From Anaerolineae bacterium (GTDB lineage Bacteria > Chloroflexota > Anaerolineae > S140-20): a DNA stretch of 64,000 bases. The stretch lies in assembly GCA_027021705.1 (NCBI GenBank), contig JALUTT010000010.1, forward strand, positions 1 to 64,000, given 5' to 3'. Position numbers and translations under genes: made by a program. The notes below the pieces were generated by a model. It was not told where the DNA came from and ran no database searches. It worked only from the letters and a program-made list of their open reading frames with translations. Positions 1 to 64,000 of the stretch are shown here, piece after piece (within the stretch, counting starts at the first letter, position 1; each line of letters starts with the position of its first letter).

Positions 1-2
1 GC

Positions 3-95
3 GCCTTTGCAGGCGTGGAGTTGGAGATCCGGGATTCCGTAGCTTTCCAACTGGCCCTGCCGCTCTTCAAAAGTTGCGTTTTCTCGCCGATTTGA
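3..95 (+). CDS. 3' end of a truncated ORF, possibly a transposase C-terminus
   Basis: Open frame AFAGVELEIRDSVAFQLALPLFKSCVFSPI* from the window edge; followed by GCACAAAACTTGCG and a TTAA where a family-B repeat copy breaks off. Confidence 0.3.
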   Translation, partial: AFAGVELEIRDSVAFQLALPLFKSCVFSPI

Positions 96-127
96 ACGGT
101 TCAGCTTCTGATTGCACAAAACTTGCG

Positions 128-197
128 TTAATCTGTGTACTCGTGCCCCATTCGTGGACGGCTAGCCTCCCTATCTCCAAAGATATGGGTAATCGCC
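128..197 (-). repeat. Family B MITE-like repeat, half copy
   Basis: Reverse complement matches the left half of 59357-59508 (GGCGATTACCCATATCTTTGGAGATAGGGAG..CCGTCCACGAATGGGGCACGA). Confidence 0.85.
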
Positions 198-209
198 GGG
201 GGTGCAACT

Positions 210-324
210 GGTGATTGCCCATAAGTGAGTGAGAGGATGGGCTGTGGTAAGCCGTCCACGAGTTTCTCACGAACGCACGGATGGGGCAGTTCCTACCCCT
301 ACCCCCAAGATATGGGTAATCACC
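210..324 (-). mobile_element. Family B MITE-like repeat, internally deleted copy
   Basis: Terminal IRs GGTGATTGCCCATA / TATGGGTAATCACC; interior similar to the right half of 59357-59508; GGTGCA on both flanks. Confidence 0.75.
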
Positions 325-409
325 AAAGGTGCAGGAGTGATTACCCCCATCGGCGGGCCAAGGAACCGGATGGTCGGGCAACCATCCGGTCACAAACGTT
401 GGGCTGTTT

Positions 410-464
410 GTAACCATCCCGTAACCTCGCCTTAATTTTTGGGGATGGTGGCTTGTGGTAAAAT
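410..464 (+). promoter_or_regulatory. Three 11-bp-periodic boxes plus extended -10
   Basis: GTAACC at 410 and 421, TTAATT at 432; TGG-TAAAAT at 456-464. Confidence 0.6.
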
Positions 465-526
465 GGGGATGACCAGGGGCTAGAGGCCCGGACGCGGACC
501 TGACGGAAGAGTCAGGGGAGTGTTGG

Positions 527-1480
527 ATGGACTTGCGCATGCAACCGGCGACTCCCACAGTGGAACCGACAGCGCGCGACCGACGATCTATTGGCAGCCA
601 GCGTGTCCTGATCGTTGAAGACGAAAGTAAGGTCGCCTTCTTTTTACAAGAGAGCCTGGAAGCGCTGGAGCAGGGGCCTCAGGTCGTCAGCGTCCCCTCG
701 GCCGAGGAGGCACTCCACGAACTGGCCTACACCTCCTTCGAAGTGTTGGTGACCGACCTGAGGATGCCGGGGATGAACGGCCTGGAGCTGATTCGGCGAG
801 CTCAGGAGATGCAGCCAGGGATCACGACGATCCTCATCACTGCCTACGGTTCCGACGAGGTGCAAACCGAAGCTGCTCAGTTGGGCGTCTTCCACTACTT
901 TACCAAGCCCTTTCACATTGACGACTTCGTGGAGACAGTCCTGCGAGCCCTCCGGGAGAACCCGTTGCCGTCAGACTCCGTGCTGACCGGGGACCAAGTG
1001 GATCGGGTGGCGCGCCACTTGGAGGACCTGCGGCAGAAGGTGGGCGCTCAAGGGGCCTTCCTGGCCGATGAGATGGGCCGATTGCTCGTCCGGCGGGGAG
1101 GCTCGGTGAGCCTGAACGAGGAAGAGATGCTGGGCTATGCCCGGGAGAGCTTCCTGAGCGCTGTGCGGATGGCCCGTTACCTGGGGGAGAAGCACGTTTT
1201 CAACCTCAACTACCACCAGGGGACGGCTTACGATGTTTACACGGCCGGCGTGGGAGAGCGTTTTTTCCTCACGCTGACCTTTGATCGGCGGGTGCGCTCC
1301 AGCCAGATCGGGCTCGTCTGGCTCTACACCCGGCAGACTGTGGAACAACTTGTTCCCCTCCTGGCGGCTACTGGGGAGGTGGCCCAGCCCTCCAAGTCCG
1401 ATAGCCCGAAGCCAGCCCCGCGGACACTCTCGCTGCCATCGCCCATCCCGCAGGCTGGCGGGCTGGTGGAGTCGGGATAA
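527..1480 (+). CDS. Response regulator: receiver domain fused to a Roadblock/MglB-like domain
   Basis: REC motifs VLIVED, DLRMPGMNG, ITAYG, KPF; C-terminal GAQGAFLADEMGRLL...LTLTFD...IGLVWL resembles Roadblock/LC7. Confidence 0.85.
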   Translation: MDLRMQPATPTVEPTARDRRSIGSQRVLIVEDESKVAFFLQESLEALEQGPQVVSVPSAEEALHELAYTSFEVLVTDLRMPGMNGLELIRRAQEMQPGITTILITAYGSDEVQTEAAQLGVFHYFTKPFHIDDFVETVLRALRENPLPSDSVLTGDQVDRVARHLEDLRQKVGAQGAFLADEMGRLLVRRGGSVSLNEEEMLGYARESFLSAVRMARYLGEKHVFNLNYHQGTAYDVYTAGVGERFFLTLTFDRRVRSSQIGLVWLYTRQTVEQLVPLLAATGEVAQPSKSDSPKPAPRTLSLPSPIPQAGGLVESG

Positions 1481-1597
1481 GGCAGGCCCCCCGGTTGGAA
1501 GGGAGGAAGGAGTCGCCCAGAGAGGTTGCCGGTCGGTTGTGGTTGGGGATGGCAGGTCGTTGGGATGGCAATGATGGTGAGAACTGGGGAGAGACGT

Positions 1598-1768
1598 ATG
1601 CAAGGGAAGCGAGTGGGTCGGCTGGTAGGGCGTAAGGTTCGAGAGTTGGAGAGGCGTTTTCGAGAGTGGCTGGCGTTGGGATGGTTGAATGGTAGGACGC
1701 CGACCTGGCAACCGGTGCTCATCCCTGTCCGCCCCCTGCGGCGGCGGGGCAGGCGGTGGCACCCCTGA
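1598..1768 (+). CDS. Small basic hypothetical protein (56 aa)
   Basis: GGGGAGAG RBS before ATG; WQPVLIPVRP motif; downstream hairpins. Confidence 0.5.
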   Translation: MQGKRVGRLVGRKVRELERRFREWLALGWLNGRTPTWQPVLIPVRPLRRRGRRWHP

Positions 1769-1844
1769 CCGAGTGGGCTGATACAGTCCGGTGTCGGTCT
1801 GGCCGCGCCCGGCTCCGGCTGTATGGGCAACTTCCTCCTTCCGC

Positions 1845-1870
1845 TCGAGCGACCCTTCGGGGTCGCTCGA
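1845..1870. terminator. Hairpin between convergent genes
   Basis: TCGAGCGACCC-TTCG-GGGTCGCTCGA. Confidence 0.6.
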
Positions 1871-1924
1871 TGCGTTTTCTGAGGGATGGCGAGCTCAGAG
1901 GAACCGGTGATCCCGGGAATGTTC

Positions 1925-3070
1925 CTACGAGTGCAGGACCTGGATCAGGGCCTCGCCGTAAGTGCGCAGCTTCCAGGGGCCCAGGACACCCAACTCGGCC
2001 AGGGCTTCCGGCGATGAGGGGGCGTGGCTCGCAATGGTCCACAAAGCGGCATTGGAGATGACCACGTCGGGGTCCACGCCCCGTCGGGCCGCCACCTGGC
2101 GACGCCATTCCCGCAGCGCTTCATAGCGCAGGATGGCGATCTCGTCAGGCCGGGGAGGACGGGGGGGCGGCGGGGGTGGCGGGTCCTTCTTCCCTTCCCG
2201 GATCGCTCGCAGGAGGGCGGAGCCATAGCGGCGGATGTGGTGCTCCTTCAGACCGGGGATGCCTATCATCGCCTCTGTCCGGTCAGGGCGGACCCGGGCC
2301 AGGGCCACTAAGGTGCTATCTCCCAGCACCTTGAAGGGAGGGCGGTTGCGGCGACGGGCCTCCCGATCTCGCCAGATCGCCAACCGGCGTAGGATTGCCT
2401 GGCCCTGGGGGTCCAGGTCCCACGCGCCCCGGATCCGCCAGAAATCGTCGGGGGTGAAGGAAGAGAAGTGGGGCTCGATGGCGGTCAGTTCGGCGAAGAC
2501 CTCGCGGGCCTCCTCCAACCGTCCCCGGGAGCGGAGTTCGGCGAGCAGCCGATCCCGCAGCGGCAGGAGATAGTGGGTATCCAGCCGGGCGTAGTCCAGG
2601 GCCTCGGTGGGCAGAGGGCGCTCTCCCCAGTTGAACCGCTGCCATTTTTTGTTCACGTGAACGTTGAAGTGGGTCTTGAGGATGCTGGCCAGCCCCACCT
2701 GGGACCAGCCCAGGATGCGGGCGGCCCATTGGGTGTCGAAGAGGTTGGCGAAGCTCCAGCCAAAGTCGCGCTTCAGGCAGGCGATGTCGTAGTCGGCTGC
2801 GTGGAAGACCTTCTCGATCGCCGGATTGGCGAAGAGCTCTCCCAAGGGGGAGAGGTCTAGGTCGGCCAGCGGATCCACCAAGTAGTCGGCCTGGGGTGTG
2901 GAAAATTGGATGAGGCAGACCTGTTCCTGGTAAGCGTGGAGGCTGTTGGACTCGGTGTCCACAGCGATGGCTGGCTGCTCTCGTAGGGCGGCCATCAACA
3001 GGGCCAGTTGGGCAGGGCGGGTGATGAGAACCGGGGGTGGAAGGCGAGGCGTGCGAGAAAGGTGTGTCAC
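1925..3070 (-). CDS. rnd: Ribonuclease D (DEDDy exonuclease with two HRDC domains)
   Basis: AVDTE, KVFHAADYD, LFDTQ, YARLDTHYL; HRDC motifs; GTG start overlaps mgtE stop (GTGA). Confidence 0.92.
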   Translation of the reverse strand: MTHLSRTPRLPPPVLITRPAQLALLMAALREQPAIAVDTESNSLHAYQEQVCLIQFSTPQADYLVDPLADLDLSPLGELFANPAIEKVFHAADYDIACLKRDFGWSFANLFDTQWAARILGWSQVGLASILKTHFNVHVNKKWQRFNWGERPLPTEALDYARLDTHYLLPLRDRLLAELRSRGRLEEAREVFAELTAIEPHFSSFTPDDFWRIRGAWDLDPQGQAILRRLAIWRDREARRRNRPPFKVLGDSTLVALARVRPDRTEAMIGIPGLKEHHIRRYGSALLRAIREGKKDPPPPPPPRPPRPDEIAILRYEALREWRRQVAARRGVDPDVVISNAALWTIASHAPSSPEALAELGVLGPWKLRTYGEALIQVLHS

Positions 3071-4416
3071 AGCAACCCTTTCAGGGCTATGGTAGCCAAA
3101 CCTAAGTAGATGAAGTAGCCGCAAGTGTCGGTCGTCGTGGTGACCAGGATGGGGGAGGCCAAGGCCGGGTCAATGCCCACCAGGGAGAGGAAGAGAGGGA
3201 CCAGGACTCCAGCCAGACCAGCGGCGATCAGGTTGAGGAGCATCGCAATGCCCACGATGAGCCCCAGGGCTGGCATCCCCTTCCAGATGGCGGCGATGAG
3301 GGCGACCAGCAGGCCCAAAGCGATGCCGTTGACGATGCCGATGCCGACCTCCTTGGCCAGGACCCGCAGTCCCCGGCGGGGTTCCACCTCCCCCAGGGCC
3401 AGGCTGCGCACGATGACGGTCAGCGTCTGGGTGCCGGCGCTGCCGCTGACTCCGGCCACGATGGGGAAGAAGGCGGCCAAGGCGGCGACCTGGGCGATGG
3501 TGCCCTCGAAGAGGCTGAGGACGGTGGCGGAGATCAGAGCAGTGGCGATGTTCAGAACCAGCCAGGGCAGCCGGGTGCGCAGCGACTCCCAGGGGGGCGC
3601 ATCCACATCCTCCTCTTCGGGCACACCGCCCAGACGGTAGATGTCCTCGGTCGCCTCTTCTTCCAGCACCTCGACCAGGTCGTCGTGGGTGATGAGGCCC
3701 AGGAGGTGACCCTGGGCATCGGTGACCGGCAGGGCCAGCAGGTCGTAGCGGGACATCAGCCGGGCACACTCCTCCTGGTCGGTGCCGGCCTGGACGTAGA
3801 TCACGTCCGGATCCATGATCACCTCGATGGGGGTCTCCGGCTCGGCGATGACGAGCTGGCGCAGGGAGACGACCCCCACCAGGCGGTTGTCGTCGTCCAC
3901 GACGAAAAGGTAGTAGACGGTCTCGGTGTCGGGAGCGGCGCGGCGCAGGTGGGTGATCGCCTCTTCGACGGTCATGTCTCGGTGCAGCACGACCGGCGCT
4001 GGGGTCATCAGCCCGCCGGCGCTCTCGTCCTCGTGGGCCATTAGGAGGCGGACCTCGTCGGCATCGGTCATAGCCTCCAATGCCCTGACCGCCTGCTCAG
4101 GCCGGATGTCCCCCAGCAGGTCAGCAGCCTCGTCCGGCTCCATCTCGTCTAGGATGCGGACCAGATCGTCCATCTCCAGGCGAGATGCCACCTCAGCGGC
4201 CTCCTCCTCGTCCATCTCCTCCAGAATGTCGGCGGAATCCTCGACATCCAGGTGGGGGAGCAGCTCGTCCTGCTCCTGAGGCTCCAGGTCGCTGAAGAGG
4301 TCAGCCTGGTCGGCCGGGCGCAAGGCTTCGATGAGGGAGACGGCTCGGTCCCAGTCATCCCGGGCCAACGCCTCCCGCACCTCAGTCAGGATCTCGTCTA
4401 TCACCACTGCTTCCAC
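3067..4416 (-). CDS. mgtE: Magnesium transporter MgtE
   Basis: Acidic N domain, CBS pair (SAGGLMT, LLGLITHDD), RLPWL, DPALAS..TTTTD membrane motifs; GTG start with GGAG RBS. Confidence 0.95.
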   Translation of the reverse strand: MEAVVIDEILTEVREALARDDWDRAVSLIEALRPADQADLFSDLEPQEQDELLPHLDVEDSADILEEMDEEEAAEVASRLEMDDLVRILDEMEPDEAADLLGDIRPEQAVRALEAMTDADEVRLLMAHEDESAGGLMTPAPVVLHRDMTVEEAITHLRRAAPDTETVYYLFVVDDDNRLVGVVSLRQLVIAEPETPIEVIMDPDVIYVQAGTDQEECARLMSRYDLLALPVTDAQGHLLGLITHDDLVEVLEEEATEDIYRLGGVPEEEDVDAPPWESLRTRLPWLVLNIATALISATVLSLFEGTIAQVAALAAFFPIVAGVSGSAGTQTLTVIVRSLALGEVEPRRGLRVLAKEVGIGIVNGIALGLLVALIAAIWKGMPALGLIVGIAMLLNLIAAGLAGVLVPLFLSLVGIDPALASPILVTTTTDTCGYFIYLGLATIALKGLL

Positions 4417-4439
4417 AGACCGCTCCACTTCTGAAGCAA

Positions 4440-4560
4440 AGAAACCCGGCTGTTTCCTGCAAGAGGGATCCCTTTGGCTCCAGAAAGCCCTGGCAGCCAA
4501 CCCTGCCTTGCTTGCAGAGCGCCCAACCGGGTTTCTGAGACGTCGCGCTCCGAAGAGCCC
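4440..4560 (-). ncRNA. Structured 5' leader of mgtE, candidate riboswitch
   Basis: 13-bp stem 4524-4536/4440-4452 enclosing nested stems; 5' GCTC-TTCG-GAGC hairpin. Confidence 0.5.
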
Positions 4561-4566
4561 CAACGT

Positions 4567-4594
4567 ATTATGCCAGATTCTCGAGGGAAGTCAA
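4567..4594 (-). promoter_or_regulatory. Sigma70 promoter of mgtE-rnd
   Basis: TTGACT-16 bp-CATAAT with extended TG. Confidence 0.65.
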
Positions 4595-4615
4595 CCGAGA
4601 AAGTTGGTCTAGGGA

Positions 4616-4710
4616 TCCTCCCGCAGGTTCCCCCCACGGCCTGAAGTGCGTCACGGCCAGTTTCCGGTGAGCCGTTGCTGTCGCCGGGCACCACGTGACC
4701 TGCGGGAGGA
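4616..4710. repeat. Family A-related palindromic element (same ends, different interior)
   Basis: Perfect 13-bp IR TCCTCCCGCAGGT / ACCTGCGGGAGGA. Confidence 0.7.
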
Positions 4711-4730
4711 CACTGCAATGGAGCGAGCGA

Positions 4731-5807
4731 TCACGGCGTACTCCCCCCCGGCATCTCCGAAGAGGGGGAGGAGGGCGTTACAGACCGCCCTTGCTCCGCC
4801 TGGCCGATGAGGGATTGCAGATCGAAGAGGTATGGGCTGTTGGCCGGCAGCAGCATAATCGTAACGTTGGGAGCCAGCTTCTCGATGTACTTGTACTGCA
4901 GCAGTTGGGGGTTCTTGGACAGAACCTCGTTGATCAACGCCAGCGCCTCGGCCTCAGCCTGGGCGCGGATCTTCACGGCTCTCGCTTCCCCCTCCGCCTG
5001 GGTGATGGCTGCATCTCGGAGGCCTTCAGCCTCGACCCGCTTCCGTTCCGCTTCCTGTTGCTCTCGCTGGAGCACATACTCCATCTGCTCGGCCTGCTGC
5101 TGGGCGATCTGCTTCTGCTCGATGGCCTTGGCGTATTCATCGGTGAAGTTCACGTTGCGGATGTCGAAGGAGAGGAGTTCGAACCCCTCCGGTTCAAATC
5201 GCTCGCGCAGGGCTTCGGTGATTGCCTCCTGGATCTCCGCCCGCTTGGGGCCGTAGATCTCCGCCACCGTGTGCTGGGAAACGTAGTGCCGGACGATGGA
5301 ACGGATGCTGGGCCGGATGAGGATCTCTCTGTAGTCGTAGCGGAAGTTGTTGTGGATGTAGGGGGCCATCTCCGGCTTGATCCGATAGCGGGTGGAGGAG
5401 TCAATGCCGACCTGAAGCCCCTCGATCGTGGGCGACCAGAGGGAATCGTCGCCCAGCACTTCCCCCTCGGCATAGGTCTTAGTCATCGTGTAGACCTGCT
5501 CGCGGGTAGAGTAGCGGTAGACCTCGTTGATGTAGGGGATGAGGATGTGCATCCCCGGCATCAGCGGGGTATCCTGGAGACCGGTGATGGCGTTGAAGAC
5601 GACCCCCACCTCGCCAGCGTCAATGACCACGACGCTGGCCCCGATGGCATTGGAGAGCAAGGCCAGGACCAGCAGGGTCAGGATGACGGAGAGCCGGAAG
5701 CGGACACGGGGGTTCCGTCGGCGCTCCGAGAAGGTGTACAGGATGTACCCGACTAAGAGGATGAAGAAGACAAACCCCAGCAGACTGAGCAGCCGTGCCA
5801 CAATCAT
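4731..5807 (-). CDS. SPFH/prohibitin (band 7) membrane protein
   Basis: Two N-terminal TM helices, VVIDAGEVGVVFN, AIEQKQIAQQ, AEGEA coiled coil. Confidence 0.92.
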   Translation of the reverse strand: MIVARLLSLLGFVFFILLVGYILYTFSERRRNPRVRFRLSVILTLLVLALLSNAIGASVVVIDAGEVGVVFNAITGLQDTPLMPGMHILIPYINEVYRYSTREQVYTMTKTYAEGEVLGDDSLWSPTIEGLQVGIDSSTRYRIKPEMAPYIHNNFRYDYREILIRPSIRSIVRHYVSQHTVAEIYGPKRAEIQEAITEALRERFEPEGFELLSFDIRNVNFTDEYAKAIEQKQIAQQQAEQMEYVLQREQQEAERKRVEAEGLRDAAITQAEGEARAVKIRAQAEAEALALINEVLSKNPQLLQYKYIEKLAPNVTIMLLPANSPYLFDLQSLIGQAEQGRSVTPSSPSSEMPGGSTP

Positions 5808-6118
5808 CGCGTCTTCTCCTCGATCGCGGTCCTCTTCTCCAGGGCTTCCAACTGTTCCAGGAAAGCCTCCAAGCTCTCGGCCTGAGCAGCCATCCCCACT
5901 GCTTCTCGCAATGCCTCTGGGTCCTCGATCCGCTTTAGGTGATCTTCCAGCGTCTTGATCTGCCGGTAGGAGAGGTCAAGGCGGATCAGTAGGAGGTCCA
6001 TGATGTCCTCCCGCCGGGCCTGCAAGAGACCTTTCTGGAGACCGCGTTGTATCCCTCGTTCTTCACCCTTGCGGATGCCTTCCTCGATCCATTCTTCAAT
6101 GAAACTCGCTTCGCGCAT
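5804..6118 (-). CDS. Putative in-frame internal small protein (RpnS-like, 104 aa)
   Basis: AGGAGGT at 6126-6132 placed 4 and 7 nt before tandem in-frame ATGs. Confidence 0.6.
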   Translation of the reverse strand: MREASFIEEWIEEGIRKGEERGIQRGLQKGLLQARREDIMDLLLIRLDLSYRQIKTLEDHLKRIEDPEALREAVGMAAQAESLEAFLEQLEALEKRTAIEEKTR

Positions 6119-6748
6119 CATCTCCACCTCCTCTCGAAAGAAGTCCCACAGAAAGTCTCGCTCAAAGTATCGGCTCGCCACCGTCACCGCCGCCGCCAGC
6201 AACTCCGCCCGCCGCCGCTCATCCCGCTCCTCCAGGATCAGCCGTCGCTCCTCCGCCAACACCCCCTCGTCTCGCTCCTCGGCCACCACCACCAGCAGCG
6301 GAGCCAAGGCCCGCAACTCCCCGCTCCGTATCCGCTCCTCGTGCTCCCACAGCCCCACCGTCGGATACCGAAAGCGGTTGACCACCTCGCCCCCCAGCCG
6401 GGTCTCGTACACCCCTGGCGGCACCCGGTGGCGCCGCTCCAGGTAGAGCACCAAGGTCAGCACCTCCTGGTCGAAGCGGCGGGTGAGGGCCCCGGAGTAG
6501 ACGAAGAGCCGCCGGGGGAGGTCCGGCTCGTGGCGGGTCTGGAACTCCAGGTGGAGGAGCTTTTCGGTCCCCTCGTCCTCGATCTGATGGACGAAGTCCA
6601 CCCGCTGGGCGGGCAGGTCAATCTCGACGTTCTCGACGGTGCCGAGAAGGCGGACAGGGCGGTGGGGGAAGGCGAGCCGCAGGAAGGCGTCGGCGTGGTT
6701 GCGGGCCAGGACCTTGAGCGCCCGGTCGAAGAGGGAGTGTTGGGTCAT
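5804..6748 (-). CDS. Rpn-family PD-(D/E)XK nuclease
   Basis: FDRALK..RVDFV..LHLEFQ..LPRRLFVY; C-terminal EEG..KG..RG repeats; ATGA overlap with metH stop. Confidence 0.85.
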   Translation of the reverse strand: MTQHSLFDRALKVLARNHADAFLRLAFPHRPVRLLGTVENVEIDLPAQRVDFVHQIEDEGTEKLLHLEFQTRHEPDLPRRLFVYSGALTRRFDQEVLTLVLYLERRHRVPPGVYETRLGGEVVNRFRYPTVGLWEHEERIRSGELRALAPLLVVVAEERDEGVLAEERRLILEERDERRRAELLAAAVTVASRYFERDFLWDFFREEVEMMREASFIEEWIEEGIRKGEERGIQRGLQKGLLQARREDIMDLLLIRLDLSYRQIKTLEDHLKRIEDPEALREAVGMAAQAESLEAFLEQLEALEKRTAIEEKTR

Positions 6749-9700
6749 CGGTTCGCCTCCTCGGGGGGCCGGCGAATCGCTTGCGCCAGTTGGGCATCCC
6801 GGCCGAGGCCGACGGAGAAGTAGCGGGCTGCCGGATGGTGGACGACCAGGGCGGCGGTGGACTGCTCCGGCACCAGTTGGTAGGCCGGCGTCAAGCTCAT
6901 CCCCAGCGCCTCTTCGGCCGGCAGCAGGTCGAAGACGAGCCGGTGCTGGCTCAGGTCGGGACAGGCGGGATAGCCCCAAGAATAGCGCTTCCCCTGGTCG
7001 TCGGTCAGCCCCAGCTCCCGCCGGATGTAGCGGTGCAGGTACTCGGCCGTCGCCTCGGCCGTCTGGACGGCCAGGCCGTGGACGTAGTAGGCTTCGCTGT
7101 AGTCGCCGGCCGCCTGCAGGGCGTCGAACTTCTCCGTGGCCCCCGGCCCCACCGTCACCACCTGCAGCGCCACCACATCCACCTGGGGCGATCCCACCGG
7201 CGCGAAGTAGTCGGCCAGGCAGAGCCGCTCTCCCGAGGGCTGGCGCGGGAAGGTGAAGCGGGCGATCTCCCGCCGCGCGGCCGGCTCCCGCCAGTCGTAG
7301 AGCACCAGGTCGTCCCCCTCGCTCTGGCAGGGGAAGTAGCCGTAGACGGCCTGGGGGCGCAGGTAGCCCTCCTGCAACGCTTCCCGCTGCATCCGGGCCA
7401 GCCGCGCCTCAAACTCCGCCTCCAGCCGCTCCCAAGCCTCACCGCGCGTGTTCTTGCCCCCCCAGCTCAGGCGGAAGAGTTCCGGCTTGTGGATGTAAGG
7501 GAAGACGGCCTCCAGGGGGATCTCCCGCACCACGCGGGGGCCCCAGAAGGGGGGCTCCGGGATGCGCGGGGGCGGCGGGACGGACCTCGGCCCGGCCTCC
7601 GCCGGACCGGGGGCCGCCGCCGTCGGAGCGGGGCGCTGCCGGACCTCGGCCTCCGCCTCGGCGATGACCTGGGCCAGCAGTGCCTCCCGCTGCTCCGGGT
7701 TCACCAGCCGATCCATCACCGCCAGCCCCTCGAAAGCGTCCTTGCAGTAGAAGACGCCGGCCGGGTAGGGGCGACCGTTGTCCTCCAGGAAGAGGATGCG
7801 CCGCCCGAAGCGCCGGTTGATGGCTGCGCCCCCGATGAGGACGGGGATCTCCAGCCCTCGTCGGGCCAGTTCGTTGACCACCAGGGGCATCTGGCGGCTG
7901 GTGCTGACCAGCAGGGCGCTCAGCCCGATGGCGTCGGCCTGTACTTCTACCGCCTTGTCAATGATGACGTTGGCGGGCACCTGCTTCCCCAGGTCGTGGA
8001 CGATGTAGCCGTTGTTGACCAGGATCGTCTTGACCAGGTTCTTGCCGATGTCGTGGACGTCGCCGTAGACGGTGGCCAGGACGATCTGCCCTTTGCTCGT
8101 CCCCTCCGCCCGTTCCAAGTAGGTCTCCAGCCGGGCGACGGCCTGCTTCATCACCTCGGCGCTCTGGAGGACGAAGGGGAGGATCAGCTCGCCGGCCCCG
8201 AACCGGTCTCCCACCTCCTTCATCGCCGGCAGGAGGACCTGGTTGAGAGTCCAGACGGGATCGTGGGCGGCGACCACCGCGTCCACCAGCGCCTCGATCC
8301 CCTCCTTGCGCCGGTGGACGATCTGCCAGTAGAGCTTCTCCTCCGGCGTCATCCCGGCGGTGGGGTCCACCCGCTCCGCCTCTTCCATCGTCACCTCGTG
8401 CTCCTCGAAGTACTGGATGAAGCGGGAGAGGGCGTCAGGTCGGCGGTTGAAGATCAGGTCGTCGGCCAGCGTCCGCTGCTCTTCGGGAATCTCGCTGTAG
8501 GGCGTCGTGTGACGGGGGTTCACGATGGCCACATCCAGCCCGGCCTCCACGGCGTGGTAGAGGAAGACGCTGTTGAGCACCCGGCGGGCGGCCGGCTGGA
8601 GGCCGAAGGAGACGTTGCTCACCCCCAGGTTGGTCAGCACGCCGGGCAGTTCTGCCTTGATGCGCCGGAGCCCCTCCAGCGTCTCCACGGCGGCGTTGGC
8701 GTACTCGGGATCGCCGGTCGCCAGGGTGAAGGTGAGCGGGTCGAAGATGAGGGCATCGGGCGGCAGGCCGTACTCCTCCACGGCGATCCGGTAGATGCGC
8801 CGGGCCACCTCCAGCTTCCGCTCGGCGGTCCTGGCCATCCCCTGCTCGTCTATGGTCAGGGCGACGACGGCGGCTCCGTGCTTGACGGCCAGGGGGAGGA
8901 CGGCGTCTATCCGGTCGCGCCCCCCTTCCAGGTGGATCGAGTTGATGATGCCCCGCCCCGGGTAGGTCTCCAGGGCGGCCTCGATGACGGCCGGCTCCGT
9001 GGAGTCGAACATCAGCGGTGCCTCGACGCTGGTGGAGAGCTTCTTCACCACCGTGCGCATCATCTCCGCCTCGTCCTCCCGCTCCGTCATCGCCACGCAG
9101 ACGTCGAGGACGTGGGCCCCGTAGGCCATCTGCTCCTGGGCCAGTTCCAGGATGGCGTCGTAATCGCCGGCCAGGAGGAGCCGCTTGGCCTTCCGGCTGC
9201 CCTGAGCGTTGATCCGCTCACCCACCAGGAGGGGGGGCGGCTCCTGGCGCAGGGGGACGGCCCGCATGCCCGAGGAGACGGTGGGGATGTAGGTGCGCTG
9301 CCGGCCGGCCCGGATCGCGCCCGGACGCCGGGCCTGCTCCTGGCGGTAGCGTTGGGGGGAGATGACCTCGATAAGGCGCTCGATGTGGGCCGGCGTCGTG
9401 CCGCAGCAGCCCCCCACCACCTCCACCCCCCAGGCGACGAACTCGGCCATCATCTCGGCGAAGGGGTCGGGCTGGAGGGGGTAGACCGCCTCCCCGTCCA
9501 CGTTGAGGGGGAGCCCGGCGTTGGGGAGGACGCTGATGGGGCGAGGGCTGTGCTCCACCAGGTAGCGGACCGGCTCCCGCATATGCTCCGGCCCCGTAGA
9601 GCAGTTGATGCCGATGACGTCAATGGGCAGGTAGACCAGCGTCGTCAGGGCTGCCGCGATGTCGGTCCCCAGGAGCATCCGCCCGGAGGTGTCCAGCGTC

Positions 9701-10296
9701 ACCTGGACCTGCAGGGGGACGCGCCGGCCGCTCTCCTGGAAGTAGCGGTGGATGCCGGCGACGGCGGCCTTGACCTCCAGGATGTCCTGGCTTGTCTCCA
9801 CCAGGAGCAGGTCCACGCCCCCTTCGACGAGCCCCTGAGCTTGCTCCCGGTAGACCTCTTCCAGTTCCTTGAAGGTGATGTCGGAGAGTTCGGGATCGGT
9901 CGAGGAGGGGAGCTTGCCCGTGGGGCCGATGGAGCCGGCCACGTAACGGGGGATGCCCGTCTCCCGCTCGAAGCGGTCGGCCACCTGCCGGGCGATCCGG
10001 GCCGCGGCCCGATTGATCTCCAGCACCCGGTCCTGCAGGCCATACTCGGCCAGCGTGATCCGGTTGCTGCGGAAGGTGTTGGTCTCCACCACCTCGCTGC
10101 CGGCGGCGAAGTAGCCGCTGTGGACCTCGGCCAGCACGTCGGGGCGGGTGATGGCCAGGTAGTCGAAACAGCCGACGTACCGCTCACCGCCGAAGTCCTC
10201 GGCGGTGAGAGGGTACTTCTGCAGTTGGGTCCCGTTGGCTCCGTCGAAGACGACCACGTGATCGGCGATGGCCTCCAGGTAGCTTCTGCGCGGCAT
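6745..10296 (-). CDS. metH: Cobalamin-dependent methionine synthase
   Basis: GINCSTGP, GGCCGT, GDVHDIGKN B12 motif, RYSWGYPACPD. Confidence 0.97.
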   Translation of the reverse strand: MPRRSYLEAIADHVVVFDGANGTQLQKYPLTAEDFGGERYVGCFDYLAITRPDVLAEVHSGYFAAGSEVVETNTFRSNRITLAEYGLQDRVLEINRAAARIARQVADRFERETGIPRYVAGSIGPTGKLPSSTDPELSDITFKELEEVYREQAQGLVEGGVDLLLVETSQDILEVKAAVAGIHRYFQESGRRVPLQVQVTLDTSGRMLLGTDIAAALTTLVYLPIDVIGINCSTGPEHMREPVRYLVEHSPRPISVLPNAGLPLNVDGEAVYPLQPDPFAEMMAEFVAWGVEVVGGCCGTTPAHIERLIEVISPQRYRQEQARRPGAIRAGRQRTYIPTVSSGMRAVPLRQEPPPLLVGERINAQGSRKAKRLLLAGDYDAILELAQEQMAYGAHVLDVCVAMTEREDEAEMMRTVVKKLSTSVEAPLMFDSTEPAVIEAALETYPGRGIINSIHLEGGRDRIDAVLPLAVKHGAAVVALTIDEQGMARTAERKLEVARRIYRIAVEEYGLPPDALIFDPLTFTLATGDPEYANAAVETLEGLRRIKAELPGVLTNLGVSNVSFGLQPAARRVLNSVFLYHAVEAGLDVAIVNPRHTTPYSEIPEEQRTLADDLIFNRRPDALSRFIQYFEEHEVTMEEAERVDPTAGMTPEEKLYWQIVHRRKEGIEALVDAVVAAHDPVWTLNQVLLPAMKEVGDRFGAGELILPFVLQSAEVMKQAVARLETYLERAEGTSKGQIVLATVYGDVHDIGKNLVKTILVNNGYIVHDLGKQVPANVIIDKAVEVQADAIGLSALLVSTSRQMPLVVNELARRGLEIPVLIGGAAINRRFGRRILFLEDNGRPYPAGVFYCKDAFEGLAVMDRLVNPEQREALLAQVIAEAEAEVRQRPAPTAAAPGPAEAGPRSVPPPPRIPEPPFWGPRVVREIPLEAVFPYIHKPELFRLSWGGKNTRGEAWERLEAEFEARLARMQREALQEGYLRPQAVYGYFPCQSEGDDLVLYDWREPAARREIARFTFPRQPSGERLCLADYFAPVGSPQVDVVALQVVTVGPGATEKFDALQAAGDYSEAYYVHGLAVQTAEATAEYLHRYIRRELGLTDDQGKRYSWGYPACPDLSQHRLVFDLLPAEEALGMSLTPAYQLVPEQSTAALVVHHPAARYFSVGLGRDAQLAQAIRRPPEEANR

Positions 10297-10373
10297 AGCT
10301 CCCACCTCTGGGTGTGACACGTGAGACGTGGAACGTGTTCGGGTTACGTGATGGGTGTTGCGTATGTGGGGGC

Positions 10374-10402
10374 ATTATAGCCGGTTTTGGCCTTCTCAGC
10401 AA
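10374..10402 (-). promoter_or_regulatory. Sigma70 promoter of metH
   Basis: TTGCTG-17 bp-TATAAT. Confidence 0.65.
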
Positions 10403-10432
10403 ATCGGGTCTTGCCCAGGTGTGGGGCCGACA

Positions 10433-10470
10433 GGAAAGGGCGGCTCCCCGGCGCCGGGGAACCGCCCTTC
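10433..10470. terminator. Hairpin downstream of ABC permease
   Basis: AAGGGCGGCTCCCCGG / CCGGGGAACCGCCCTT. Confidence 0.5.
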
Positions 10471-10554
10471 CATCAGACCTGCCCGCGAGGAAGGAGATCG
10501 CGTGCGCGGTCAACGGTCCGGCGTCCGCCTGCTCAGGACCATCCTGGTGGCGTG

Positions 10555-11343
10555 CTAGTCGGTGCGGTTGAAGGCCCAAACGGCCGGCACCAGGAAGGCG
10601 AGCCAGAAGAGGGCCAGCAGGACCACGTCGGTGGCGATGGGGTGCAGGCGGACCATCTCCAGGACGAAGTCGGGGACGCTTCCCCGCAGAGCCACCTGGC
10701 GGATGGGGTCCACCCCGTAGGTCATCGGGTCCACCCTGGCCAGCCATTCCAGCCAGAGAGGAACTCCCTGCACGGGGAAGAAAGCCCCGCTCAGGAAGAA
10801 CATCGGCATCAGGGTGAAGTTCATAATCAGGTGGAACCCCTCCATCGAGCGCATCCGGGAGGCCATCAGGACGCCTAAGGAGGTCATCGTGGCCGCCGTC
10901 AGGAGCATCAGCGCCAGGAGGACGACGATCTGGTCCAGGCTGAGGTGGACGCCGATGAGAGGGGCCAGCAGCAGGATGATCGCTCCCTGGAACATAGCGA
11001 CGGTGCTCCCGCCGGCCACCTTTCCCAGGGCCACGACGATGCGGGAGATGGGGGCGACCAGCACCTCCTTCAAAAAGCCGAACTGGCGGTCCCACACGAT
11101 GGAGACGGCCGAGAAGACGGCGGTGAAGAGGACGGCCATCGCGATGATGCCGGGGAAGAGGAAGGACTGGAAGTCCAGTTGTCCCTGGGCCAACCCCGTC
11201 ATCGTCGGTGAGAGGCCGGCACCGAAGATGAAGAGGAAGAGCAAAGGCTGGGCCAGGGAACCGATGATCCGAGACCGATCGCGGGAGAAGCGCAGCACAT
11301 CCCGGTACCAGATGGTGTAGAGTCCCTTCAAATGTCGTCGCAT
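10555..11343 (-). CDS. ABC-2 type exporter permease
   Basis: About six TM helices; DRQFGFLKEVLVAP, FLSGAFFP, DPMTYGVD. Confidence 0.93.
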   Translation of the reverse strand: MRRHLKGLYTIWYRDVLRFSRDRSRIIGSLAQPLLFLFIFGAGLSPTMTGLAQGQLDFQSFLFPGIIAMAVLFTAVFSAVSIVWDRQFGFLKEVLVAPISRIVVALGKVAGGSTVAMFQGAIILLLAPLIGVHLSLDQIVVLLALMLLTAATMTSLGVLMASRMRSMEGFHLIMNFTLMPMFFLSGAFFPVQGVPLWLEWLARVDPMTYGVDPIRQVALRGSVPDFVLEMVRLHPIATDVVLLALFWLAFLVPAVWAFNRTD

Positions 11344-11348
11344 CGCGG

Positions 11349-12347
11349 TTACCTCCTCGTCCCTCGCCAGGCCCGGGTGCGCAGCCGCATCCGCTCCACG
11401 GTGCTGCTCTCTTCCTCGCGGATGGTGCGTCCCGTCAGCCGGATGAAGACGTCCTCCAGAGTGGGGCGGCGCAGGTTGATGCTCTGGATCTCGATGGTCG
11501 GCCCGGTGCCGTTGGAGAGCACCTGCACCAGCCGGGGGATGGCCTGGTCGCCCCGAGGGAGCTCCAGCACCAGGTCGCCGTTGACCTGGCGCACCTCCAC
11601 GTCGAAGGCGGCCTGAAGCCGTTGGGCGGCCCCGGCGTTGTCGCTGGTGCGCAGGGTGATCACGTCGCCGCCGACCATCGCCTTCAGGTTGTCCGGGCTG
11701 TCCAGGGCCACGATCTCGCCGTGGTCAATGATGGCGATGCGGTCGGCGATCTCCGCTTCCTCCATGTAGTGGGTGGTCAGGAAGATGGTCGTGCCTTCCT
11801 GCTCGCGCAGCCGGATGACGTACTCCCAGATGTGGCGGCGGGTCTGGGGGTCCAGCCCCAGGGTGGGCTCGTCGAGGAAGAGGATGCGCGGCTGGTGCAA
11901 CAGCCCTCGTGCCATCTCCAGACGGCGCTTCATCCCGCCGGAGAAGGTCCGCACCAGGCTGTCGGCCCGGTCGGCCAGCTCCACCAGCTCCAAAAGCGCC
12001 GACGCCCGCTGGTTGAAGAGATCACGGGGCATATCGTAGAGCATCGCGTGGAAGCGGAGGTTTTCCATCGCCGTCAGTTGGTCGTCCAAGCTGGGGTCCT
12101 GGAAGACCAATCCGATGGACCGGCGGACGGCATCGGGATCGCGCCGGATGTCGTGGCCGGCGACCAGGGCAGTGCCCTCCGTGGGGCGCAGGAGCGTGCA
12201 GAGCATATTGATGGTCGTCGTCTTGCCCGCTCCGTTGGGTCCCAGGAACCCGAAGATCTCTCCCTGCTCCACGTCGAAGGTGACGCCCTTGACGGCGACC
12301 AGGTCGCCGAACTTGCGGACCAATCCTTGGGCTTCAATCGCTTTCAT
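11349..12347 (-). CDS. ABC exporter ATP-binding protein (DrrA-like)
   Basis: GPNGAGKTT, FSGGMKRR, LFLDEPT, TTHYMEEA. Confidence 0.95.
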   Translation of the reverse strand: MKAIEAQGLVRKFGDLVAVKGVTFDVEQGEIFGFLGPNGAGKTTTINMLCTLLRPTEGTALVAGHDIRRDPDAVRRSIGLVFQDPSLDDQLTAMENLRFHAMLYDMPRDLFNQRASALLELVELADRADSLVRTFSGGMKRRLEMARGLLHQPRILFLDEPTLGLDPQTRRHIWEYVIRLREQEGTTIFLTTHYMEEAEIADRIAIIDHGEIVALDSPDNLKAMVGGDVITLRTSDNAGAAQRLQAAFDVEVRQVNGDLVLELPRGDQAIPRLVQVLSNGTGPTIEIQSINLRRPTLEDVFIRLTGRTIREEESSTVERMRLRTRAWRGTRR

Positions 12348-12373
12348 CGTCCCTCCCAATCTGTACGCTCGCG

Positions 12374-12494
12374 GATCTATTCAGCCTGCCCTCCCGCAGG
12401 TCACCGGTCGAGGGCGCTTTCAGCCCCGATGGGCTATTGGAAGCACGGTTTCGCGTCGGAAACGCGCTTAACCTGCGGGAGGGTGAACAGTTAC
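12374..12494 (-). repeat. Family A dispersed palindromic element, copy 1
   Basis: CCCTCCCGCAGGT...ACCTGCGGGAGGGTGAACAGTTAC; near-identical to 59181-59300 and 61778-61897; overlaps marR stop. Confidence 0.9.
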
Positions 12495-12961
12495 ACGCGC
12501 TCGGTGATTCTCGAGGGGCCTTTCGTGGGGAAGTCGGCAGCGAAGAGGCGGTGGAGAACTTCCAGGCCGGCGGCCAACTGCTCCCGCTCCTCGGCCGACA
12601 GAGTGGCGATCCTCTGAGCCAGCCGCTCCTCAATCTCGGCGTGAACCCGCAGGAAGAGGGCCCGGCCCTCGTCGGTGAGGCTCAGCAGCACCCGACGGCG
12701 ATCCTTCGGGTCCCGACTGCGGGCGACGAGGCCGCGCTCGACCAGGGCGGACACCGTCCGGGACATCGTGGGCAGGCTGACTGCCTGGCAGCGGGCCAAG
12801 TCGCTCATCCCCCGAGGCTCTCGGTAGAGCAGTGCCAGCACCCGATAGTGGGGCGGGACGAAGCTGCTCTCTGTCATGCGGCGCATCCGGGCGTGGACGG
12901 CACGCATCGCCAGGGGGATCAGTTCCAGGATGCGGCGGGCCAGTTGTTCGTTGGAGATCAC
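12491..12961 (-). CDS. MarR-family transcriptional regulator
   Basis: TMSRTVSALVERGLV..DPKDRRRVLLSLTDEG. Confidence 0.93.
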   Translation of the reverse strand: MISNEQLARRILELIPLAMRAVHARMRRMTESSFVPPHYRVLALLYREPRGMSDLARCQAVSLPTMSRTVSALVERGLVARSRDPKDRRRVLLSLTDEGRALFLRVHAEIEERLAQRIATLSAEEREQLAAGLEVLHRLFAADFPTKGPSRITERV

Positions 12962-12981
12962 CGGAGCTCCCTTTCGTTGAT

Positions 12982-13039
12982 GTTGGTACTACTAACGGTT
13001 AGCAGAGCTAATTATACCATTCGTGGTCCGATTCGTCAA
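12982..13039 (-). promoter_or_regulatory. marR promoter with two tandem palindromic operators
   Basis: TTGACG-17 bp-TATAAT (13039-13011); GTTAGCAGAGCTAAT (12998-13012) and GTTGGTACTACTAAC (12982-12996). Confidence 0.75.
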
Positions 13040-13065
13040 CCGTGGACAGCATACGACCGCCGACC

Positions 13066-13169
13066 GGGGGAGGCACCGGGGAGTGAGGCACCGAGGACCG
13101 AGGAGTGGGAGACAGGGGGCAGGGCGCGAGGAGCGAACGACCGCCGACGGCCGACCGCCGACCGCCGAC
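13066..13169 (+). repeat. Left arm of ~105-bp inverted repeat around secG-SBP
   Basis: Reverse complement of 15410-15519; 33-bp perfect core 13071-13103. Confidence 0.85.
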
Positions 13170-13217
13170 TGCGGACTGCGGACTGTGGACTGCGGACCAA
13201 GCGACCAAAGGACCACC

Positions 13218-13246
13218 TTGGCACTTGGATGCCCCCGTGTTATAAT
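13218..13246 (+). promoter_or_regulatory. Sigma70 promoter of secG
   Basis: TTGGCA-17 bp-TATAAT, extended TG. Confidence 0.7.
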
Positions 13247-13284
13247 CCCCTCCGCTATCTCCAGAATCGAAAGGAGGGTTCAGC

Positions 13285-13509
13285 GTGGCCACGGCTTTGA
13301 ACATCGCTCAGATCATCGTCTCCATCGCCCTCATCGCCCTGATCCTGCTCCAGGCCAGGACCTCGGGCGTGGGCGGCGTCTTTGGAGGCAGCGATACCTC
13401 GGTCGTCCGCACCCGGCGCGGTGTGGAGCGGACGATGTTCAACCTTACCATCGTCCTCTCCATTGTCTTTTTCCTCGTCACGCTGCTCAACGTCATCCAG
13501 AGCGGCTAA
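13285..13509 (+). CDS. secG: Preprotein translocase subunit SecG
   Basis: TM-ILLQ..GVGGVFGG..TRRGVERTMF-TM; AAGGAGG RBS. Confidence 0.92.
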   Translation: MATALNIAQIIVSIALIALILLQARTSGVGGVFGGSDTSVVRTRRGVERTMFNLTIVLSIVFFLVTLLNVIQSG

Positions 13510-13554
13510 CCCCCGCCGATCCGTTGACCTGTTGACCCGCTCACCCGCTGCACC

Positions 13555-15237
13555 GTGATCCGATACATCCGCTGGCAGATCATCCTGGTGGTCACAGGGG
13601 TCGCCTTGCTGGCCACCTTGCTCATCTACGTGGCCTTGAACTTCTCCACCGTCTGGGTGCCGGCCCGGGGCGGGACCTACGTGGAAGGAGTGGCCGGTAC
13701 GCCCCGTTACCTGAACCCTCTTCTCTCCAACCAATACGTCGTGGATGGCGACCTCTGTGCCCTCCTCTTCGACGGACTGACCAAACTGGATGAGCGGGGG
13801 GAGGTCGTGCCGGACCTGGCCCTGCGATGGGAAGTCTCCGACGATGGGCTGACCTACACCTTCGAGCTGCGCCAGAATGCCCGCTGGCACGACGGTCGTC
13901 CCGTCACTGCCGATGACGTCCTCTTCACCGTCCGGCTGCTCCAGGATCCCGACTTCCCCGGCTCTCCCGACCTGAGCACCCTCTGGCGTTCCGTCAAGGT
14001 GGAAAAGGAGGGGCTGTGGACAGTCCGTTTCACCCTCCAGCAGCCCTTTGCTCCCTTCCTGGACTACACCACCATTGGACTCCTCCCGGCCCACATCCTG
14101 GAAGGGGTCACGGCGGCTCAGCTCCCCGATCATCCCTTCAACCGGCAGCCGGTGGGCACCGGTCCCTTCCGCCTGGTGGAGATCGCCACCGAGGAGGGGG
14201 AGCCCGCCTACGCCATCCTGGAGGCCAACCGACAGTTCTATGGCCCCGTCCCGATGCTCGACCGCATCCAGTTCAAGTTCTACCCCAGCGACCAGGCGGT
14301 CGTCCGGGCCTACGAGGCGGGCGAGGTGGCGGGCATCGGCCACGTTCCCCCATCGGCCCTGGCCTGGGCGCGGACGAACCCTTCCCTGAACCTCTTCACA
14401 CTGCCGCTGGCCGGCTACACCCTGGTCTTCCTCAACCTGCGCAACGACGAGGTTCCCTTCTTGCAGACGCCTGAGGTCCGGCGGGCGCTGCTCTATGCCC
14501 TGGATCGGCAGGCCCTGATAGACGAGGTATTGGATGGGCAGGGCATCGTCGCCCACAGCCCCATCCTGCCGGGGACGTGGGCCTACAACCCCGAGGTGCG
14601 GAAGTATCGCCTCAACCGGGAGCGCACGGTGGCGCTGCTGAAGGAAGATGGCTGGCAGCCTTCTACCTCCTCGGAGAGCGAGTGGCCTACTGGCTGGACC
14701 AAAGAGGGGCGACCGCTGGCCTTCTCTTTGCTCACGGCAGATGACCCGCAGCAAGTCGCCCTGGCCGAGGCGATGGCCAAACAGTGGGCCACCGTGGGCA
14801 TCCAGGTCTCGGTAGAAGCCGTGCCCCCGACCGACCTGCAGGACCGCCTGACCGCCCGGCAGTTCCAGGCCCTGCTGGTGGAACTGATCCTGCCGGGCGA
14901 CCCCGACCCTTATCCCTTCTGGCACCAGACACAGATCGAAGAAGGGCAGAATTACGCCGGTTATGACAGCCGCGATGTCAGCGAGTGGCTGGAGGAAGCC
15001 CGCCAGACGACGGATCGCCGCCGCCGCCGCGAACTCTACTGGCTGTTCCAAGAACGCTTTGCCGAAGACGTGCCCTCCCTGCTGCTCTACCACCCCGTCT
15101 ACAACTACGCCGTGGATCAGAGCGTGCGAGGGGTGGAAGTAGGGCCGCTGAACCGGCCCGGCGACCGTTTCCGCAGCGTGGCCTCCTGGTACATCCAACT
15201 CCGGCGGGTGATCCGGAGCGAAGCCTCGGCCCGGTAG
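13555..15237 (+). CDS. Peptide/nickel ABC substrate-binding protein (family 5)
   Basis: PDLA..WEVSDDGLTYTFELR..WHDGRPVTADDV, PVGTGPF; N-terminal TM. Confidence 0.93.
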   Translation: MIRYIRWQIILVVTGVALLATLLIYVALNFSTVWVPARGGTYVEGVAGTPRYLNPLLSNQYVVDGDLCALLFDGLTKLDERGEVVPDLALRWEVSDDGLTYTFELRQNARWHDGRPVTADDVLFTVRLLQDPDFPGSPDLSTLWRSVKVEKEGLWTVRFTLQQPFAPFLDYTTIGLLPAHILEGVTAAQLPDHPFNRQPVGTGPFRLVEIATEEGEPAYAILEANRQFYGPVPMLDRIQFKFYPSDQAVVRAYEAGEVAGIGHVPPSALAWARTNPSLNLFTLPLAGYTLVFLNLRNDEVPFLQTPEVRRALLYALDRQALIDEVLDGQGIVAHSPILPGTWAYNPEVRKYRLNRERTVALLKEDGWQPSTSSESEWPTGWTKEGRPLAFSLLTADDPQQVALAEAMAKQWATVGIQVSVEAVPPTDLQDRLTARQFQALLVELILPGDPDPYPFWHQTQIEEGQNYAGYDSRDVSEWLEEARQTTDRRRRRELYWLFQERFAEDVPSLLLYHPVYNYAVDQSVRGVEVGPLNRPGDRFRSVASWYIQLRRVIRSEASAR

Positions 15238-15519
15238 TCCTCGGTCCTTGGTCGGGTGGTCGCTTGGTCGCTTGGTCGAGTGGTCAAGTAGTCGTTTGGT
15301 CAGGTGGTCGGTCTGTCGGCGGTCGGCGGTCAGCCGTCGGCGGTCGTATGCAGTCCTCAGTCCTCAGTCCTCGGTCTGCCGCTAGGCCGCCAGTCGCTAG
15401 GCCGCTCGATCGGCGGTCGGCGGTCAGCCGTCAGCGGTCTTTCGCCCCTCGCCCCCTGCCCCCTGCCCTCTGCCTCCCACCCCTCGGTCCTCGGTGCCTC
15501 ACTCCCCGGTGCCTTCCCC
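15237..15519 (-). repeat. 7/8-mer tandem arrays including the right arm of the inverted repeat (15410-15519)
   Basis: TGGTCGCT-like octamers, GTCGGCG and GTCCTCA heptamers. Confidence 0.85.
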
Positions 15520-15526
15520 TTCCCGC

Positions 15527-15555
15527 TTGACAGGTTCCCCTTTTCGGTGTATACT
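15527..15555 (+). promoter_or_regulatory. Sigma70 promoter of pncA
   Basis: TTGACA-17 bp-TATACT. Confidence 0.8.
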
Positions 15556-15623
15556 TGGTGTAAAGAATACACCAACTTGCCCCTTTTCTTTTTCGCCTCA
15601 AGTTAGTGTATTTTTGACACTAA
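15555..15623. promoter_or_regulatory. Two NrtR-type operators
   Basis: 21-bp palindromes with GT-N7-AC core: TTGGTGTAAAGAATACACCAA (15555-15575), TTAGTGTATTTTTGACACTAA (15603-15623). Confidence 0.75.
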
Positions 15624-15640
15624 CGCCATAGGAGGAACCA

Positions 15641-16360
15641 ATGGACGCACAAACCTTGATTCAGGAGAGCAAACCCTTCCTGGAGTGGCTGGTCAATTGG
15701 TACAACAACCTGCCGACCCAGGAGCTTTCCGCCGTCATCACGGACCCGGAGCGCGTGGCCGTCCTCTCGGTGGATGTCATCAAGGGCTTTCTCTACGAGG
15801 GTCCCCTGGCCAGCCCCCGGGTGGCCCGCATCGCCCAGCCCATCGTCCGGCTCTTCCAGCGGGCCTACGACCTGGGGGTGCGCCACTTCGTCCTGCTCCA
15901 GGACACCCACGATCCCGAAGCCGTCGAGTTCGGCAGCTTCCCCCCTCACGCCGTTGCCGGAACTCCTGAGAGCGAGACGATCCCGGAACTTCAGGCCCTT
16001 CCCTTCGCCGACCAGTTCGTGCGCATTTCCAAGAATTCCATCAGTTCCAACCTGAACACGCGGCTGCCGGCCTGGCTGGACGAGCACCCGGAGGTCACCA
16101 CCTTCATCGTCGTCGGCGACGTGACCGATATGTGCACCTATCAGTTGGCCCTCTACTTGCGGCTGCGGGCCAACGCCTGGCAGCGCAAGGCGGATCGGGT
16201 CCTGCTGCCCGTCAACTGTGTCGAGACCTACGACCTACCCGTGGAGGCGGCCGAGAAGATCGGAGCCTACCCCCATCCTGGAGACCTGTTGCACCTGATC
16301 TTCCTGCACAGCATGGCCATCCACGGGGTTGAGATCTTCGCCCGCTTCAGCGATGCGTGA
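15641..16360 (+). CDS. pncA: Nicotinamidase (isochorismatase-family cysteine hydrolase)
   Basis: Catalytic D (SVDV), K (ISKN), C (TDMC); metal ligands QDTH and PPH; NrtR-type boxes upstream. Confidence 0.8.
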   Translation: MDAQTLIQESKPFLEWLVNWYNNLPTQELSAVITDPERVAVLSVDVIKGFLYEGPLASPRVARIAQPIVRLFQRAYDLGVRHFVLLQDTHDPEAVEFGSFPPHAVAGTPESETIPELQALPFADQFVRISKNSISSNLNTRLPAWLDEHPEVTTFIVVGDVTDMCTYQLALYLRLRANAWQRKADRVLLPVNCVETYDLPVEAAEKIGAYPHPGDLLHLIFLHSMAIHGVEIFARFSDA

Positions 16361-16670
16361 TCATCATCCAACGCGATGGGCTTCTGACCGGCCTGGAATG
16401 GATCGGCACGAGGGATCGTGGTCAGGACCGGAACAGAGCATAGCGGCCGATGGCAATGGCTGGTATCGTCGGGGCGTTGCCCTCCTGCGCCAGGGCCGTC
16501 CCTTCGAGGCGATAGAGGCCCTGGAGCGGGCACTGCGGCTGGCCCCCGACGATCAGGACCTCCTGGCCCATCTGGCCGTGGCCCGCCGAGCCGTTGGCGA
16601 CGTGGCAGGCGCTGCCGCCATCCGGCGGGCCCTCCTCTCCTGGCCACGGGAGCGGAACGTCTCAGGCTGA
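16353..16670 (+). CDS. Small tetratricopeptide-repeat protein
   Basis: WYRRGVALLRQGRPFEAIEALERALRLAPDD TPR consensus. Confidence 0.7.
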   Translation: MRDHHPTRWASDRPGMDRHEGSWSGPEQSIAADGNGWYRRGVALLRQGRPFEAIEALERALRLAPDDQDLLAHLAVARRAVGDVAGAAAIRRALLSWPRERNVSG

Positions 16671-16742
16671 GCACCTGTCGGAGAAACGGGCAAGGGCCTG
16701 GTCCTCGCCGGAGGGACCAGGCCCTTGGCGTTGGGCAACCAT

Positions 16743-16850
16743 ACAAAAAGCCCCCCGCTTGGTCGCGGAGGGCCTTTTGTGTCGTAGGGCTGTGGTGTGG
16801 CGGCGCGGAACCACACCACCCCTGATGCCGGGGTCAGGGTGCCCTACGAC
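16743..16850 (-). ncRNA. Candidate small RNA: three-way junction plus intrinsic terminator
   Basis: Extended -10 TGG-TATGAT (hexamer 16862-16857); P1 16841-16850/16781-16790; two inner hairpins; GC hairpin with U tract at 16744-16778. Confidence 0.6.
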
Positions 16851-16884
16851 GGCCTTATCATACCATAGACTGGCCCGTGTGGGA

Positions 16885-16912
16885 TTACGATCGTGTTACG
16901 AGATGGTTACGA
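16885..16912 (-). promoter_or_regulatory. Three TCGTAA direct repeats at 11-bp period
   Basis: TTACGA at 16885, 16896 and 16907 on the plus strand. Confidence 0.7.
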
Positions 16913-16931
16913 GGCTGCAACGCACCGGCGT

Positions 16932-16960
16932 TTGCCTTTTTGGAACGATTCTGCTATCAT
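16932..16960 (+). promoter_or_regulatory. Sigma70 promoter of the translin/Cas4-like operon
   Basis: TTGCCT-17 bp-TATCAT, extended TG. Confidence 0.55.
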
Positions 16961-17015
16961 TGGACCGGATGGCTCTCCGACCGATTCGTAGCGGCCTGAT
17001 TCCGACGGAGGAATC

Positions 17016-17450
17016 ATGGGACGGATTGTACACACTCAGAGTCCGGCTCGGATTCGCAACTACCACCGGCGCACCATCGCCGAACTCTTGCGCCACCTGA
17101 GCCAGAAGCCCCAAGTGGACGAAGAAGCGAAGGATATGGCCGCCCTGCTGGTCTACAGCCTGCGGGAGATCGGCCAGGTCAACGAGCGCTCGGCCCAAGC
17201 GTGGGAGCGGCGGGACTACTGGCTGAAGGCCGACCGCTTCCGCCGAGAATGGGCCTGGGTGGGCCAGATGGCCGAGGACCTGGAAGATGTGCTGCGCCAT
17301 CAAGCGTGGGACCTCCTGCCCCGCCTCCTGATGGACCTGCTGCCCCGCTTTGCCGACATCAAGGTCACCCGCCTGACCCGTTCGCCGGATCTCTGGCGGG
17401 GGGCCTATGACCGCCTCGTCAACGACTCTGCCGAATCCCCGCACCAATAA
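17016..17450 (+). CDS. Hypothetical alpha-helical protein
   Basis: GGAGG RBS, typical codon usage, AWERRDYWLKADRFRREW motif. Confidence 0.8.
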   Translation: MGRIVHTQSPARIRNYHRRTIAELLRHLSQKPQVDEEAKDMAALLVYSLREIGQVNERSAQAWERRDYWLKADRFRREWAWVGQMAEDLEDVLRHQAWDLLPRLLMDLLPRFADIKVTRLTRSPDLWRGAYDRLVNDSAESPHQ

Positions 17451-17467
17451 AGCAAGGGACCTGCCTG

Positions 17468-18127
17468 ATGGAGAACCTGGAACCCATCCTGGAGCGGATT
17501 CGTCTTCGTTTTGAGGCGGAGAACCAGGTGCGCGAGGAGACCCTGCGCCGCTCCCGCGAACTGACCCGCCTCTGTGCTACCGCCATCCGGGCCAGCCATC
17601 GCAACAACTTCGACGAGGCCGAACGGCTGCTGGCCGAGGCCCGGGCGGTGGCGGCTCGGATTCGGGAGGACACGGCAGCGTATCCGGCCATCTTCTACGC
17701 CGGCTACACCCAGGACGCCCTCAAGGAAATGGCCGAGGCCCACATCACCGTTGCCCTGGCCCACCACAGTCCACTGCCGGAGCCCGAGGCTCTGGGCGTC
17801 GAGTACCCGGCCTACCTCAACGGCCTGGCCGAGGCCGCCAGCGAGATGCGCCGCCGTGCCCTCGACATCATCCGGCGCGGCCATTCTCAAGAGGCCGAGC
17901 GGCTCCTGGAGGCGATGGACACCATCTACGGCCTGTTGGTCACCTTCGACTTCCCCGACGCCATCACGGGAGGGCTGCGCCGTCGGATGGACCAGTTGCG
18001 GGGCGTGCTGGAGCGCACCCGAGGGGACCTGACCCTGAGCATCCGGCAGGAGCAGCTCCAGCGGGCGCTCCAAGCTTCTGAGGAGCGGACGACCGGTGAA
18101 CCACCGAAAGCGTCGGAAGAGCGCTGA
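17468..18127 (+). CDS. Translin/TRAX-family protein
   Basis: REETLRRSRELTRLC..AIRASHR; acidic residues in KEMAEA and YLNGLAEAASEMRR; LRRRMDQLRGVLE. Confidence 0.85.
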   Translation: MENLEPILERIRLRFEAENQVREETLRRSRELTRLCATAIRASHRNNFDEAERLLAEARAVAARIREDTAAYPAIFYAGYTQDALKEMAEAHITVALAHHSPLPEPEALGVEYPAYLNGLAEAASEMRRRALDIIRRGHSQEAERLLEAMDTIYGLLVTFDFPDAITGGLRRRMDQLRGVLERTRGDLTLSIRQEQLQRALQASEERTTGEPPKASEER

Positions 18128-18365
18128 ACTGCCCGTTGTCCGGGCCAGCGAGATCGGGGCCTACGCCTACTGCGCCCGGGCCTGGTGGCTGGGCCACGTC
18201 CAGGGCGTGCCGCCATCGGAGACGGCACGCCTGGAAGCCGGCACCCGGTTCCACCGGCAGCACGGGCGGGGAGCGGCTCAGGGCGTGTGGGCCTGGCGGC
18301 TGGCCCTCTTCTTCTTCGCCCTCGCCCTCCTGGCCGCCCTGCTGGCGCTCCTCACCCTCGGCTGA
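18096..18365 (+). CDS. Cas4-like N-terminal fragment with C-terminal TM helix
   Basis: RASEIGAYAYCARAWW (first Fe-S Cys) and GTRFH, then hydrophobic LALFFFALALLAALLALL. Confidence 0.8.
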   Translation: MNHRKRRKSAELPVVRASEIGAYAYCARAWWLGHVQGVPPSETARLEAGTRFHRQHGRGAAQGVWAWRLALFFFALALLAALLALLTLG

Positions 18366-18382
18366 GACCGGAAGGAGGTGCC

Positions 18383-18904
18383 GTGCTCTTCCTGGGACTG
18401 GCTCTCGCCTTTCTGGTAGTGGGGCTGATCGGGCTCTGGTGGAGCCGGCGGCGGTGGGCGGCAGCCGGCCTGCCCCACGGCCAGATCGTCTACGCCGACG
18501 TGGGAGACGCCTTCCCCGTCCAGGAGGCCCTCTATGATCCCCAGTTGCGCCTGGTGGGCCGGCCCGACTACCTGGTGCGCCAGGGCCGGACCCTCATCCC
18601 CGTCGAGGTCAAGTCGGGGCGGGCGCCGGCCCGAGGGCCGTACCGCTCCCATCTCCTGCAACTGGCCGCCTACTGCCATCTGGTCGAGGCGCAGACGGGC
18701 CACCGCCCGCCCTACGGCCTCATCCGGTACGCGGACCGGACGGTGGCGGTGAACTACACCCCGGCGCTGCGGGAACACCTCGTGCAGACCCTGGCTCGGC
18801 TGCGGGCCGACCGTCAGGCCACTGAAGTGCATCGGGACCACCATCAGCCGGCTCGGTGCCGCGCCTGCGGCTACCGTGACCGCTGCGATGAAGCCCTAGC
18901 CTGA
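18383..18904 (+). CDS. Cas4-like PD-(D/E)XK nuclease, C-terminal part, with N-terminal TM helix
   Basis: AAGGAGGTG RBS; GRPD, PVEVKS, QLAAY, CRACGYRDRC. Confidence 0.88.
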   Translation: MLFLGLALAFLVVGLIGLWWSRRRWAAAGLPHGQIVYADVGDAFPVQEALYDPQLRLVGRPDYLVRQGRTLIPVEVKSGRAPARGPYRSHLLQLAAYCHLVEAQTGHRPPYGLIRYADRTVAVNYTPALREHLVQTLARLRADRQATEVHRDHHQPARCRACGYRDRCDEALA

Positions 18905-18966
18905 CCCAGCACGCAACACGCGACACGTGACCCATAACCCGCCACACCGTCCTCCAGGAGGCCCCG

Positions 18967-21900
18967 GTGAGATGTCCTCAGTGCCACCGTGAGGGGCTGC
19001 GCCCTCCTGACCCCTGCCCCCACTGCCACTTCAGCGGCGATCCCGCCCTGCTGGAGGAGTTGGCCCACGTCGCCTACCTGCTGGCCGAGATGGAGGGCTG
19101 GAACCTGCCGCCCAGCCTCCTGGCCCGCCTCCAGAACCGCTACCGGCGCCGTCAGACCGCCTTGGAGATCGCCCTCGGCCTTCGTCCCCTGCCCCTCTCC
19201 TCGGCTGATGCCCGCCAGCTCTGGTGGGAGGTCATCTGTCTGGAGGCGCTTCAGGAGCGGCTGGCCCACTGGGAGGAAGCGGGCTGGGTACGTCCCGGGG
19301 CCGCTCAGGAGCTGGCCGAGGAGTTGCAGCAGCGCCTCCAGACGCTGCAGGCCCGCCTGGCCGACGGCCCCCCTGCCCCGCCCTTCAGCACCCTCACCGA
19401 CCGCCTGGCCCTGCTCCGCTTTCTGCACCAGTCCCTGGACGACTTGCAGGACCGGGATGGCCTGGTGGACGAGGAAGCTTACGCTGCCGCTGCCGCCGAC
19501 CTGGAGGCGGAGATCGAGGCCATCGAGGTCACATTGGGGTTGCGCCCTGCCCCCAAACCTGTCCCCGAGCCCGCCCCATCGCCTCCGGCGGAGGCCGAGG
19601 TCGGCCTGGAGCCGCCCCCTCCTCTCTCCCAACGCCTCCGCGCCTGGTTCGACCGGGAGCGCCTCTGGCAGACCCTCCTCTCCGAGCGGACGCTGCGGGC
19701 GATGCTCTTCCTGGGCGTCTTCCTCCTCTTCGCTGCCGCCGTCACGCTGGTCGTCTTCAACTGGGGCCGCTTCCCGCCGGCGGTGCAGGTCTTCTTCCTG
19801 GCTGCCTTCACCTTCCTCTTCTACGCCCTGGGCTGGTACGTGCGGGTCTCGATGAGGCTGCGCAACTCCGGCATCGCCCTCACCGCCACCGGATCCCTCC
19901 TGGTCCCGTTGGACTTCTACGCCTTCTACCTGGGCGGCGGCTTCACGCCCTATGCCACGCCGGAGCAGGTCTGGTTCCTCACCTCGGTCGTCTGTCTACT
20001 GGCCTACCTGGTCACCGTCTGGGCCATCGAAGCCGAGTTCTTCGGCTACCTGGTGGCCGGGGCCGCCGGAAGCCTCCTCGCCGCGACGATGCGGATCGCC
20101 GGCCTTCCCACCGACGGACAGATCGCGGCCCTCAGCGCCTTGGCCCTGCTGATCGCGTTGCTGGCCGAGAGGGTGCGGGAGACGAAAAGCCGCTGGCGCG
20201 TTCTCCATCGCCCCTTCTGGCACGCCGCTCTCCTGGGCGTTACCGTGATCCTGTCCCTAGCCTTCGGGCGCTACCTGGCCGGGCTGCTCGGGGAGCGCTC
20301 CTTCCGCGCTGCCCTCGCCGCATCCTGGTGGTTCGGCAGCACCGTCTACGCCTTGGGAGCCCTGCGCTTCCGTTTTCGCCCCCTCTGGAGCCTTGGAATG
20401 GTGGGGCTGTCGGTGGCCCTCTACCTCACCCAAACGCTCCCCCTCGAGCGGGCCGGCCTGGCCTTCGCCTGGCACGCGCCCGGCCTGGCCGGGCTGACGG
20501 CCTTCTACGCCGTCCTCGGCCGCCGGCTCTACACCCACGACCGAGCCGACCCGCTGCGTCGCGCCTGTGGGCGTGTCACCCTGACCTGGAGTACCCTGCT
20601 GACCGGCATCGCGACCCTCTGGTCCTTCGCCAACCCGGTCACCGCCCAGGACGTTGCCACCGTCACCGGTGCCATCCTGACGCTCTCGACGGCGCTGACG
20701 GCCTGGCTGTGGCAGCAGCCCCGCCGGCTCTTCGCCGCCAGCTTCTTCTCCCTCCTCGCCATCACCACGGCAATGGCCTCCCGGGGCCTGACCCTGGCCC
20801 AGCTCTGCCTGGGCTGGACCTTGCTGGCCGTGCTCCACCTGATCCTGGCCGTCCGCCTGCGAGGGCATCCCCCCTTCGCCGCCTCCCTCTACGCCGCCGG
20901 GTTCGGGCTGGCGGCGCTGGCCCTGCTGCCTCCCCTGGTGGGCGGGGAGCAGGGATTGCTCGTCTACGCCCTGGGCAACTGGATCGTCCTGGCCGCCTGG
21001 GCCGCCTGGCTGGACCGCACCGGGCAGCACCCCGGCCTGGGGATCGCCCTCCGCCCCTTGGGCCGCCTGGCCCCCACCGCCCTCTCCTGGGCCGCCGCCC
21101 TTCCCCTCCCCCTCTGGCTCTGGCTGACCTGGACCCACACCTGGTCCCTGGGCCGCTTCGACCGGGCCTGGCTGGGCGTCGCCTTGGCCCTGCTCGCCGG
21201 GGCCCTCGTCCACCTTCCGCCCCGGTCCTCCCTCGCCCTCCCTTGGCGGGCTACCGGCTACCTCACCACAGCCGTGGCCGTTGCCGCCGGCCTGGCCTAC
21301 TTCGTCGGTGACCGACGCCCGCTGGCGCTCCTCTTCCTGCTCATCGCCGTCCTCTACTTCGCCTCCGCCGGGCGCTTCCGGCAGCGGCGGTGGCTCGTGC
21401 CGGCCGGGGTGACGCTGCCGGTGGCCTGGTGGCTCATCCTGGCCCACCACCGCCTGCCGACCGCTCCTACCGGCTCCCTGATGGCGCTGGTGCCGGCCCT
21501 CTACCTGCTGGGGGGGCTGCTGCTGGTCCACCGCCGGCGCGTCGAGGGGAACTTCCTGAAGCCGCTCAACTTCATCGCCCACGGGCTGACGGTGGTGGCC
21601 CTGTTGTGGGGGCTCGCGCCCCTGGGGACCCGGCTGGTGCGGAGCGTCGGGTGGGCCGATCCCGACCGCCTCTGGGCCGCCGGGGGGCAGGTGCTCCTGG
21701 GCATCGTCTATGGGCTGGTGGCCTGGGGCTACCGTCGGGAGCGATGGGCTCACCTGGCAACTTGGCTGGGCGTCAGCGCCGGGGGCATCGTCGCCACCGT
21801 CTACAGCCACGGGCGGGGCTCTTCGGCGGCCAAGGCGGCGCTGCTCGCCGTCGCCTACGTCTTGGCGGAACGGACGCTGTTGGCCCTGCGTCCGCGCTGG

Positions 21901-24699
21901 CCCCTCGCCCCCCGGGTCTGGCGGCTCTACCGTCGTCCGCTGCTCGTCGCCGGCTGGGCCGTCTCCGGCGGCACCGTCGTGCTGGCCCTCCTCCGCAACC
22001 TGGTGCTGTTGGGGGGTGGTCGGGTGCGGGAGACCTGGGCCGTCATCGGACTGCTCATCATCGTCGGCCTCTACGCCCTCTCCGCCCGCCTCTTCCGACG
22101 CCCCCTCTTCGTCTGGCTGGCGGCGGTGCTCGTCGTCATCCCCTGGACTCTCCTCACCCACCTGGGCTGGTTCTTCCTCCCCCATCCCCTTCGCCTGCCC
22201 CAGTACGCCCTCGCCTGGCTGGTCCTGGCCTGGCTCCAGGTGGGGCTTGGCCTGGGGCTCGAGGCCCGAGGCGCCCGTCCCTATGGCCTTCCCCTTCGCG
22301 TCGTCGCCCACCTGCTGGCCCCCTTCGGCCTGCTCTGGTCCCTGGCCGACCCCCCCACCGCCAGCATCGGTTGGGGGCTGGGCGTCGCCTTCTACGCCGT
22401 CTCGACGCTGGTGGACCACCGGCGGATGCCAGGGCAGGCGAGGGCGGCCCGCTTCCTCTACCCGACCGCGCTCCTGACGCCGGCCTGGACCGTCTACCTG
22501 ATGATCCGCTTCGCGCCGACGGCCCAGCATCACCACTTCGGGCTCCTGCTGCTGGCCTTCGGACCGCTGGGCCTGCTGATCGGACGCCTGTTGCGGCGCA
22601 TTCATCCTGCCGATGCGCTTCCCACCTACCTGGCCGCTTACGGCGCCGTCCTGGTCGGCACGCTCCTCGTCGCCCACCTGCGGCCCTGGCTCATCGGCGT
22701 CCTGCTCTTCGACGCCGTCCTCGCCGCCATCTCCGCCTGGCTCCACGCCGAGCCCCTCTGGGGCTACCCGGCTACCGCCTTCCCCATCGTCTCCCTGATG
22801 CTGGCCCTGACCGAGTTCCGGGTGGACCCGAACCGCCACGGCTGGCCGCTCATCGCCCTGGGCGCGGCCTACCTGCTGATCGCCCACGGATTGCGGCGGG
22901 CTCGCCGGGAGCGCTATGCCATCCCCCTGATGGCGGTGGCCTACATCGCGGTGGCCCTGGGGCTGCCCCCCTCCAGCCGCGATCAGGTAGGGGCTTTCTG
23001 GGGCTACGGTGGTGCGGCGGTGGTCTACGCCCTCTCGGCGGTCTGGTTGCGTCAGCCGCTCCTCCTGACGCCGGCCCTCCTGCTGGCAGCCGTGCCCTAC
23101 GGCGTGGCCCTCGTCCGCTCGTCGGTGGCTCCGGCCGACTACGGGCTCGGACTCTGGCCGGGGATCGCCCTCGTGCTGGTCGTGGCCCACCTGCTCGACC
23201 GTCGCCTGGGGGCACCCCGCGACTTCCCCTGGGGAGTCCCTACCCGCTGGCCGAGGGCCCTGGGGGAGCGCTGGTTCACCTGGGCGGGGCTGCCCTTCTA
23301 CGCGGTCGGCTACCTGGCCGCCGTTGTCGCCGTCGTCCTCTCGCTGGTCTTGGGAGACACCCTCCGAGTGGCCGCCACCCTGGGCCTGGCCGCGCTGGCC
23401 TACGCCCAGGCCACCTGGCGTTTCCGTCTGCGAGGGTGGCTCCTGGCCGCCGCCACGGCCGCCCAATTGGCCTGTCTGGCCCTGATCCATCGGCAGGTCG
23501 GTCTGGTCTGGCCTGCCCGCGCCGCCCTCGCCTTCCTGCCGGTGACGGCGGCCACCGCGCTGGTGGCCCTCCTGATCCAACGGTGGCTTGGAGAAGGCTC
23601 CCCTTGGAGGGGGTGGCGTGCTCTGGTCGCCGGGTGGTCCCGTCCCCTCTACCTCCTCCTGATGGCGGACCTGGCCCTCGGACAGGGGGCTGCTTTCGCC
23701 GAGGCGGGGCCGGGTGGGCTGGTCTCCCTGGGCCACGCCCTGATCGTCGCGCTGCTGGCTTCTGCCTGGATGCTGGGGCCGGCCACCTACGCGGCGATGG
23801 CGTTGGGCGTGCTGGCCCTCTTCCAGCGGTTGACCGCCTCCCACGCCCCGCTGGAGCGCTGGTTGGAGGCGTTGGCTCTCCTGGCCCTGGGGTACGGGGT
23901 GGTCGGCTACGGATTGCGCTACCTCTCCCGCCGGAGGGCGGCCCTGCCCCCCCGGCTGCGCCTTTGGGCGGAGCCGTTGGCCTACGGCGGGTTTAGCCTC
24001 ACGACGGCGACGCTGCTCTGGGCGGGGCTCTGGGGCGGAACCAGGGTGCTCTGGCTGACCTTCCTGGTCCTCATCGAGCAGCCCCTGCTGACGGCGGCCC
24101 AGGTGCCTGTGGTGCAGATGGTGATCACGGTGTCAGCCCTGGCCGGCCTGACCTACCTGGCGGTGGCGTTGGTCGAGAGGTGGCGTTGGCTGGGCTACGG
24201 CGCGGTGGCGCTTCTGTTGGTGGCCTACAACCTGGAACTGCTGCTCTTCCTCGGTCAGCGGGAGGTGCAGGGGTACGCGGTGCCGGCCGGCCTCTACCTA
24301 CTGGGCATTGGCTATCTGGAGTGGCGGGAGGGGCATCGCCCCCTGGCCCGTTGGGTGGACCGCACGGCGTTGCTGCTGCTCTTCGGTTCGGCCTTCTGGC
24401 AGTCCCTGGTGATGGAAGGGGGGTGGCGCTATGCCCTGCTGATGGGGGGTGAGGGGCTGGGGGTGGCCTGGTGGGGCAGTGCCCGGCGGCTGCGCCGTTT
24501 CCTCTACGGCGGCGTGAGCGCCGTGGTGCTCGCCGTGGTCGGACAGCTTGTGGAGCCCCTCTTCTCCGTCAACCGTTGGATCGTCCTCGGGGCCGTTGGG
24601 TTGCTGTTGGTGGGCGTCGCCACGCTGGTCGAGCGGCGGCTGGAGGCGGTGCTGCAACTCTCGCAGGAGCTGCGGGAGCGGCTGGAGCGGTGGGAGTAG
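18967..24699 (+). CDS. Giant polytopic membrane protein (1910 aa), DUF2157-like N-terminus with zinc ribbon
   Basis: CPQC..CPHC; three helical repeats; dozens of hydrophobic segments; AGGAGG RBS. Confidence 0.85.
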   Translation: MRCPQCHREGLRPPDPCPHCHFSGDPALLEELAHVAYLLAEMEGWNLPPSLLARLQNRYRRRQTALEIALGLRPLPLSSADARQLWWEVICLEALQERLAHWEEAGWVRPGAAQELAEELQQRLQTLQARLADGPPAPPFSTLTDRLALLRFLHQSLDDLQDRDGLVDEEAYAAAAADLEAEIEAIEVTLGLRPAPKPVPEPAPSPPAEAEVGLEPPPPLSQRLRAWFDRERLWQTLLSERTLRAMLFLGVFLLFAAAVTLVVFNWGRFPPAVQVFFLAAFTFLFYALGWYVRVSMRLRNSGIALTATGSLLVPLDFYAFYLGGGFTPYATPEQVWFLTSVVCLLAYLVTVWAIEAEFFGYLVAGAAGSLLAATMRIAGLPTDGQIAALSALALLIALLAERVRETKSRWRVLHRPFWHAALLGVTVILSLAFGRYLAGLLGERSFRAALAASWWFGSTVYALGALRFRFRPLWSLGMVGLSVALYLTQTLPLERAGLAFAWHAPGLAGLTAFYAVLGRRLYTHDRADPLRRACGRVTLTWSTLLTGIATLWSFANPVTAQDVATVTGAILTLSTALTAWLWQQPRRLFAASFFSLLAITTAMASRGLTLAQLCLGWTLLAVLHLILAVRLRGHPPFAASLYAAGFGLAALALLPPLVGGEQGLLVYALGNWIVLAAWAAWLDRTGQHPGLGIALRPLGRLAPTALSWAAALPLPLWLWLTWTHTWSLGRFDRAWLGVALALLAGALVHLPPRSSLALPWRATGYLTTAVAVAAGLAYFVGDRRPLALLFLLIAVLYFASAGRFRQRRWLVPAGVTLPVAWWLILAHHRLPTAPTGSLMALVPALYLLGGLLLVHRRRVEGNFLKPLNFIAHGLTVVALLWGLAPLGTRLVRSVGWADPDRLWAAGGQVLLGIVYGLVAWGYRRERWAHLATWLGVSAGGIVATVYSHGRGSSAAKAALLAVAYVLAERTLLALRPRWPLAPRVWRLYRRPLLVAGWAVSGGTVVLALLRNLVLLGGGRVRETWAVIGLLIIVGLYALSARLFRRPLFVWLAAVLVVIPWTLLTHLGWFFLPHPLRLPQYALAWLVLAWLQVGLGLGLEARGARPYGLPLRVVAHLLAPFGLLWSLADPPTASIGWGLGVAFYAVSTLVDHRRMPGQARAARFLYPTALLTPAWTVYLMIRFAPTAQHHHFGLLLLAFGPLGLLIGRLLRRIHPADALPTYLAAYGAVLVGTLLVAHLRPWLIGVLLFDAVLAAISAWLHAEPLWGYPATAFPIVSLMLALTEFRVDPNRHGWPLIALGAAYLLIAHGLRRARRERYAIPLMAVAYIAVALGLPPSSRDQVGAFWGYGGAAVVYALSAVWLRQPLLLTPALLLAAVPYGVALVRSSVAPADYGLGLWPGIALVLVVAHLLDRRLGAPRDFPWGVPTRWPRALGERWFTWAGLPFYAVGYLAAVVAVVLSLVLGDTLRVAATLGLAALAYAQATWRFRLRGWLLAAATAAQLACLALIHRQVGLVWPARAALAFLPVTAATALVALLIQRWLGEGSPWRGWRALVAGWSRPLYLLLMADLALGQGAAFAEAGPGGLVSLGHALIVALLASAWMLGPATYAAMALGVLALFQRLTASHAPLERWLEALALLALGYGVVGYGLRYLSRRRAALPPRLRLWAEPLAYGGFSLTTATLLWAGLWGGTRVLWLTFLVLIEQPLLTAAQVPVVQMVITVSALAGLTYLAVALVERWRWLGYGAVALLLVAYNLELLLFLGQREVQGYAVPAGLYLLGIGYLEWREGHRPLARWVDRTALLLLFGSAFWQSLVMEGGWRYALLMGGEGLGVAWWGSARRLRRFLYGGVSAVVLAVVGQLVEPLFSVNRWIVLGAVGLLLVGVATLVERRLEAVLQLSQELRERLERWE

Positions 24700-24707
24700 G
24701 GGGCGGG

Positions 24708-24851
24708 TTGCGAATTGCAAGTTGCAGATTGCAAGTGGTTTGTCAACTGAGATTTTGGTGGGCGCGAAACAGCCTTATAGGGAGGTGCTCACACCCACAA
24801 ATTCGGGGTTGACGGTCCACAAGTTGCAAATTGCAAATTGCAAGTTGCAAA
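24708..24851 (+). repeat. TTGCA(A/G)N heptamer arrays with an embedded palindrome
   Basis: Arrays at 24708-24736 and 24821-24851; GTCAAC...GTTGAC imperfect hairpin at 24742-24813. Confidence 0.85.
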
Positions 24852-24880
24852 GGCAAGGTGTTGGTTGAGGAGAAAGGCGG

Positions 24881-25291
24881 ATGGATTACAAAGGGTGGGA
24901 GCAGCAGGTGCCAGCGGAGGTCAAGGAAGATGCCTTGTGGCAGATGAAAGCTTACCGGCTGGCACTCTTCCTCTACGACTTGGCTTGGCGGGATTGCGAG
25001 AAGCTGATGCAGGACCTGAGGGGCGGGGAGGTGGCGAAGCAACTCATCCGCAGTGCAGGGTCCATAGCGGCCAACATCGAAGAGGGCTTCGGTCGGGGCT
25101 TTGGCAGGGAGTACGCCTATTTCTTGCGCGTCTCCGTCGGTTCAGCCCGTGAGACCCGGGGCTGGTACTACCGGAGCCGCCGCCTGCTGCCTTCCGCCGT
25201 CGTGGAACACCGCATCGCCTTGCTGAGCCAGATTACGGCCCTCCTCATCACTGCCGTGAATCAGCAGAAGCAGCGTTCCCGCCATCGCTAA
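24881..25291 (+). CDS. Four-helix-bundle protein (23S rRNA IVS-protein family)
   Basis: QLIRSAGSIAANIEEGFGR..FLRVSVGSARET. Confidence 0.92.
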   Translation: MDYKGWEQQVPAEVKEDALWQMKAYRLALFLYDLAWRDCEKLMQDLRGGEVAKQLIRSAGSIAANIEEGFGRGFGREYAYFLRVSVGSARETRGWYYRSRRLLPSAVVEHRIALLSQITALLITAVNQQKQRSRHR

Positions 25292-25301
25292 CTCAGAAGC
25301 A

Positions 25302-25378
25302 GCAAATTGCGAATTGCAAATTGCAATCTGCGAGTTGCAATCTGCAATTTGCAATTTGCAATCTGCAATCTGCAATCT
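25302..25378 (-). repeat. Heptamer array, mostly inverted relative to the upstream arrays
   Basis: TGCAATC/TGCAATT units. Confidence 0.85.
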
Positions 25379-25393
25379 GTATGGGAGTAACCT

Positions 25394-26671
25394 ATGCACA
25401 TCCGCTGGAAGTGGCTCGTCGTGTGGGGGGGGCTGCCCCTCTTCCTGCTGGGGCTGTTGGCCCTGATGGGGGGATGCCTCTTTCTGTCGTTGGCGGTCGT
25501 GCTGGGGGAAGAGGGGTGGGGAGCAGGCACCGGCCTGGTCTGGTTCCTCTTCCTGGTCGTGGCCCTCGGTGGTGGCGGCATCACCCTGGTCCACGGGCTG
25601 CGCTCGCTGAGCGGCATTCCCTCCCGGCCCCTGCGCCTGCCCCCCATCTGGGGGCTGGGGGGAAGCTTCTTCCTGGCCTTGGTGGTCGGGATCGGGGTGC
25701 GGTCGGTTGACCTCTGCCTCCCCGTCGGGTTCCCGCCCCTCTTCGTGGCGGCGACCTTCCTGCCACCCCTCGTCGCCGTGGCCTGGATGGTGGATCACCG
25801 TCCCGGCCGGCTCACTGGGCGGCGAGCGGCGGTGGCCTTCGTCGCGGGAGCGACCGTCTCGGTGGTGCTGGCCCTCCTGCTGGAGGTCCTGCTGCCGAGC
25901 CTGGTCCTGGCCTTGGTCTGGGGGCTGGCTGACCTGGTCCTGCCTGCCATAGACGGCCTGCTCCAAGCCCTGGCCGGCGGGGATGTGGCTGCTGCGCTCA
26001 CCTCCCCCGGCTTCCTCTTCGCGATGGTGCAACTGGCGGTCATCGCCCCCCTGGTGGAGGAGTTCGTCAAGCCCCTGGTGACGTTGCCCCTGCTGGGGCG
26101 GCTGGAGCGGCCGCGCGACGCGCTGCTCCTCGGGGCCGTGGCCGGGGCGGGGTTCGCCGCCCTGGAGAACGCCGTCTACGCAGGATTTGGCCTCTCCGTC
26201 TGGGCCGGCATCCTGCTGGTGCGGGCCATAGGCGCGGCCATTCACCCCTTGGGTGCGGGGTTGACGGCGATGGGGTGGCACGGGCTGCTGCGACGGCGGC
26301 CTGGTGCCGGTCGCCGCTGGCTGGAGCGGTATGGCCTGGCCGTGGGGATCCACGCCCTTTGGAACGGCGGTTCGCTCCTGGTGCTGACGCTGAGCGGAGC
26401 CAACTTCTTTGGGAGCCCACCGCCTGAGGTGGACGTGCTGGGGGTGACGGCGGGGGGCGTGCTGCTGGCGCTCTTGGCCGTCGAGGGGGCGGCCGTCTGG
26501 ATTGGAGCACGGGCTTTGTCCCGGCGGCTTCTCCCGGAGGAGGCGGCCCCTTCGGAGTTGGCGGGGCGGGCCGTCGAGCGGGCCATTGCCCTCTGGGCCT
26601 TCGTCTGCCTGCTGGTGTTGGTCCCGGTGGGGCTGGCGGCGTTGCGCTCGGCCTGGTGGGGAGGTGGATAG
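25394..26671 (+). CDS. PrsW-family intramembrane metalloprotease
   Basis: APLVEEFVK, GFAALEN, AIHP, IHALWN. Confidence 0.9.
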   Translation: MHIRWKWLVVWGGLPLFLLGLLALMGGCLFLSLAVVLGEEGWGAGTGLVWFLFLVVALGGGGITLVHGLRSLSGIPSRPLRLPPIWGLGGSFFLALVVGIGVRSVDLCLPVGFPPLFVAATFLPPLVAVAWMVDHRPGRLTGRRAAVAFVAGATVSVVLALLLEVLLPSLVLALVWGLADLVLPAIDGLLQALAGGDVAAALTSPGFLFAMVQLAVIAPLVEEFVKPLVTLPLLGRLERPRDALLLGAVAGAGFAALENAVYAGFGLSVWAGILLVRAIGAAIHPLGAGLTAMGWHGLLRRRPGAGRRWLERYGLAVGIHALWNGGSLLVLTLSGANFFGSPPPEVDVLGVTAGGVLLALLAVEGAAVWIGARALSRRLLPEEAAPSELAGRAVERAIALWAFVCLLVLVPVGLAALRSAWWGGG

Positions 26672-26672
26672 G

Positions 26673-27236
26673 ATGCGCAGGCTTCTCGTGGCCTTGAGGA
26701 GTCCCAACCTGTGGGTGCCGGTGTTGCTGCTCATCACCAACGGCATCGCCTGGCTCAGCGCCTTGGCGTCGGGCGAGCCTTACGTCGTCGAGCCCCGTCT
26801 GGAGCCGAGCCTGGCCGACCTGCGGGCTAGGCTTGACGAGGGAGGCCATTCGGGCGAGCCCTTCACCCTCGTGGTCACGGACCAGGAGGCGGCGGAGACC
26901 ATCGCCTGGTATCTGGCGCGTCACCCGCGTATTCCCTTCGCCCGTCCGCGCGTCGCTTTTCACCCTGATGTCGTCGAGGCGTGGGGTGAGGCCCACGTGG
27001 CCGGGCTGCGGGTAGGGCTCCACGGACGGGCGCGGATCGTGTTGCAGGATGGGGTGCCGGTCGTCACCGTCGAGGAGTTGGGCATGGCCGGCCTGAGCGT
27101 GCCGGGCTTCGTTCGGCAGCGCATCCAGCAGGAGGTGGATGTCCAGCTCGACCTGAGCGACCGGCGGCTGCCGGTGATCATCACCCGTTTTGAGTTGGAG
27201 GAGGGGCAGGCGGTGATCGAGGGGACGATCCGTTGA
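26673..27236 (+). CDS. Hypothetical membrane-anchored protein
   Basis: N-terminal TM, beta-rich C-terminus; GGAGG RBS. Confidence 0.75.
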   Translation: MRRLLVALRSPNLWVPVLLLITNGIAWLSALASGEPYVVEPRLEPSLADLRARLDEGGHSGEPFTLVVTDQEAAETIAWYLARHPRIPFARPRVAFHPDVVEAWGEAHVAGLRVGLHGRARIVLQDGVPVVTVEELGMAGLSVPGFVRQRIQQEVDVQLDLSDRRLPVIITRFELEEGQAVIEGTIR

Positions 27237-27334
27237 GAGGGCTGGAGGGCCTGTCCGATGGCGTGGGGGCTGGTAGGGGGCGACTGGTCGGTTCTGTGAT
27301 TGGAGGAATTTGCCGGAAACGGGGCGTTATCCTC

Positions 27335-27363
27335 TTGACAAGTGAGGGGTGGTTTGGTATAAT
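27335..27363 (+). promoter_or_regulatory. rrn promoter P1
   Basis: TTGACA-17 bp-TATAAT. Confidence 0.85.
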
Positions 27364-27530
27364 AGGAGCGCACTGAGTTGAGGGACCGACGATCTCGCCC
27401 ACGGACAGGTGGGAAGATCTGACAAGCGAAAGGAGTGAAGGGCAGCACGGAATCTAGGAGACAACGCATGAGGACGCGGAGGTGCTGCCTGCCGATGTGA
27501 GAACATCGGCCTTTTTGTCCCTTGACAGTC

Positions 27531-27559
27531 TTGACAGTTTGGGGTGGGTGTGCTATAAT
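27531..27559 (+). promoter_or_regulatory. rrn promoter P2
   Basis: TTGACA-17 bp-TATAAT followed by GC-rich discriminator. Confidence 0.85.
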
Positions 27560-27665
27560 CCCGCCCGCTCTGGGGGGACCTTAACAACTGAAGAGTGGTA
27601 AGAAGGTGGAACGGACTTGGGCTCACGTCAAGAAATGACCACGGCATAGACCGTGGACAGAATCT

Positions 27666-29213
<1,548 letters not shown>

Positions 29214-29312
29214 TAGGGAGCTACAGCCAGCCCCTGTGAAGGGGCGGCTAGCAGCGGATCACCCAAGTTCGGACCCCTTCTTGCCACTTCTCAGTTGTTA
29301 AGGCGACAAGAT

Positions 29313-29386
29313 GGGCCTTTAGCTCAGCAGGTTAGAGCACTCCTCTGATAAGGGAGAGGTCCCTGGTTCGAGTCCAGGAAGGCCCA
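29313..29386 (+). tRNA. tRNA-Ile(GAT)
   Basis: Cloverleaf, anticodon loop CTGATAA, GGTTCGAGTCC; CCA not encoded. Confidence 0.97.
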
Positions 29387-29422
29387 CTCGGACTCCCGAC
29401 ATTGATAATTCCATAGATAGTT

Positions 29423-29495
29423 GGGGATGTAGCTCAGATGGGAGAGCGCCTCCCTTGCACGGAGGAGGTCAGGGGTTCGAGTCCCCTCATCTCCA
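29423..29495 (+). tRNA. tRNA-Ala(TGC)
   Basis: Cloverleaf, anticodon loop TTGCAC, G3:U70; CCA not encoded. Confidence 0.97.
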
Positions 29496-29511
29496 CTGGT
29501 TTCGGAGGCGC

Positions 29512-29540
29512 TTGACAGAGCGGCAGAAATCACGTATACT
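29512..29540 (+). promoter_or_regulatory. Internal sigma70 promoter upstream of 23S
   Basis: TTGACA-17 bp-TATACT. Confidence 0.7.
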
Positions 29541-29776
29541 CTATGGCGGTCAACAACCGGATAGCAGGAACGGGATAGCGAGGGGAAAGGCCATATCCAA
29601 CGGTCGTTAAACGGCCTGGATATGCCAGGCCGTTTTGTGTGGGAAGGGTTGAGCGTTGGCGATTGGGGTCCACAGCGGTGGACGACAATGGTCAGCGGTC
29701 AACCCGCTGAGGAGCCACCTGGCACCTTAACAACTGAACAGAATGCGCGGTCTTCAATTTCTCCGGTTTTTACGTG

Positions 29777-32824
<3,048 letters not shown>

Positions 32825-32921
32825 CACTCACAGACCGGGGAAAGCGAGACCAAGCATTCTGTTCAGTTCTTAAGGTGTCAGGGCTCTCGACACGTTGGTT
32901 CAACCGTAAACTCAAAAAGAG

Positions 32922-33043
<122 letters not shown>

Positions 33044-33063
33044 CTCTTTTAGTCTTCGCTGCA

Positions 33064-33098
33064 AAGAGGCCGGGCCGCTACAGGCCCGGCCTCTTGTT
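33064..33098. terminator. rrn / histidine kinase bidirectional terminator
   Basis: AAGAGGCCGGGC / GCCCGGCCTCTT. Confidence 0.75.
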
Positions 33099-33128
33099 GC
33101 TTGATGGCCCTTTTCTCGCCAGAACGGC

Positions 33129-36038
33129 TCAACTTCCTCCTCCTTTGGTTGAGGGCTCATCAAGCCAGATAGGCAAGGTGAAGCTGAAGGTGCTGCCCTT
33201 CCCCACAGCGCTCTCCAGCCACACTTCCCCGCCATGCATCTCCACCAGCGACTTGACGATGGGCAAGCCAAGCCCTGTGCCGATCTGGCGGGTGACCAGC
33301 GGGTGATCCACTCGGTAGAACCGTTCCCAGATCTTCTCCTGTTCCTCGGGAGGAATGCCGATCCCCGTATCGGCGACATCCACCTGCAGGTAATCGCCCA
33401 CCGACTGGACCTGGATCGTCACGGTTCCGCCTTCAGGAGTATAGTTGATGGCGTTGCCCACCAGGTTGGTCAGCACCTGCTCGATCCGCTTGGGGTCCCC
33501 TCGGGCCAGGGGCAGGTCCGCCGGTACGTGGGCCGAGAGGGAGATCCGTTTGGCCTCGGCGCGCTCCCGAAAAGCGTTGACGACCTGGGCGATGATGCCC
33601 CCGATGGCGAAGGGGCCAATGTCCAGCTTCAGCCTGCCCGTTTCCATCCGGGAGATGTCTAGGAGGTCGTTGACCAGAAGGCTCAAGCGGTCGGCGTTGG
33701 ACTTGATGATCCGCAGAAATTCCCGTTGTTGATCGGTCAAGGGACCAGCCGTCCCCAGCATCAGCAGGTCCGTATACCCTTTGATGGAGGTCATCGGCAG
33801 GCGAAGTTCGTGGGAGACGGTGGAGACGAACTCGCTCTTGGCGCGGTTCAGCTCCACTTCCTTCGTAATGTCGTGGAAGATGGCCACTACGCCCAGGAAG
33901 CGGGGTCCCATATAGACCGGCGAGAGGCGGATGCTGAGGGTGCGCTCCCCCACGACAGCCCTCTGTTCCATACAATCCATCTCGGCATCGGTCTGGACAT
34001 ACGCCCAGCGTCGGAAGGCGGTGTCCCATGCAGCCTCGTCGAGGCCCAGTTGGTGGGTGATCGCCCGGAGGGTGTGGCCCAGGACATTCTCGCGGGGCTG
34101 GCCCAAAAGCCGTTCGGCAGCGGCGTTGAAGAGGATGATGCGTCCCTCTCCGTCGGTCACCAGGACACCGTCGGCCACGCTTTCCAAGATCGCCTGTCGC
34201 TTGGAGGCTTCCACCTCCAGGGCGTGGACGGCCTGGGCCAGCTCTGCGGTCCGGGCGTCCACTTTGCGCTCCAGGTTGCGCCGTTCGATGCGCAGCTCTT
34301 CGTAGAGACGGGCATTCTCGATGACGATGGCGGCCTGCTGAGCCAGGGTCTGGCCCAGTTTCATCTCCCACTCGCTGAAAACACGCTGCGGACGGTAAGC
34401 TCCCAGTTCGATGAGGCCAATGGCCTCGTCGCGGGCAACGAGGGGGAGGATCAGGTAAGTCTGCATCGTGTCCGGCCTCAGTGCGGTCGGTGGATGGTCT
34501 GGGATGGGAAGGGTGACGGCGACGGGGGTGCGGCCTTCCAGGGCCTGGCGGAAGTCAGGGCGCTCGTCCAGGTGGTAGACGGTTCCCAGAGGGCCAGGAG
34601 TCCAGGGGGCATCCGGCAGATGGTGGTCAAGCCAAGAGATGACCTGGTTCCGGTCCTGATCCCAACTGGAGACCCGGCATCCGGCGACGTTCAGGATGCG
34701 CACCATCTGATCCGCAATGAGGGCCAGGGCTCCTCGGACATCGAGGATGGAGGCGATGATGGCTTGGATGCGCAGAAGGGCTGTCAGCTCTTCTGTGCGT
34801 CGGACTTCCTGCTGGTAGAGGTGGGCATTGGCGATGGCGGTCGCGGCTTGGTTGACCAGCGCCTGGGCCAGGTCCATCTCCTGCTCGCTGAAGGTGCGGT
34901 GGGGATCCGCCGTGTAGAGCTCGACCAGTCCCACCGTGTCGTCGCGGGAGACCAGGGGGAGTAGGAGGGCGGCGCTCATCAAGCCGGTGCGGAGTAGGGG
35001 AACCTGACTGGCCTCTTCTGGGGAGTCCCCCATCGCGACGGTCATCGCCTGGCGATCTTGGAGAACCTGCGCCGCCAGGGGGAAATCGCTGAGGTTCTGG
35101 ACGGACCCAGGCGGAGGGAGCAGGGGGACCTTGTCTGGAGAAGAGCGCACCAGGTGGATGACCAGCGTCTGATCCTCTGACTCCCATTGGGAGATGATGC
35201 ATCCGTCGGCTTGAAAGGCGCTTATCAGGCGGGTAGCGATGATGTCGCGGATTTCGTCGGGATCGAGGCTGTTGGAGACGGCTGCCCCGGCTTCGAAGAG
35301 GATGTTGAGTTCGTCCAAGCGGTCTAGAGCCTGGGCGTACTGGTGGGCATTGTGGATGGCGATGGCGATCTGATCGGCCAAGATGTTGAGCCACTCGATC
35401 GCCTCACGCCTGTACTGGTTGCCCTCTTGGGGGGGGCCCAGGAGCAGGAGGCCAACGAGGCGATCCTCCAGGATGAGGGGCACGACCCAGGTGATGTCCA
35501 GGGTGCACCACTTGCGCCAGAGGGGGGAGGCGGGGAGTTTCTCCTCCACGAGGGATAGGGCACGGCGGTGCTGGAGGATGCGATAGAGGAGGCCGTCGTT
35601 GGAAGGAACCGGCCCAATCTCTGGCGGGGTGGGACCACTCTGGCGGACGACTTCCAGGGGGCGGTCGGGATAGAGGGTAATCAGGAGGGCAGAAAAGTAA
35701 GGAGAGAGGGTCTCATCCAGCAGGGTGACGATCTCGTCCAGCAGGGCGTCTGGATGGTGGTGCCGATGCAGGCGCTGGATGAGGGTGAGTAACTGCTCTT
35801 GAGAGTGGCTGAGGCCGGGGGCAGCCAAGTAGGCAAGCTGCTGGCGGACGAAGAGGAAGAGGGGAACGGCCAGCAGGAGGGTGATCAAGATCGCGGTTAG
35901 GAGAGCCCAACCGGTGGAGATCTCAATCTGCTGGAGCAGAACGACGATGGCGTAGGAGACGAGCACCAGCAGCAGCGCCAAGAGGCTGTATATCAGGGTG
36001 GTCAGCGCGAACCGGCTGACCTGGGCTGGTTTACGCAT
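33129..36038 (-). CDS. Sensor histidine kinase (2 TM, three GAF, PAS, HisKA, HATPase)
   Basis: VSHELRLP, NLVGNAINY, DTGIGI, GTGLGL; three QAA.AI.NA.LY GAF ends. Confidence 0.95.
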   Translation of the reverse strand: MRKPAQVSRFALTTLIYSLLALLLVLVSYAIVVLLQQIEISTGWALLTAILITLLLAVPLFLFVRQQLAYLAAPGLSHSQEQLLTLIQRLHRHHHPDALLDEIVTLLDETLSPYFSALLITLYPDRPLEVVRQSGPTPPEIGPVPSNDGLLYRILQHRRALSLVEEKLPASPLWRKWCTLDITWVVPLILEDRLVGLLLLGPPQEGNQYRREAIEWLNILADQIAIAIHNAHQYAQALDRLDELNILFEAGAAVSNSLDPDEIRDIIATRLISAFQADGCIISQWESEDQTLVIHLVRSSPDKVPLLPPPGSVQNLSDFPLAAQVLQDRQAMTVAMGDSPEEASQVPLLRTGLMSAALLLPLVSRDDTVGLVELYTADPHRTFSEQEMDLAQALVNQAATAIANAHLYQQEVRRTEELTALLRIQAIIASILDVRGALALIADQMVRILNVAGCRVSSWDQDRNQVISWLDHHLPDAPWTPGPLGTVYHLDERPDFRQALEGRTPVAVTLPIPDHPPTALRPDTMQTYLILPLVARDEAIGLIELGAYRPQRVFSEWEMKLGQTLAQQAAIVIENARLYEELRIERRNLERKVDARTAELAQAVHALEVEASKRQAILESVADGVLVTDGEGRIILFNAAAERLLGQPRENVLGHTLRAITHQLGLDEAAWDTAFRRWAYVQTDAEMDCMEQRAVVGERTLSIRLSPVYMGPRFLGVVAIFHDITKEVELNRAKSEFVSTVSHELRLPMTSIKGYTDLLMLGTAGPLTDQQREFLRIIKSNADRLSLLVNDLLDISRMETGRLKLDIGPFAIGGIIAQVVNAFRERAEAKRISLSAHVPADLPLARGDPKRIEQVLTNLVGNAINYTPEGGTVTIQVQSVGDYLQVDVADTGIGIPPEEQEKIWERFYRVDHPLVTRQIGTGLGLPIVKSLVEMHGGEVWLESAVGKGSTFSFTLPIWLDEPSTKGGGS

Positions 36039-36101
36039 GATCGCACCCCACGTTGGGCCCTGGGGCTATGCGGTTCTCGGATGACGACAGTTACAGGCCC
36101 G

Positions 36102-37613
36102 TCACGTCCGTGGTCGCAGGTGGGGGAAGAGGATCACTTCACGGATGGATGCCTTGTCGGTGAAGAGCATCGTGAGCCGGTCAATGCCCATCCCGAATCC
36201 CCCGTTGGGAGGCATCCCGTATCTCATAGCCTGGAGGTAATCCTCGTCCATTGGGTGGGCTTCCTCGTCGCCAGCATCGTAGGCACGTCCCTGTTCAATG
36301 AAGCGCTGTTCCTGATCGAGGGGATCGTTGAGCTCGGTGAAGGCGTTGCAGATCTCCATTCCGCCGATGAAGCCCTCGAACCGCTCGACGTGGGTGGGGT
36401 CGTCCGGCTTCCGCTTGGCGAGGGGCGTGATGTCAACGGGATAGTCCAGGACGAAGGTGGGCTGGATGAGGTTGGGTTCTACGTAGTGACTGAGCAGGCT
36501 GTCTACCAGTTTGCCCCAACTAGATGAGGGGGAGGGCTCATGCCCCAGGGCTCGCATCGCCTCGGCCAGGGAATCACGGGTGGGATGCTCGGTGTAGTCA
36601 ATCCCGCAGGCGTTGTAGATCGCTTCCCGCAAGGTGAGGCGGGTCCAAGGAGGGGTAAGGTCAATCTCATGACCCTGGTAGGTGAGCCGTCGGCTGCCCA
36701 GGACTTGCTCGGCCGCGTAGACGATCATCTCTTCGGTCAAGGCCATCACGTCGTTGTAATCGGCGTAGGCCACGTAGAACTCCAACTGGGTGAACTCGGG
36801 GTTATGCTTGAAGGAGACACCCTCGTTGCGGAAGTCCCGCCCGATCTCATACACCCGCTCATACATCCCCACCAGCAGTCGCTTCAGGTAGAGCTCAAAG
36901 GAGATGCGCAGGTAGAGGTCTTGATGGAGTTGGTTGTGGTGGGTGATGAAGGGACGGGCGGCTGCTCCCCCATAGACGGGCTGGAGGATGGGGGTTTCTA
37001 CCTCCAGGAACCCCCGCTCATCGAGGAACTGGCGCAGGGCGGCGATCAGGCGGGCCCGCTTGCGGAAGACCTCGCGCACTTCGGGGTTGGTGGCCAGGTC
37101 GGCGTAGCGCTGGCGGTATCGCTCTTCCACGTCGGAGAAGGCGGAATAGCGGATGACCTTCCCATCCACGACCTGTTCCTTGACCACCGGGAGCGGACTA
37201 AGGGCCTTGGCCAGCATGGCGAATCGCTGGACCTGGACGGTGATCTCGCCGGTGCGTGTGCGGAAGAGGCGACCTTGGGCTTCGAGGAAGTCGCCCAGAT
37301 CGAAGTCCCGCTTAAAGTGGTCGTAGCGCTCTTGGCCCAGGTCGTTGAGGCGGAAGAAGAGCTGGATCTTGCCACTGCCATCCTCGATGTGGGCAAAGGT
37401 GATCTTGCCCATCACCCGAACGGAGCGGAGACGTCCTGCGACGATGACCTCGGGACCTTCTTGGCCTTCTGCTTCGGCGTTCAAGAAGGCGGCAATGGCC
37501 TCCGTCGTAGTGTGGGTACGGTGGGAGCGAGGCGGGTAGGGGTCAATCCCCTGGGCACGTATCCGTTCCAGTTTGGCCAGGCGCTGGCGTTCTAGGTCGC
37601 TCAGTGGGCGCAT
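36102..37613 (-). CDS. lysS: Lysyl-tRNA synthetase, class II
   Basis: RYRQRY, GGAAARPF, FRNEG, YGMPP.GG.GMGIDR. Confidence 0.98.
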   Translation of the reverse strand: MRPLSDLERQRLAKLERIRAQGIDPYPPRSHRTHTTTEAIAAFLNAEAEGQEGPEVIVAGRLRSVRVMGKITFAHIEDGSGKIQLFFRLNDLGQERYDHFKRDFDLGDFLEAQGRLFRTRTGEITVQVQRFAMLAKALSPLPVVKEQVVDGKVIRYSAFSDVEERYRQRYADLATNPEVREVFRKRARLIAALRQFLDERGFLEVETPILQPVYGGAAARPFITHHNQLHQDLYLRISFELYLKRLLVGMYERVYEIGRDFRNEGVSFKHNPEFTQLEFYVAYADYNDVMALTEEMIVYAAEQVLGSRRLTYQGHEIDLTPPWTRLTLREAIYNACGIDYTEHPTRDSLAEAMRALGHEPSPSSSWGKLVDSLLSHYVEPNLIQPTFVLDYPVDITPLAKRKPDDPTHVERFEGFIGGMEICNAFTELNDPLDQEQRFIEQGRAYDAGDEEAHPMDEDYLQAMRYGMPPNGGFGMGIDRLTMLFTDKASIREVILFPHLRPRT

Positions 37614-37625
37614 AGGGCTCTCCCA

Positions 37626-38099
37626 TTACTCGATGGCAACGATGCGGAAGGTGAGGACGCCGTCGGGAGCGTTGACCCTCACTTCGTCCCCGACCTTCTT
37701 GCCTATCAAAACCCGTCCCAGAGGGGATTCGTTGGAGATGCGGCCGGCGATGGGATCGGCCTCTGCGGAGCCCACGACGGTGTAGGTCTCCGGCTCATCC
37801 TCCCGGCCAACCTCGACCACGGTCACACGGCTGCCTAGTCCGACCCGGTCTTTAGGACCTTTTTCTTCAACGACCACGGCGTGCTTCAAGATGCTTTCCA
37901 GTTCCAAGATGCGTCCTTCGACGAAGGCCTGTTCGTTGCGAGCATCTTCCAACTCGGCGTTCTCCAGCAGGTCTCCCTCGTCCATTGCGGAATGGAGGCG
38001 TTTGGCGACCTGTTGGCGGCGCACAGTGCGCAGGTACTCCAACTCTTCTTCCAGCTTCTTGTACCCTTCGGGGGTGAGGAAAATGGATTGTTTACTCAT
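37626..38099 (-). CDS. greA: Transcription elongation factor GreA
   Basis: GDLLENAE, ISNESPLG; start MSKQ with AGGAG RBS. Confidence 0.95.
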   Translation of the reverse strand: MSKQSIFLTPEGYKKLEEELEYLRTVRRQQVAKRLHSAMDEGDLLENAELEDARNEQAFVEGRILELESILKHAVVVEEKGPKDRVGLGSRVTVVEVGREDEPETYTVVGSAEADPIAGRISNESPLGRVLIGKKVGDEVRVNAPDGVLTFRIVAIE

Positions 38100-38137
38100 C
38101 GTCTCCTCTGCAGCAGGCTGAGAGGTGTCTGGTGGGC

Positions 38138-38247
38138 TAAAAAAAGCCTGGGGGGTCTCCCCAGACTGAGCGCTTTTTGAAGCAAGGAAGCTCCTGTCGT
38201 CACCCAGGAGCCGACCCAATTATAGCGCAGATTTGGCAGTTTGTAAA
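38138..38247 (-). promoter_or_regulatory. greA promoter and terminator-containing leader
   Basis: TTTACA-17 bp-TATAAT (38247-38219); hairpin GTCTGGGG/CCCCAGGC followed by a T run. Confidence 0.7.
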
Positions 38248-38323
38248 GATGCAGTAGGGAACCAAATTTGAGAGCGGGCAGAATTATACCAGAACATTCG
38301 TTCCTTGACCAGGGAAGTTTTCC

Positions 38324-38424
38324 GGTGATTACCCATATCTTTGGAGATAGGGAGACTAGCCGTCCACGAATGGCGTGGACGGCCTGCTACGGACCACTCT
38401 CTCGCTCCCTTGTGGGTAATCACC
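38324..38424 (+). mobile_element. Family B MITE-like repeat, internally deleted
   Basis: IRs GGTGATTACCCA / TGGGTAATCACC; AAGTTTT on both flanks. Confidence 0.85.
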
Positions 38425-38452
38425 GCAAGTTTTGATCTGGGGGCGCCATTGG

Positions 38453-38481
38453 TTGACGAAAGGGCCGCTCAAGGGTAGAAT
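38453..38481 (+). promoter_or_regulatory. Sigma70 promoter of the DUF62-murA operon
   Basis: TTGACG-17 bp-TAGAAT. Confidence 0.7.
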
Positions 38482-38511
38482 GAGGCCGTGAAGGAGGAGG
38501 CAGGGACCACG

Positions 38512-39378
38512 ATGTCCATCATCACGCTGATCACCGATTTTGGAACGGTGGATGGCTACGTGGGGGCGATGAAAGGGGTGATCCTGAGCCTGGCCCCCCA
38601 TGTCCAGATCGTGGACATCACCCACGAGATCCCCCCGCAGGCCATTCGCCAGGCAGCCTGGGCGCTGGCTACGGCAGCGCGCCATTTCCCCCCTGGAACA
38701 GTGCACGTGGTTGTGGTGGATCCCGGCGTGGGCGGGGAGCGCCGTCCCTTGGCGCTGGAGCGGGATGGGCAGTTCTTCGTCGGGCCGGACAACGGGGTCT
38801 TCACGCCCTTTCTCCCGGCTTCCGCCTGTGTAGCCCTCACGGAGCCGGTCTACCACCACCACCCCGTCTCGGCGACCTTTCACGGTCGGGACATCTTTGC
38901 ACCGGTGGCAGCCCACATCGTTTTAGGGGTTCCTCTCTCCAAGTTTGGTCCTCCGGTTGCCGATCCCGTGCGTCTTCCCCCGCCGCGTCTGGAGGTCCAG
39001 GCGGAGGGACAGATCCTCGGTGAGGTGGTCCACATTGACCGCTTTGGCAATGGGATCACCAGCATCGGTCCTTTGCGATGGCAAGGACACCTTCTGGCTC
39101 TGGGTGGTGAGGCGGCGACGGGATTGGCCCTAGGGGGGGAGAGGGTCGTTGGTGCGTCGGTTCCAAGCCTGACCTTCCACGCCCAGCGGGTGGTTGTGGA
39201 AGTAGGAGGGCGACGGTTGGCCGGCATTCACCGCACCTACAGCGAGGGGATGCCTGGTGAGGCGCTGGCGCTGGTAGGCAGCAGCGGCTACCTGGAGATC
39301 GCTGTTCGGGAGGGGAGCGCAGCCCGAGCCCTGGCCCTTCGGCCGGGGGACCCTGTTATGCTCAAGGTACTGCGATGA
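38512..39378 (+). CDS. SAM hydrolase / halogenase family (DUF62)
   Basis: ITLITDFG, VVVDPGVG, GPDNG, TFHGRDIFAP, IDRFGN. Confidence 0.93.
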   Translation: MSIITLITDFGTVDGYVGAMKGVILSLAPHVQIVDITHEIPPQAIRQAAWALATAARHFPPGTVHVVVVDPGVGGERRPLALERDGQFFVGPDNGVFTPFLPASACVALTEPVYHHHPVSATFHGRDIFAPVAAHIVLGVPLSKFGPPVADPVRLPPPRLEVQAEGQILGEVVHIDRFGNGITSIGPLRWQGHLLALGGEAATGLALGGERVVGASVPSLTFHAQRVVVEVGGRRLAGIHRTYSEGMPGEALALVGSSGYLEIAVREGSAARALALRPGDPVMLKVLR

Positions 39379-39866
39379 ATTTCTGGACCCGTCTCTGGTT
39401 TTGGGGATTGGCTTTGGCGGACCGATGGTTGGGCACCAACCTGTTGGAGCGGGAGCTGTCCCGCCGCCAAGCCGCCCTGGCGGCCATTGAGGCCGAGGTC
39501 GCCGAATTGGAGCAGATGCTGACCCAGGTCAACTTGGAGCTGGATCACCTGGAGCTCGTCGTCTGCCTGGCTTGGCTCTACCAGCGGTCCATCCAGTTCG
39601 GCTCTAATTGGTCCCGTTTCGATCCCCGGCGGGGCGGCGAGGAGGAAGAGGTCCTGGACATGGCCATCCAACGCCTGGTGCGCGCGGGGTTGGCAGCCGT
39701 GCACACCGAGGAGGTGGAGCCCGGTCACTACATTTACACCTTGCGCCCTTACTGGGGGCCGATTCGCCAGGAGATGGAGAGGTGCCCGGGGGCGATGGAT
39801 GAACTGATCGCCTGGGTGGCCCAGCAGGAAGCTGGAGCTTCAGAGACCCGGGCTGAGGGAGGATAA
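39375..39866 (+). CDS. Hypothetical coiled-coil protein
   Basis: ATGA-coupled to the upstream gene; typical codon usage. Confidence 0.75.
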   Translation: MNFWTRLWFWGLALADRWLGTNLLERELSRRQAALAAIEAEVAELEQMLTQVNLELDHLELVVCLAWLYQRSIQFGSNWSRFDPRRGGEEEEVLDMAIQRLVRAGLAAVHTEEVEPGHYIYTLRPYWGPIRQEMERCPGAMDELIAWVAQQEAGASETRAEGG

Positions 39867-39870
39867 CCTT

Positions 39871-41166
39871 ATGGAGAAATTCGTCATCGAAGGGGGGTAT
39901 CCTCTACGCGGCGTCGTGGCCGCCAGCGGGAACAAGAACGCGGCTTTGAAGCTTCTGCCGGCTTGCCTGCTGACGGATGAGCCGGTGGTCCTGCACAACA
40001 TCCCGGACATCGCGGACGTCCGCACGATGCGGGCGATCCTGACCGACCTGGGCGTGGAGATCGAAGACCTGGGTAAGGGGAGTCTGCGCGTCCACGCCCG
40101 GGAGGTGGTCAAGACCCGGGCCGATTCAGAGCTGGTCAACCGCATTCGTGCCTCCATAGTGTTAGCAGGCCCAATGTTGGCCCGGATGGGGTTCCTGGAG
40201 ATGGCCCCACCGGGCGGGGATGTCATTGGCCGACGCCGTGTAGACACCCACGTGCTGGCCCTGCGGGCCCTGGGTGCTCAGGTGGAGATCAACCGGGGAT
40301 TTCGCTTCCGTGCCGACCGATTGCGGGGCACCGAGATCCTGTTAGACGAGGCCAGCGTCACGGCGACGGAGAACGCGATCATGGCCGCCGTCACGGCTCA
40401 GGGAACGACCGTCATCCGCAACGCGGCCTCGGAGCCCCACGTGCAGGACCTGTGTCACTTCCTGAACGGCCTGGGGGCTCAGATCGAGGGGATCGGTTCC
40501 AACGTGCTGACCATCCAGGGGGTTGAGCGGCTGCGGGGAGGGGAGTACACCATCGGAGCCGATTATCTGGAAGTGGCCAGTTTCATCGCAGCGGCGGCTG
40601 TGACCGATGGGGAGATCACCATCAGGAATGCGGATCCTCACCACCTGGGGATGATCCGTCTGGTCTTCGGCAAGCTGGGCGTGCGCTGGGAGGACCGGGG
40701 GAAGGACGTCTTTGTGCCTCGGGGGCAATCCCTGACGGTGGTGCCCGATGTCGGGGATGCGATTCCCGAGATCAAGGATATGCCCTGGCCAGCTTTCCCC
40801 AGCGATCTGATGAGCATCGCGCTGGTTGTAGCCACCCAGGCTGCCGGGACGGTCCTCTTCCACGAGTGGATGTACGAGAACCGGCTCTTCTTCGTGGACA
40901 AGCTGGTCTACATGGGGGCGCGGATCGTGCTCTGCGATCCCCATCGCTGTCTGGTCCAGGGGCCTTCGTGGCTCCATGGGGATCGGATGGAGAGTCCGGA
41001 CATCCGAGCCGGGATGGCTCTGATCATCGCTGCGCTGGCAGCCCGAGGGACCAGTGAGATTCGGAACATTCGCCAGATTGACCGGGGGTACGAGCGGGTG
41101 GACGAGAAACTGCGCTCCCTGGGGGCCCGGATCTGGCGGGTGGTGGACGAGGGGGATCCCCGGTGA
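39871..41166 (+). CDS. murA: UDP-N-acetylglucosamine 1-carboxyvinyltransferase (Asp-type)
   Basis: SGNKNAAL, RAS, PGGDVIGRR, SVTATEN, DIRAG, IDRGYE. Confidence 0.96.
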   Translation: MEKFVIEGGYPLRGVVAASGNKNAALKLLPACLLTDEPVVLHNIPDIADVRTMRAILTDLGVEIEDLGKGSLRVHAREVVKTRADSELVNRIRASIVLAGPMLARMGFLEMAPPGGDVIGRRRVDTHVLALRALGAQVEINRGFRFRADRLRGTEILLDEASVTATENAIMAAVTAQGTTVIRNAASEPHVQDLCHFLNGLGAQIEGIGSNVLTIQGVERLRGGEYTIGADYLEVASFIAAAAVTDGEITIRNADPHHLGMIRLVFGKLGVRWEDRGKDVFVPRGQSLTVVPDVGDAIPEIKDMPWPAFPSDLMSIALVVATQAAGTVLFHEWMYENRLFFVDKLVYMGARIVLCDPHRCLVQGPSWLHGDRMESPDIRAGMALIIAALAARGTSEIRNIRQIDRGYERVDEKLRSLGARIWRVVDEGDPR

Positions 41167-41278
41167 GGGGGGCTGAGCTTCAGGACGTATTGGAGGGTGG
41201 TTCCGCTCAAAGGAGGAGCCCGGCTCTGGCGAGAGAGCCGGGCTCCTGCGTTCCACATTGGGTTCGAGGAACAGTGTC

Positions 41279-43915
41279 CTATCGGGAAACCAGGGGCAGG
41301 AAAACGCGGTAGGCGGTACTGGCGGCCCCGCTGTCCGGGTCCAGGTAGTTGGGGATGCCGTCGTGGTCGCTGTCCCCGGTTCCCTCGTCTTGATCCAGGA
41401 TGCCGTCGCCATCGGAGTCCAGGTCCAGATAGTTGGGGATGCCATCGCCGTCGGCATCGGGATCAGGGATGCCGTCGTTGTCGGCGTCGCCCGTCGCCTC
41501 GACGGCGTCGGGGATGCCATCGCCGTCGGAGTCGAGGTCGAGGAAGTTGGGGACGCCGTCGTGATCAGCGTCGCCTGCACCCTCATCGGCGTCGGGGATG
41601 CCATCGCCGTCGGAGTCGAGGTCGAGGAAGTTGGGGGTGCCGTCGCCATCGGCGTCGTCGGCTCCCTCGACGGCGTCAGGGATGCCATCGCCGTCGGAGT
41701 CGAGGTCGAGGAAGTTGGGGGTGCCGTCGCCGTCGGCGTCATCGGCTCCCTCGACGGCGTCAGGGATGGTATCGCCATCGGAGTCGAGGTCGAGGAAGTT
41801 GGGGGTGCCGTCGCCGTCGGCGTCGTCAGCCCCTTCGACGGCGTCAGGGATGGTATCGCCATCGGAGTCGAGGTCGAGGAAGTTGGGGGTGCCGTCGCCG
41901 TCGGCGTCGTCGGCTCCCTCGACGGCGTCAGGGATGGTATCGCCATCGGAGTCGAGGTCGAGGAAGTTGGGGGTGCCGTCGCCGTCGGCGTCATCGGCTC
42001 CCTCGACGGCGTCGGGGATGGTGTCGCCATCGGAGTCGAGGTCGAGGAAGTTGGGGGTGCCGTCGCCGTCGGCGTCGTCAGCCCCTTCGACGGCGTCGGG
42101 GATGGTGTCGTTATCGGCGTCCCGGTCTAGGTAGTTGGGGGTGCCATCACCGTCGGCATCACCTCTCCCTTCCAGAGAGTCGGGGATGCCATCGTCGTCG
42201 GTGTCGGGGACGGCGCTCACGTAGTCGGTGACGGAGACTTCGATGAAATCGGGGAGTTCGTTGCTCTTGGCCCAGGCGGTGTTCACCACCGGACCACCGC
42301 CCGCCGGCTGGAAGTCCTCAGCCACCTGGACCTGGAAGCGGAGGATCAGGTCCTCATCGGGGGCCAGGACCGTCTCCGACATCATCGCGGTGATTAGTAC
42401 CGTCCCGCTGTCATAGCTGAAGAGCAAGAGGTCGGCATTGGTCCAGACGGTGCCGCTGATGTAGGTGGTGTTCGTCGGCACCAGGTCCACGATGACGACA
42501 CCCGTCTGGGGGCGTCCCCCGGTGTTGGCAGCGACAACCTCGTAGGTGATGATGCCACCGGGGTAGAGGGGGGTATCGGTCCAGGAGACCTTGCTCAGGA
42601 TGAGCTCGTAGGCCAGAATAGCGGTGCTGGTTTCGGCGTCGTCGGTCACCGTCTGGCCCAGGCGGTCGCGGCCTGAGGCGGTGGCCTGGTTCACCAGCGG
42701 GTCCTCGTCCGACTCCTGGACGGTGTAGGACATCTGGCAGGTGTAGGAGTCGGCAGGGGCCAGGGTGTCTCGGTCGCAGTCCGGCACCGTGGCGGCGATG
42801 AGAGCATCGTAGACGGAGAGGTCGTAGAGGGGAGTGTCGCCCGTGTTGGTCACGGTGAAGGTATAGACGATGGTCTCACCGATGCCCGTCTGGGCGGGTC
42901 CCTCTTTCTCCAGGGCGATGGCTGGATGGAGGATGTCGAGGCTGTGGGAGGCGGAAGCGCTGGCCTGACGTCCGTAAGGGTCTGTGCCTACTGCGGCGGC
43001 TTCGTTGACGAGGGGGGGATCTGCTCCTGCGGGCACAGTGTAGCTGGCTTGGCAAGTGTAGGTGTCGCCGGGGAGCAGCCCTGAGTAGGCGCAGTTGGCC
43101 ACCTCACCGCCCAGCAGCGGGTCCGAGACCGTGACGTCCAGGGGGACCAGGCCGGTGTTGGTGATTTCGAAGGTGTAGGTGACCTCGTCTCCTTCGTGGG
43201 CGGCATCGGGACCGCTCTTGGTCATAGTCAGCGCCGGGGGAGCGATGATGTAGCAGACCTCCAGCCAGGGGCGCTGGCTGGTGACTTCGTATTCGCTGCT
43301 GTAGTACTTTTCGTACTCGGCGAAGCCGGCGTCAGGGACCTCCAGCACGATGCCGTAGTTGGGGCGCTGACCGTCCAGCCACTCTTGGACCAGGGCGGTC
43401 AGGTCACTGGTGTGCCAACCCTTCGTCTCTACGGAGAAGCTGCCGGCGACCTCGGGGTCCAGGCTCTCGGCGAAGCTTTCCCAGGTGACGGTGGACTCCT
43501 CCCAGGCGGTCGTAGCGGCGTGGATGGAGACGGTGGCCTGTCGGGCTCCCTCGAAGTGGTAGATGCCAAAGGTTGCCGAGTCCAGGATGGCTCCTTCCGG
43601 GAGGATGTCGTCTAGGTCGAACCAGAGAAGGGCCCACTTGCGGTAGACGTTCACCTTGCCTGTGTGCAGGTGGCGGGCGGAGCCCAGGTTGCGCTGGGGG
43701 AGCCCTTCCCAGATGCTGGCGTCGGCCACCGTGCCGAAGGTGCCCCGCTGAATGAGCACGCACGTCCGTTCCGGTCCAGTCTGGGGGAGGGCTTCTGGGG
43801 AGGTGGCCGATGGGCTCGTGGCCTGCACCAGGGTGGGGGAGAGGAGGAGAAGGGAAAGAAGCAGCCAGCTCAGAAGGGAAAGGATGGCTATAGGTCTGTG
43901 ACGTTGTGTGATCAT
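41279..43915 (-). CDS. Secreted surface protein: DNRLRE-like domain, Ig-like/DUF11 repeats, Ca-binding Asp-rich repeats
   Basis: Signal peptide; YTF.ITNTG repeats; DxDGDG repeats; C-terminal YRVFLPLVSR. Confidence 0.88.
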   Translation of the reverse strand: MITQRHRPIAILSLLSWLLLSLLLLSPTLVQATSPSATSPEALPQTGPERTCVLIQRGTFGTVADASIWEGLPQRNLGSARHLHTGKVNVYRKWALLWFDLDDILPEGAILDSATFGIYHFEGARQATVSIHAATTAWEESTVTWESFAESLDPEVAGSFSVETKGWHTSDLTALVQEWLDGQRPNYGIVLEVPDAGFAEYEKYYSSEYEVTSQRPWLEVCYIIAPPALTMTKSGPDAAHEGDEVTYTFEITNTGLVPLDVTVSDPLLGGEVANCAYSGLLPGDTYTCQASYTVPAGADPPLVNEAAAVGTDPYGRQASASASHSLDILHPAIALEKEGPAQTGIGETIVYTFTVTNTGDTPLYDLSVYDALIAATVPDCDRDTLAPADSYTCQMSYTVQESDEDPLVNQATASGRDRLGQTVTDDAETSTAILAYELILSKVSWTDTPLYPGGIITYEVVAANTGGRPQTGVVIVDLVPTNTTYISGTVWTNADLLLFSYDSGTVLITAMMSETVLAPDEDLILRFQVQVAEDFQPAGGGPVVNTAWAKSNELPDFIEVSVTDYVSAVPDTDDDGIPDSLEGRGDADGDGTPNYLDRDADNDTIPDAVEGADDADGDGTPNFLDLDSDGDTIPDAVEGADDADGDGTPNFLDLDSDGDTIPDAVEGADDADGDGTPNFLDLDSDGDTIPDAVEGADDADGDGTPNFLDLDSDGDTIPDAVEGADDADGDGTPNFLDLDSDGDGIPDAVEGADDADGDGTPNFLDLDSDGDGIPDADEGAGDADHDGVPNFLDLDSDGDGIPDAVEATGDADNDGIPDPDADGDGIPNYLDLDSDGDGILDQDEGTGDSDHDGIPNYLDPDSGAASTAYRVFLPLVSR
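41336..42205 (-). repeat. Coding tandem repeat, 84-bp (28-aa) unit, about 10 copies
   Basis: DSDGDTIPDAVEGADDADGDGTPNFLDL. Confidence 0.95.
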
Positions 43916-44135
43916 ACCGGTACCTCGCTTGAAGCTAGCCCTGAAGTTTACCCATCTCAACAGAGGCTGGTCCCTCGAACTTCCTACGAGCTATTTTAGC
44001 TTGCTCCGGTGAGAGAGGTGTCAGCGGTGGGTTAGAAAAAAGTTAAGGGGGGCCTCTGGAGCCGTTTTCTAACCCGTTTTTAATGAATCCATGCTATCAT
44101 ATCCCCGTCATCGAATCGAGACGCAGGAGGGTGCT

Positions 44136-45464
44136 ATGGTCCGGTGGGGCAGGCTTGGCTCTGTTCTCAAGGTATGGGGACTCCTGGGACTCCTGTTGAT
44201 CACCGCTGGCTGTCGCAGTTCGGCCCCGGTTGGGGCGGGGGGGGCGGAAATGGGGGAGGTCACGGCCACAGCCACACCGGCTCCCCTGCGCACGCCGGTG
44301 CCTCGGATCACCATTGTGCCCCGGCCCACGCTCCCGGCCCGAGGGAACTCCCCGACGCCATCGTCGGAACTGTCGGCCTTGCAGTCGCCGCTCAGCCCTC
44401 TCCCCTCGCCGTCTCCCTCCTCGGGGGGAGGGGCGGGGATAGGGGAAAGCCCAGGAGGACCGACGGCCACGCCCGAGGAGGGGGCCTCCTTTAGGCCGAC
44501 TCCCTCCCAAGATCTGACGGCTACACCAACGCCGCTGTCAACGCGGTGGGCAGGAGAAGCTTCCCCGACACCTATGGCGACATCTACCCCCAGACCGACG
44601 CCAGCTTCTTCGCCAACGTCGGGTCCCCCACCCTCGCCTTCCCCTTCCCCCAGGCCGACTTCGACGCCAACCCCGACGCCGGGACCGACGGCAACGCCCA
44701 CCTCAACGCCGCCAACCCCGACACCGGGACCTACGGCAACGCCTACCTTAACACCGGCCCCTGGGACCGTTATGCCATCGGCTACCCCTTCTAGCACGCC
44801 CACGCCGACCCCAACGCCGAGGCAAGGGCACACACCAACCCCCACGCCTATGCCTACCCCTACCGTTGTGCCAGCCGGCTGGACTTTCTCCGGGCTATTC
44901 CTGCAGGTAGAGGAGGAGGACGTGTTTACACTGTACTTGTGGGGGGAACTCCTCAACGGGACCGGCGAGTCGCAGGAGGTCATCTCGATCTACCTCTGTG
45001 AGGTGGGCGGCGATCCCATTTTAGAGGACGTGACCATCTCCTTCTTCCCAATGGAAGTCCTGCCCCCGGGCTGGAAGGGTCCCTTTCAGATGGTTATGGG
45101 TCCTCTGGACGCACTGCCGGCTCCTGCAGACCAACTGCTGGACCAGTATGAGCTCTGTGTGGCCGAAGCAGAGCCCAGCGATTTCCCGCTTCGGGAGGAC
45201 CTGGTGGTTACCGATGCTTCATTGGTGGGCGCGGATGGGAGCTGCCGGGTAGAGGGGACGGTCCGCAACGACGGCCCGGCGTTGAGCGATTACCTGCAGG
45301 TGGTGGTGACCTTCTACAATGCTGAGGACCTGGTGATCGGCTACGGGGATTTTTACACGGTTGCGACGAGCGATCTGCAGGCCGGTGAAGTCCCTTTTAC
45401 CGTAGAGTGCCTCGATATGCCCGAGTTCCCCGATGACTACGCGGTCCAGGCGGTGGGGAGTTAG
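44136..45464 (+). CDS. Lipoprotein with Pro/Thr-rich linker and FxLYD-like C-terminal domains
   Basis: Lipobox ITAGC; PT repeats; VEGTVRN..VVVTFYNAE..IG; AGGAGG RBS. Confidence 0.85.
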   Translation: MVRWGRLGSVLKVWGLLGLLLITAGCRSSAPVGAGGAEMGEVTATATPAPLRTPVPRITIVPRPTLPARGNSPTPSSELSALQSPLSPLPSPSPSSGGGAGIGESPGGPTATPEEGASFRPTPSQDLTATPTPLSTRWAGEASPTPMATSTPRPTPASSPTSGPPPSPSPSPRPTSTPTPTPGPTATPTSTPPTPTPGPTATPTLTPAPGTVMPSATPSSTPTPTPTPRQGHTPTPTPMPTPTVVPAGWTFSGLFLQVEEEDVFTLYLWGELLNGTGESQEVISIYLCEVGGDPILEDVTISFFPMEVLPPGWKGPFQMVMGPLDALPAPADQLLDQYELCVAEAEPSDFPLREDLVVTDASLVGADGSCRVEGTVRNDGPALSDYLQVVVTFYNAEDLVIGYGDFYTVATSDLQAGEVPFTVECLDMPEFPDDYAVQAVGS

Positions 45465-45525
45465 CCTTCTCTCCGTTTCGTTGTTCCCCTTGGTCCAAGG
45501 TGCGCGAGAGTCCGTCCAGATTGGG

Positions 45526-45592
45526 GTAACGTATCTATTCATCCCACCCTCCCGCAGGTTACCGGTCGAGGGCGCTTTCAGCCCCGATGGGC
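45526..45592 (-). repeat. Family A element, partial copy
   Basis: ACCCTCCCGCAGGTTACCGGTCGAGGGCGCTTTCAGCCCCGATGGGC; overlaps last codons of cca. Confidence 0.85.
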
Positions 45593-47083
45593 CAGTTGAG
45601 CGGCCAGGGCTAGGGCTTCCTCCCGGTTGTGCACTTCGCCGGCGGCCTGGGCCTCGCGCACAGCCTCCAGGATCCGTCCTACTCGGGGGCCAGGGGGTAC
45701 TCCCAGCGTTTCAATCAGGTCGTGGCCGCTAATGAGGGGGGGAGGGTGGACCTGGTCGTGGTCCTGGAACCAGCGGGCGAGCAGTTGTTCGACGACCTCC
45801 AGCAGCCGGGTCCATCGCTCCGGGATCAGGTCCGGCCCCCAGATGGCCAGGTGGTCGGCCAGGGCGAGGAGGGCGACCTCCACGCCGGCCGGTCCCAAGG
45901 CTCGGAAGTAGCGGTAAACGGCTCGCCGGCTGGGGCGACCGCTACGGGCCAGATAGGCGGGCCGCATGTGGTGGGCAACCATCCGCTCCACTTCCTGGAC
46001 CTCCCGCCGGTTGAACCGGAGGAGCTGGAGCCGTCCGGCGGCCATCTCCGCGCCGATGGCATCGTGGCCGTAGAAGTGGATCCGCCCCTGATCGTCCATC
46101 GAATGGGTGGCCGGCTTCCCCACGTCGTGGAAGAGGGTGCCCAGCTTCAAGAGCAGCAGCCGGGTGCGCTCCTCACCCCCGGTTTCCTGGGCCAGGTGGG
46201 TCTGCAGGTAAGGGGCCAGCGGGATCAGCCTCTCCTCGATCTCCTGCCAGGTTCCCTCCGGAACGGGCGGAACGGTCTCGGGCCGAGGGAGGGTCTCAGC
46301 CATCCCTAGCTGTTGCAGCAGACGCTCCAGGGCTCCCAGTGTGTAGAGGGTGTGTTCCCAGACGTCCCAGTGGTGAGGGGGCGTCTGGGGCTCTCCCCGG
46401 AGCAGGGCGATTTCGGGCAGGACGATGGAGAGCGTTCCCAACCGGTCCATCAACGCCAGGTGGTGGGGGCTGCCGGGGGCGTCCAGAATGCGGGCCAGCT
46501 CGTCCCGGACCCGTTCGGCGGAGGATTGGGCCAGGAGGGGGGCGTCCTGCCGGGCCTGGCGGGCCGTTGACGGCTCCAACTCGAAGCCCAGGTCGGCGAC
46601 CATGCGCACGGCCCGCAGCAGTCGGACCGGATCTTCCCGGAAGGCGTGAGGCGTGGTGGCCCGCACCAGCTTCTTGGACAGGTCGGCCTGACCGTCGAGG
46701 GGGTCCAGGACTTGACCGGTGCGCAGATCCACGGCGATGGCGTTGATGGTGAAGTCCCGTCCGGTCAGGTCGGCCTGGATGTCAGGGCCGCGCAGGCGGG
46801 CGAAGTCCAGGTAGAGGCGCTGACCGGCCTCGTCGCGTACCACGGCACGGGCGGTATCCCGCTCCTCGTCCAGAGGAACGTAGGCACCGCCCAGGGCGTT
46901 GGCCATCTTCCGGGCCAGGTCCATCGCCGGTCCATCCACGGCGAAGTCATAGTCGTGGGTAGGACGGCCCAGCAGGGCGTCCCGCACCGCGCCGCCGACC
47001 AGGAAGATGGGAACGCCTTCTTGCAGCAGAAGGGTGCGGGCTCGGATCAAGAGAGAGGATTCAGGCCAGGGAAACCGGGGCAA
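45578..47083 (-). CDS. cca: tRNA nucleotidyltransferase with HD domain
   Basis: VGGAVRD..DYD, RDFTINA, DPVRLLRA, FHDVGKP. Confidence 0.9.
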   Translation of the reverse strand: MPRFPWPESSLLIRARTLLLQEGVPIFLVGGAVRDALLGRPTHDYDFAVDGPAMDLARKMANALGGAYVPLDEERDTARAVVRDEAGQRLYLDFARLRGPDIQADLTGRDFTINAIAVDLRTGQVLDPLDGQADLSKKLVRATTPHAFREDPVRLLRAVRMVADLGFELEPSTARQARQDAPLLAQSSAERVRDELARILDAPGSPHHLALMDRLGTLSIVLPEIALLRGEPQTPPHHWDVWEHTLYTLGALERLLQQLGMAETLPRPETVPPVPEGTWQEIEERLIPLAPYLQTHLAQETGGEERTRLLLLKLGTLFHDVGKPATHSMDDQGRIHFYGHDAIGAEMAAGRLQLLRFNRREVQEVERMVAHHMRPAYLARSGRPSRRAVYRYFRALGPAGVEVALLALADHLAIWGPDLIPERWTRLLEVVEQLLARWFQDHDQVHPPPLISGHDLIETLGVPPGPRVGRILEAVREAQAAGEVHNREEALALAAQLAHRG

Positions 47084-47090
47084 AGTCGTC

Positions 47091-47921
47091 TCACCCTCCG
47101 CGGGGATTAGGTTGGCGTTCGGCCTGGGGAGGAGGTTGGCGCAGACCTGCTTGGCACAGGAGCTCGTGGGACCAGGCAGCGAGGGCCGGGTCCAGGGGCG
47201 GAACGGGCTCCTGGGTGTAGTCTATCCGCAGATCGTAGCGCATCCGCTCGTAGACCTGGGTGAGCAGTTCCCCCAGCGCCAGGGTGGGTTCCTCGTCGTC
47301 AGGACGCAGGGGGATGGGAACCTCCGGGATGGGTTCGTTCAGGTTGAATGGGTAGAGATGGGCTTGAGGCCGTTCCCACCCCCGGCTGACGAGGATCCGG
47401 TAGTGGCTGGCGGGGATGGTGCCCATAGGCATAGGGTCCCAGGCCCGCAAGGGGTCTATCTCGACCAGGTTGGTAGGGGTGTGGAGCACCTGACGGCGTT
47501 TCCGCTCGTACTGCCGACGCCCTGGGCCGGGTTGCTTATTGGTCGGCGAGAGGATTTCAAGGACCGTGATCACCTCGTGGGTGACCACGTCGCGGATTTC
47601 CAAATAGCGTTCGCGAACCGGGTCGGGCAGTGGGAGCTCGATGGTGACCGGGCGTTCCGGGGCGGCTGCGGCGGCGGCGCCGGTGGGAAGTTGGGATGGT
47701 GCCGGTGGGAGGCCGATGACTGCGATGTCCGGTCGGCCGATGAAGGTGGGTGGTTCAGCCGCTACGATGTAAGTGCGTTGCTCCACGGCCACGTAGTAGC
47801 GAGGGGCCACCTGGGGTCCCAAGGCCATCGCCACGCTGGAGATCAGGAGGGCGTGCAGTCCGGGCCACAAGGCCGGATTTTCCAGATAGGGGTCCATTCC
47901 AGGGAACGGCGAAGCGGTCAC
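47091..47921 (-). CDS. DUF4058-family protein
   Basis: SPFPGMDPYLE, EILSPTNK; GTG start with GGAGG RBS. Confidence 0.88.
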   Translation of the reverse strand: MTASPFPGMDPYLENPALWPGLHALLISSVAMALGPQVAPRYYVAVEQRTYIVAAEPPTFIGRPDIAVIGLPPAPSQLPTGAAAAAAPERPVTIELPLPDPVRERYLEIRDVVTHEVITVLEILSPTNKQPGPGRRQYERKRRQVLHTPTNLVEIDPLRAWDPMPMGTIPASHYRILVSRGWERPQAHLYPFNLNEPIPEVPIPLRPDDEEPTLALGELLTQVYERMRYDLRIDYTQEPVPPLDPALAAWSHELLCQAGLRQPPPQAERQPNPRGG

Positions 47922-48019
47922 GGCCAACCTCCCCCAACTGTTCGGGCGCAGGCTCATTATACCAAAAGCTGGGAATCCGACCACCGGTTGGCCTCTCCGC
48001 GAGGGGTGGGACAGTTGGG

Positions 48020-50974
48020 TTAGAGCAGATCCACCGGGTCCACGTCTACCCGCCAGCCGGGGGGGATGGGGACTTGGCGCAGCAGGGCGGCGGGGTCGGG
48101 GTGGCGCAGCAGGAGGTGCCAGCGGTAGGCTCCCCGGAGGCGGGCGAAGAAGGCCGGCGCCGGCCCAATCAGGTCGGTGGCCGGCCTTCCTTCTTCGCGC
48201 AGTCGTTCGCGGATGGCCTCGGCCAGCGCCTCGGCTTCCTGACGGGCCTTGCGGGCCTGGGTGTGGCGGTAGAGGAGACGGGCCAGGCGGCCGTAGGGGG
48301 GATAGCCCATCTCCTCCCGAAAGGCCAGCTCCCGCCGGGCGAAGGCGCTGTAGTCGTGGGCCGCGGCCGCCCGGATGGCGTAGTGCTCCGGGTGGTAGGT
48401 CTGAAGGATCACCCGCCCGCCCCGCAGCCCCCGGCCGGCCCGTCCTGCCACCTGAACCAGCAATTGGAAGGTCCGCTCGGCCGCCCGGAAGTCGGGCAGG
48501 TGGAGCGCGGTGTCGGCCGAGACGATCCCCACCAGGGTCACCAGGGGCAGGTCGAGCCCCTTGGCGATCATCTGGGTCCCCACCAGCACGTCGGCCTGTC
48601 CCTCGACGAAGCGGCGCAGGAAGAGGTCGTGGGCTCCCCGCCAGCCTGTGGTGTCCCGATCCCAGCGCAGCAGCCGGGCCTGGGGGAAGAGGGTGCGCAC
48701 CGCCTCCTCCACCCCCTGGGTCCCCAGGCCGAAGTAGCGGATGCGGGTGCTGCCACAGGCCGGGCAACGGGCCGGGGCCGGCTCCCGGTGGTCGCAGTAG
48801 TGGCAGACGAGGTGCGAGGCGGGCAACCCCTCACCGCCTTCGACCGGATGGTGATGCTGGGTCAGTGGGATGTCGCAGCGGGGGCAGGTCATCACGTGGC
48901 CGCAGTCCCGGCAGAAGACGTGGGTTGCCGCCCCCCGCCGGTTCAGGAAGAGGATCACCTGCTCGCCGCGCTCCAGCGTCTCCGCCATCGCCCGTTGGAG
49001 GGCCCGGCTGAAGATGTGGCGGTGGCCGGCCCGCAGCTCCTGGCGCATGTCCACCACCTGGACCTGGGGCAGGGGGAGGACGACGGCCTGGGCCGTCTCC
49101 TGCCGGTAGCGGATCACCGTCAGGCCGAACCGCCGGCGCTGGGCCTCGATCCGACGCCGGTAGCCTCGGATGCGCTGGGGCAGCGTCAGTAGGCGGAAGT
49201 CGCCCTGGCGGGCCCGGTGGTAGCTCTCCAGGCTGGGTGTCGCGCTGCCCAGGATCACCACCGCGCCGGTCAGCCGGGCTCGGGCCAGGGCGACGGTGCG
49301 GGCGTGGTAGTAGGGGGGGCGATCCTGCTTGTAGGAGGTGTCGTGCTCCTCGTCCAGGACGATGAGGCCCGGCCGGGGTAGGGGGGCGAAGAGGGCGGAG
49401 CGGGGGCCGACGACGATGGGCAGTTCACCGGCTCGGATCCGCCGCCAAGTGTCGTAGCGCTCGCCTTCGGAGAGCCGGCTGTGGAGCAGCGCCACCCGAC
49501 CGGGAAAGCGGGCGACGAAGCGGCGCACCGTCTGCGGGGTGAGGCTGATCTCCGGCACCAGCACGATGGCCCCCCGGCCCTGCTCCAGCGTCGCCGCCAC
49601 CGCCCGCAGGTAGATCTCCGTCTTGCCCGACCCGGTGACGCCGTGGAGGAGCCAGGTGACCGGCTCCTCGGAGGTGAGGGAGGGGGCGATGGCCTCCCAG
49701 ACGGCCCGCTGGTCCGGGGTCAGGGGTGGGGGCGACTCGGGCACGACCTCGATCTCGGCCAGGGGATCTCGCCAGACCTCGGCGGAGCCGAAGGCGACCA
49801 GCCCCAGGTCGGCCAGCCGCTTCAGGTGGTGGGGCCGACAGCGGGCCTGGGCGTAGACCCAGCTCACGTCCACCGGTTCCGGCTCGCGGCGCAGGAGGTC
49901 CAGGATGCGCCGGTAGACGTCGCCGCCGCGCAGTTCGTCGGCCCGGCGTCGGGCCTCGTCGGGGGAGAGGAGGAGCTGGACGAGGGCCGGCGTCTCGATG
50001 CGGCGCACGTAGCCCCGCCGGATGAGGGCTCGCAGCGGAGCGGAGGGGAACTGACCGGCGGGCAGGGGGGCGGCAGCGTCCCGAAGCGTCTGCAGGACGG
50101 CGGCCTGGGCCGGCGCTCGGCTCAGGGTGTCGGTCAGAACCTCCTCGATCGCCTCGCGGGAGAGGGTGGACTCGACCAGCGTCTGGGCCGGTATCAGGGC
50201 GATCCACCCCCGGCGGGCCAGGGCCTGGATGGGGGCGAGGGAGCAACCGACGGCTTCCCGGACCCGCTCCAGCCGGGGGAGAGGGTCGGGGGAGGTGGCC
50301 AGCCAGTCCAGCAGGTCCGCCTGTCGGCTGGAGCGTCCCAACTGGGGGCGGGCGGCGGCGATTTCGGCGTCGGTGGCGGCCAGGTGGACGGTGCGGACGG
50401 CCTGGGGGCGGGCACGGGGCGGGGTCAGGATGGGGCGCTTGCTCACGATACCCTGAGCGGCCAGCCGGTCCACGGCGCGCCGCCACCGCTCCCGCCGCAT
50501 CACCCGGTCCAGTTGGCCGCTGCGCAGGGGGCCCCGGCGCTGGAGCAGGGTGATGATCTCCCGCTGGGCCGGGGTGAGGGTTTCGGGCAGTGGAACGCCG
50601 GGGAGCAGGGTGACGAGGGTCTCGGCGCTGCCCACGACGCCGGGGGGGAGCATGGTCTGGAAGCAGGTGGCGAGCGGGGCCAAGTAGTAGTCGGCCATCC
50701 AGCGGGCCAACCGGACCTGCTCCGCCGTCACCACGGGCTCCGGATCCACCAGCGCCTCCAGGGGGCGGAGCTCTTCGGCGGGAACGGGGCTGGTCTCGCT
50801 CAGACCGACGACGATGCCGTACTGGCGGCGGGGGCCAAAGGGCACCGTGACCAGGTGGCCAGGCCGGAGCCGGCCCTCCAGGTCCGGCGGGATGGCGTAA
50901 TGAAAGGTCGGCTGGGTGGTCTCCTGGGGGCCAGCCGACCGTAGGGGGACGAGGACGGCCACTTCGGCGTACAT
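48020..50974 (-). CDS. priA: Primosomal protein N'
   Basis: GVTGSGKT, DEEH, SATP, four CxxC pairs, QVAGRAGR. Confidence 0.97.
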   Translation of the reverse strand: MYAEVAVLVPLRSAGPQETTQPTFHYAIPPDLEGRLRPGHLVTVPFGPRRQYGIVVGLSETSPVPAEELRPLEALVDPEPVVTAEQVRLARWMADYYLAPLATCFQTMLPPGVVGSAETLVTLLPGVPLPETLTPAQREIITLLQRRGPLRSGQLDRVMRRERWRRAVDRLAAQGIVSKRPILTPPRARPQAVRTVHLAATDAEIAAARPQLGRSSRQADLLDWLATSPDPLPRLERVREAVGCSLAPIQALARRGWIALIPAQTLVESTLSREAIEEVLTDTLSRAPAQAAVLQTLRDAAAPLPAGQFPSAPLRALIRRGYVRRIETPALVQLLLSPDEARRRADELRGGDVYRRILDLLRREPEPVDVSWVYAQARCRPHHLKRLADLGLVAFGSAEVWRDPLAEIEVVPESPPPLTPDQRAVWEAIAPSLTSEEPVTWLLHGVTGSGKTEIYLRAVAATLEQGRGAIVLVPEISLTPQTVRRFVARFPGRVALLHSRLSEGERYDTWRRIRAGELPIVVGPRSALFAPLPRPGLIVLDEEHDTSYKQDRPPYYHARTVALARARLTGAVVILGSATPSLESYHRARQGDFRLLTLPQRIRGYRRRIEAQRRRFGLTVIRYRQETAQAVVLPLPQVQVVDMRQELRAGHRHIFSRALQRAMAETLERGEQVILFLNRRGAATHVFCRDCGHVMTCPRCDIPLTQHHHPVEGGEGLPASHLVCHYCDHREPAPARCPACGSTRIRYFGLGTQGVEEAVRTLFPQARLLRWDRDTTGWRGAHDLFLRRFVEGQADVLVGTQMIAKGLDLPLVTLVGIVSADTALHLPDFRAAERTFQLLVQVAGRAGRGLRGGRVILQTYHPEHYAIRAAAAHDYSAFARRELAFREEMGYPPYGRLARLLYRHTQARKARQEAEALAEAIRERLREEGRPATDLIGPAPAFFARLRGAYRWHLLLRHPDPAALLRQVPIPPGWRVDVDPVDLL

Positions 50975-50979
50975 CGTGG

Positions 50980-51534
50980 TCAGCGAGTCCTTGGTCCTCG
51001 GTCCTTCGTCCTGAGTCCTGGATCTCTGCGGCTCGATGCGGCGATCGAGGGGGCGGACGGCGGGGTGGTTTCCAGGCTCGCATGGACGACGGTCTCGTTA
51101 TCCTCCCCGAAGGTGAAGGTAGCCCGCACCCGTTCCCCGGCAAGGATGCGTGGCAGCCAGTAGGCCCCATCCTGCCACATCTGGGCCAGGGGGAGCCGAT
51201 CCACCGGGAACCAGGCCGGCCTCATCTCCGGGCTCTCCCGGGGAGTTCCTTCCCAGGCGGTGACCAGGAAGACGTGGACTTCCTGGCTCCAGGTGGGCCG
51301 GGCGGGGAAGAGGAAGGTCAGGTGGGCCACGGGTCGGAGGGCAGCTTCTTGGGCCTCGAGGCCGGCTTCCTCCCATAGCTCTCGGAGGGCGGCGGTGGTG
51401 ATGGTCTCGCCGGCCTCCACTTTGCCGCCGAAGCCGGCGTATTTTCCGGCCCCGAAGCCGGCCTTCTTGAGTCCCAGGAGGACCTCGCGGGCCGGGTTGC
51501 CGCGCACGGGAAAGCAGAGGGTCCGCTGGTTCAT
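50980..51534 (-). CDS. Nudix hydrolase, MTH1/MutT-like 8-oxo-dGTPase
   Basis: GFGGKVEAGE..AALRELWEEAGL; ESPEMRPAW. Confidence 0.88.
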   Translation of the reverse strand: MNQRTLCFPVRGNPAREVLLGLKKAGFGAGKYAGFGGKVEAGETITTAALRELWEEAGLEAQEAALRPVAHLTFLFPARPTWSQEVHVFLVTAWEGTPRESPEMRPAWFPVDRLPLAQMWQDGAYWLPRILAGERVRATFTFGEDNETVVHASLETTPPSAPSIAASSRRDPGLRTKDRGPRTR

Positions 51535-52875
51535 CTAGGCGTGGTCCCGAACTTGGATGCGCAGGCGGGCGATGCGTTTGCCGTCCATCTCTTCCACCCG
51601 GAACCAGACGTGACGACCGTTGTCGTAGACCTCCACTTCGTCGTGGAGTTGGGGGATGCGCCCCAGTTGGCCCATGACGAAGCCGGCGATGGTGTCGTAG
51701 TGGGGGTCGGAGAGGTTCAGGCCCAGGGCGTCGTTGACCTCTTCGATGAGGGCCAGCCCATCCACCTGGTAGCTTCCATCGGAGAGGGGTTGGATCTCCG
51801 GTTCTTGGCGGTCGAAGGCGTCCTGGATGTCCCCCAAGATCTCCTCGACCAGGTCTTCCAGCGTCACCAGGCCGGCGGTGCCTCCGTACTCGTCCAGCAG
51901 GATGGCGATGTGCTGACGGGCACGGCGGAATTCGGCCAGCAGGTCGTCCACCCGGATCGTCTCGGGCAGGAAGAGGGCTTCGCGGGCCAGGTCTCGGAGG
52001 GAGGTGTTTGCTCCTCCTTTGTGGATTACCCGCACCAGGTCCTTGGTGTGCAGGATGCCGATGATGTGGTCCAGGTCCCCTTCGTAGACGGGGAACTTGG
52101 TCAGGAGGGTCTCGGCGGCCAGTTCGACCACTTCATCGAGGGTGGCATCGGCCGAGATGCAGACCATCTCGGTGCGAGGGATCATCACCTGGCGGGCGAC
52201 CATGTTGCCCAGGTCGAAGACGGCGTGGAGCATCTCCCGCTCCTCGGGTTCGATGACGCCGCTCTCCTCGCTCTCCTCGACGATCAGCTTGAGCTCTTCT
52301 ACGGTGTAGATGGCGGAGTGGCCGCCCATGGGCTGCATGCCCAGGGCGCGCAGGATGGCGCTGGATAACCGGTCCAGGACCCAGACGAAGGGGTGGAAGA
52401 GAAGGGTGAAGAGGTACATCGGCCGGGCCGCCAGGATGGCCGCCTGTTCGGGGAACCGGAGGCTGGCGACTTTGGGGACCTGTTCCCCCAGGACGACGTG
52501 GAGGCCGGTGACGATGGTGAGGGAGAGGATGACGGGCAGGGCGGCGAGGACGATGCTCAGGAAGCCGGCGGTCTGTTGGGCCGCTTCGTGGAGCCATGGT
52601 TCCAGCAGTTCGGCGGCGGTGTTCTCCCCCAGGTCACCCAGGGCCAGGCTGACGATGGTGACGCCCACCTGCGCCGCGGCGATCAGCCGGTCTTTGGCTT
52701 CCTGGGATTCCACCCAGTGGCGGACGATGGCGACAGCCCCGTTCCTTTCCTCGGCGAGTTGCTCGATGCGCGTCCGTCGGATGGCGACGACGGCGAACTC
52801 GACGGTGACGAAGAAGGCGTTGAGGCCGATGAGAAAAGCGATGCCCAGAATTTTAAGTAGCAGAGAGCCTTCCAT
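51535..52875 (-). CDS. Hemolysin-family CNNM/CBS/CorC protein
   Basis: NAFFVTVEFA, GEQVPK, DEYGGTAGLVTLED. Confidence 0.93.
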   Translation of the reverse strand: MEGSLLLKILGIAFLIGLNAFFVTVEFAVVAIRRTRIEQLAEERNGAVAIVRHWVESQEAKDRLIAAAQVGVTIVSLALGDLGENTAAELLEPWLHEAAQQTAGFLSIVLAALPVILSLTIVTGLHVVLGEQVPKVASLRFPEQAAILAARPMYLFTLLFHPFVWVLDRLSSAILRALGMQPMGGHSAIYTVEELKLIVEESEESGVIEPEEREMLHAVFDLGNMVARQVMIPRTEMVCISADATLDEVVELAAETLLTKFPVYEGDLDHIIGILHTKDLVRVIHKGGANTSLRDLAREALFLPETIRVDDLLAEFRRARQHIAILLDEYGGTAGLVTLEDLVEEILGDIQDAFDRQEPEIQPLSDGSYQVDGLALIEEVNDALGLNLSDPHYDTIAGFVMGQLGRIPQLHDEVEVYDNGRHVWFRVEEMDGKRIARLRIQVRDHA

Positions 52876-52919
52876 TGGATAAGTTACAGATAAGTTGGGG
52901 GGTGCTACCCCGATGCGTG

Positions 52920-53783
52920 TTACGTGTTGCGCGTTGCGTGTTGCGTCGTGTAGAAGACGGCGGCAGCATAGCCTACGACGGCGTAGTAGTCACCGGTGAC
53001 GTCACCGGAGGTGGCGTAGTGGAGCAGACGGGCTTCGTTGGCCCCCAGGGCCTGGGCGGCGAACATGACGGTGGCCATCGGCCCGCCCCCACAGGCCTGT
53101 CCTTTGCCCGTCTCCAGCACCTCCAGCAGCCCCACAGGGTCGAAGGCGGCGATGCGATCGGTGACGACGGTGTCCAACCGGCGGGCGGTGTTGGCGTCGT
53201 AGTAGTGGGAGAGGTCGGAGCTGGCGATCAAGAGGGCTCTCCTGCCCTGCAGCAGGTCGGCCAAGGCTGCTCCCAGCTCACGGCAGGCGGCCTCCGACTG
53301 ATCGCGCATCATCACCGGGAGCAGGCGGAACTCTCCATCCAGGGCGACCTGGAGGAAGGGGAGCTGGATCTCCAGGGAGTGCTCCTGGTCCTGCCGCACC
53401 CGCCGCAGCCCCACCCGGTGGTCTAATTCCTCCAACAGCTCTGTTGCCACCGGCACCTCTCCCAGCGGCGTCTGATAGCCATCGTGGGCGGTGGTGAAGA
53501 AGGGGGCGAAGCCCAGCCCCCGATGGTCTGGCCCGATGAGGGCGACCACGTCGTAGGTGTTGCCTTCGACCTGGCGATAGGCGTAGCCGGCGACGGGACC
53601 GGAGTAGATGTGGCCGGCATGGGGAGCGACCAGTCCAATCACCCGTCCGGGGACGACCTCCACCTGGGCCTCCCGGATGTAGCTGGCGACGGAGTCACGA
53701 AGTTGCTTCGGTGAACCGGTATACCAGGTCCCTGCGATAGGGGACGGTCTGGGGTCTCGGACGGCGGTCTTCACGACACTCAT
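52920..53783 (-). CDS. amrB: Memo-family protein (AmmeMemoRadiSam protein B)
   Basis: PHAGHIYSG, EHSLEIQLPFL, SSDLSHY, ACG, VVGY. Confidence 0.9.
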   Translation of the reverse strand: MSVVKTAVRDPRPSPIAGTWYTGSPKQLRDSVASYIREAQVEVVPGRVIGLVAPHAGHIYSGPVAGYAYRQVEGNTYDVVALIGPDHRGLGFAPFFTTAHDGYQTPLGEVPVATELLEELDHRVGLRRVRQDQEHSLEIQLPFLQVALDGEFRLLPVMMRDQSEAACRELGAALADLLQGRRALLIASSDLSHYYDANTARRLDTVVTDRIAAFDPVGLLEVLETGKGQACGGGPMATVMFAAQALGANEARLLHYATSGDVTGDYYAVVGYAAAVFYTTQHATRNT

Positions 53784-53810
53784 TGCAACACCTCCTACGT
53801 TCCAACCGGC

Positions 53811-54431
53811 CTACAACCGGACGATCCGTGGTTTCACCCGACAGTGTTCCGCCGTGATGATAGCCAGAATCTGATCTACGGCTTTGTCCAATTCCCCCGT
53901 TCGGTTGACGACCACGTAGTCGAACTCGGGCAGCCGCCGCATCTCCTGACGGGAGGTGGCGATGCGGAGCTTGAGTTGGTCAGGAGGCTCCGTCTTGCGG
54001 GCTTGGAGGCGGGCGATCAGTTCTTCTTCCGAAGGGGCCGTGACGAAGATGAGGACCGCCTCGGGGATGAGGCGACGGATGGTGGCGGCTCCCTGGACGT
54101 CTATGCGGAGGATCACGTCCTTGCCGCTGGCCAGGGCCTGGCGCACCTGCTCTTTGGGGATGCCTTTGTAATCTCCATATACGACGGCGTACTCCAGGAG
54201 CTGATCCTCCTCGATCATCTGGGCGAATTCGTCGGTGGAGACGAAGAAATAATCGCGACCGTGGACTTCCCCCTCGCGTTGGGGACGGGTGGTGGCCGTG
54301 ACGACGAAGTGGAAGGGATAGCCTAGCTCCTTCATCCGGGCGATGAGCCGGTCCTTGCCGGCGCCCGAGGGGCCGGAGATGACGATGAGCAGCGGATAGG
54401 TGGGGAAGTGGTAGAGGTCCTCAGTCTCCAC
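53811..54431 (-). CDS. gmk: Guanylate kinase
   Basis: SGPSGAGK, TTRPQREGE..GRDYFFV, IDVQGA. Confidence 0.96.
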   Translation of the reverse strand: METEDLYHFPTYPLLIVISGPSGAGKDRLIARMKELGYPFHFVVTATTRPQREGEVHGRDYFFVSTDEFAQMIEEDQLLEYAVVYGDYKGIPKEQVRQALASGKDVILRIDVQGAATIRRLIPEAVLIFVTAPSEEELIARLQARKTEPPDQLKLRIATSRQEMRRLPEFDYVVVNRTGELDKAVDQILAIITAEHCRVKPRIVRL

Positions 54432-54448
54432 AGACGGGTTCCCTTTGG

Positions 54449-54477
54449 TTGCTCCAGTGCCTTGCTTCGGGTATAAT
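54449..54477 (+). promoter_or_regulatory. Sigma70 promoter
   Basis: TTGCTC-17 bp-TATAAT. Confidence 0.6.
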
Positions 54478-54596
54478 CTAGAGAAAACCTCGCTTCTGAC
54501 CCTCTCGCGGGCCTCTGAGGCCGTGGGCCGGCCTCCCCGGTGCTCGATGAGACCTCGGAGAACCTGCGGGAGGGTTCAATGGTCAGGAGGAGAACG

Positions 54597-55001
54597 ATGC
54601 CCATCTACGAGTATCGCTGTCTTGACTGTGGTCGCAAGCTCTCCGTTTTCTGGCGCAGCCGACACGATGTGAAGCCGGTGAGCTGTCGCCGCTGTGGGAG
54701 CGATCGCCTGGTCCGCATGGTCTCTCGGGTGCGCCTGATGCGCTCGGAAGAGAGCCGGCTGGACGATCTGGCCGATGAAGCGATGCTGGCCGACCTGGAT
54801 GAGAACGACCCCCGCAGCCTGGGGCGCTGGATGCGCCGGATGAGCCAGGAACTGGGGGAGGACCTGGGGCCGGAGTTCGACGAGATCGTGGGCCGGCTGG
54901 AGGCGGGCGAGAGCCCTGAGGAGATCGAGAAGTCCATGCCGGAACTGGCCGACTGGGCCGATGGAGGCGAGGACTTCGTCGGTGGGAGCGAGTTCGATTG
55001 A
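54597..55001 (+). CDS. FmdB-family zinc-ribbon protein
   Basis: MPIYEYRCLDCG..CRRCGS; AGGAGG RBS. Confidence 0.9.
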   Translation: MPIYEYRCLDCGRKLSVFWRSRHDVKPVSCRRCGSDRLVRMVSRVRLMRSEESRLDDLADEAMLADLDENDPRSLGRWMRRMSQELGEDLGPEFDEIVGRLEAGESPEEIEKSMPELADWADGGEDFVGGSEFD

Positions 55002-55012
55002 GCGAACCCCTC

Positions 55013-55267
55013 TCCCGTAGGAGGGCTTTTCAAGCCCGACCTGTCGGCCCTGGAAGGGCCTCCTACGAGCCTTCCCGTAGGAGGGCTTTTCAAGCCCGAC
55101 CTGTCGGCCCTGGAAGGGCCTCCTACGAGCCTTCCCGTCGGAGGGCTTTTCAAGCCTGACCCGTCGGCCCTGGAAGGGCCTCCTACGAGCTTCCCGTAGG
55201 AGGGCTTTTCAAGCCCGACCTGTCGGCCTTGGAAGGACCTCCTATCGGCCCTGGAAGGGCCTCCTAC
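55013..55267. repeat. Tandem array of GTAG-type REP doublets (60-bp unit, four copies plus a partial)
   Basis: GTAGGAGGGCTTTTCAAGCCCGAC-CT-GTCGGCCCTGGAAGGGCCTCCTAC. Confidence 0.9.
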
Positions 55268-55908
55268 GCCGTCTCCCGCTCTAACAAGGGCACGACGGCC
55301 TTCCAGATGTCGGTCTGCACCGCCTCGATGGGGCGATCGGCATCCAGCACTCGCCATCGTCCCGGTTCTGCTGCTGCCAGGGCGAGGTACCCTGCCCGCA
55401 CCCGTTGGTGAAAGGCTACCTCCTCTTGGTCTAACCGGTTCCACTCCCCTTCGCCCCGTTGGAGGGCCTCCCGTTTGCGTGCCAGTCCCTTCTCGACCGG
55501 CAGGTCCAGGTAAAGCGTCAGGTGAGGTTTTAACCCGCCGGTGGCGAAGTCCATCATCCTCCGTAGCGTCTCCAGATCCAGCCCGCGACCGTATCCCTGG
55601 TAGGCGAGGGTGCTGTCGGTGTAGCGGTCGCAGAGGACGATGGTGCCTCGTGCCAGGGCCGGGCGGATGACCTCGGCGACCAGTTGGGCTCGGGAGGCGG
55701 CGTAGAGCAGGACCTCGGTTCGGGGGTCCATCGCCCGGTTGCGGAGGTCGTGGAGCACGGCCCGAATCTGGTCGCCGATGGCGGTACCGCCAGGTTCACG
55801 GGTGGTGAGGACGGGCTGGCCGGCCTGGCGTAGCCGGTCGGCCAGCCGTTGGATCTGCGTCGTCTTCCCACTCCCCTCGGGGCCTTCGAAGGTGATGAAA
55901 AGGCCCAT
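55264..55908 (-). CDS. tmk: Thymidylate kinase
   Basis: FITFEGPEGSGKTTQ, TREPGG, CDRY..ST.AYQG. Confidence 0.96.
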   Translation of the reverse strand: MGLFITFEGPEGSGKTTQIQRLADRLRQAGQPVLTTREPGGTAIGDQIRAVLHDLRNRAMDPRTEVLLYAASRAQLVAEVIRPALARGTIVLCDRYTDSTLAYQGYGRGLDLETLRRMMDFATGGLKPHLTLYLDLPVEKGLARKREALQRGEGEWNRLDQEEVAFHQRVRAGYLALAAAEPGRWRVLDADRPIEAVQTDIWKAVVPLLERETA

Positions 55909-55927
55909 TCCATCGCTGGTGCTGGGG

Positions 55928-56395
55928 CTAGCTGGCCTGCACGGCCAGGTAGTTCTGGAGACCCATCTGCTCGATCTGGTCGAGTTGGGCCTCAAGCCAG
56001 TCCACGTGGGCTTCCTCGTCCTGGAGGATGGATTCGAGAAGCTCCCGGGTCCCGTTGTCGCCGACCTCGGTGGCCAGCCGGATGCCTTCGTTGTACGCTC
56101 TCACGGCACCCTCTTCGGCCGCCAGATCGTGCCTGTACTGGGCTTCGACGTCGGGGCCGATGGTGACCTCGTTCAGCCGGGTGACGATGGGCGTTCCTTC
56201 CAGGAAGAGGATGCGTTCGATCAGCTTTTCCGCGTGCTTCATCTCCTGGACGGCCCGCTTCTCAATCGCCTGATGGAGCCGTTCGTACCCCCAGTTGGCG
56301 CACATCTCCGAGTGTACGATGTACTGGTTGATGGCGGTCAGTTCGTCGGCCAAGAGGGCGTTCAGCGTTTCGATGAGTTTCTGGTCCCCTTTCAT
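55928..56395 (-). CDS. bfr: Bacterioferritin
   Basis: MKGD..ELTAINQY..H, EMKHA, DEEAH. Confidence 0.96.
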   Translation of the reverse strand: MKGDQKLIETLNALLADELTAINQYIVHSEMCANWGYERLHQAIEKRAVQEMKHAEKLIERILFLEGTPIVTRLNEVTIGPDVEAQYRHDLAAEEGAVRAYNEGIRLATEVGDNGTRELLESILQDEEAHVDWLEAQLDQIEQMGLQNYLAVQAS

Positions 56396-56452
56396 ACTTC
56401 CTCCTTCAGACAGAGTTCACGCTTTGCGTCTTACGTTTCATACCTCCACCGC

Positions 56453-58066
<1,614 letters not shown>

Positions 58067-58187
58067 CTGATTTTTCTTCTACCCTCCTCTGCGTGGTTCT
58101 TGGTTAGTCTGGGAACCGGCTCTTCTCGTCGGTCCTCCTCGATCGGCATAACAACCGCTCTGGTCCGGTCGTCCGTTCAATGGCCGT

Positions 58188-59114
58188 TCAATGGATGGAG
58201 ACCGAGGGCGTGCTCATCTCGGTGGGCGTCTCCAGCCCCAGGGTGTGGGCCCAGGCGGGCTCGACAATCCGGGCGACGGTGTGCCGGACCAGGACGGCAG
58301 TGGTCAGCAGCGGCTCGAAGCCGGCCTGGCGCAGGGCTCCATCCAGCCCCCCCTGATAGCGGCGCACCCGACAGTAGATGGGCCGGTCCGGTGCGTTGCG
58401 CAGCGCAGCTAGCCCATGGGCCAGCAGGAGGTCCACGTAGCGATCGGCCTGGGGGTGGAGCATCAGGTAGAGGGCGTGGCCCAACCGGCCCCGGCGCACG
58501 GCCAGGTGGGCGATGATCTCCTGTCCTTGCTCCAGCACCAGGGCGTCGTGCCAGCGGTCGGGCTGAAGGCCGTTCCACGTTCCCTCGGCCTGGCGGACGA
58601 GGGGGGGGACCAAGTTGATGTAGAAGCTGCGCACGGCCCATCGGTCGGCAGCCCGGTAGGGACGCAGGCCGGGCAGCCTCCTGGCCTGGAGACCGACAGA
58701 GGGACGGTCCAGGCGGTAGATTTGCTGGTAGGTGTAGAGGGCAAAGCCGGCCCGTTGCAGGTGCTCTATGACTTCTCCGCCCTCCGGGGCTTCCACCACC
58801 AGTCGGTGGGCTCCGCGCCGTCCCAGGTAGGCCACGATCCCCTCTAGGAGGGGCAGCCAGTCCTCCTGGGTGCTGACGCTCAGGTAGCAGAGATGGGCCC
58901 GGCTGGCGCCAGGCTGATGGGTGAGCTGGGCGAAGGCCCGCCGAGGCAGGACCAGGGTCTGCATCCCCCAGCTACCCAGCGTCAGGTAGCCGATCAGCGC
59001 CTGGCGGAGAGGGGAGACCCCCTCCAGCAAGGCTCGCTCGTAATCCAGCACGTGACCGTGATCCCGTAGTCGTCGGACCAGGTCCAGATCACGCCAGTCG
59101 AAAGGTCGAATCAT
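58188..59114 (-). CDS. Hypothetical protein, tandem GNAT-like fold
   Basis: IRPF...LQRAGF and LRPY...LRQAGF duplicated motifs. Confidence 0.75.
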   Translation of the reverse strand: MIRPFDWRDLDLVRRLRDHGHVLDYERALLEGVSPLRQALIGYLTLGSWGMQTLVLPRRAFAQLTHQPGASRAHLCYLSVSTQEDWLPLLEGIVAYLGRRGAHRLVVEAPEGGEVIEHLQRAGFALYTYQQIYRLDRPSVGLQARRLPGLRPYRAADRWAVRSFYINLVPPLVRQAEGTWNGLQPDRWHDALVLEQGQEIIAHLAVRRGRLGHALYLMLHPQADRYVDLLLAHGLAALRNAPDRPIYCRVRRYQGGLDGALRQAGFEPLLTTAVLVRHTVARIVEPAWAHTLGLETPTEMSTPSVSIH

Positions 59115-59180
59115 CACCCTGGTTCCATCCGCCTTTGGTCCTGCTTCGGATTGGGAGCGTGACCAAACGCATGCGGAACG

Positions 59181-59300
59181 TTTCAGCTCTCGTACCCTCC
59201 CGCAGGTCACCGGTCGAGGGCGCTTTCAGCCCCGATGGGCTATTTGAAGCACAGTTTCGCGTCGGAAACGCGCCTAGCCTGCGGGAGGGTGAACAGTTAC
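59181..59300 (-). repeat. Family A element, copy 2 (in 5' UTR)
   Basis: Near-identical to 12374-12494; promoter TTGTCG-17-TACAAT at 59343-59315 directly upstream. Confidence 0.9.
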
Positions 59301-59356
59301 CAGCTACTTATGGTATTGTACACCGGTTAATCGTCCACGACAAGTAAGGAAAACCC

Positions 59357-59508
59357 GGTGATTACCCATATCTTTGGAGATAGGGAGACTAACCGTCCAC
59401 GAATGGGGCACGAAACATGAATTAAGGACCGCCTCATTCGTGCATTTGTGAGAAATTCGTGGACGGCCTGCTACGGACCACTCTCTCGCTCACTTGTGGG
59501 TAATCACC
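59357..59508 (+). mobile_element. Family B MITE-like repeat, longest copy (152 bp)
   Basis: IRs GGTGATTACCCA / TGGGTAATCACC; inner IR CCGTCCACGAAT / ATTCGTGGACGG; AGGAAAA on both flanks. Confidence 0.85.
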
Positions 59509-59581
59509 GCAGGAAAAGGACCGGCATCGGGTGCCGGTCCTTCGGTGCGGCCATGTCCATCGCTCTTCGCCTCTCAATCCC

Positions 59582-61039
59582 TCAGCCGGCCTGGTGGGCC
59601 GGTTCCCGCCGGGGCGGACGCGGCGTCGCCGGCGGACCACCCCGGTGGATGCCATCCCGATTTAGCCCCAGCTTGCGCATTATCCGCTCCCAGGTGAACC
59701 GCTCCCGCTGGGCCCGTACCCACCGCTTGAGGGCGTTGATCGGCTTCCGTCGCTGGCTCTCCTGGAGCGCCCACTTGAGGAACTCGTAATCCTGCCCCTT
59801 GATCTTCGGCTCCGTGGGGTTGCGCCGATAGCTGTCGTAGTCGGTGATGCGGCTCAAATCGTGCTCCACCACGTAGTCGTAGAGGTCTGTGCCCGGGTGC
59901 GGGGTGTAGAAGGCGGGGCTGTAGTAGTCGGGGTCAATCTCCTTCATCATCCGCACCGTGTCCATAACCTCTTCTTTCGTCTCCGTGGGGATCCCCAGCA
60001 TGTAGTTGGCCCAGATGGTGATCCCCTTCTCCTTGCAGATGCGGGCTGCCTCCAGGTTCTGCTCCACCGTCGTCCCCTTGCGCAATAGGTTGAGGATGCG
60101 CTGGTTGCCGCTCTCGAAGCCGATGAAGTAGCCCTTTAGCCCCGCCTCCACCATCCGGTCCACCATATCCTCGTGGCGGACGATGATGTCGGCCCGGCTC
60201 TGGCAGAAGAAGGGCTGGGTGAACCCTTCCTCCTGGTAGCGGCGGGTGAACTCGATGACCCAGTCCCGGTCCTCGGTCAGGCAGTCATCGTGGAACATGA
60301 AGCTGGCGAAGTGGTAGCGGTCGCGCAGCATCTTCAGTTCCTCGATGACGTTCTCGACGGAGCGGCGGCGGGTGCGCTTGCCGAAGATGTAATCCTCGCC
60401 GGGCTTGCAGAAGGAGCAGTTGTAGTTGCAGCCTCGGCCGGCGATGATGGTCACGAAGGGGGGTGGGAGTTCCTTGACGAAGGGGACCTCCGGCGAATCC
60501 AGGTCGTAGCCGAACTTGCGCCACTCTTCCAGGAAGAGGTCTCGGTCGGCAAAGGGGATGGCATCCAGGTCGGGCGTCTTCCCCCGGATGATCCTCCGGT
60601 CGGGGGGACGGCCCATCTCGATGGCCTTAAGCATCTCCGGGAAGGTGATCTCCGCCTCGTGGGTCACCAGGTAGTCCACGTGGGGGATGCGCATTGAGTC
60701 TTCCAGGGCCAGGGTGACGTGGGGGCCTCCCACGATGGTGATGATGTCAGGGCGGTACTCCTTGACGATTTGGCAGGCGATGCGGACGGGGTTGTAGTCC
60801 ACGCTCATCATCGTCAGGCCGACGACGTCCGGCCGGCGCTCGGCCAGCACATCCCGGAAGTGGTCCCAGCTCTGGAGGGCTCGTAGGTCAATCAGGTCTA
60901 TCTCGAACCCTTCGGCCTTGGCCGCCGCGCTGAGGGAGGCCAGGCCGTGGGAGATCCAACCGGCGTCCATCCCCTGTTTCAGGGAGTTGAACCCACGCCC
61001 GGCGATGCCGGGGTAGATGAGGGTCGTCTTGAGGTTCAC
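59582..61039 (-). CDS. B12-binding radical SAM protein
   Basis: IVGGPH, RGCNYNCSFC, GFESGNQRIL; GTG start with GGAGG RBS. Confidence 0.92.
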   Translation of the reverse strand: MNLKTTLIYPGIAGRGFNSLKQGMDAGWISHGLASLSAAAKAEGFEIDLIDLRALQSWDHFRDVLAERRPDVVGLTMMSVDYNPVRIACQIVKEYRPDIITIVGGPHVTLALEDSMRIPHVDYLVTHEAEITFPEMLKAIEMGRPPDRRIIRGKTPDLDAIPFADRDLFLEEWRKFGYDLDSPEVPFVKELPPPFVTIIAGRGCNYNCSFCKPGEDYIFGKRTRRRSVENVIEELKMLRDRYHFASFMFHDDCLTEDRDWVIEFTRRYQEEGFTQPFFCQSRADIIVRHEDMVDRMVEAGLKGYFIGFESGNQRILNLLRKGTTVEQNLEAARICKEKGITIWANYMLGIPTETKEEVMDTVRMMKEIDPDYYSPAFYTPHPGTDLYDYVVEHDLSRITDYDSYRRNPTEPKIKGQDYEFLKWALQESQRRKPINALKRWVRAQRERFTWERIMRKLGLNRDGIHRGGPPATPRPPRREPAHQAG

Positions 61040-61114
61040 CGTTCTCCTCCTGAAGGTGTGGGGCTGCTCCAAGGCATTGGAACCGGGATCACGACGAGAG
61101 GATGCCGGGGGAGT

Positions 61115-61753
61115 TCAGGAGAGAGGGGAGGCTGAAGGCGTGATCCGGTAGGTGCAACGGTCGTCCCCCCGTACCACCCAGGTCAGTTGGGTGGGAGAGA
61201 TGCCCAAGAGTCGGGTGAGGAGGGCTTCGTCCATCGCGCAGACCTCCGGGTGCTCGCGGGCAACCCGATGGTAGGGGCAGTTGTGGGTGTAGAGGTAGTA
61301 GCTCCCGTTGTCCCCTTCCTCCCAGTGGGCGATGTAGCCCCTGTCTGTGAGGAACTCGGCGACGGCCTTGAGCCGTTCGCTCAGGGGAGCGTCGGGGGAA
61401 GGGGCGGGAGCATCGGCAGCGATGCCGTCGGCCATCCCCTCCATCAGGGCGTGTAGTTCCTCGCTGCTCAGGTGGTCCCGGATCTGGGCGATCATCAGGG
61501 AAGCCAGGCGCTGGTAGTCCTTGGGGAAGTGCTCTGAGGCCGCTTCGGTCAAGGTGTAGACGTACTGGGGACGTCCCGGGGCCCGCCGTCGCCGCACCGT
61601 CGGCGCTTCCACCAGCCCCCGGCCCTGCAGGATCTCCAGGTGGTGGCGCACCGTGACGGAAGTCAGCCCTAGGGCCTGGCTCAGTTCCTCGACCGTCGCC
61701 TCACCTCGCTCCTTCAAGATCTCCAGGATCCGCTGGCGGGTTGCCTGCATCAC
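61115..61753 (-). CDS. HTH regulator, SufR-like
   Basis: TVRHHLEIL, GRPQYVYTLT, HNCPY..C..C. Confidence 0.82.
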   Translation of the reverse strand: MMQATRQRILEILKERGEATVEELSQALGLTSVTVRHHLEILQGRGLVEAPTVRRRRAPGRPQYVYTLTEAASEHFPKDYQRLASLMIAQIRDHLSSEELHALMEGMADGIAADAPAPSPDAPLSERLKAVAEFLTDRGYIAHWEEGDNGSYYLYTHNCPYHRVAREHPEVCAMDEALLTRLLGISPTQLTWVVRGDDRCTYRITPSASPLS

Positions 61754-61777
61754 TTCTCACCCTCTGTAGCTCTGCAT

Positions 61778-61897
61778 TTCAGTTCAGCCTACCCTCCCGC
61801 AGGTCACCGGTGGAGGGCGCTTTCAGCCCCGATGGGCTATTGGAAGCACGGTTTCGCGTCGGAAACGCGCCTAACCTGCGGGAGGGTGAACCGTTAC
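61778..61897 (-). repeat. Family A element, copy 3 (in 5' UTR)
   Basis: Near-identical to other copies; promoter TTGACA-17-TACAAT at 61950-61922 upstream. Confidence 0.9.
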
Positions 61898-61980
61898 GCA
61901 TTTCACCGGGTTACACCACACATTGTAGCATAGGCTGCCCCATTTGTCAAATAGTGCTCATCTTAATTTCCTTATCTGCC

Positions 61981-63660
61981 CTACGCCTCCCGCAGCGTCG
62001 CCAGGGCCTGGGGCAGGCGGGGCAGCAGGTCGCCGGCCACCCCCCCGGCCGGCCCGATCTCTTGTCGGACCAGCTCCCCGGCCAACCCGTGCAGGTAGGC
62101 CCCCGCCAGGGCCGCCGCGAAGGGTTCCAGTCCTTGGGCCAGGAGGCCGACGATAGCCCCCGCCAGCACGTCGCCCGTGCCCGCCGTGGCCAGCGCCGGA
62201 TTGGCGAAGGGGAGGAGCGCGAGGCGACCGTTGGGATCGGCGATGACGGTGTGGGCTCCCTTGAGGACCAGGACGACCCCCCACGTCTCGGCCATCCGGG
62301 CTGCGACGCCCAGCCGGTCCGCCTGGACCTCGGCCGTCTTCACCCCCATCAGCCGGGCCATCTCCCCCGGGTGGGGCGTCAGGATGGCGGGGCGGGGCAG
62401 CCGCTCCCACCAGCCCTCCACATCCACCAGGGCGTTCAGCCCGTCGGCGTCAATGACCAGGGGGGGCAGGGGGAAGGGGGGACCGGCGGACCCGCCCTTC
62501 TCGGCCTTCTCGCCGGCCCGGAAGCCGATGGAGCCCCGTTTGGGAGCCGGCTCCACCCCCAGCAGCCGTCGGACGAAGGTGACGGTCGGCTCCTCGTGGG
62601 TGAGGCCGGAGCCGACCAGCAGCGCCCGGTAGTTGCCGATCCAGTCGGCCAGGACGGGGATCGCCTCGGGGCTGATGACGCCCAGGTCGTGGGGCAGTAG
62701 GATGTAAGTGGTCTCGGTGAGGTGGGCGGCGACGGCCGGCTGGATGGGCTGGGGCAGGGCCATAGTCACCAGGCCGGCCCCCACCCGCGTCGCGGCCCCG
62801 CCGGCCAGACAGGCCGCGCCCACGTAGTTGACCGATCCGGCCACGATGAGGGCCCGCCCAAAGCTCCCCTTGTGGGCGCCGGCGGGACGGGGAGGGAGCA
62901 GGTCGGCGATCATCGGCCCGGTGGCCACCTCCAAGCCGACCCCCTCGGCCAGGGCCGGGTCGGTGCCGATGTCGGCCACGACCAACTCGCCCAGCGCTCC
63001 GGCGGCCGGAAACAGGAAGTGGCCCCGCTTGGGGTAGGCGAAGGTGACGGTGAGGTGGGCGGGCAGGGCGTTGGGGTCCATCTCGCCCGTGTCGTAGTCC
63101 ATCCCGCTGGGGCCGTCCACGGCGACGATGGCAGGGCCTGCCGGGAGGGGGGCGGGATGGGCGAGGGCGGTGAGCCGTCGGGCACGGGCGGTCCGGCGTC
63201 GGGCGTCGAGTTCCTGGCGCACCACCTCGACCACCCCGGCGATGGTGCCCCGCAGCGGGGGGCGGGCGCCGGTGCCCAGGAGGGCGTCCACGATGATCCC
63301 GGCCTCCCGCACCCACCGGCGGAGCACCTTTCCCCCTTCATCCTCGCCGGCCAGCACGGTGGGGACCTGCCGCTCCCGGACGGCCTGGAGGTTGGCGTCG
63401 TCGGCGGGGCGGGGGCGGGTCAGGTAGCAGCGCACGTCGGCGCCGGCGTCGGCCAGGTGGCGGGCGGCCACCAGCCCATCGCCGCCATTGTTGCCCGGCC
63501 CCACCAGCACCAGCAGGGTCTGGCCGGCCACCTCCCACCGTTGGCGGATCGCCTCGGCCACGCCCAGGCCGGCCTCTTCCATCATCTTTGCATAGGTGTG
63601 CCCTTGGGCGTCCGAGGCCCGTTCGATGGCACGCATCTCCTCGACGGTCACGACCTTCAT
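61981..63660 (-). CDS. nnr: Bifunctional NAD(P)H-hydrate epimerase/dehydratase
   Basis: GPGNNGGDG, DALLGTG, HKGSFG, DADGLN, TPHPGEM, AGTGDVLAG. Confidence 0.96.
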   Translation of the reverse strand: MKVVTVEEMRAIERASDAQGHTYAKMMEEAGLGVAEAIRQRWEVAGQTLLVLVGPGNNGGDGLVAARHLADAGADVRCYLTRPRPADDANLQAVRERQVPTVLAGEDEGGKVLRRWVREAGIIVDALLGTGARPPLRGTIAGVVEVVRQELDARRRTARARRLTALAHPAPLPAGPAIVAVDGPSGMDYDTGEMDPNALPAHLTVTFAYPKRGHFLFPAAGALGELVVADIGTDPALAEGVGLEVATGPMIADLLPPRPAGAHKGSFGRALIVAGSVNYVGAACLAGGAATRVGAGLVTMALPQPIQPAVAAHLTETTYILLPHDLGVISPEAIPVLADWIGNYRALLVGSGLTHEEPTVTFVRRLLGVEPAPKRGSIGFRAGEKAEKGGSAGPPFPLPPLVIDADGLNALVDVEGWWERLPRPAILTPHPGEMARLMGVKTAEVQADRLGVAARMAETWGVVLVLKGAHTVIADPNGRLALLPFANPALATAGTGDVLAGAIVGLLAQGLEPFAAALAGAYLHGLAGELVRQEIGPAGGVAGDLLPRLPQALATLREA

Positions 63661-63678
63661 CGCTTCCCACCTCCTTCG

Positions 63679-64000
63679 CTAGGAGTCTGGCGCCTGTTCG
63701 GGACGCACGACCAGCACCGGACGGCGGGTGTGGAGCAGCACCTGCTCGGTGACGTTAGGCAGGGCGAGGCGTTGCCAGGGGGAGACGGCCCAAGCCGATC
63801 CCACCACCAGCAGGTCCTCATCCTGTTCGTAGGCGACTCGCAACACCTCCCGCTCCGGCAGTCCGTAGGCGAGCTGCAGCTCGACGGGGAGGCCCATCGC
63901 TGTGAGGAGGGCCGCCCCTTCCCGCAGGGCCCGGGCCTCTTCTGTGTCGCTCTCCAGGAAGTCGGCCAGCGACTCGCTCACCTGGGGGAGGCCGGTGTAC
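63679..64000 (-). CDS. Universal stress protein, C-terminal part (5' end outside window)
   Basis: DLLVVGS..NVTEQVLLHTRRPVLVV. Confidence 0.88.
   Translation of the reverse strand, partial: YTGLPQVSESLADFLESDTEEARALREGAALLTAMGLPVELQLAYGLPEREVLRVAYEQDEDLLVVGSAWAVSPWQRLALPNVTEQVLLHTRRPVLVVRPEQAPDS

Follow-up and report, generated by a model that had tools for sequence, protein, structure and literature searches.

Two genes that probably encode the membrane-anchored halves of a single Cas4-family nuclease in Chloroflexota

Background

Members of the Cas4 family that are encoded away from cas genes, known as solo-Cas4 (PF01930/TIGR00372), carry the RecB-type nuclease motifs and a one-plus-three arrangement of cysteines, as surveyed by Hudaiberdiev et al. 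2017 (PMC5704561). Short fragments were discarded in that survey, and its main text uses neither 'split' nor 'truncated', the sole occurrence of 'membrane' referring to something else. An equivalent arrangement is found in AddB, Dna2 and Exo5, where one N-terminal and three C-terminal cysteines of a RecB-type nuclease domain ligate a [4Fe-4S] cluster, the 'iron staple' described for AddB and Cas4 (PMC3378879, PMC3466216). These last enzymes are soluble single chains, and are fused to or work with helicases.

A Cas4 gene in two ORFs has been described for the archaeal virus TTV1, with the first cysteine on TP1 and the other three on gp7 (Krupovic et al. 2015, PMC4625639). In this case the break falls within the QhxxY motif, the catalytic residues are lost, and the N-terminal part is a nucleocapsid protein. 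A literature search gave no other description of a split or membrane-anchored Cas4.

Here, we consider a pair of adjacent genes, hereafter the N-half and the C-half, in a 64,000-nt window of an Anaerolineae genome (assembly GCA_027021705.1, contig JALUTT010000010.1; Table 1). The pair fits the solo-Cas4 usage of Hudaiberdiev et al. in being a Cas4-family gene outside CRISPR-cas loci, but differs from solo-Cas4 in that the domain resides on two polypeptides, each with a transmembrane (TM) helix. Unlike TP1/gp7, the pair is broken just after motif I and retains all catalytic residues, each part has a membrane anchor, and conservation of the layout extends across a bacterial phylum. In contrast to AddB, Dna2 and Exo5, the staple would here join two chains. 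We consider it likely, with a probability of roughly 0.8, that both genes are genuine and that their products make up a single PD-(D/E)XK nuclease of the Cas4 family, of the solo (non-CRISPR) type. In this reading, a hairpin of two membrane helices is inserted between motif I and the core's first strand, and the outer loop of this hairpin is where the nuclease is cut.

Table 1. Features of the split nuclease locus (positions in the window)
Feature	Position	Strand	Remarks
Translin-like gene	17468..18127	+	Context, probably the same operon; Pfam Translin E 1.5e-4, below cut-off
GAGGAG, possible ribosome-binding site	18080..18085	+	10 nt before the N-half GTG; read from sequence
N-half gene	18096..18365	+	GTG start, 89 aa; Cas4 N-terminal module and C-terminal TM helix
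Cys26 codon	18171..18173	+	Predicted first ligand of a [4Fe-4S] cluster; invariant in 68/68 N-halves
His53 codon	18252..18254	+	Predicted active-site metal ligand (motif I); invariant in 68/68
N-half TM helix	18303..18359	+	Residues 70-88; Kyte-Doolittle 19-mer mean 2.77
AAGGAGGTG, putative C-half ribosome-binding site	18372..18380	+	2 nt before the start; read from sequence
C-half gene	18383..18904	+	GTG start, 173 aa; N-terminal TM helix, Cas4/RecB-type nuclease core and three Cys
C-half TM helix	18383..18439	+	Residues 1-19, Kyte-Doolittle 2.55; followed by WSRRRW
Motif II, GRPD (Asp62)	18557..18568	+	Residues 59-62
Motif III, EVK (Glu75, Lys77)	18605..18613	+	Residues 75-77
QLAAY (QhxxY motif)	18659..18673	+	Residues 93-97; invariant Cys98 is next
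C159-x2-C162-x5-C168	18857..18886	+	Three C-terminal predicted cluster ligands; invariant in 56/56

A probable single Cas4 domain on two polypeptides

The small gene belongs to a family of proteins of ~78-100 aa, with 1300 representatives at E<=1e-3, and lengths between 73 and 133 aa for all of the best 150. The family is mostly annotated as 'hypothetical protein' and is without a Pfam family. Residues 18-31 of the N-half, SEIGAYAYCARAWW, include Cys26, which aligns with the N-terminal cysteine of Cas4 8D3L chain I (E 0.043, below cut-off), and G49...H53 aligns with the G..xH of Cas4. By analogy, His53 is probably equivalent to His62 of SSO0001, a metal ligand according to PMC13621843. In an alignment of 68 N-halves with a mean column identity of 46%, the residues R16, A17, S18, E19, C26, R28, A29, W30, G49 and H53 are invariant, as is the motif RASE..C.RAWW. 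All 68 end in a C-terminal 19-mer with a Kyte-Doolittle mean of at least 2.08, and the family mean of lysines plus arginines is 2.1 in the ten residues before the TM helix and 0.6 after. Such features suggest that the N-half is a cytoplasmic Cas4 N-terminal module, tail-anchored by its C-terminal TM helix.

The C-half has 1288 relatives, the best 120 of which are all 168-194 aa. It carries the RecB-type motifs II (D), III (ExK) and QhxxY, with D62, E75, K77, Q93 and Y97 invariant in all 56 C-halves aligned, and the full set of invariant residues comprises G59, P61, D62, Y63, P73, E75, K77, S78, H90, Q93, Y97, C98, H153, R158, C159, C162 and C168. The one-plus-three cysteines are thus spread over two polypeptides, with C26 on the N-half and C159, C162 and C168 on the C-half. 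Within the C-half family, C98 constitutes a fifth invariant cysteine. A hydrophobic stretch of TM grade (Kyte-Doolittle 19-mer of at least 1.6) is present in 55 of the 56, and the mean count of lysines plus arginines is 0.04 before this helix and 3.0 after it. The usual form of Cas4, a single soluble domain of ~160-220 aa, is therefore not what the window encodes, as the sequence is divided between two ORFs that both specify a TM helix. Source annotations name the C-half 'CRISPR-associated exonuclease Cas4', though it is without CRISPR linkage here.

An earlier, sequence-only reading of this DNA had described an ORF with a Cas4 N-terminal motif followed by a TM helix, and a second ORF in another frame that starts with a TM helix and holds GRPD, EVK, QLAAY and CxxCx5C, and both descriptions hold, with the two ORFs at the coordinates given. 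Its view that the two products are membrane-anchored extends to the families as a whole, given the TM-grade stretches and the placement of lysine and arginine on the domain side of each helix. The Cas4 profile search that it suggested gave a divided outcome. The C-half exceeds the Pfam cut-offs (PF01930, 36.0 versus 22.7; PF12705, 44.1 versus 22) and spans positions 63-178 of the 180 in TIGR00372 with an E value of 1.7e-16, falling short of the cut-off there (60.6 bits versus 65), whereas the N-half alone matches Cas4 models weakly (E 1.6e-4, 0.066 and 0.043), each time under the cut-off. The coverage of TIGR00372 is nonetheless complementary, since the N-half match (E 1.6e-4) covers positions 3-44.

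With regard to reading frame, that of the C-half is -1 with respect to the N-half and is open from 18185, overlapping the N-half. Where both frames are open, the GC content by codon position is 0.80/0.55/0.90 for the N frame and 0.92/0.80/0.55 for the C frame; the N frame is favoured in the overlap because its values resemble those of the neighbouring genes (0.73/0.46/0.86). A terminator-like hairpin inside the N-half (18289-18306) was taken as chance, with two found versus 0.9 expected.

Genomic context

No CRISPR-like array was seen in the 64-kb window, in agreement with the sequence-only reading, and Cas1 was not found on the contig that bears the pair (C10). The Cas1 genes of the same genome are on contigs C155, C85, C104 and C117, and the genome has CRISPR-Cas loci on other contigs. 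Directly upstream of Cas1 on C155 lies a canonical, unsplit Cas4 in a 234-aa open frame, whose TIGR00372 score of 139 bits exceeds the cut-off. The split C-half matches this protein at E 2.4e-7 and belongs to the same family, but unlike it the pair is split and is not CRISPR-linked: a CRISPR-associated Cas4 would be expected beside cas1/cas2 or a CRISPR array, and the pair is located beside neither.

The neighbours of the pair are the translin-like gene, an unknown 144-aa ORF and a 1910-aa membrane protein, and no helicase is encoded next to it. The three neighbours tested had no match in PADLOC, and the PADLOC matches to the two halves were to generic Cas4 and DruK nuclease models only. The translin-like gene, the 3' end of which is overlapped by the N-half start by 32 nt, matches NCBIfam NF011160 ('haloacid dehalogenase superfamily protein') at E 1.4e-78, with 263 bits versus a cut-off of 291. 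In 20 of the 28 relatives that carry the nuclease it lies upstream of the N-half, no more than 250 nt away, and it is also found in nine relatives without the nuclease.

Conservation of the split

Among 41 relatives, the two halves are present in the identical 28 genomes, where they are adjacent in 13, one gene apart in 11 and unlinked in four. In the 11 one-gene-apart cases the gap measures 683-969 nt and holds a whole YkuD-type gene, and in one of the unlinked pairs, from a genome in a single contig, 2.8 Mb lie between the halves. Two relatives (G029 and G010) have open frames of 345 and 379 aa at the N-half, which were considered as fusions to the YkuD gene and rejected, as the frame extends upstream and the N-half has its own stop codon.

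The split extends well beyond these relatives. In a sample of 301 genomes of the phylum, the C-half was found in 94, the N-half in 81 and both in 80; of three inspected among the 14 genomes with a C-half only, two contain a diverged ORF that resembles the N-half, and the contig ends in the third. The distribution of the C-half by family is close to all or none (19/19, 17/18 and 21/21 versus 0/13, 0/15 and 0/17), and 93 of the 94 genomes have a single match. At 80 named Chloroflexota loci, the N-half is upstream of the C-half in 77 and a fused ORF occurs in none, and likewise no fused frame was found in the 28 relatives or the 94 genomes with a C-half. The sequence-only reading would have been in difficulty had orthologues been single fused ORFs, or had the small ORF or its cysteine not been conserved; instead, the survey of Chloroflexota that it proposed recovered the two-gene arrangement, C26 and H53 are invariant in the 68 N-halves aligned, and the N-half accompanies the C-half in exactly the same 28 relatives.

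The junction between the halves is variable. N-half stop codons at the named loci are TGA (39), TAA (26) and TAG (12), and the 62 adjacent pairs are found at frame offsets 2 (27 pairs), 0 (23 pairs) and 1 (12 pairs), with 16 of the 23 same-frame pairs parted by a single stop codon. A conserved -1 frame relation was rejected on these grounds, since the dominance of offset 2 in the phylum sample, which arose because kin were sampled, is gone at the named loci and in close relatives. An SD-like motif was found by simple scan before the C-half in only six of the 62 adjacent pairs elsewhere.

At closer range, a contig from another study differs from the window locus by one substitution and no gaps, and a strain variant by 38 substitutions over 1601 nt (2.4% diverged), again with no gaps. 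In this variant the C-half has eight synonymous and five non-synonymous changes, and the N-half no synonymous and four non-synonymous changes (residues 3, 11, 12 and 39, outside conserved columns). The N-half changes, few in number, are not what strong purifying selection across the whole small ORF would predict. Some lineages retain the two-gene, four-cysteine layout but have lost catalytic residues: G045 has PSY and neither EVK nor QxxxY, and G174 has PSY and no N-half histidine. Without these catalytic residues, the pair can evidently persist in the absence of nuclease chemistry. Judged by the sequences compared, the split is ancient, has been conserved across Chloroflexota and does not reflect a broken gene.

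A natural fusion

Among 8000 word-sharing candidates scored, a search that rare fusions may escape, three longer proteins matched the N-half profile. Only one, P0390 (245 aa), is a true fusion, with the order N-half, TM helix, 13-aa loop, TM helix, C-half. The second is a translin-like/N-half gene call and the third an N-half with an unrelated tail.

An AF2 model of P0390, built from an alignment of P0390, four N-halves and 56 C-halves, has a pLDDT of 81 and a pTM of 0.78, with the C-terminal cysteine region modelled at low confidence (pLDDT 54-62). The top Foldseek matches of the model are Cas4. Its residues 1-245 superimpose on residues 10-208 of Cas4 7MI5_A with Z 17.6 (178 aligned, rmsd 3.3), and comparison with 8D3L, 7MI4 and 4IC1 gives Z 12-17 (8D3L_J, 16.2; 4IC1, 12.1), a likeness of fold that links the fusion to solo-Cas4; the nuclease domains of AddB, Dna2 and Exo5 score Z 9-13. 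The Cas4 fold is shown in this way for the P0390 model rather than for the window's own pair. In silico, then, P0390 matches a complete Cas4 domain in which the N part takes the canonical Cas4 position and the two TM helices form an inserted hairpin.

Alternative explanations

Adjacent ORFs in different frames, with the C frame open well into the N-half, are what a frameshifted pseudogene or an assembly error of an ordinary single-ORF Cas4 would leave behind. This explanation has almost no chance of being correct, and is refuted as far as sequence data allow: independent assemblies have no indel, the split recurs in 28 relatives, in ~80 genomes of the phylum and at 77 of the 80 named loci, where no fused ORF occurs, the halves are unlinked in four genomes, the catalytic and cysteine residues are invariant, and the N frame fits the codon-position GC in the overlap. 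The sequence-only reading had also argued against a pseudogene, from a TM helix on each side of the break and an intact ribosome-binding site; its conclusion is borne out, and the TM part of the argument holds family-wide, but the ribosome-binding site is a property of the window. A related possibility is that the split is apparent only, with programmed -1 frameshifting or read-through of the stop codon yielding a single polypeptide. In the window, the frames would be joined by a -1 shift at any point in 18185-18365, same-frame pairs elsewhere are often one stop codon apart, and one fused protein, P0390, is known. Nevertheless, such a mechanism is very improbable given that all three offsets and all three stop codons are used, that a whole YkuD-type gene separates the halves in 11 of 28 relatives and four pairs are unlinked, and that the C-half in the window has its own start codon and a strong putative ribosome-binding site.

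Other explanations accept two genes and differ on what the products do. The C-half could by itself be a membrane-anchored nuclease. The N-half would then be a separate small membrane protein, acting as a regulator or surviving as a relic, with no part in completing the active site. The C-half does possess motifs II-IV and three cysteines, Cys98 could in principle be a fourth ligand, and the N-half of the strain variant has only non-synonymous changes. Moreover, Cas4 activity without the cluster has been reported (PMC8610317), as has that of the M. mazei solo-Cas4, as cited in PMC13621843, and the cluster need not therefore be essential for catalysis. We nevertheless regard an independent C-half as unlikely, since C26, H53 and RASE..C.RAWW are invariant in 68 N-halves with a mean column identity of 46%, the halves co-occur strictly (28/28, 80/94 and 77/80) even when unlinked, and the fusion model sets the N part in its canonical place. 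Alternatively, the pair may be a membrane-bound Fe-S protein with a mainly non-cleavage role, for instance in binding or tethering DNA, or in sensing iron or redox state by an intersubunit cluster, as could be imagined for G045 and G174, which keep both genes, both TM helices and the four cysteines with catalytic residues lost. This appears quite improbable for the window, because every catalytic residue is invariant there and in the 56 C-halves and 68 N-halves, which argues for catalysis in its clade.

A proposed composite nuclease at the membrane

The reading that we favour, two genes for one Cas4-family nuclease, can be cast as a mechanism. The N-half would be oriented with its N-terminus in and its C-terminus out, and the C-half would be anchored by an N-out, C-in helix, such that the soluble parts of both face the cytoplasm. 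The TM helices of the two halves would pair, a [4Fe-4S] cluster would be ligated across the subunit interface by one cysteine of the N-half and three of the C-half, and His53 of the N-half would join Asp62, Glu75 and Lys77 of the C-half in a composite catalytic metal site, in which event neither half alone would be a stable, active nuclease. Most likely, then, a single active site and a single Fe-S cluster are restored only when the halves pair. By analogy with Cas4 and AddB, the product may be a metal-dependent nuclease held at the inner membrane face, with DNA ends or single strands as its substrates. The proposals of the sequence-only reading that the cluster staples two chains, and that the enzyme handles incoming or outgoing DNA, remain inferences.

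As for its biological role, the gene pair is single-copy and near-universal in the clades that bear it, has unremarkable neighbours, and is found in the same genome as a separate, canonical Cas4 beside Cas1, which together points to a vertically inherited cellular function rather than CRISPR adaptation or a mobile defence island. A bolder version, which we hold to be rather unlikely in full, is an obligate membrane-tethered heterodimeric nuclease, with an active site and a [4Fe-4S] cluster that are formed at the interface and nowhere else. Its assembly, and with it its activity, could then be switched by, for example, iron, redox or membrane events. It would be a core Chloroflexota enzyme for DNA at the inner membrane face, whether on its way into or out of the cell or trapped at the septum in these filamentous bacteria.

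Implications

A split pair of this kind may be mistaken for a broken gene in annotation. If true, an Fe-S 'staple' that joins two chains, together with an interchain metal site, would be an unusual build for a PD-(D/E)XK nuclease, and would provide a natural test of the purpose of the cluster. Should the heterodimer reading hold, the pair would also represent the first defined cellular setting for solo-Cas4 proteins, for the study of which a single-copy, membrane-fixed form across much of a phylum is a concrete starting point.

Two probable halves of one Cas4 domain

The sequence-only reading had assigned a Cas4-like nuclease to two ORFs on the same strand, here the N-half and the C-half, and both are present with exactly the bounds it gave (see table). 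The C-half begins 17 bases past the TGA of the N-half. Against the TIGR00372 cas4 model, the N-half matches positions 3-44 (E 1.6e-4) and the C-half positions 63-178 of 180 (E 1.7e-16), and this complementary coverage, together with C-half scores above the Pfam cut-offs for PF01930 and PF12705 (the N-half passes none), bears out the Cas4 assignment. Residues 70-88, at the end of the N-half, are hydrophobic (Kyte-Doolittle 19-mer mean 2.77), as are residues 1-19 at the start of the C-half (mean 2.55), which are followed by WSRRRW. Both frames are open across 18185-18365, where codon-position GC is 0.80/0.55/0.90 in the N frame, 0.92/0.80/0.55 in the C frame and 0.73/0.46/0.86 in neighbouring genes, and so fits the N frame and not the C frame.

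Features of the split nuclease locus, and tandem repeats elsewhere in the window
Feature	Position	Strand	Description
Translin-like gene	17468-18127	+	Pfam translin-like; best NCBIfam models named 'haloacid dehalogenase superfamily protein'
N-half	18096-18365	+	GTG start, 89 aa, TGA stop; includes VVRASEIGAYAYCARAWWLGHV, then EAGTRFHRQHGR
RBS-position motif	18372-18380	+	AAGGAGGTG, 2 nt before C-half start
C-half	18383-18904	+	GTG start, 173 aa, -1 frame relative to N-half; GRPD 59-62, EVK 75-77, QLAAY 93-97, C159-x2-C162-x5-C168
Cys98 codon	18674-18676		fifth C-half Cys, directly after QLAAY
1910-aa ORF	18967-24699	+	starts 62 nt after C-half
7-nt repeat runs	24703-24853, 25302-25385		GCAA(A/T)(T/C)T type, just downstream of 1910-aa ORF
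84-nt repeats	41333-42206		ten to eleven tandem copies, 73-86% alike
60-nt repeats	55013-55273		four to five tandem copies, two identical; internal inverted repeat

A search with the N-half profile for longer proteins returned a sole true fusion, the 245-aa P0390 from one metagenome contig, with the order N-half, TM helix, 13-residue loop, TM helix, C-half. Its AlphaFold2 model, built on an alignment of P0390 with four N-halves and 56 C-halves in which the N part is just five sequences deep, has a mean pLDDT of 81 and a pTM of 0.78, with a long helix spanning residues 28-62 and another at 76-96. Cas4 structures rank first in Foldseek (8D3Q_J, E 1.8e-6), and VIA-align places model residues 1-245 onto the Cas4 domain of 7MI5_A (10-208; Z 17.6, 178 aligned, rmsd 3.3), with further matches to 7MI4 (Z 16.6), 8D3L_J (16.2), AdnA (13.0) and SSO0001 (4IC1, 12.1). 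Because the model matches the whole domain, the N and C parts are modelled jointly as one complete Cas4 domain, about 67 residues, the hairpin, being extra. The same match suggests that the four cysteines converge; the Cys region is modelled at pLDDT 54-62.

Distribution and layout of the gene pair

Among 41 related genomes, the C-half occurs in 28 (E<=2.5e-34) and the N-half in exactly those 28 (E<=2.3e-9). In thirteen of these genomes the halves are adjacent, the matched stretches lying 20-246 nt apart; in four they are unlinked, on different contigs in three and 2.8 Mb apart in the fourth, a one-contig genome. In the remaining 11 a whole gene intervenes, with 683-969 nt between the halves; where examined, it is a cell-wall enzyme lying exactly at the break, a YkuD L,D-transpeptidase (Pfam E 1.2e-14 at locus L013, with a like ORF at L005, L010, L012 and L014). 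It carries an N-terminal hydrophobic segment at L013 (2164-2940) and the other examined loci, and at L013 overlaps the N-half stop by 8 nt.

Both halves were also searched for in an even sample of 301 Chloroflexota genomes, at E<=1e-15 for the C-half and E<=1e-4 for the N-half; 94 genomes have the C-half, 81 the N-half and 80 both. Four of the 14 genomes with the C-half only have matches without the TM part, which are ordinary Cas4-like genes, and three others that were opened showed a diverged N-half-like ORF just upstream (two) or a contig end (one). In a further 80 named loci from Chloroflexota assemblies (Anaerolineae, Anaerolineales, Caldilineae, 'Chloroflexia'), the N-half lies within 1.5 kb upstream of the C-half in 77, adjacent in 62 and at a distance of at least 200 nt in 15; one of the three loci without it has no upstream sequence. 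At locus L030 (genome G330, 1516-2280) the halves share a frame, with one stop and one further codon between them.

Error, pseudogene or recoding

An indel introduced by sequencing or assembly, or a frameshifted pseudogene, would also leave two ORFs in different frames. Logan contigs from four runs were aligned over 17400-19000: one from another study spans 17400-18620 with one substitution and no gaps, a strain-variant contig spans the whole interval with 38 substitutions and no gaps, and no insertion or deletion is listed in any of the four runs. Nor are the orthologues single fused ORFs, since in none of the 80 named loci do the two parts share one open frame, and 77 have the upstream N-half. 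Stand-alone halves are the norm in both families: the best 120 of 1288 C-half relatives are all 168-194 aa, the 120 listed of 190 N-half relatives found by word index are 74-102 aa, and the best 150 of 1300 cluster representatives from the N-half profile search (E<=1e-3) are all 73-133 aa. The two-ORF arrangement is neither an error nor, as had been argued from the sequence, a pseudogene.

A single protein could still be made by a conserved frameshift or by specific read-through of the N-half stop, and in 23 of the 62 adjacent named pairs the halves share a frame, a single stop separating them in 16. Both are ruled out by the variation across the 80 loci, in which stops are TGA (39), TAA (26) or TAG (12), frame offsets among adjacent pairs divide 27, 23 and 12, the halves overlap by 4 nt in 11 pairs, and no fused frame occurs.

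Conservation and membrane topology

Invariant residues are R16, A17, S18, E19, C26, R28, A29, W30, G49 and H53 in 68 N-halves (46% mean column identity), and G59, P61, D62, Y63, P73, E75, K77, S78, H90, Q93, Y97, C98, H153, R158, C159, C162 and C168 in 56 C-halves; Cys98 is not among the four canonical cluster ligands. The small ORF and its cysteine are thus conserved, as the sequence-only reading required, with C26 in 68/68 and the N-half confined to the same 28 relatives as the C-half. One finding points against this: between the two strains of the contig alignment, the N-half has no synonymous and four non-synonymous changes (residues 3, 11, 12 and 39, all variable columns), as against eight and five in the C-half.

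The TM helix claimed for each half was borne out too: all 68 N-halves have a C-terminal hydrophobic 19-mer scoring 2.08 or more, and 55/56 C-halves have an N-terminal one scoring 1.6 or more. Mean Lys+Arg is 2.1 before and 0.6 after the N-half helix, and 0.04 before and 3.0 after that of the C-half. Given this placement and the established positive-inside rule, both soluble parts are predicted to be cytoplasmic and both cut ends outside, as expected if a membrane hairpin had been cut at its outer loop.

Two diverged pairs from other classes retain two genes, both TM helices and four Cys. One (L026 of G045, 852-1762, minus strand) has PSY for PDY and lacks ExK and QxxxY, and the other (L025 of G174, 876-1908, plus strand) has PSY and an N-half without the His; both are probable non-catalytic derivatives.

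Genomic setting

Of the four Cas1 loci in the window's own genome (contigs C155, C85, C104 and C117; L031-L033), the one on C155 is immediately preceded by a canonical, unsplit Cas4 (139 bits, TIGR00372); the Cas1 matches on C104 and C117 are in two pieces. No Cas1 was found on the window's contig and, in keeping with the earlier observation, no CRISPR array in the window. The 60-nt repeats were rejected as an array because they lack spacers, and the 84-nt repeats are probably a repeat-protein gene.

In 20 of 28 genomes of the class, the N-half has the translin-like gene no more than 250 nt upstream, and the two remain together in two of the four unlinked cases; the translin-like gene occurs in 37/41 relatives overall, including nine without the nuclease. 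Other classes have differing neighbours, read by eye as an HD-domain gene or an RseP-like protease. The 1910-aa ORF has a zinc-ribbon-like CxxC...CxxC start, then very many hydrophobic segments; its sole match is a weak one to DUF2157 in the first 500 aa (E 1.3e-4, below cut-off), and it has no match in PADLOC.

The pair is single-copy in 93/94 genomes, is all-or-none by family (19/19, 17/18 and 21/21 versus 0/13, 0/15 and 0/17) and has no PADLOC match among the three neighbours searched. For these reasons, and with a separate Cas4 beside Cas1 and no Cas1 or array here, the pair appears to serve a cellular function and to be inherited vertically, and not to belong to a defence island.

A proposed nuclease divided between two chains

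A monophyletic solo-Cas4 in 'many Chloroflexi' was noted by Hudaiberdiev et al. 2017, whose main text speaks of neither a split nor a membrane anchor and whose analysis discarded short fragments. The only split Cas4 that our literature search found in print is TP1/gp7 of the archaeal virus TTV1 (PMC4625639), in which the break is at QhxxY and which, inactivated, has been taken over as a capsid protein.

We put the probability that the products of the two genes act jointly as one protein at about 0.8, and that of catalysis by the pair lower. The pair would be a Cas4-type nuclease that is an obligate heterodimer, tethered to the membrane and facing the cytoplasm. In AddB and Cas4, as described in PMC3378879 and PMC3466216, a [4Fe-4S] 'staple' is ligated by one Cys on the N-terminal side of the nuclease core and three on its C-terminal side; here the staple would join two chains. 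A match of the N-half profile to Cas4 8D3L (E 0.043) aligns the Cys and G..xH of the profile with the N-terminus of that protein, and the upstream His62 of SSO0001 is described, in PMC13621843, as a catalytic-metal ligand. Should H53 correspond to this His, the two chains would share the active site as well, which would explain why the small gene is retained even where the two are unlinked.
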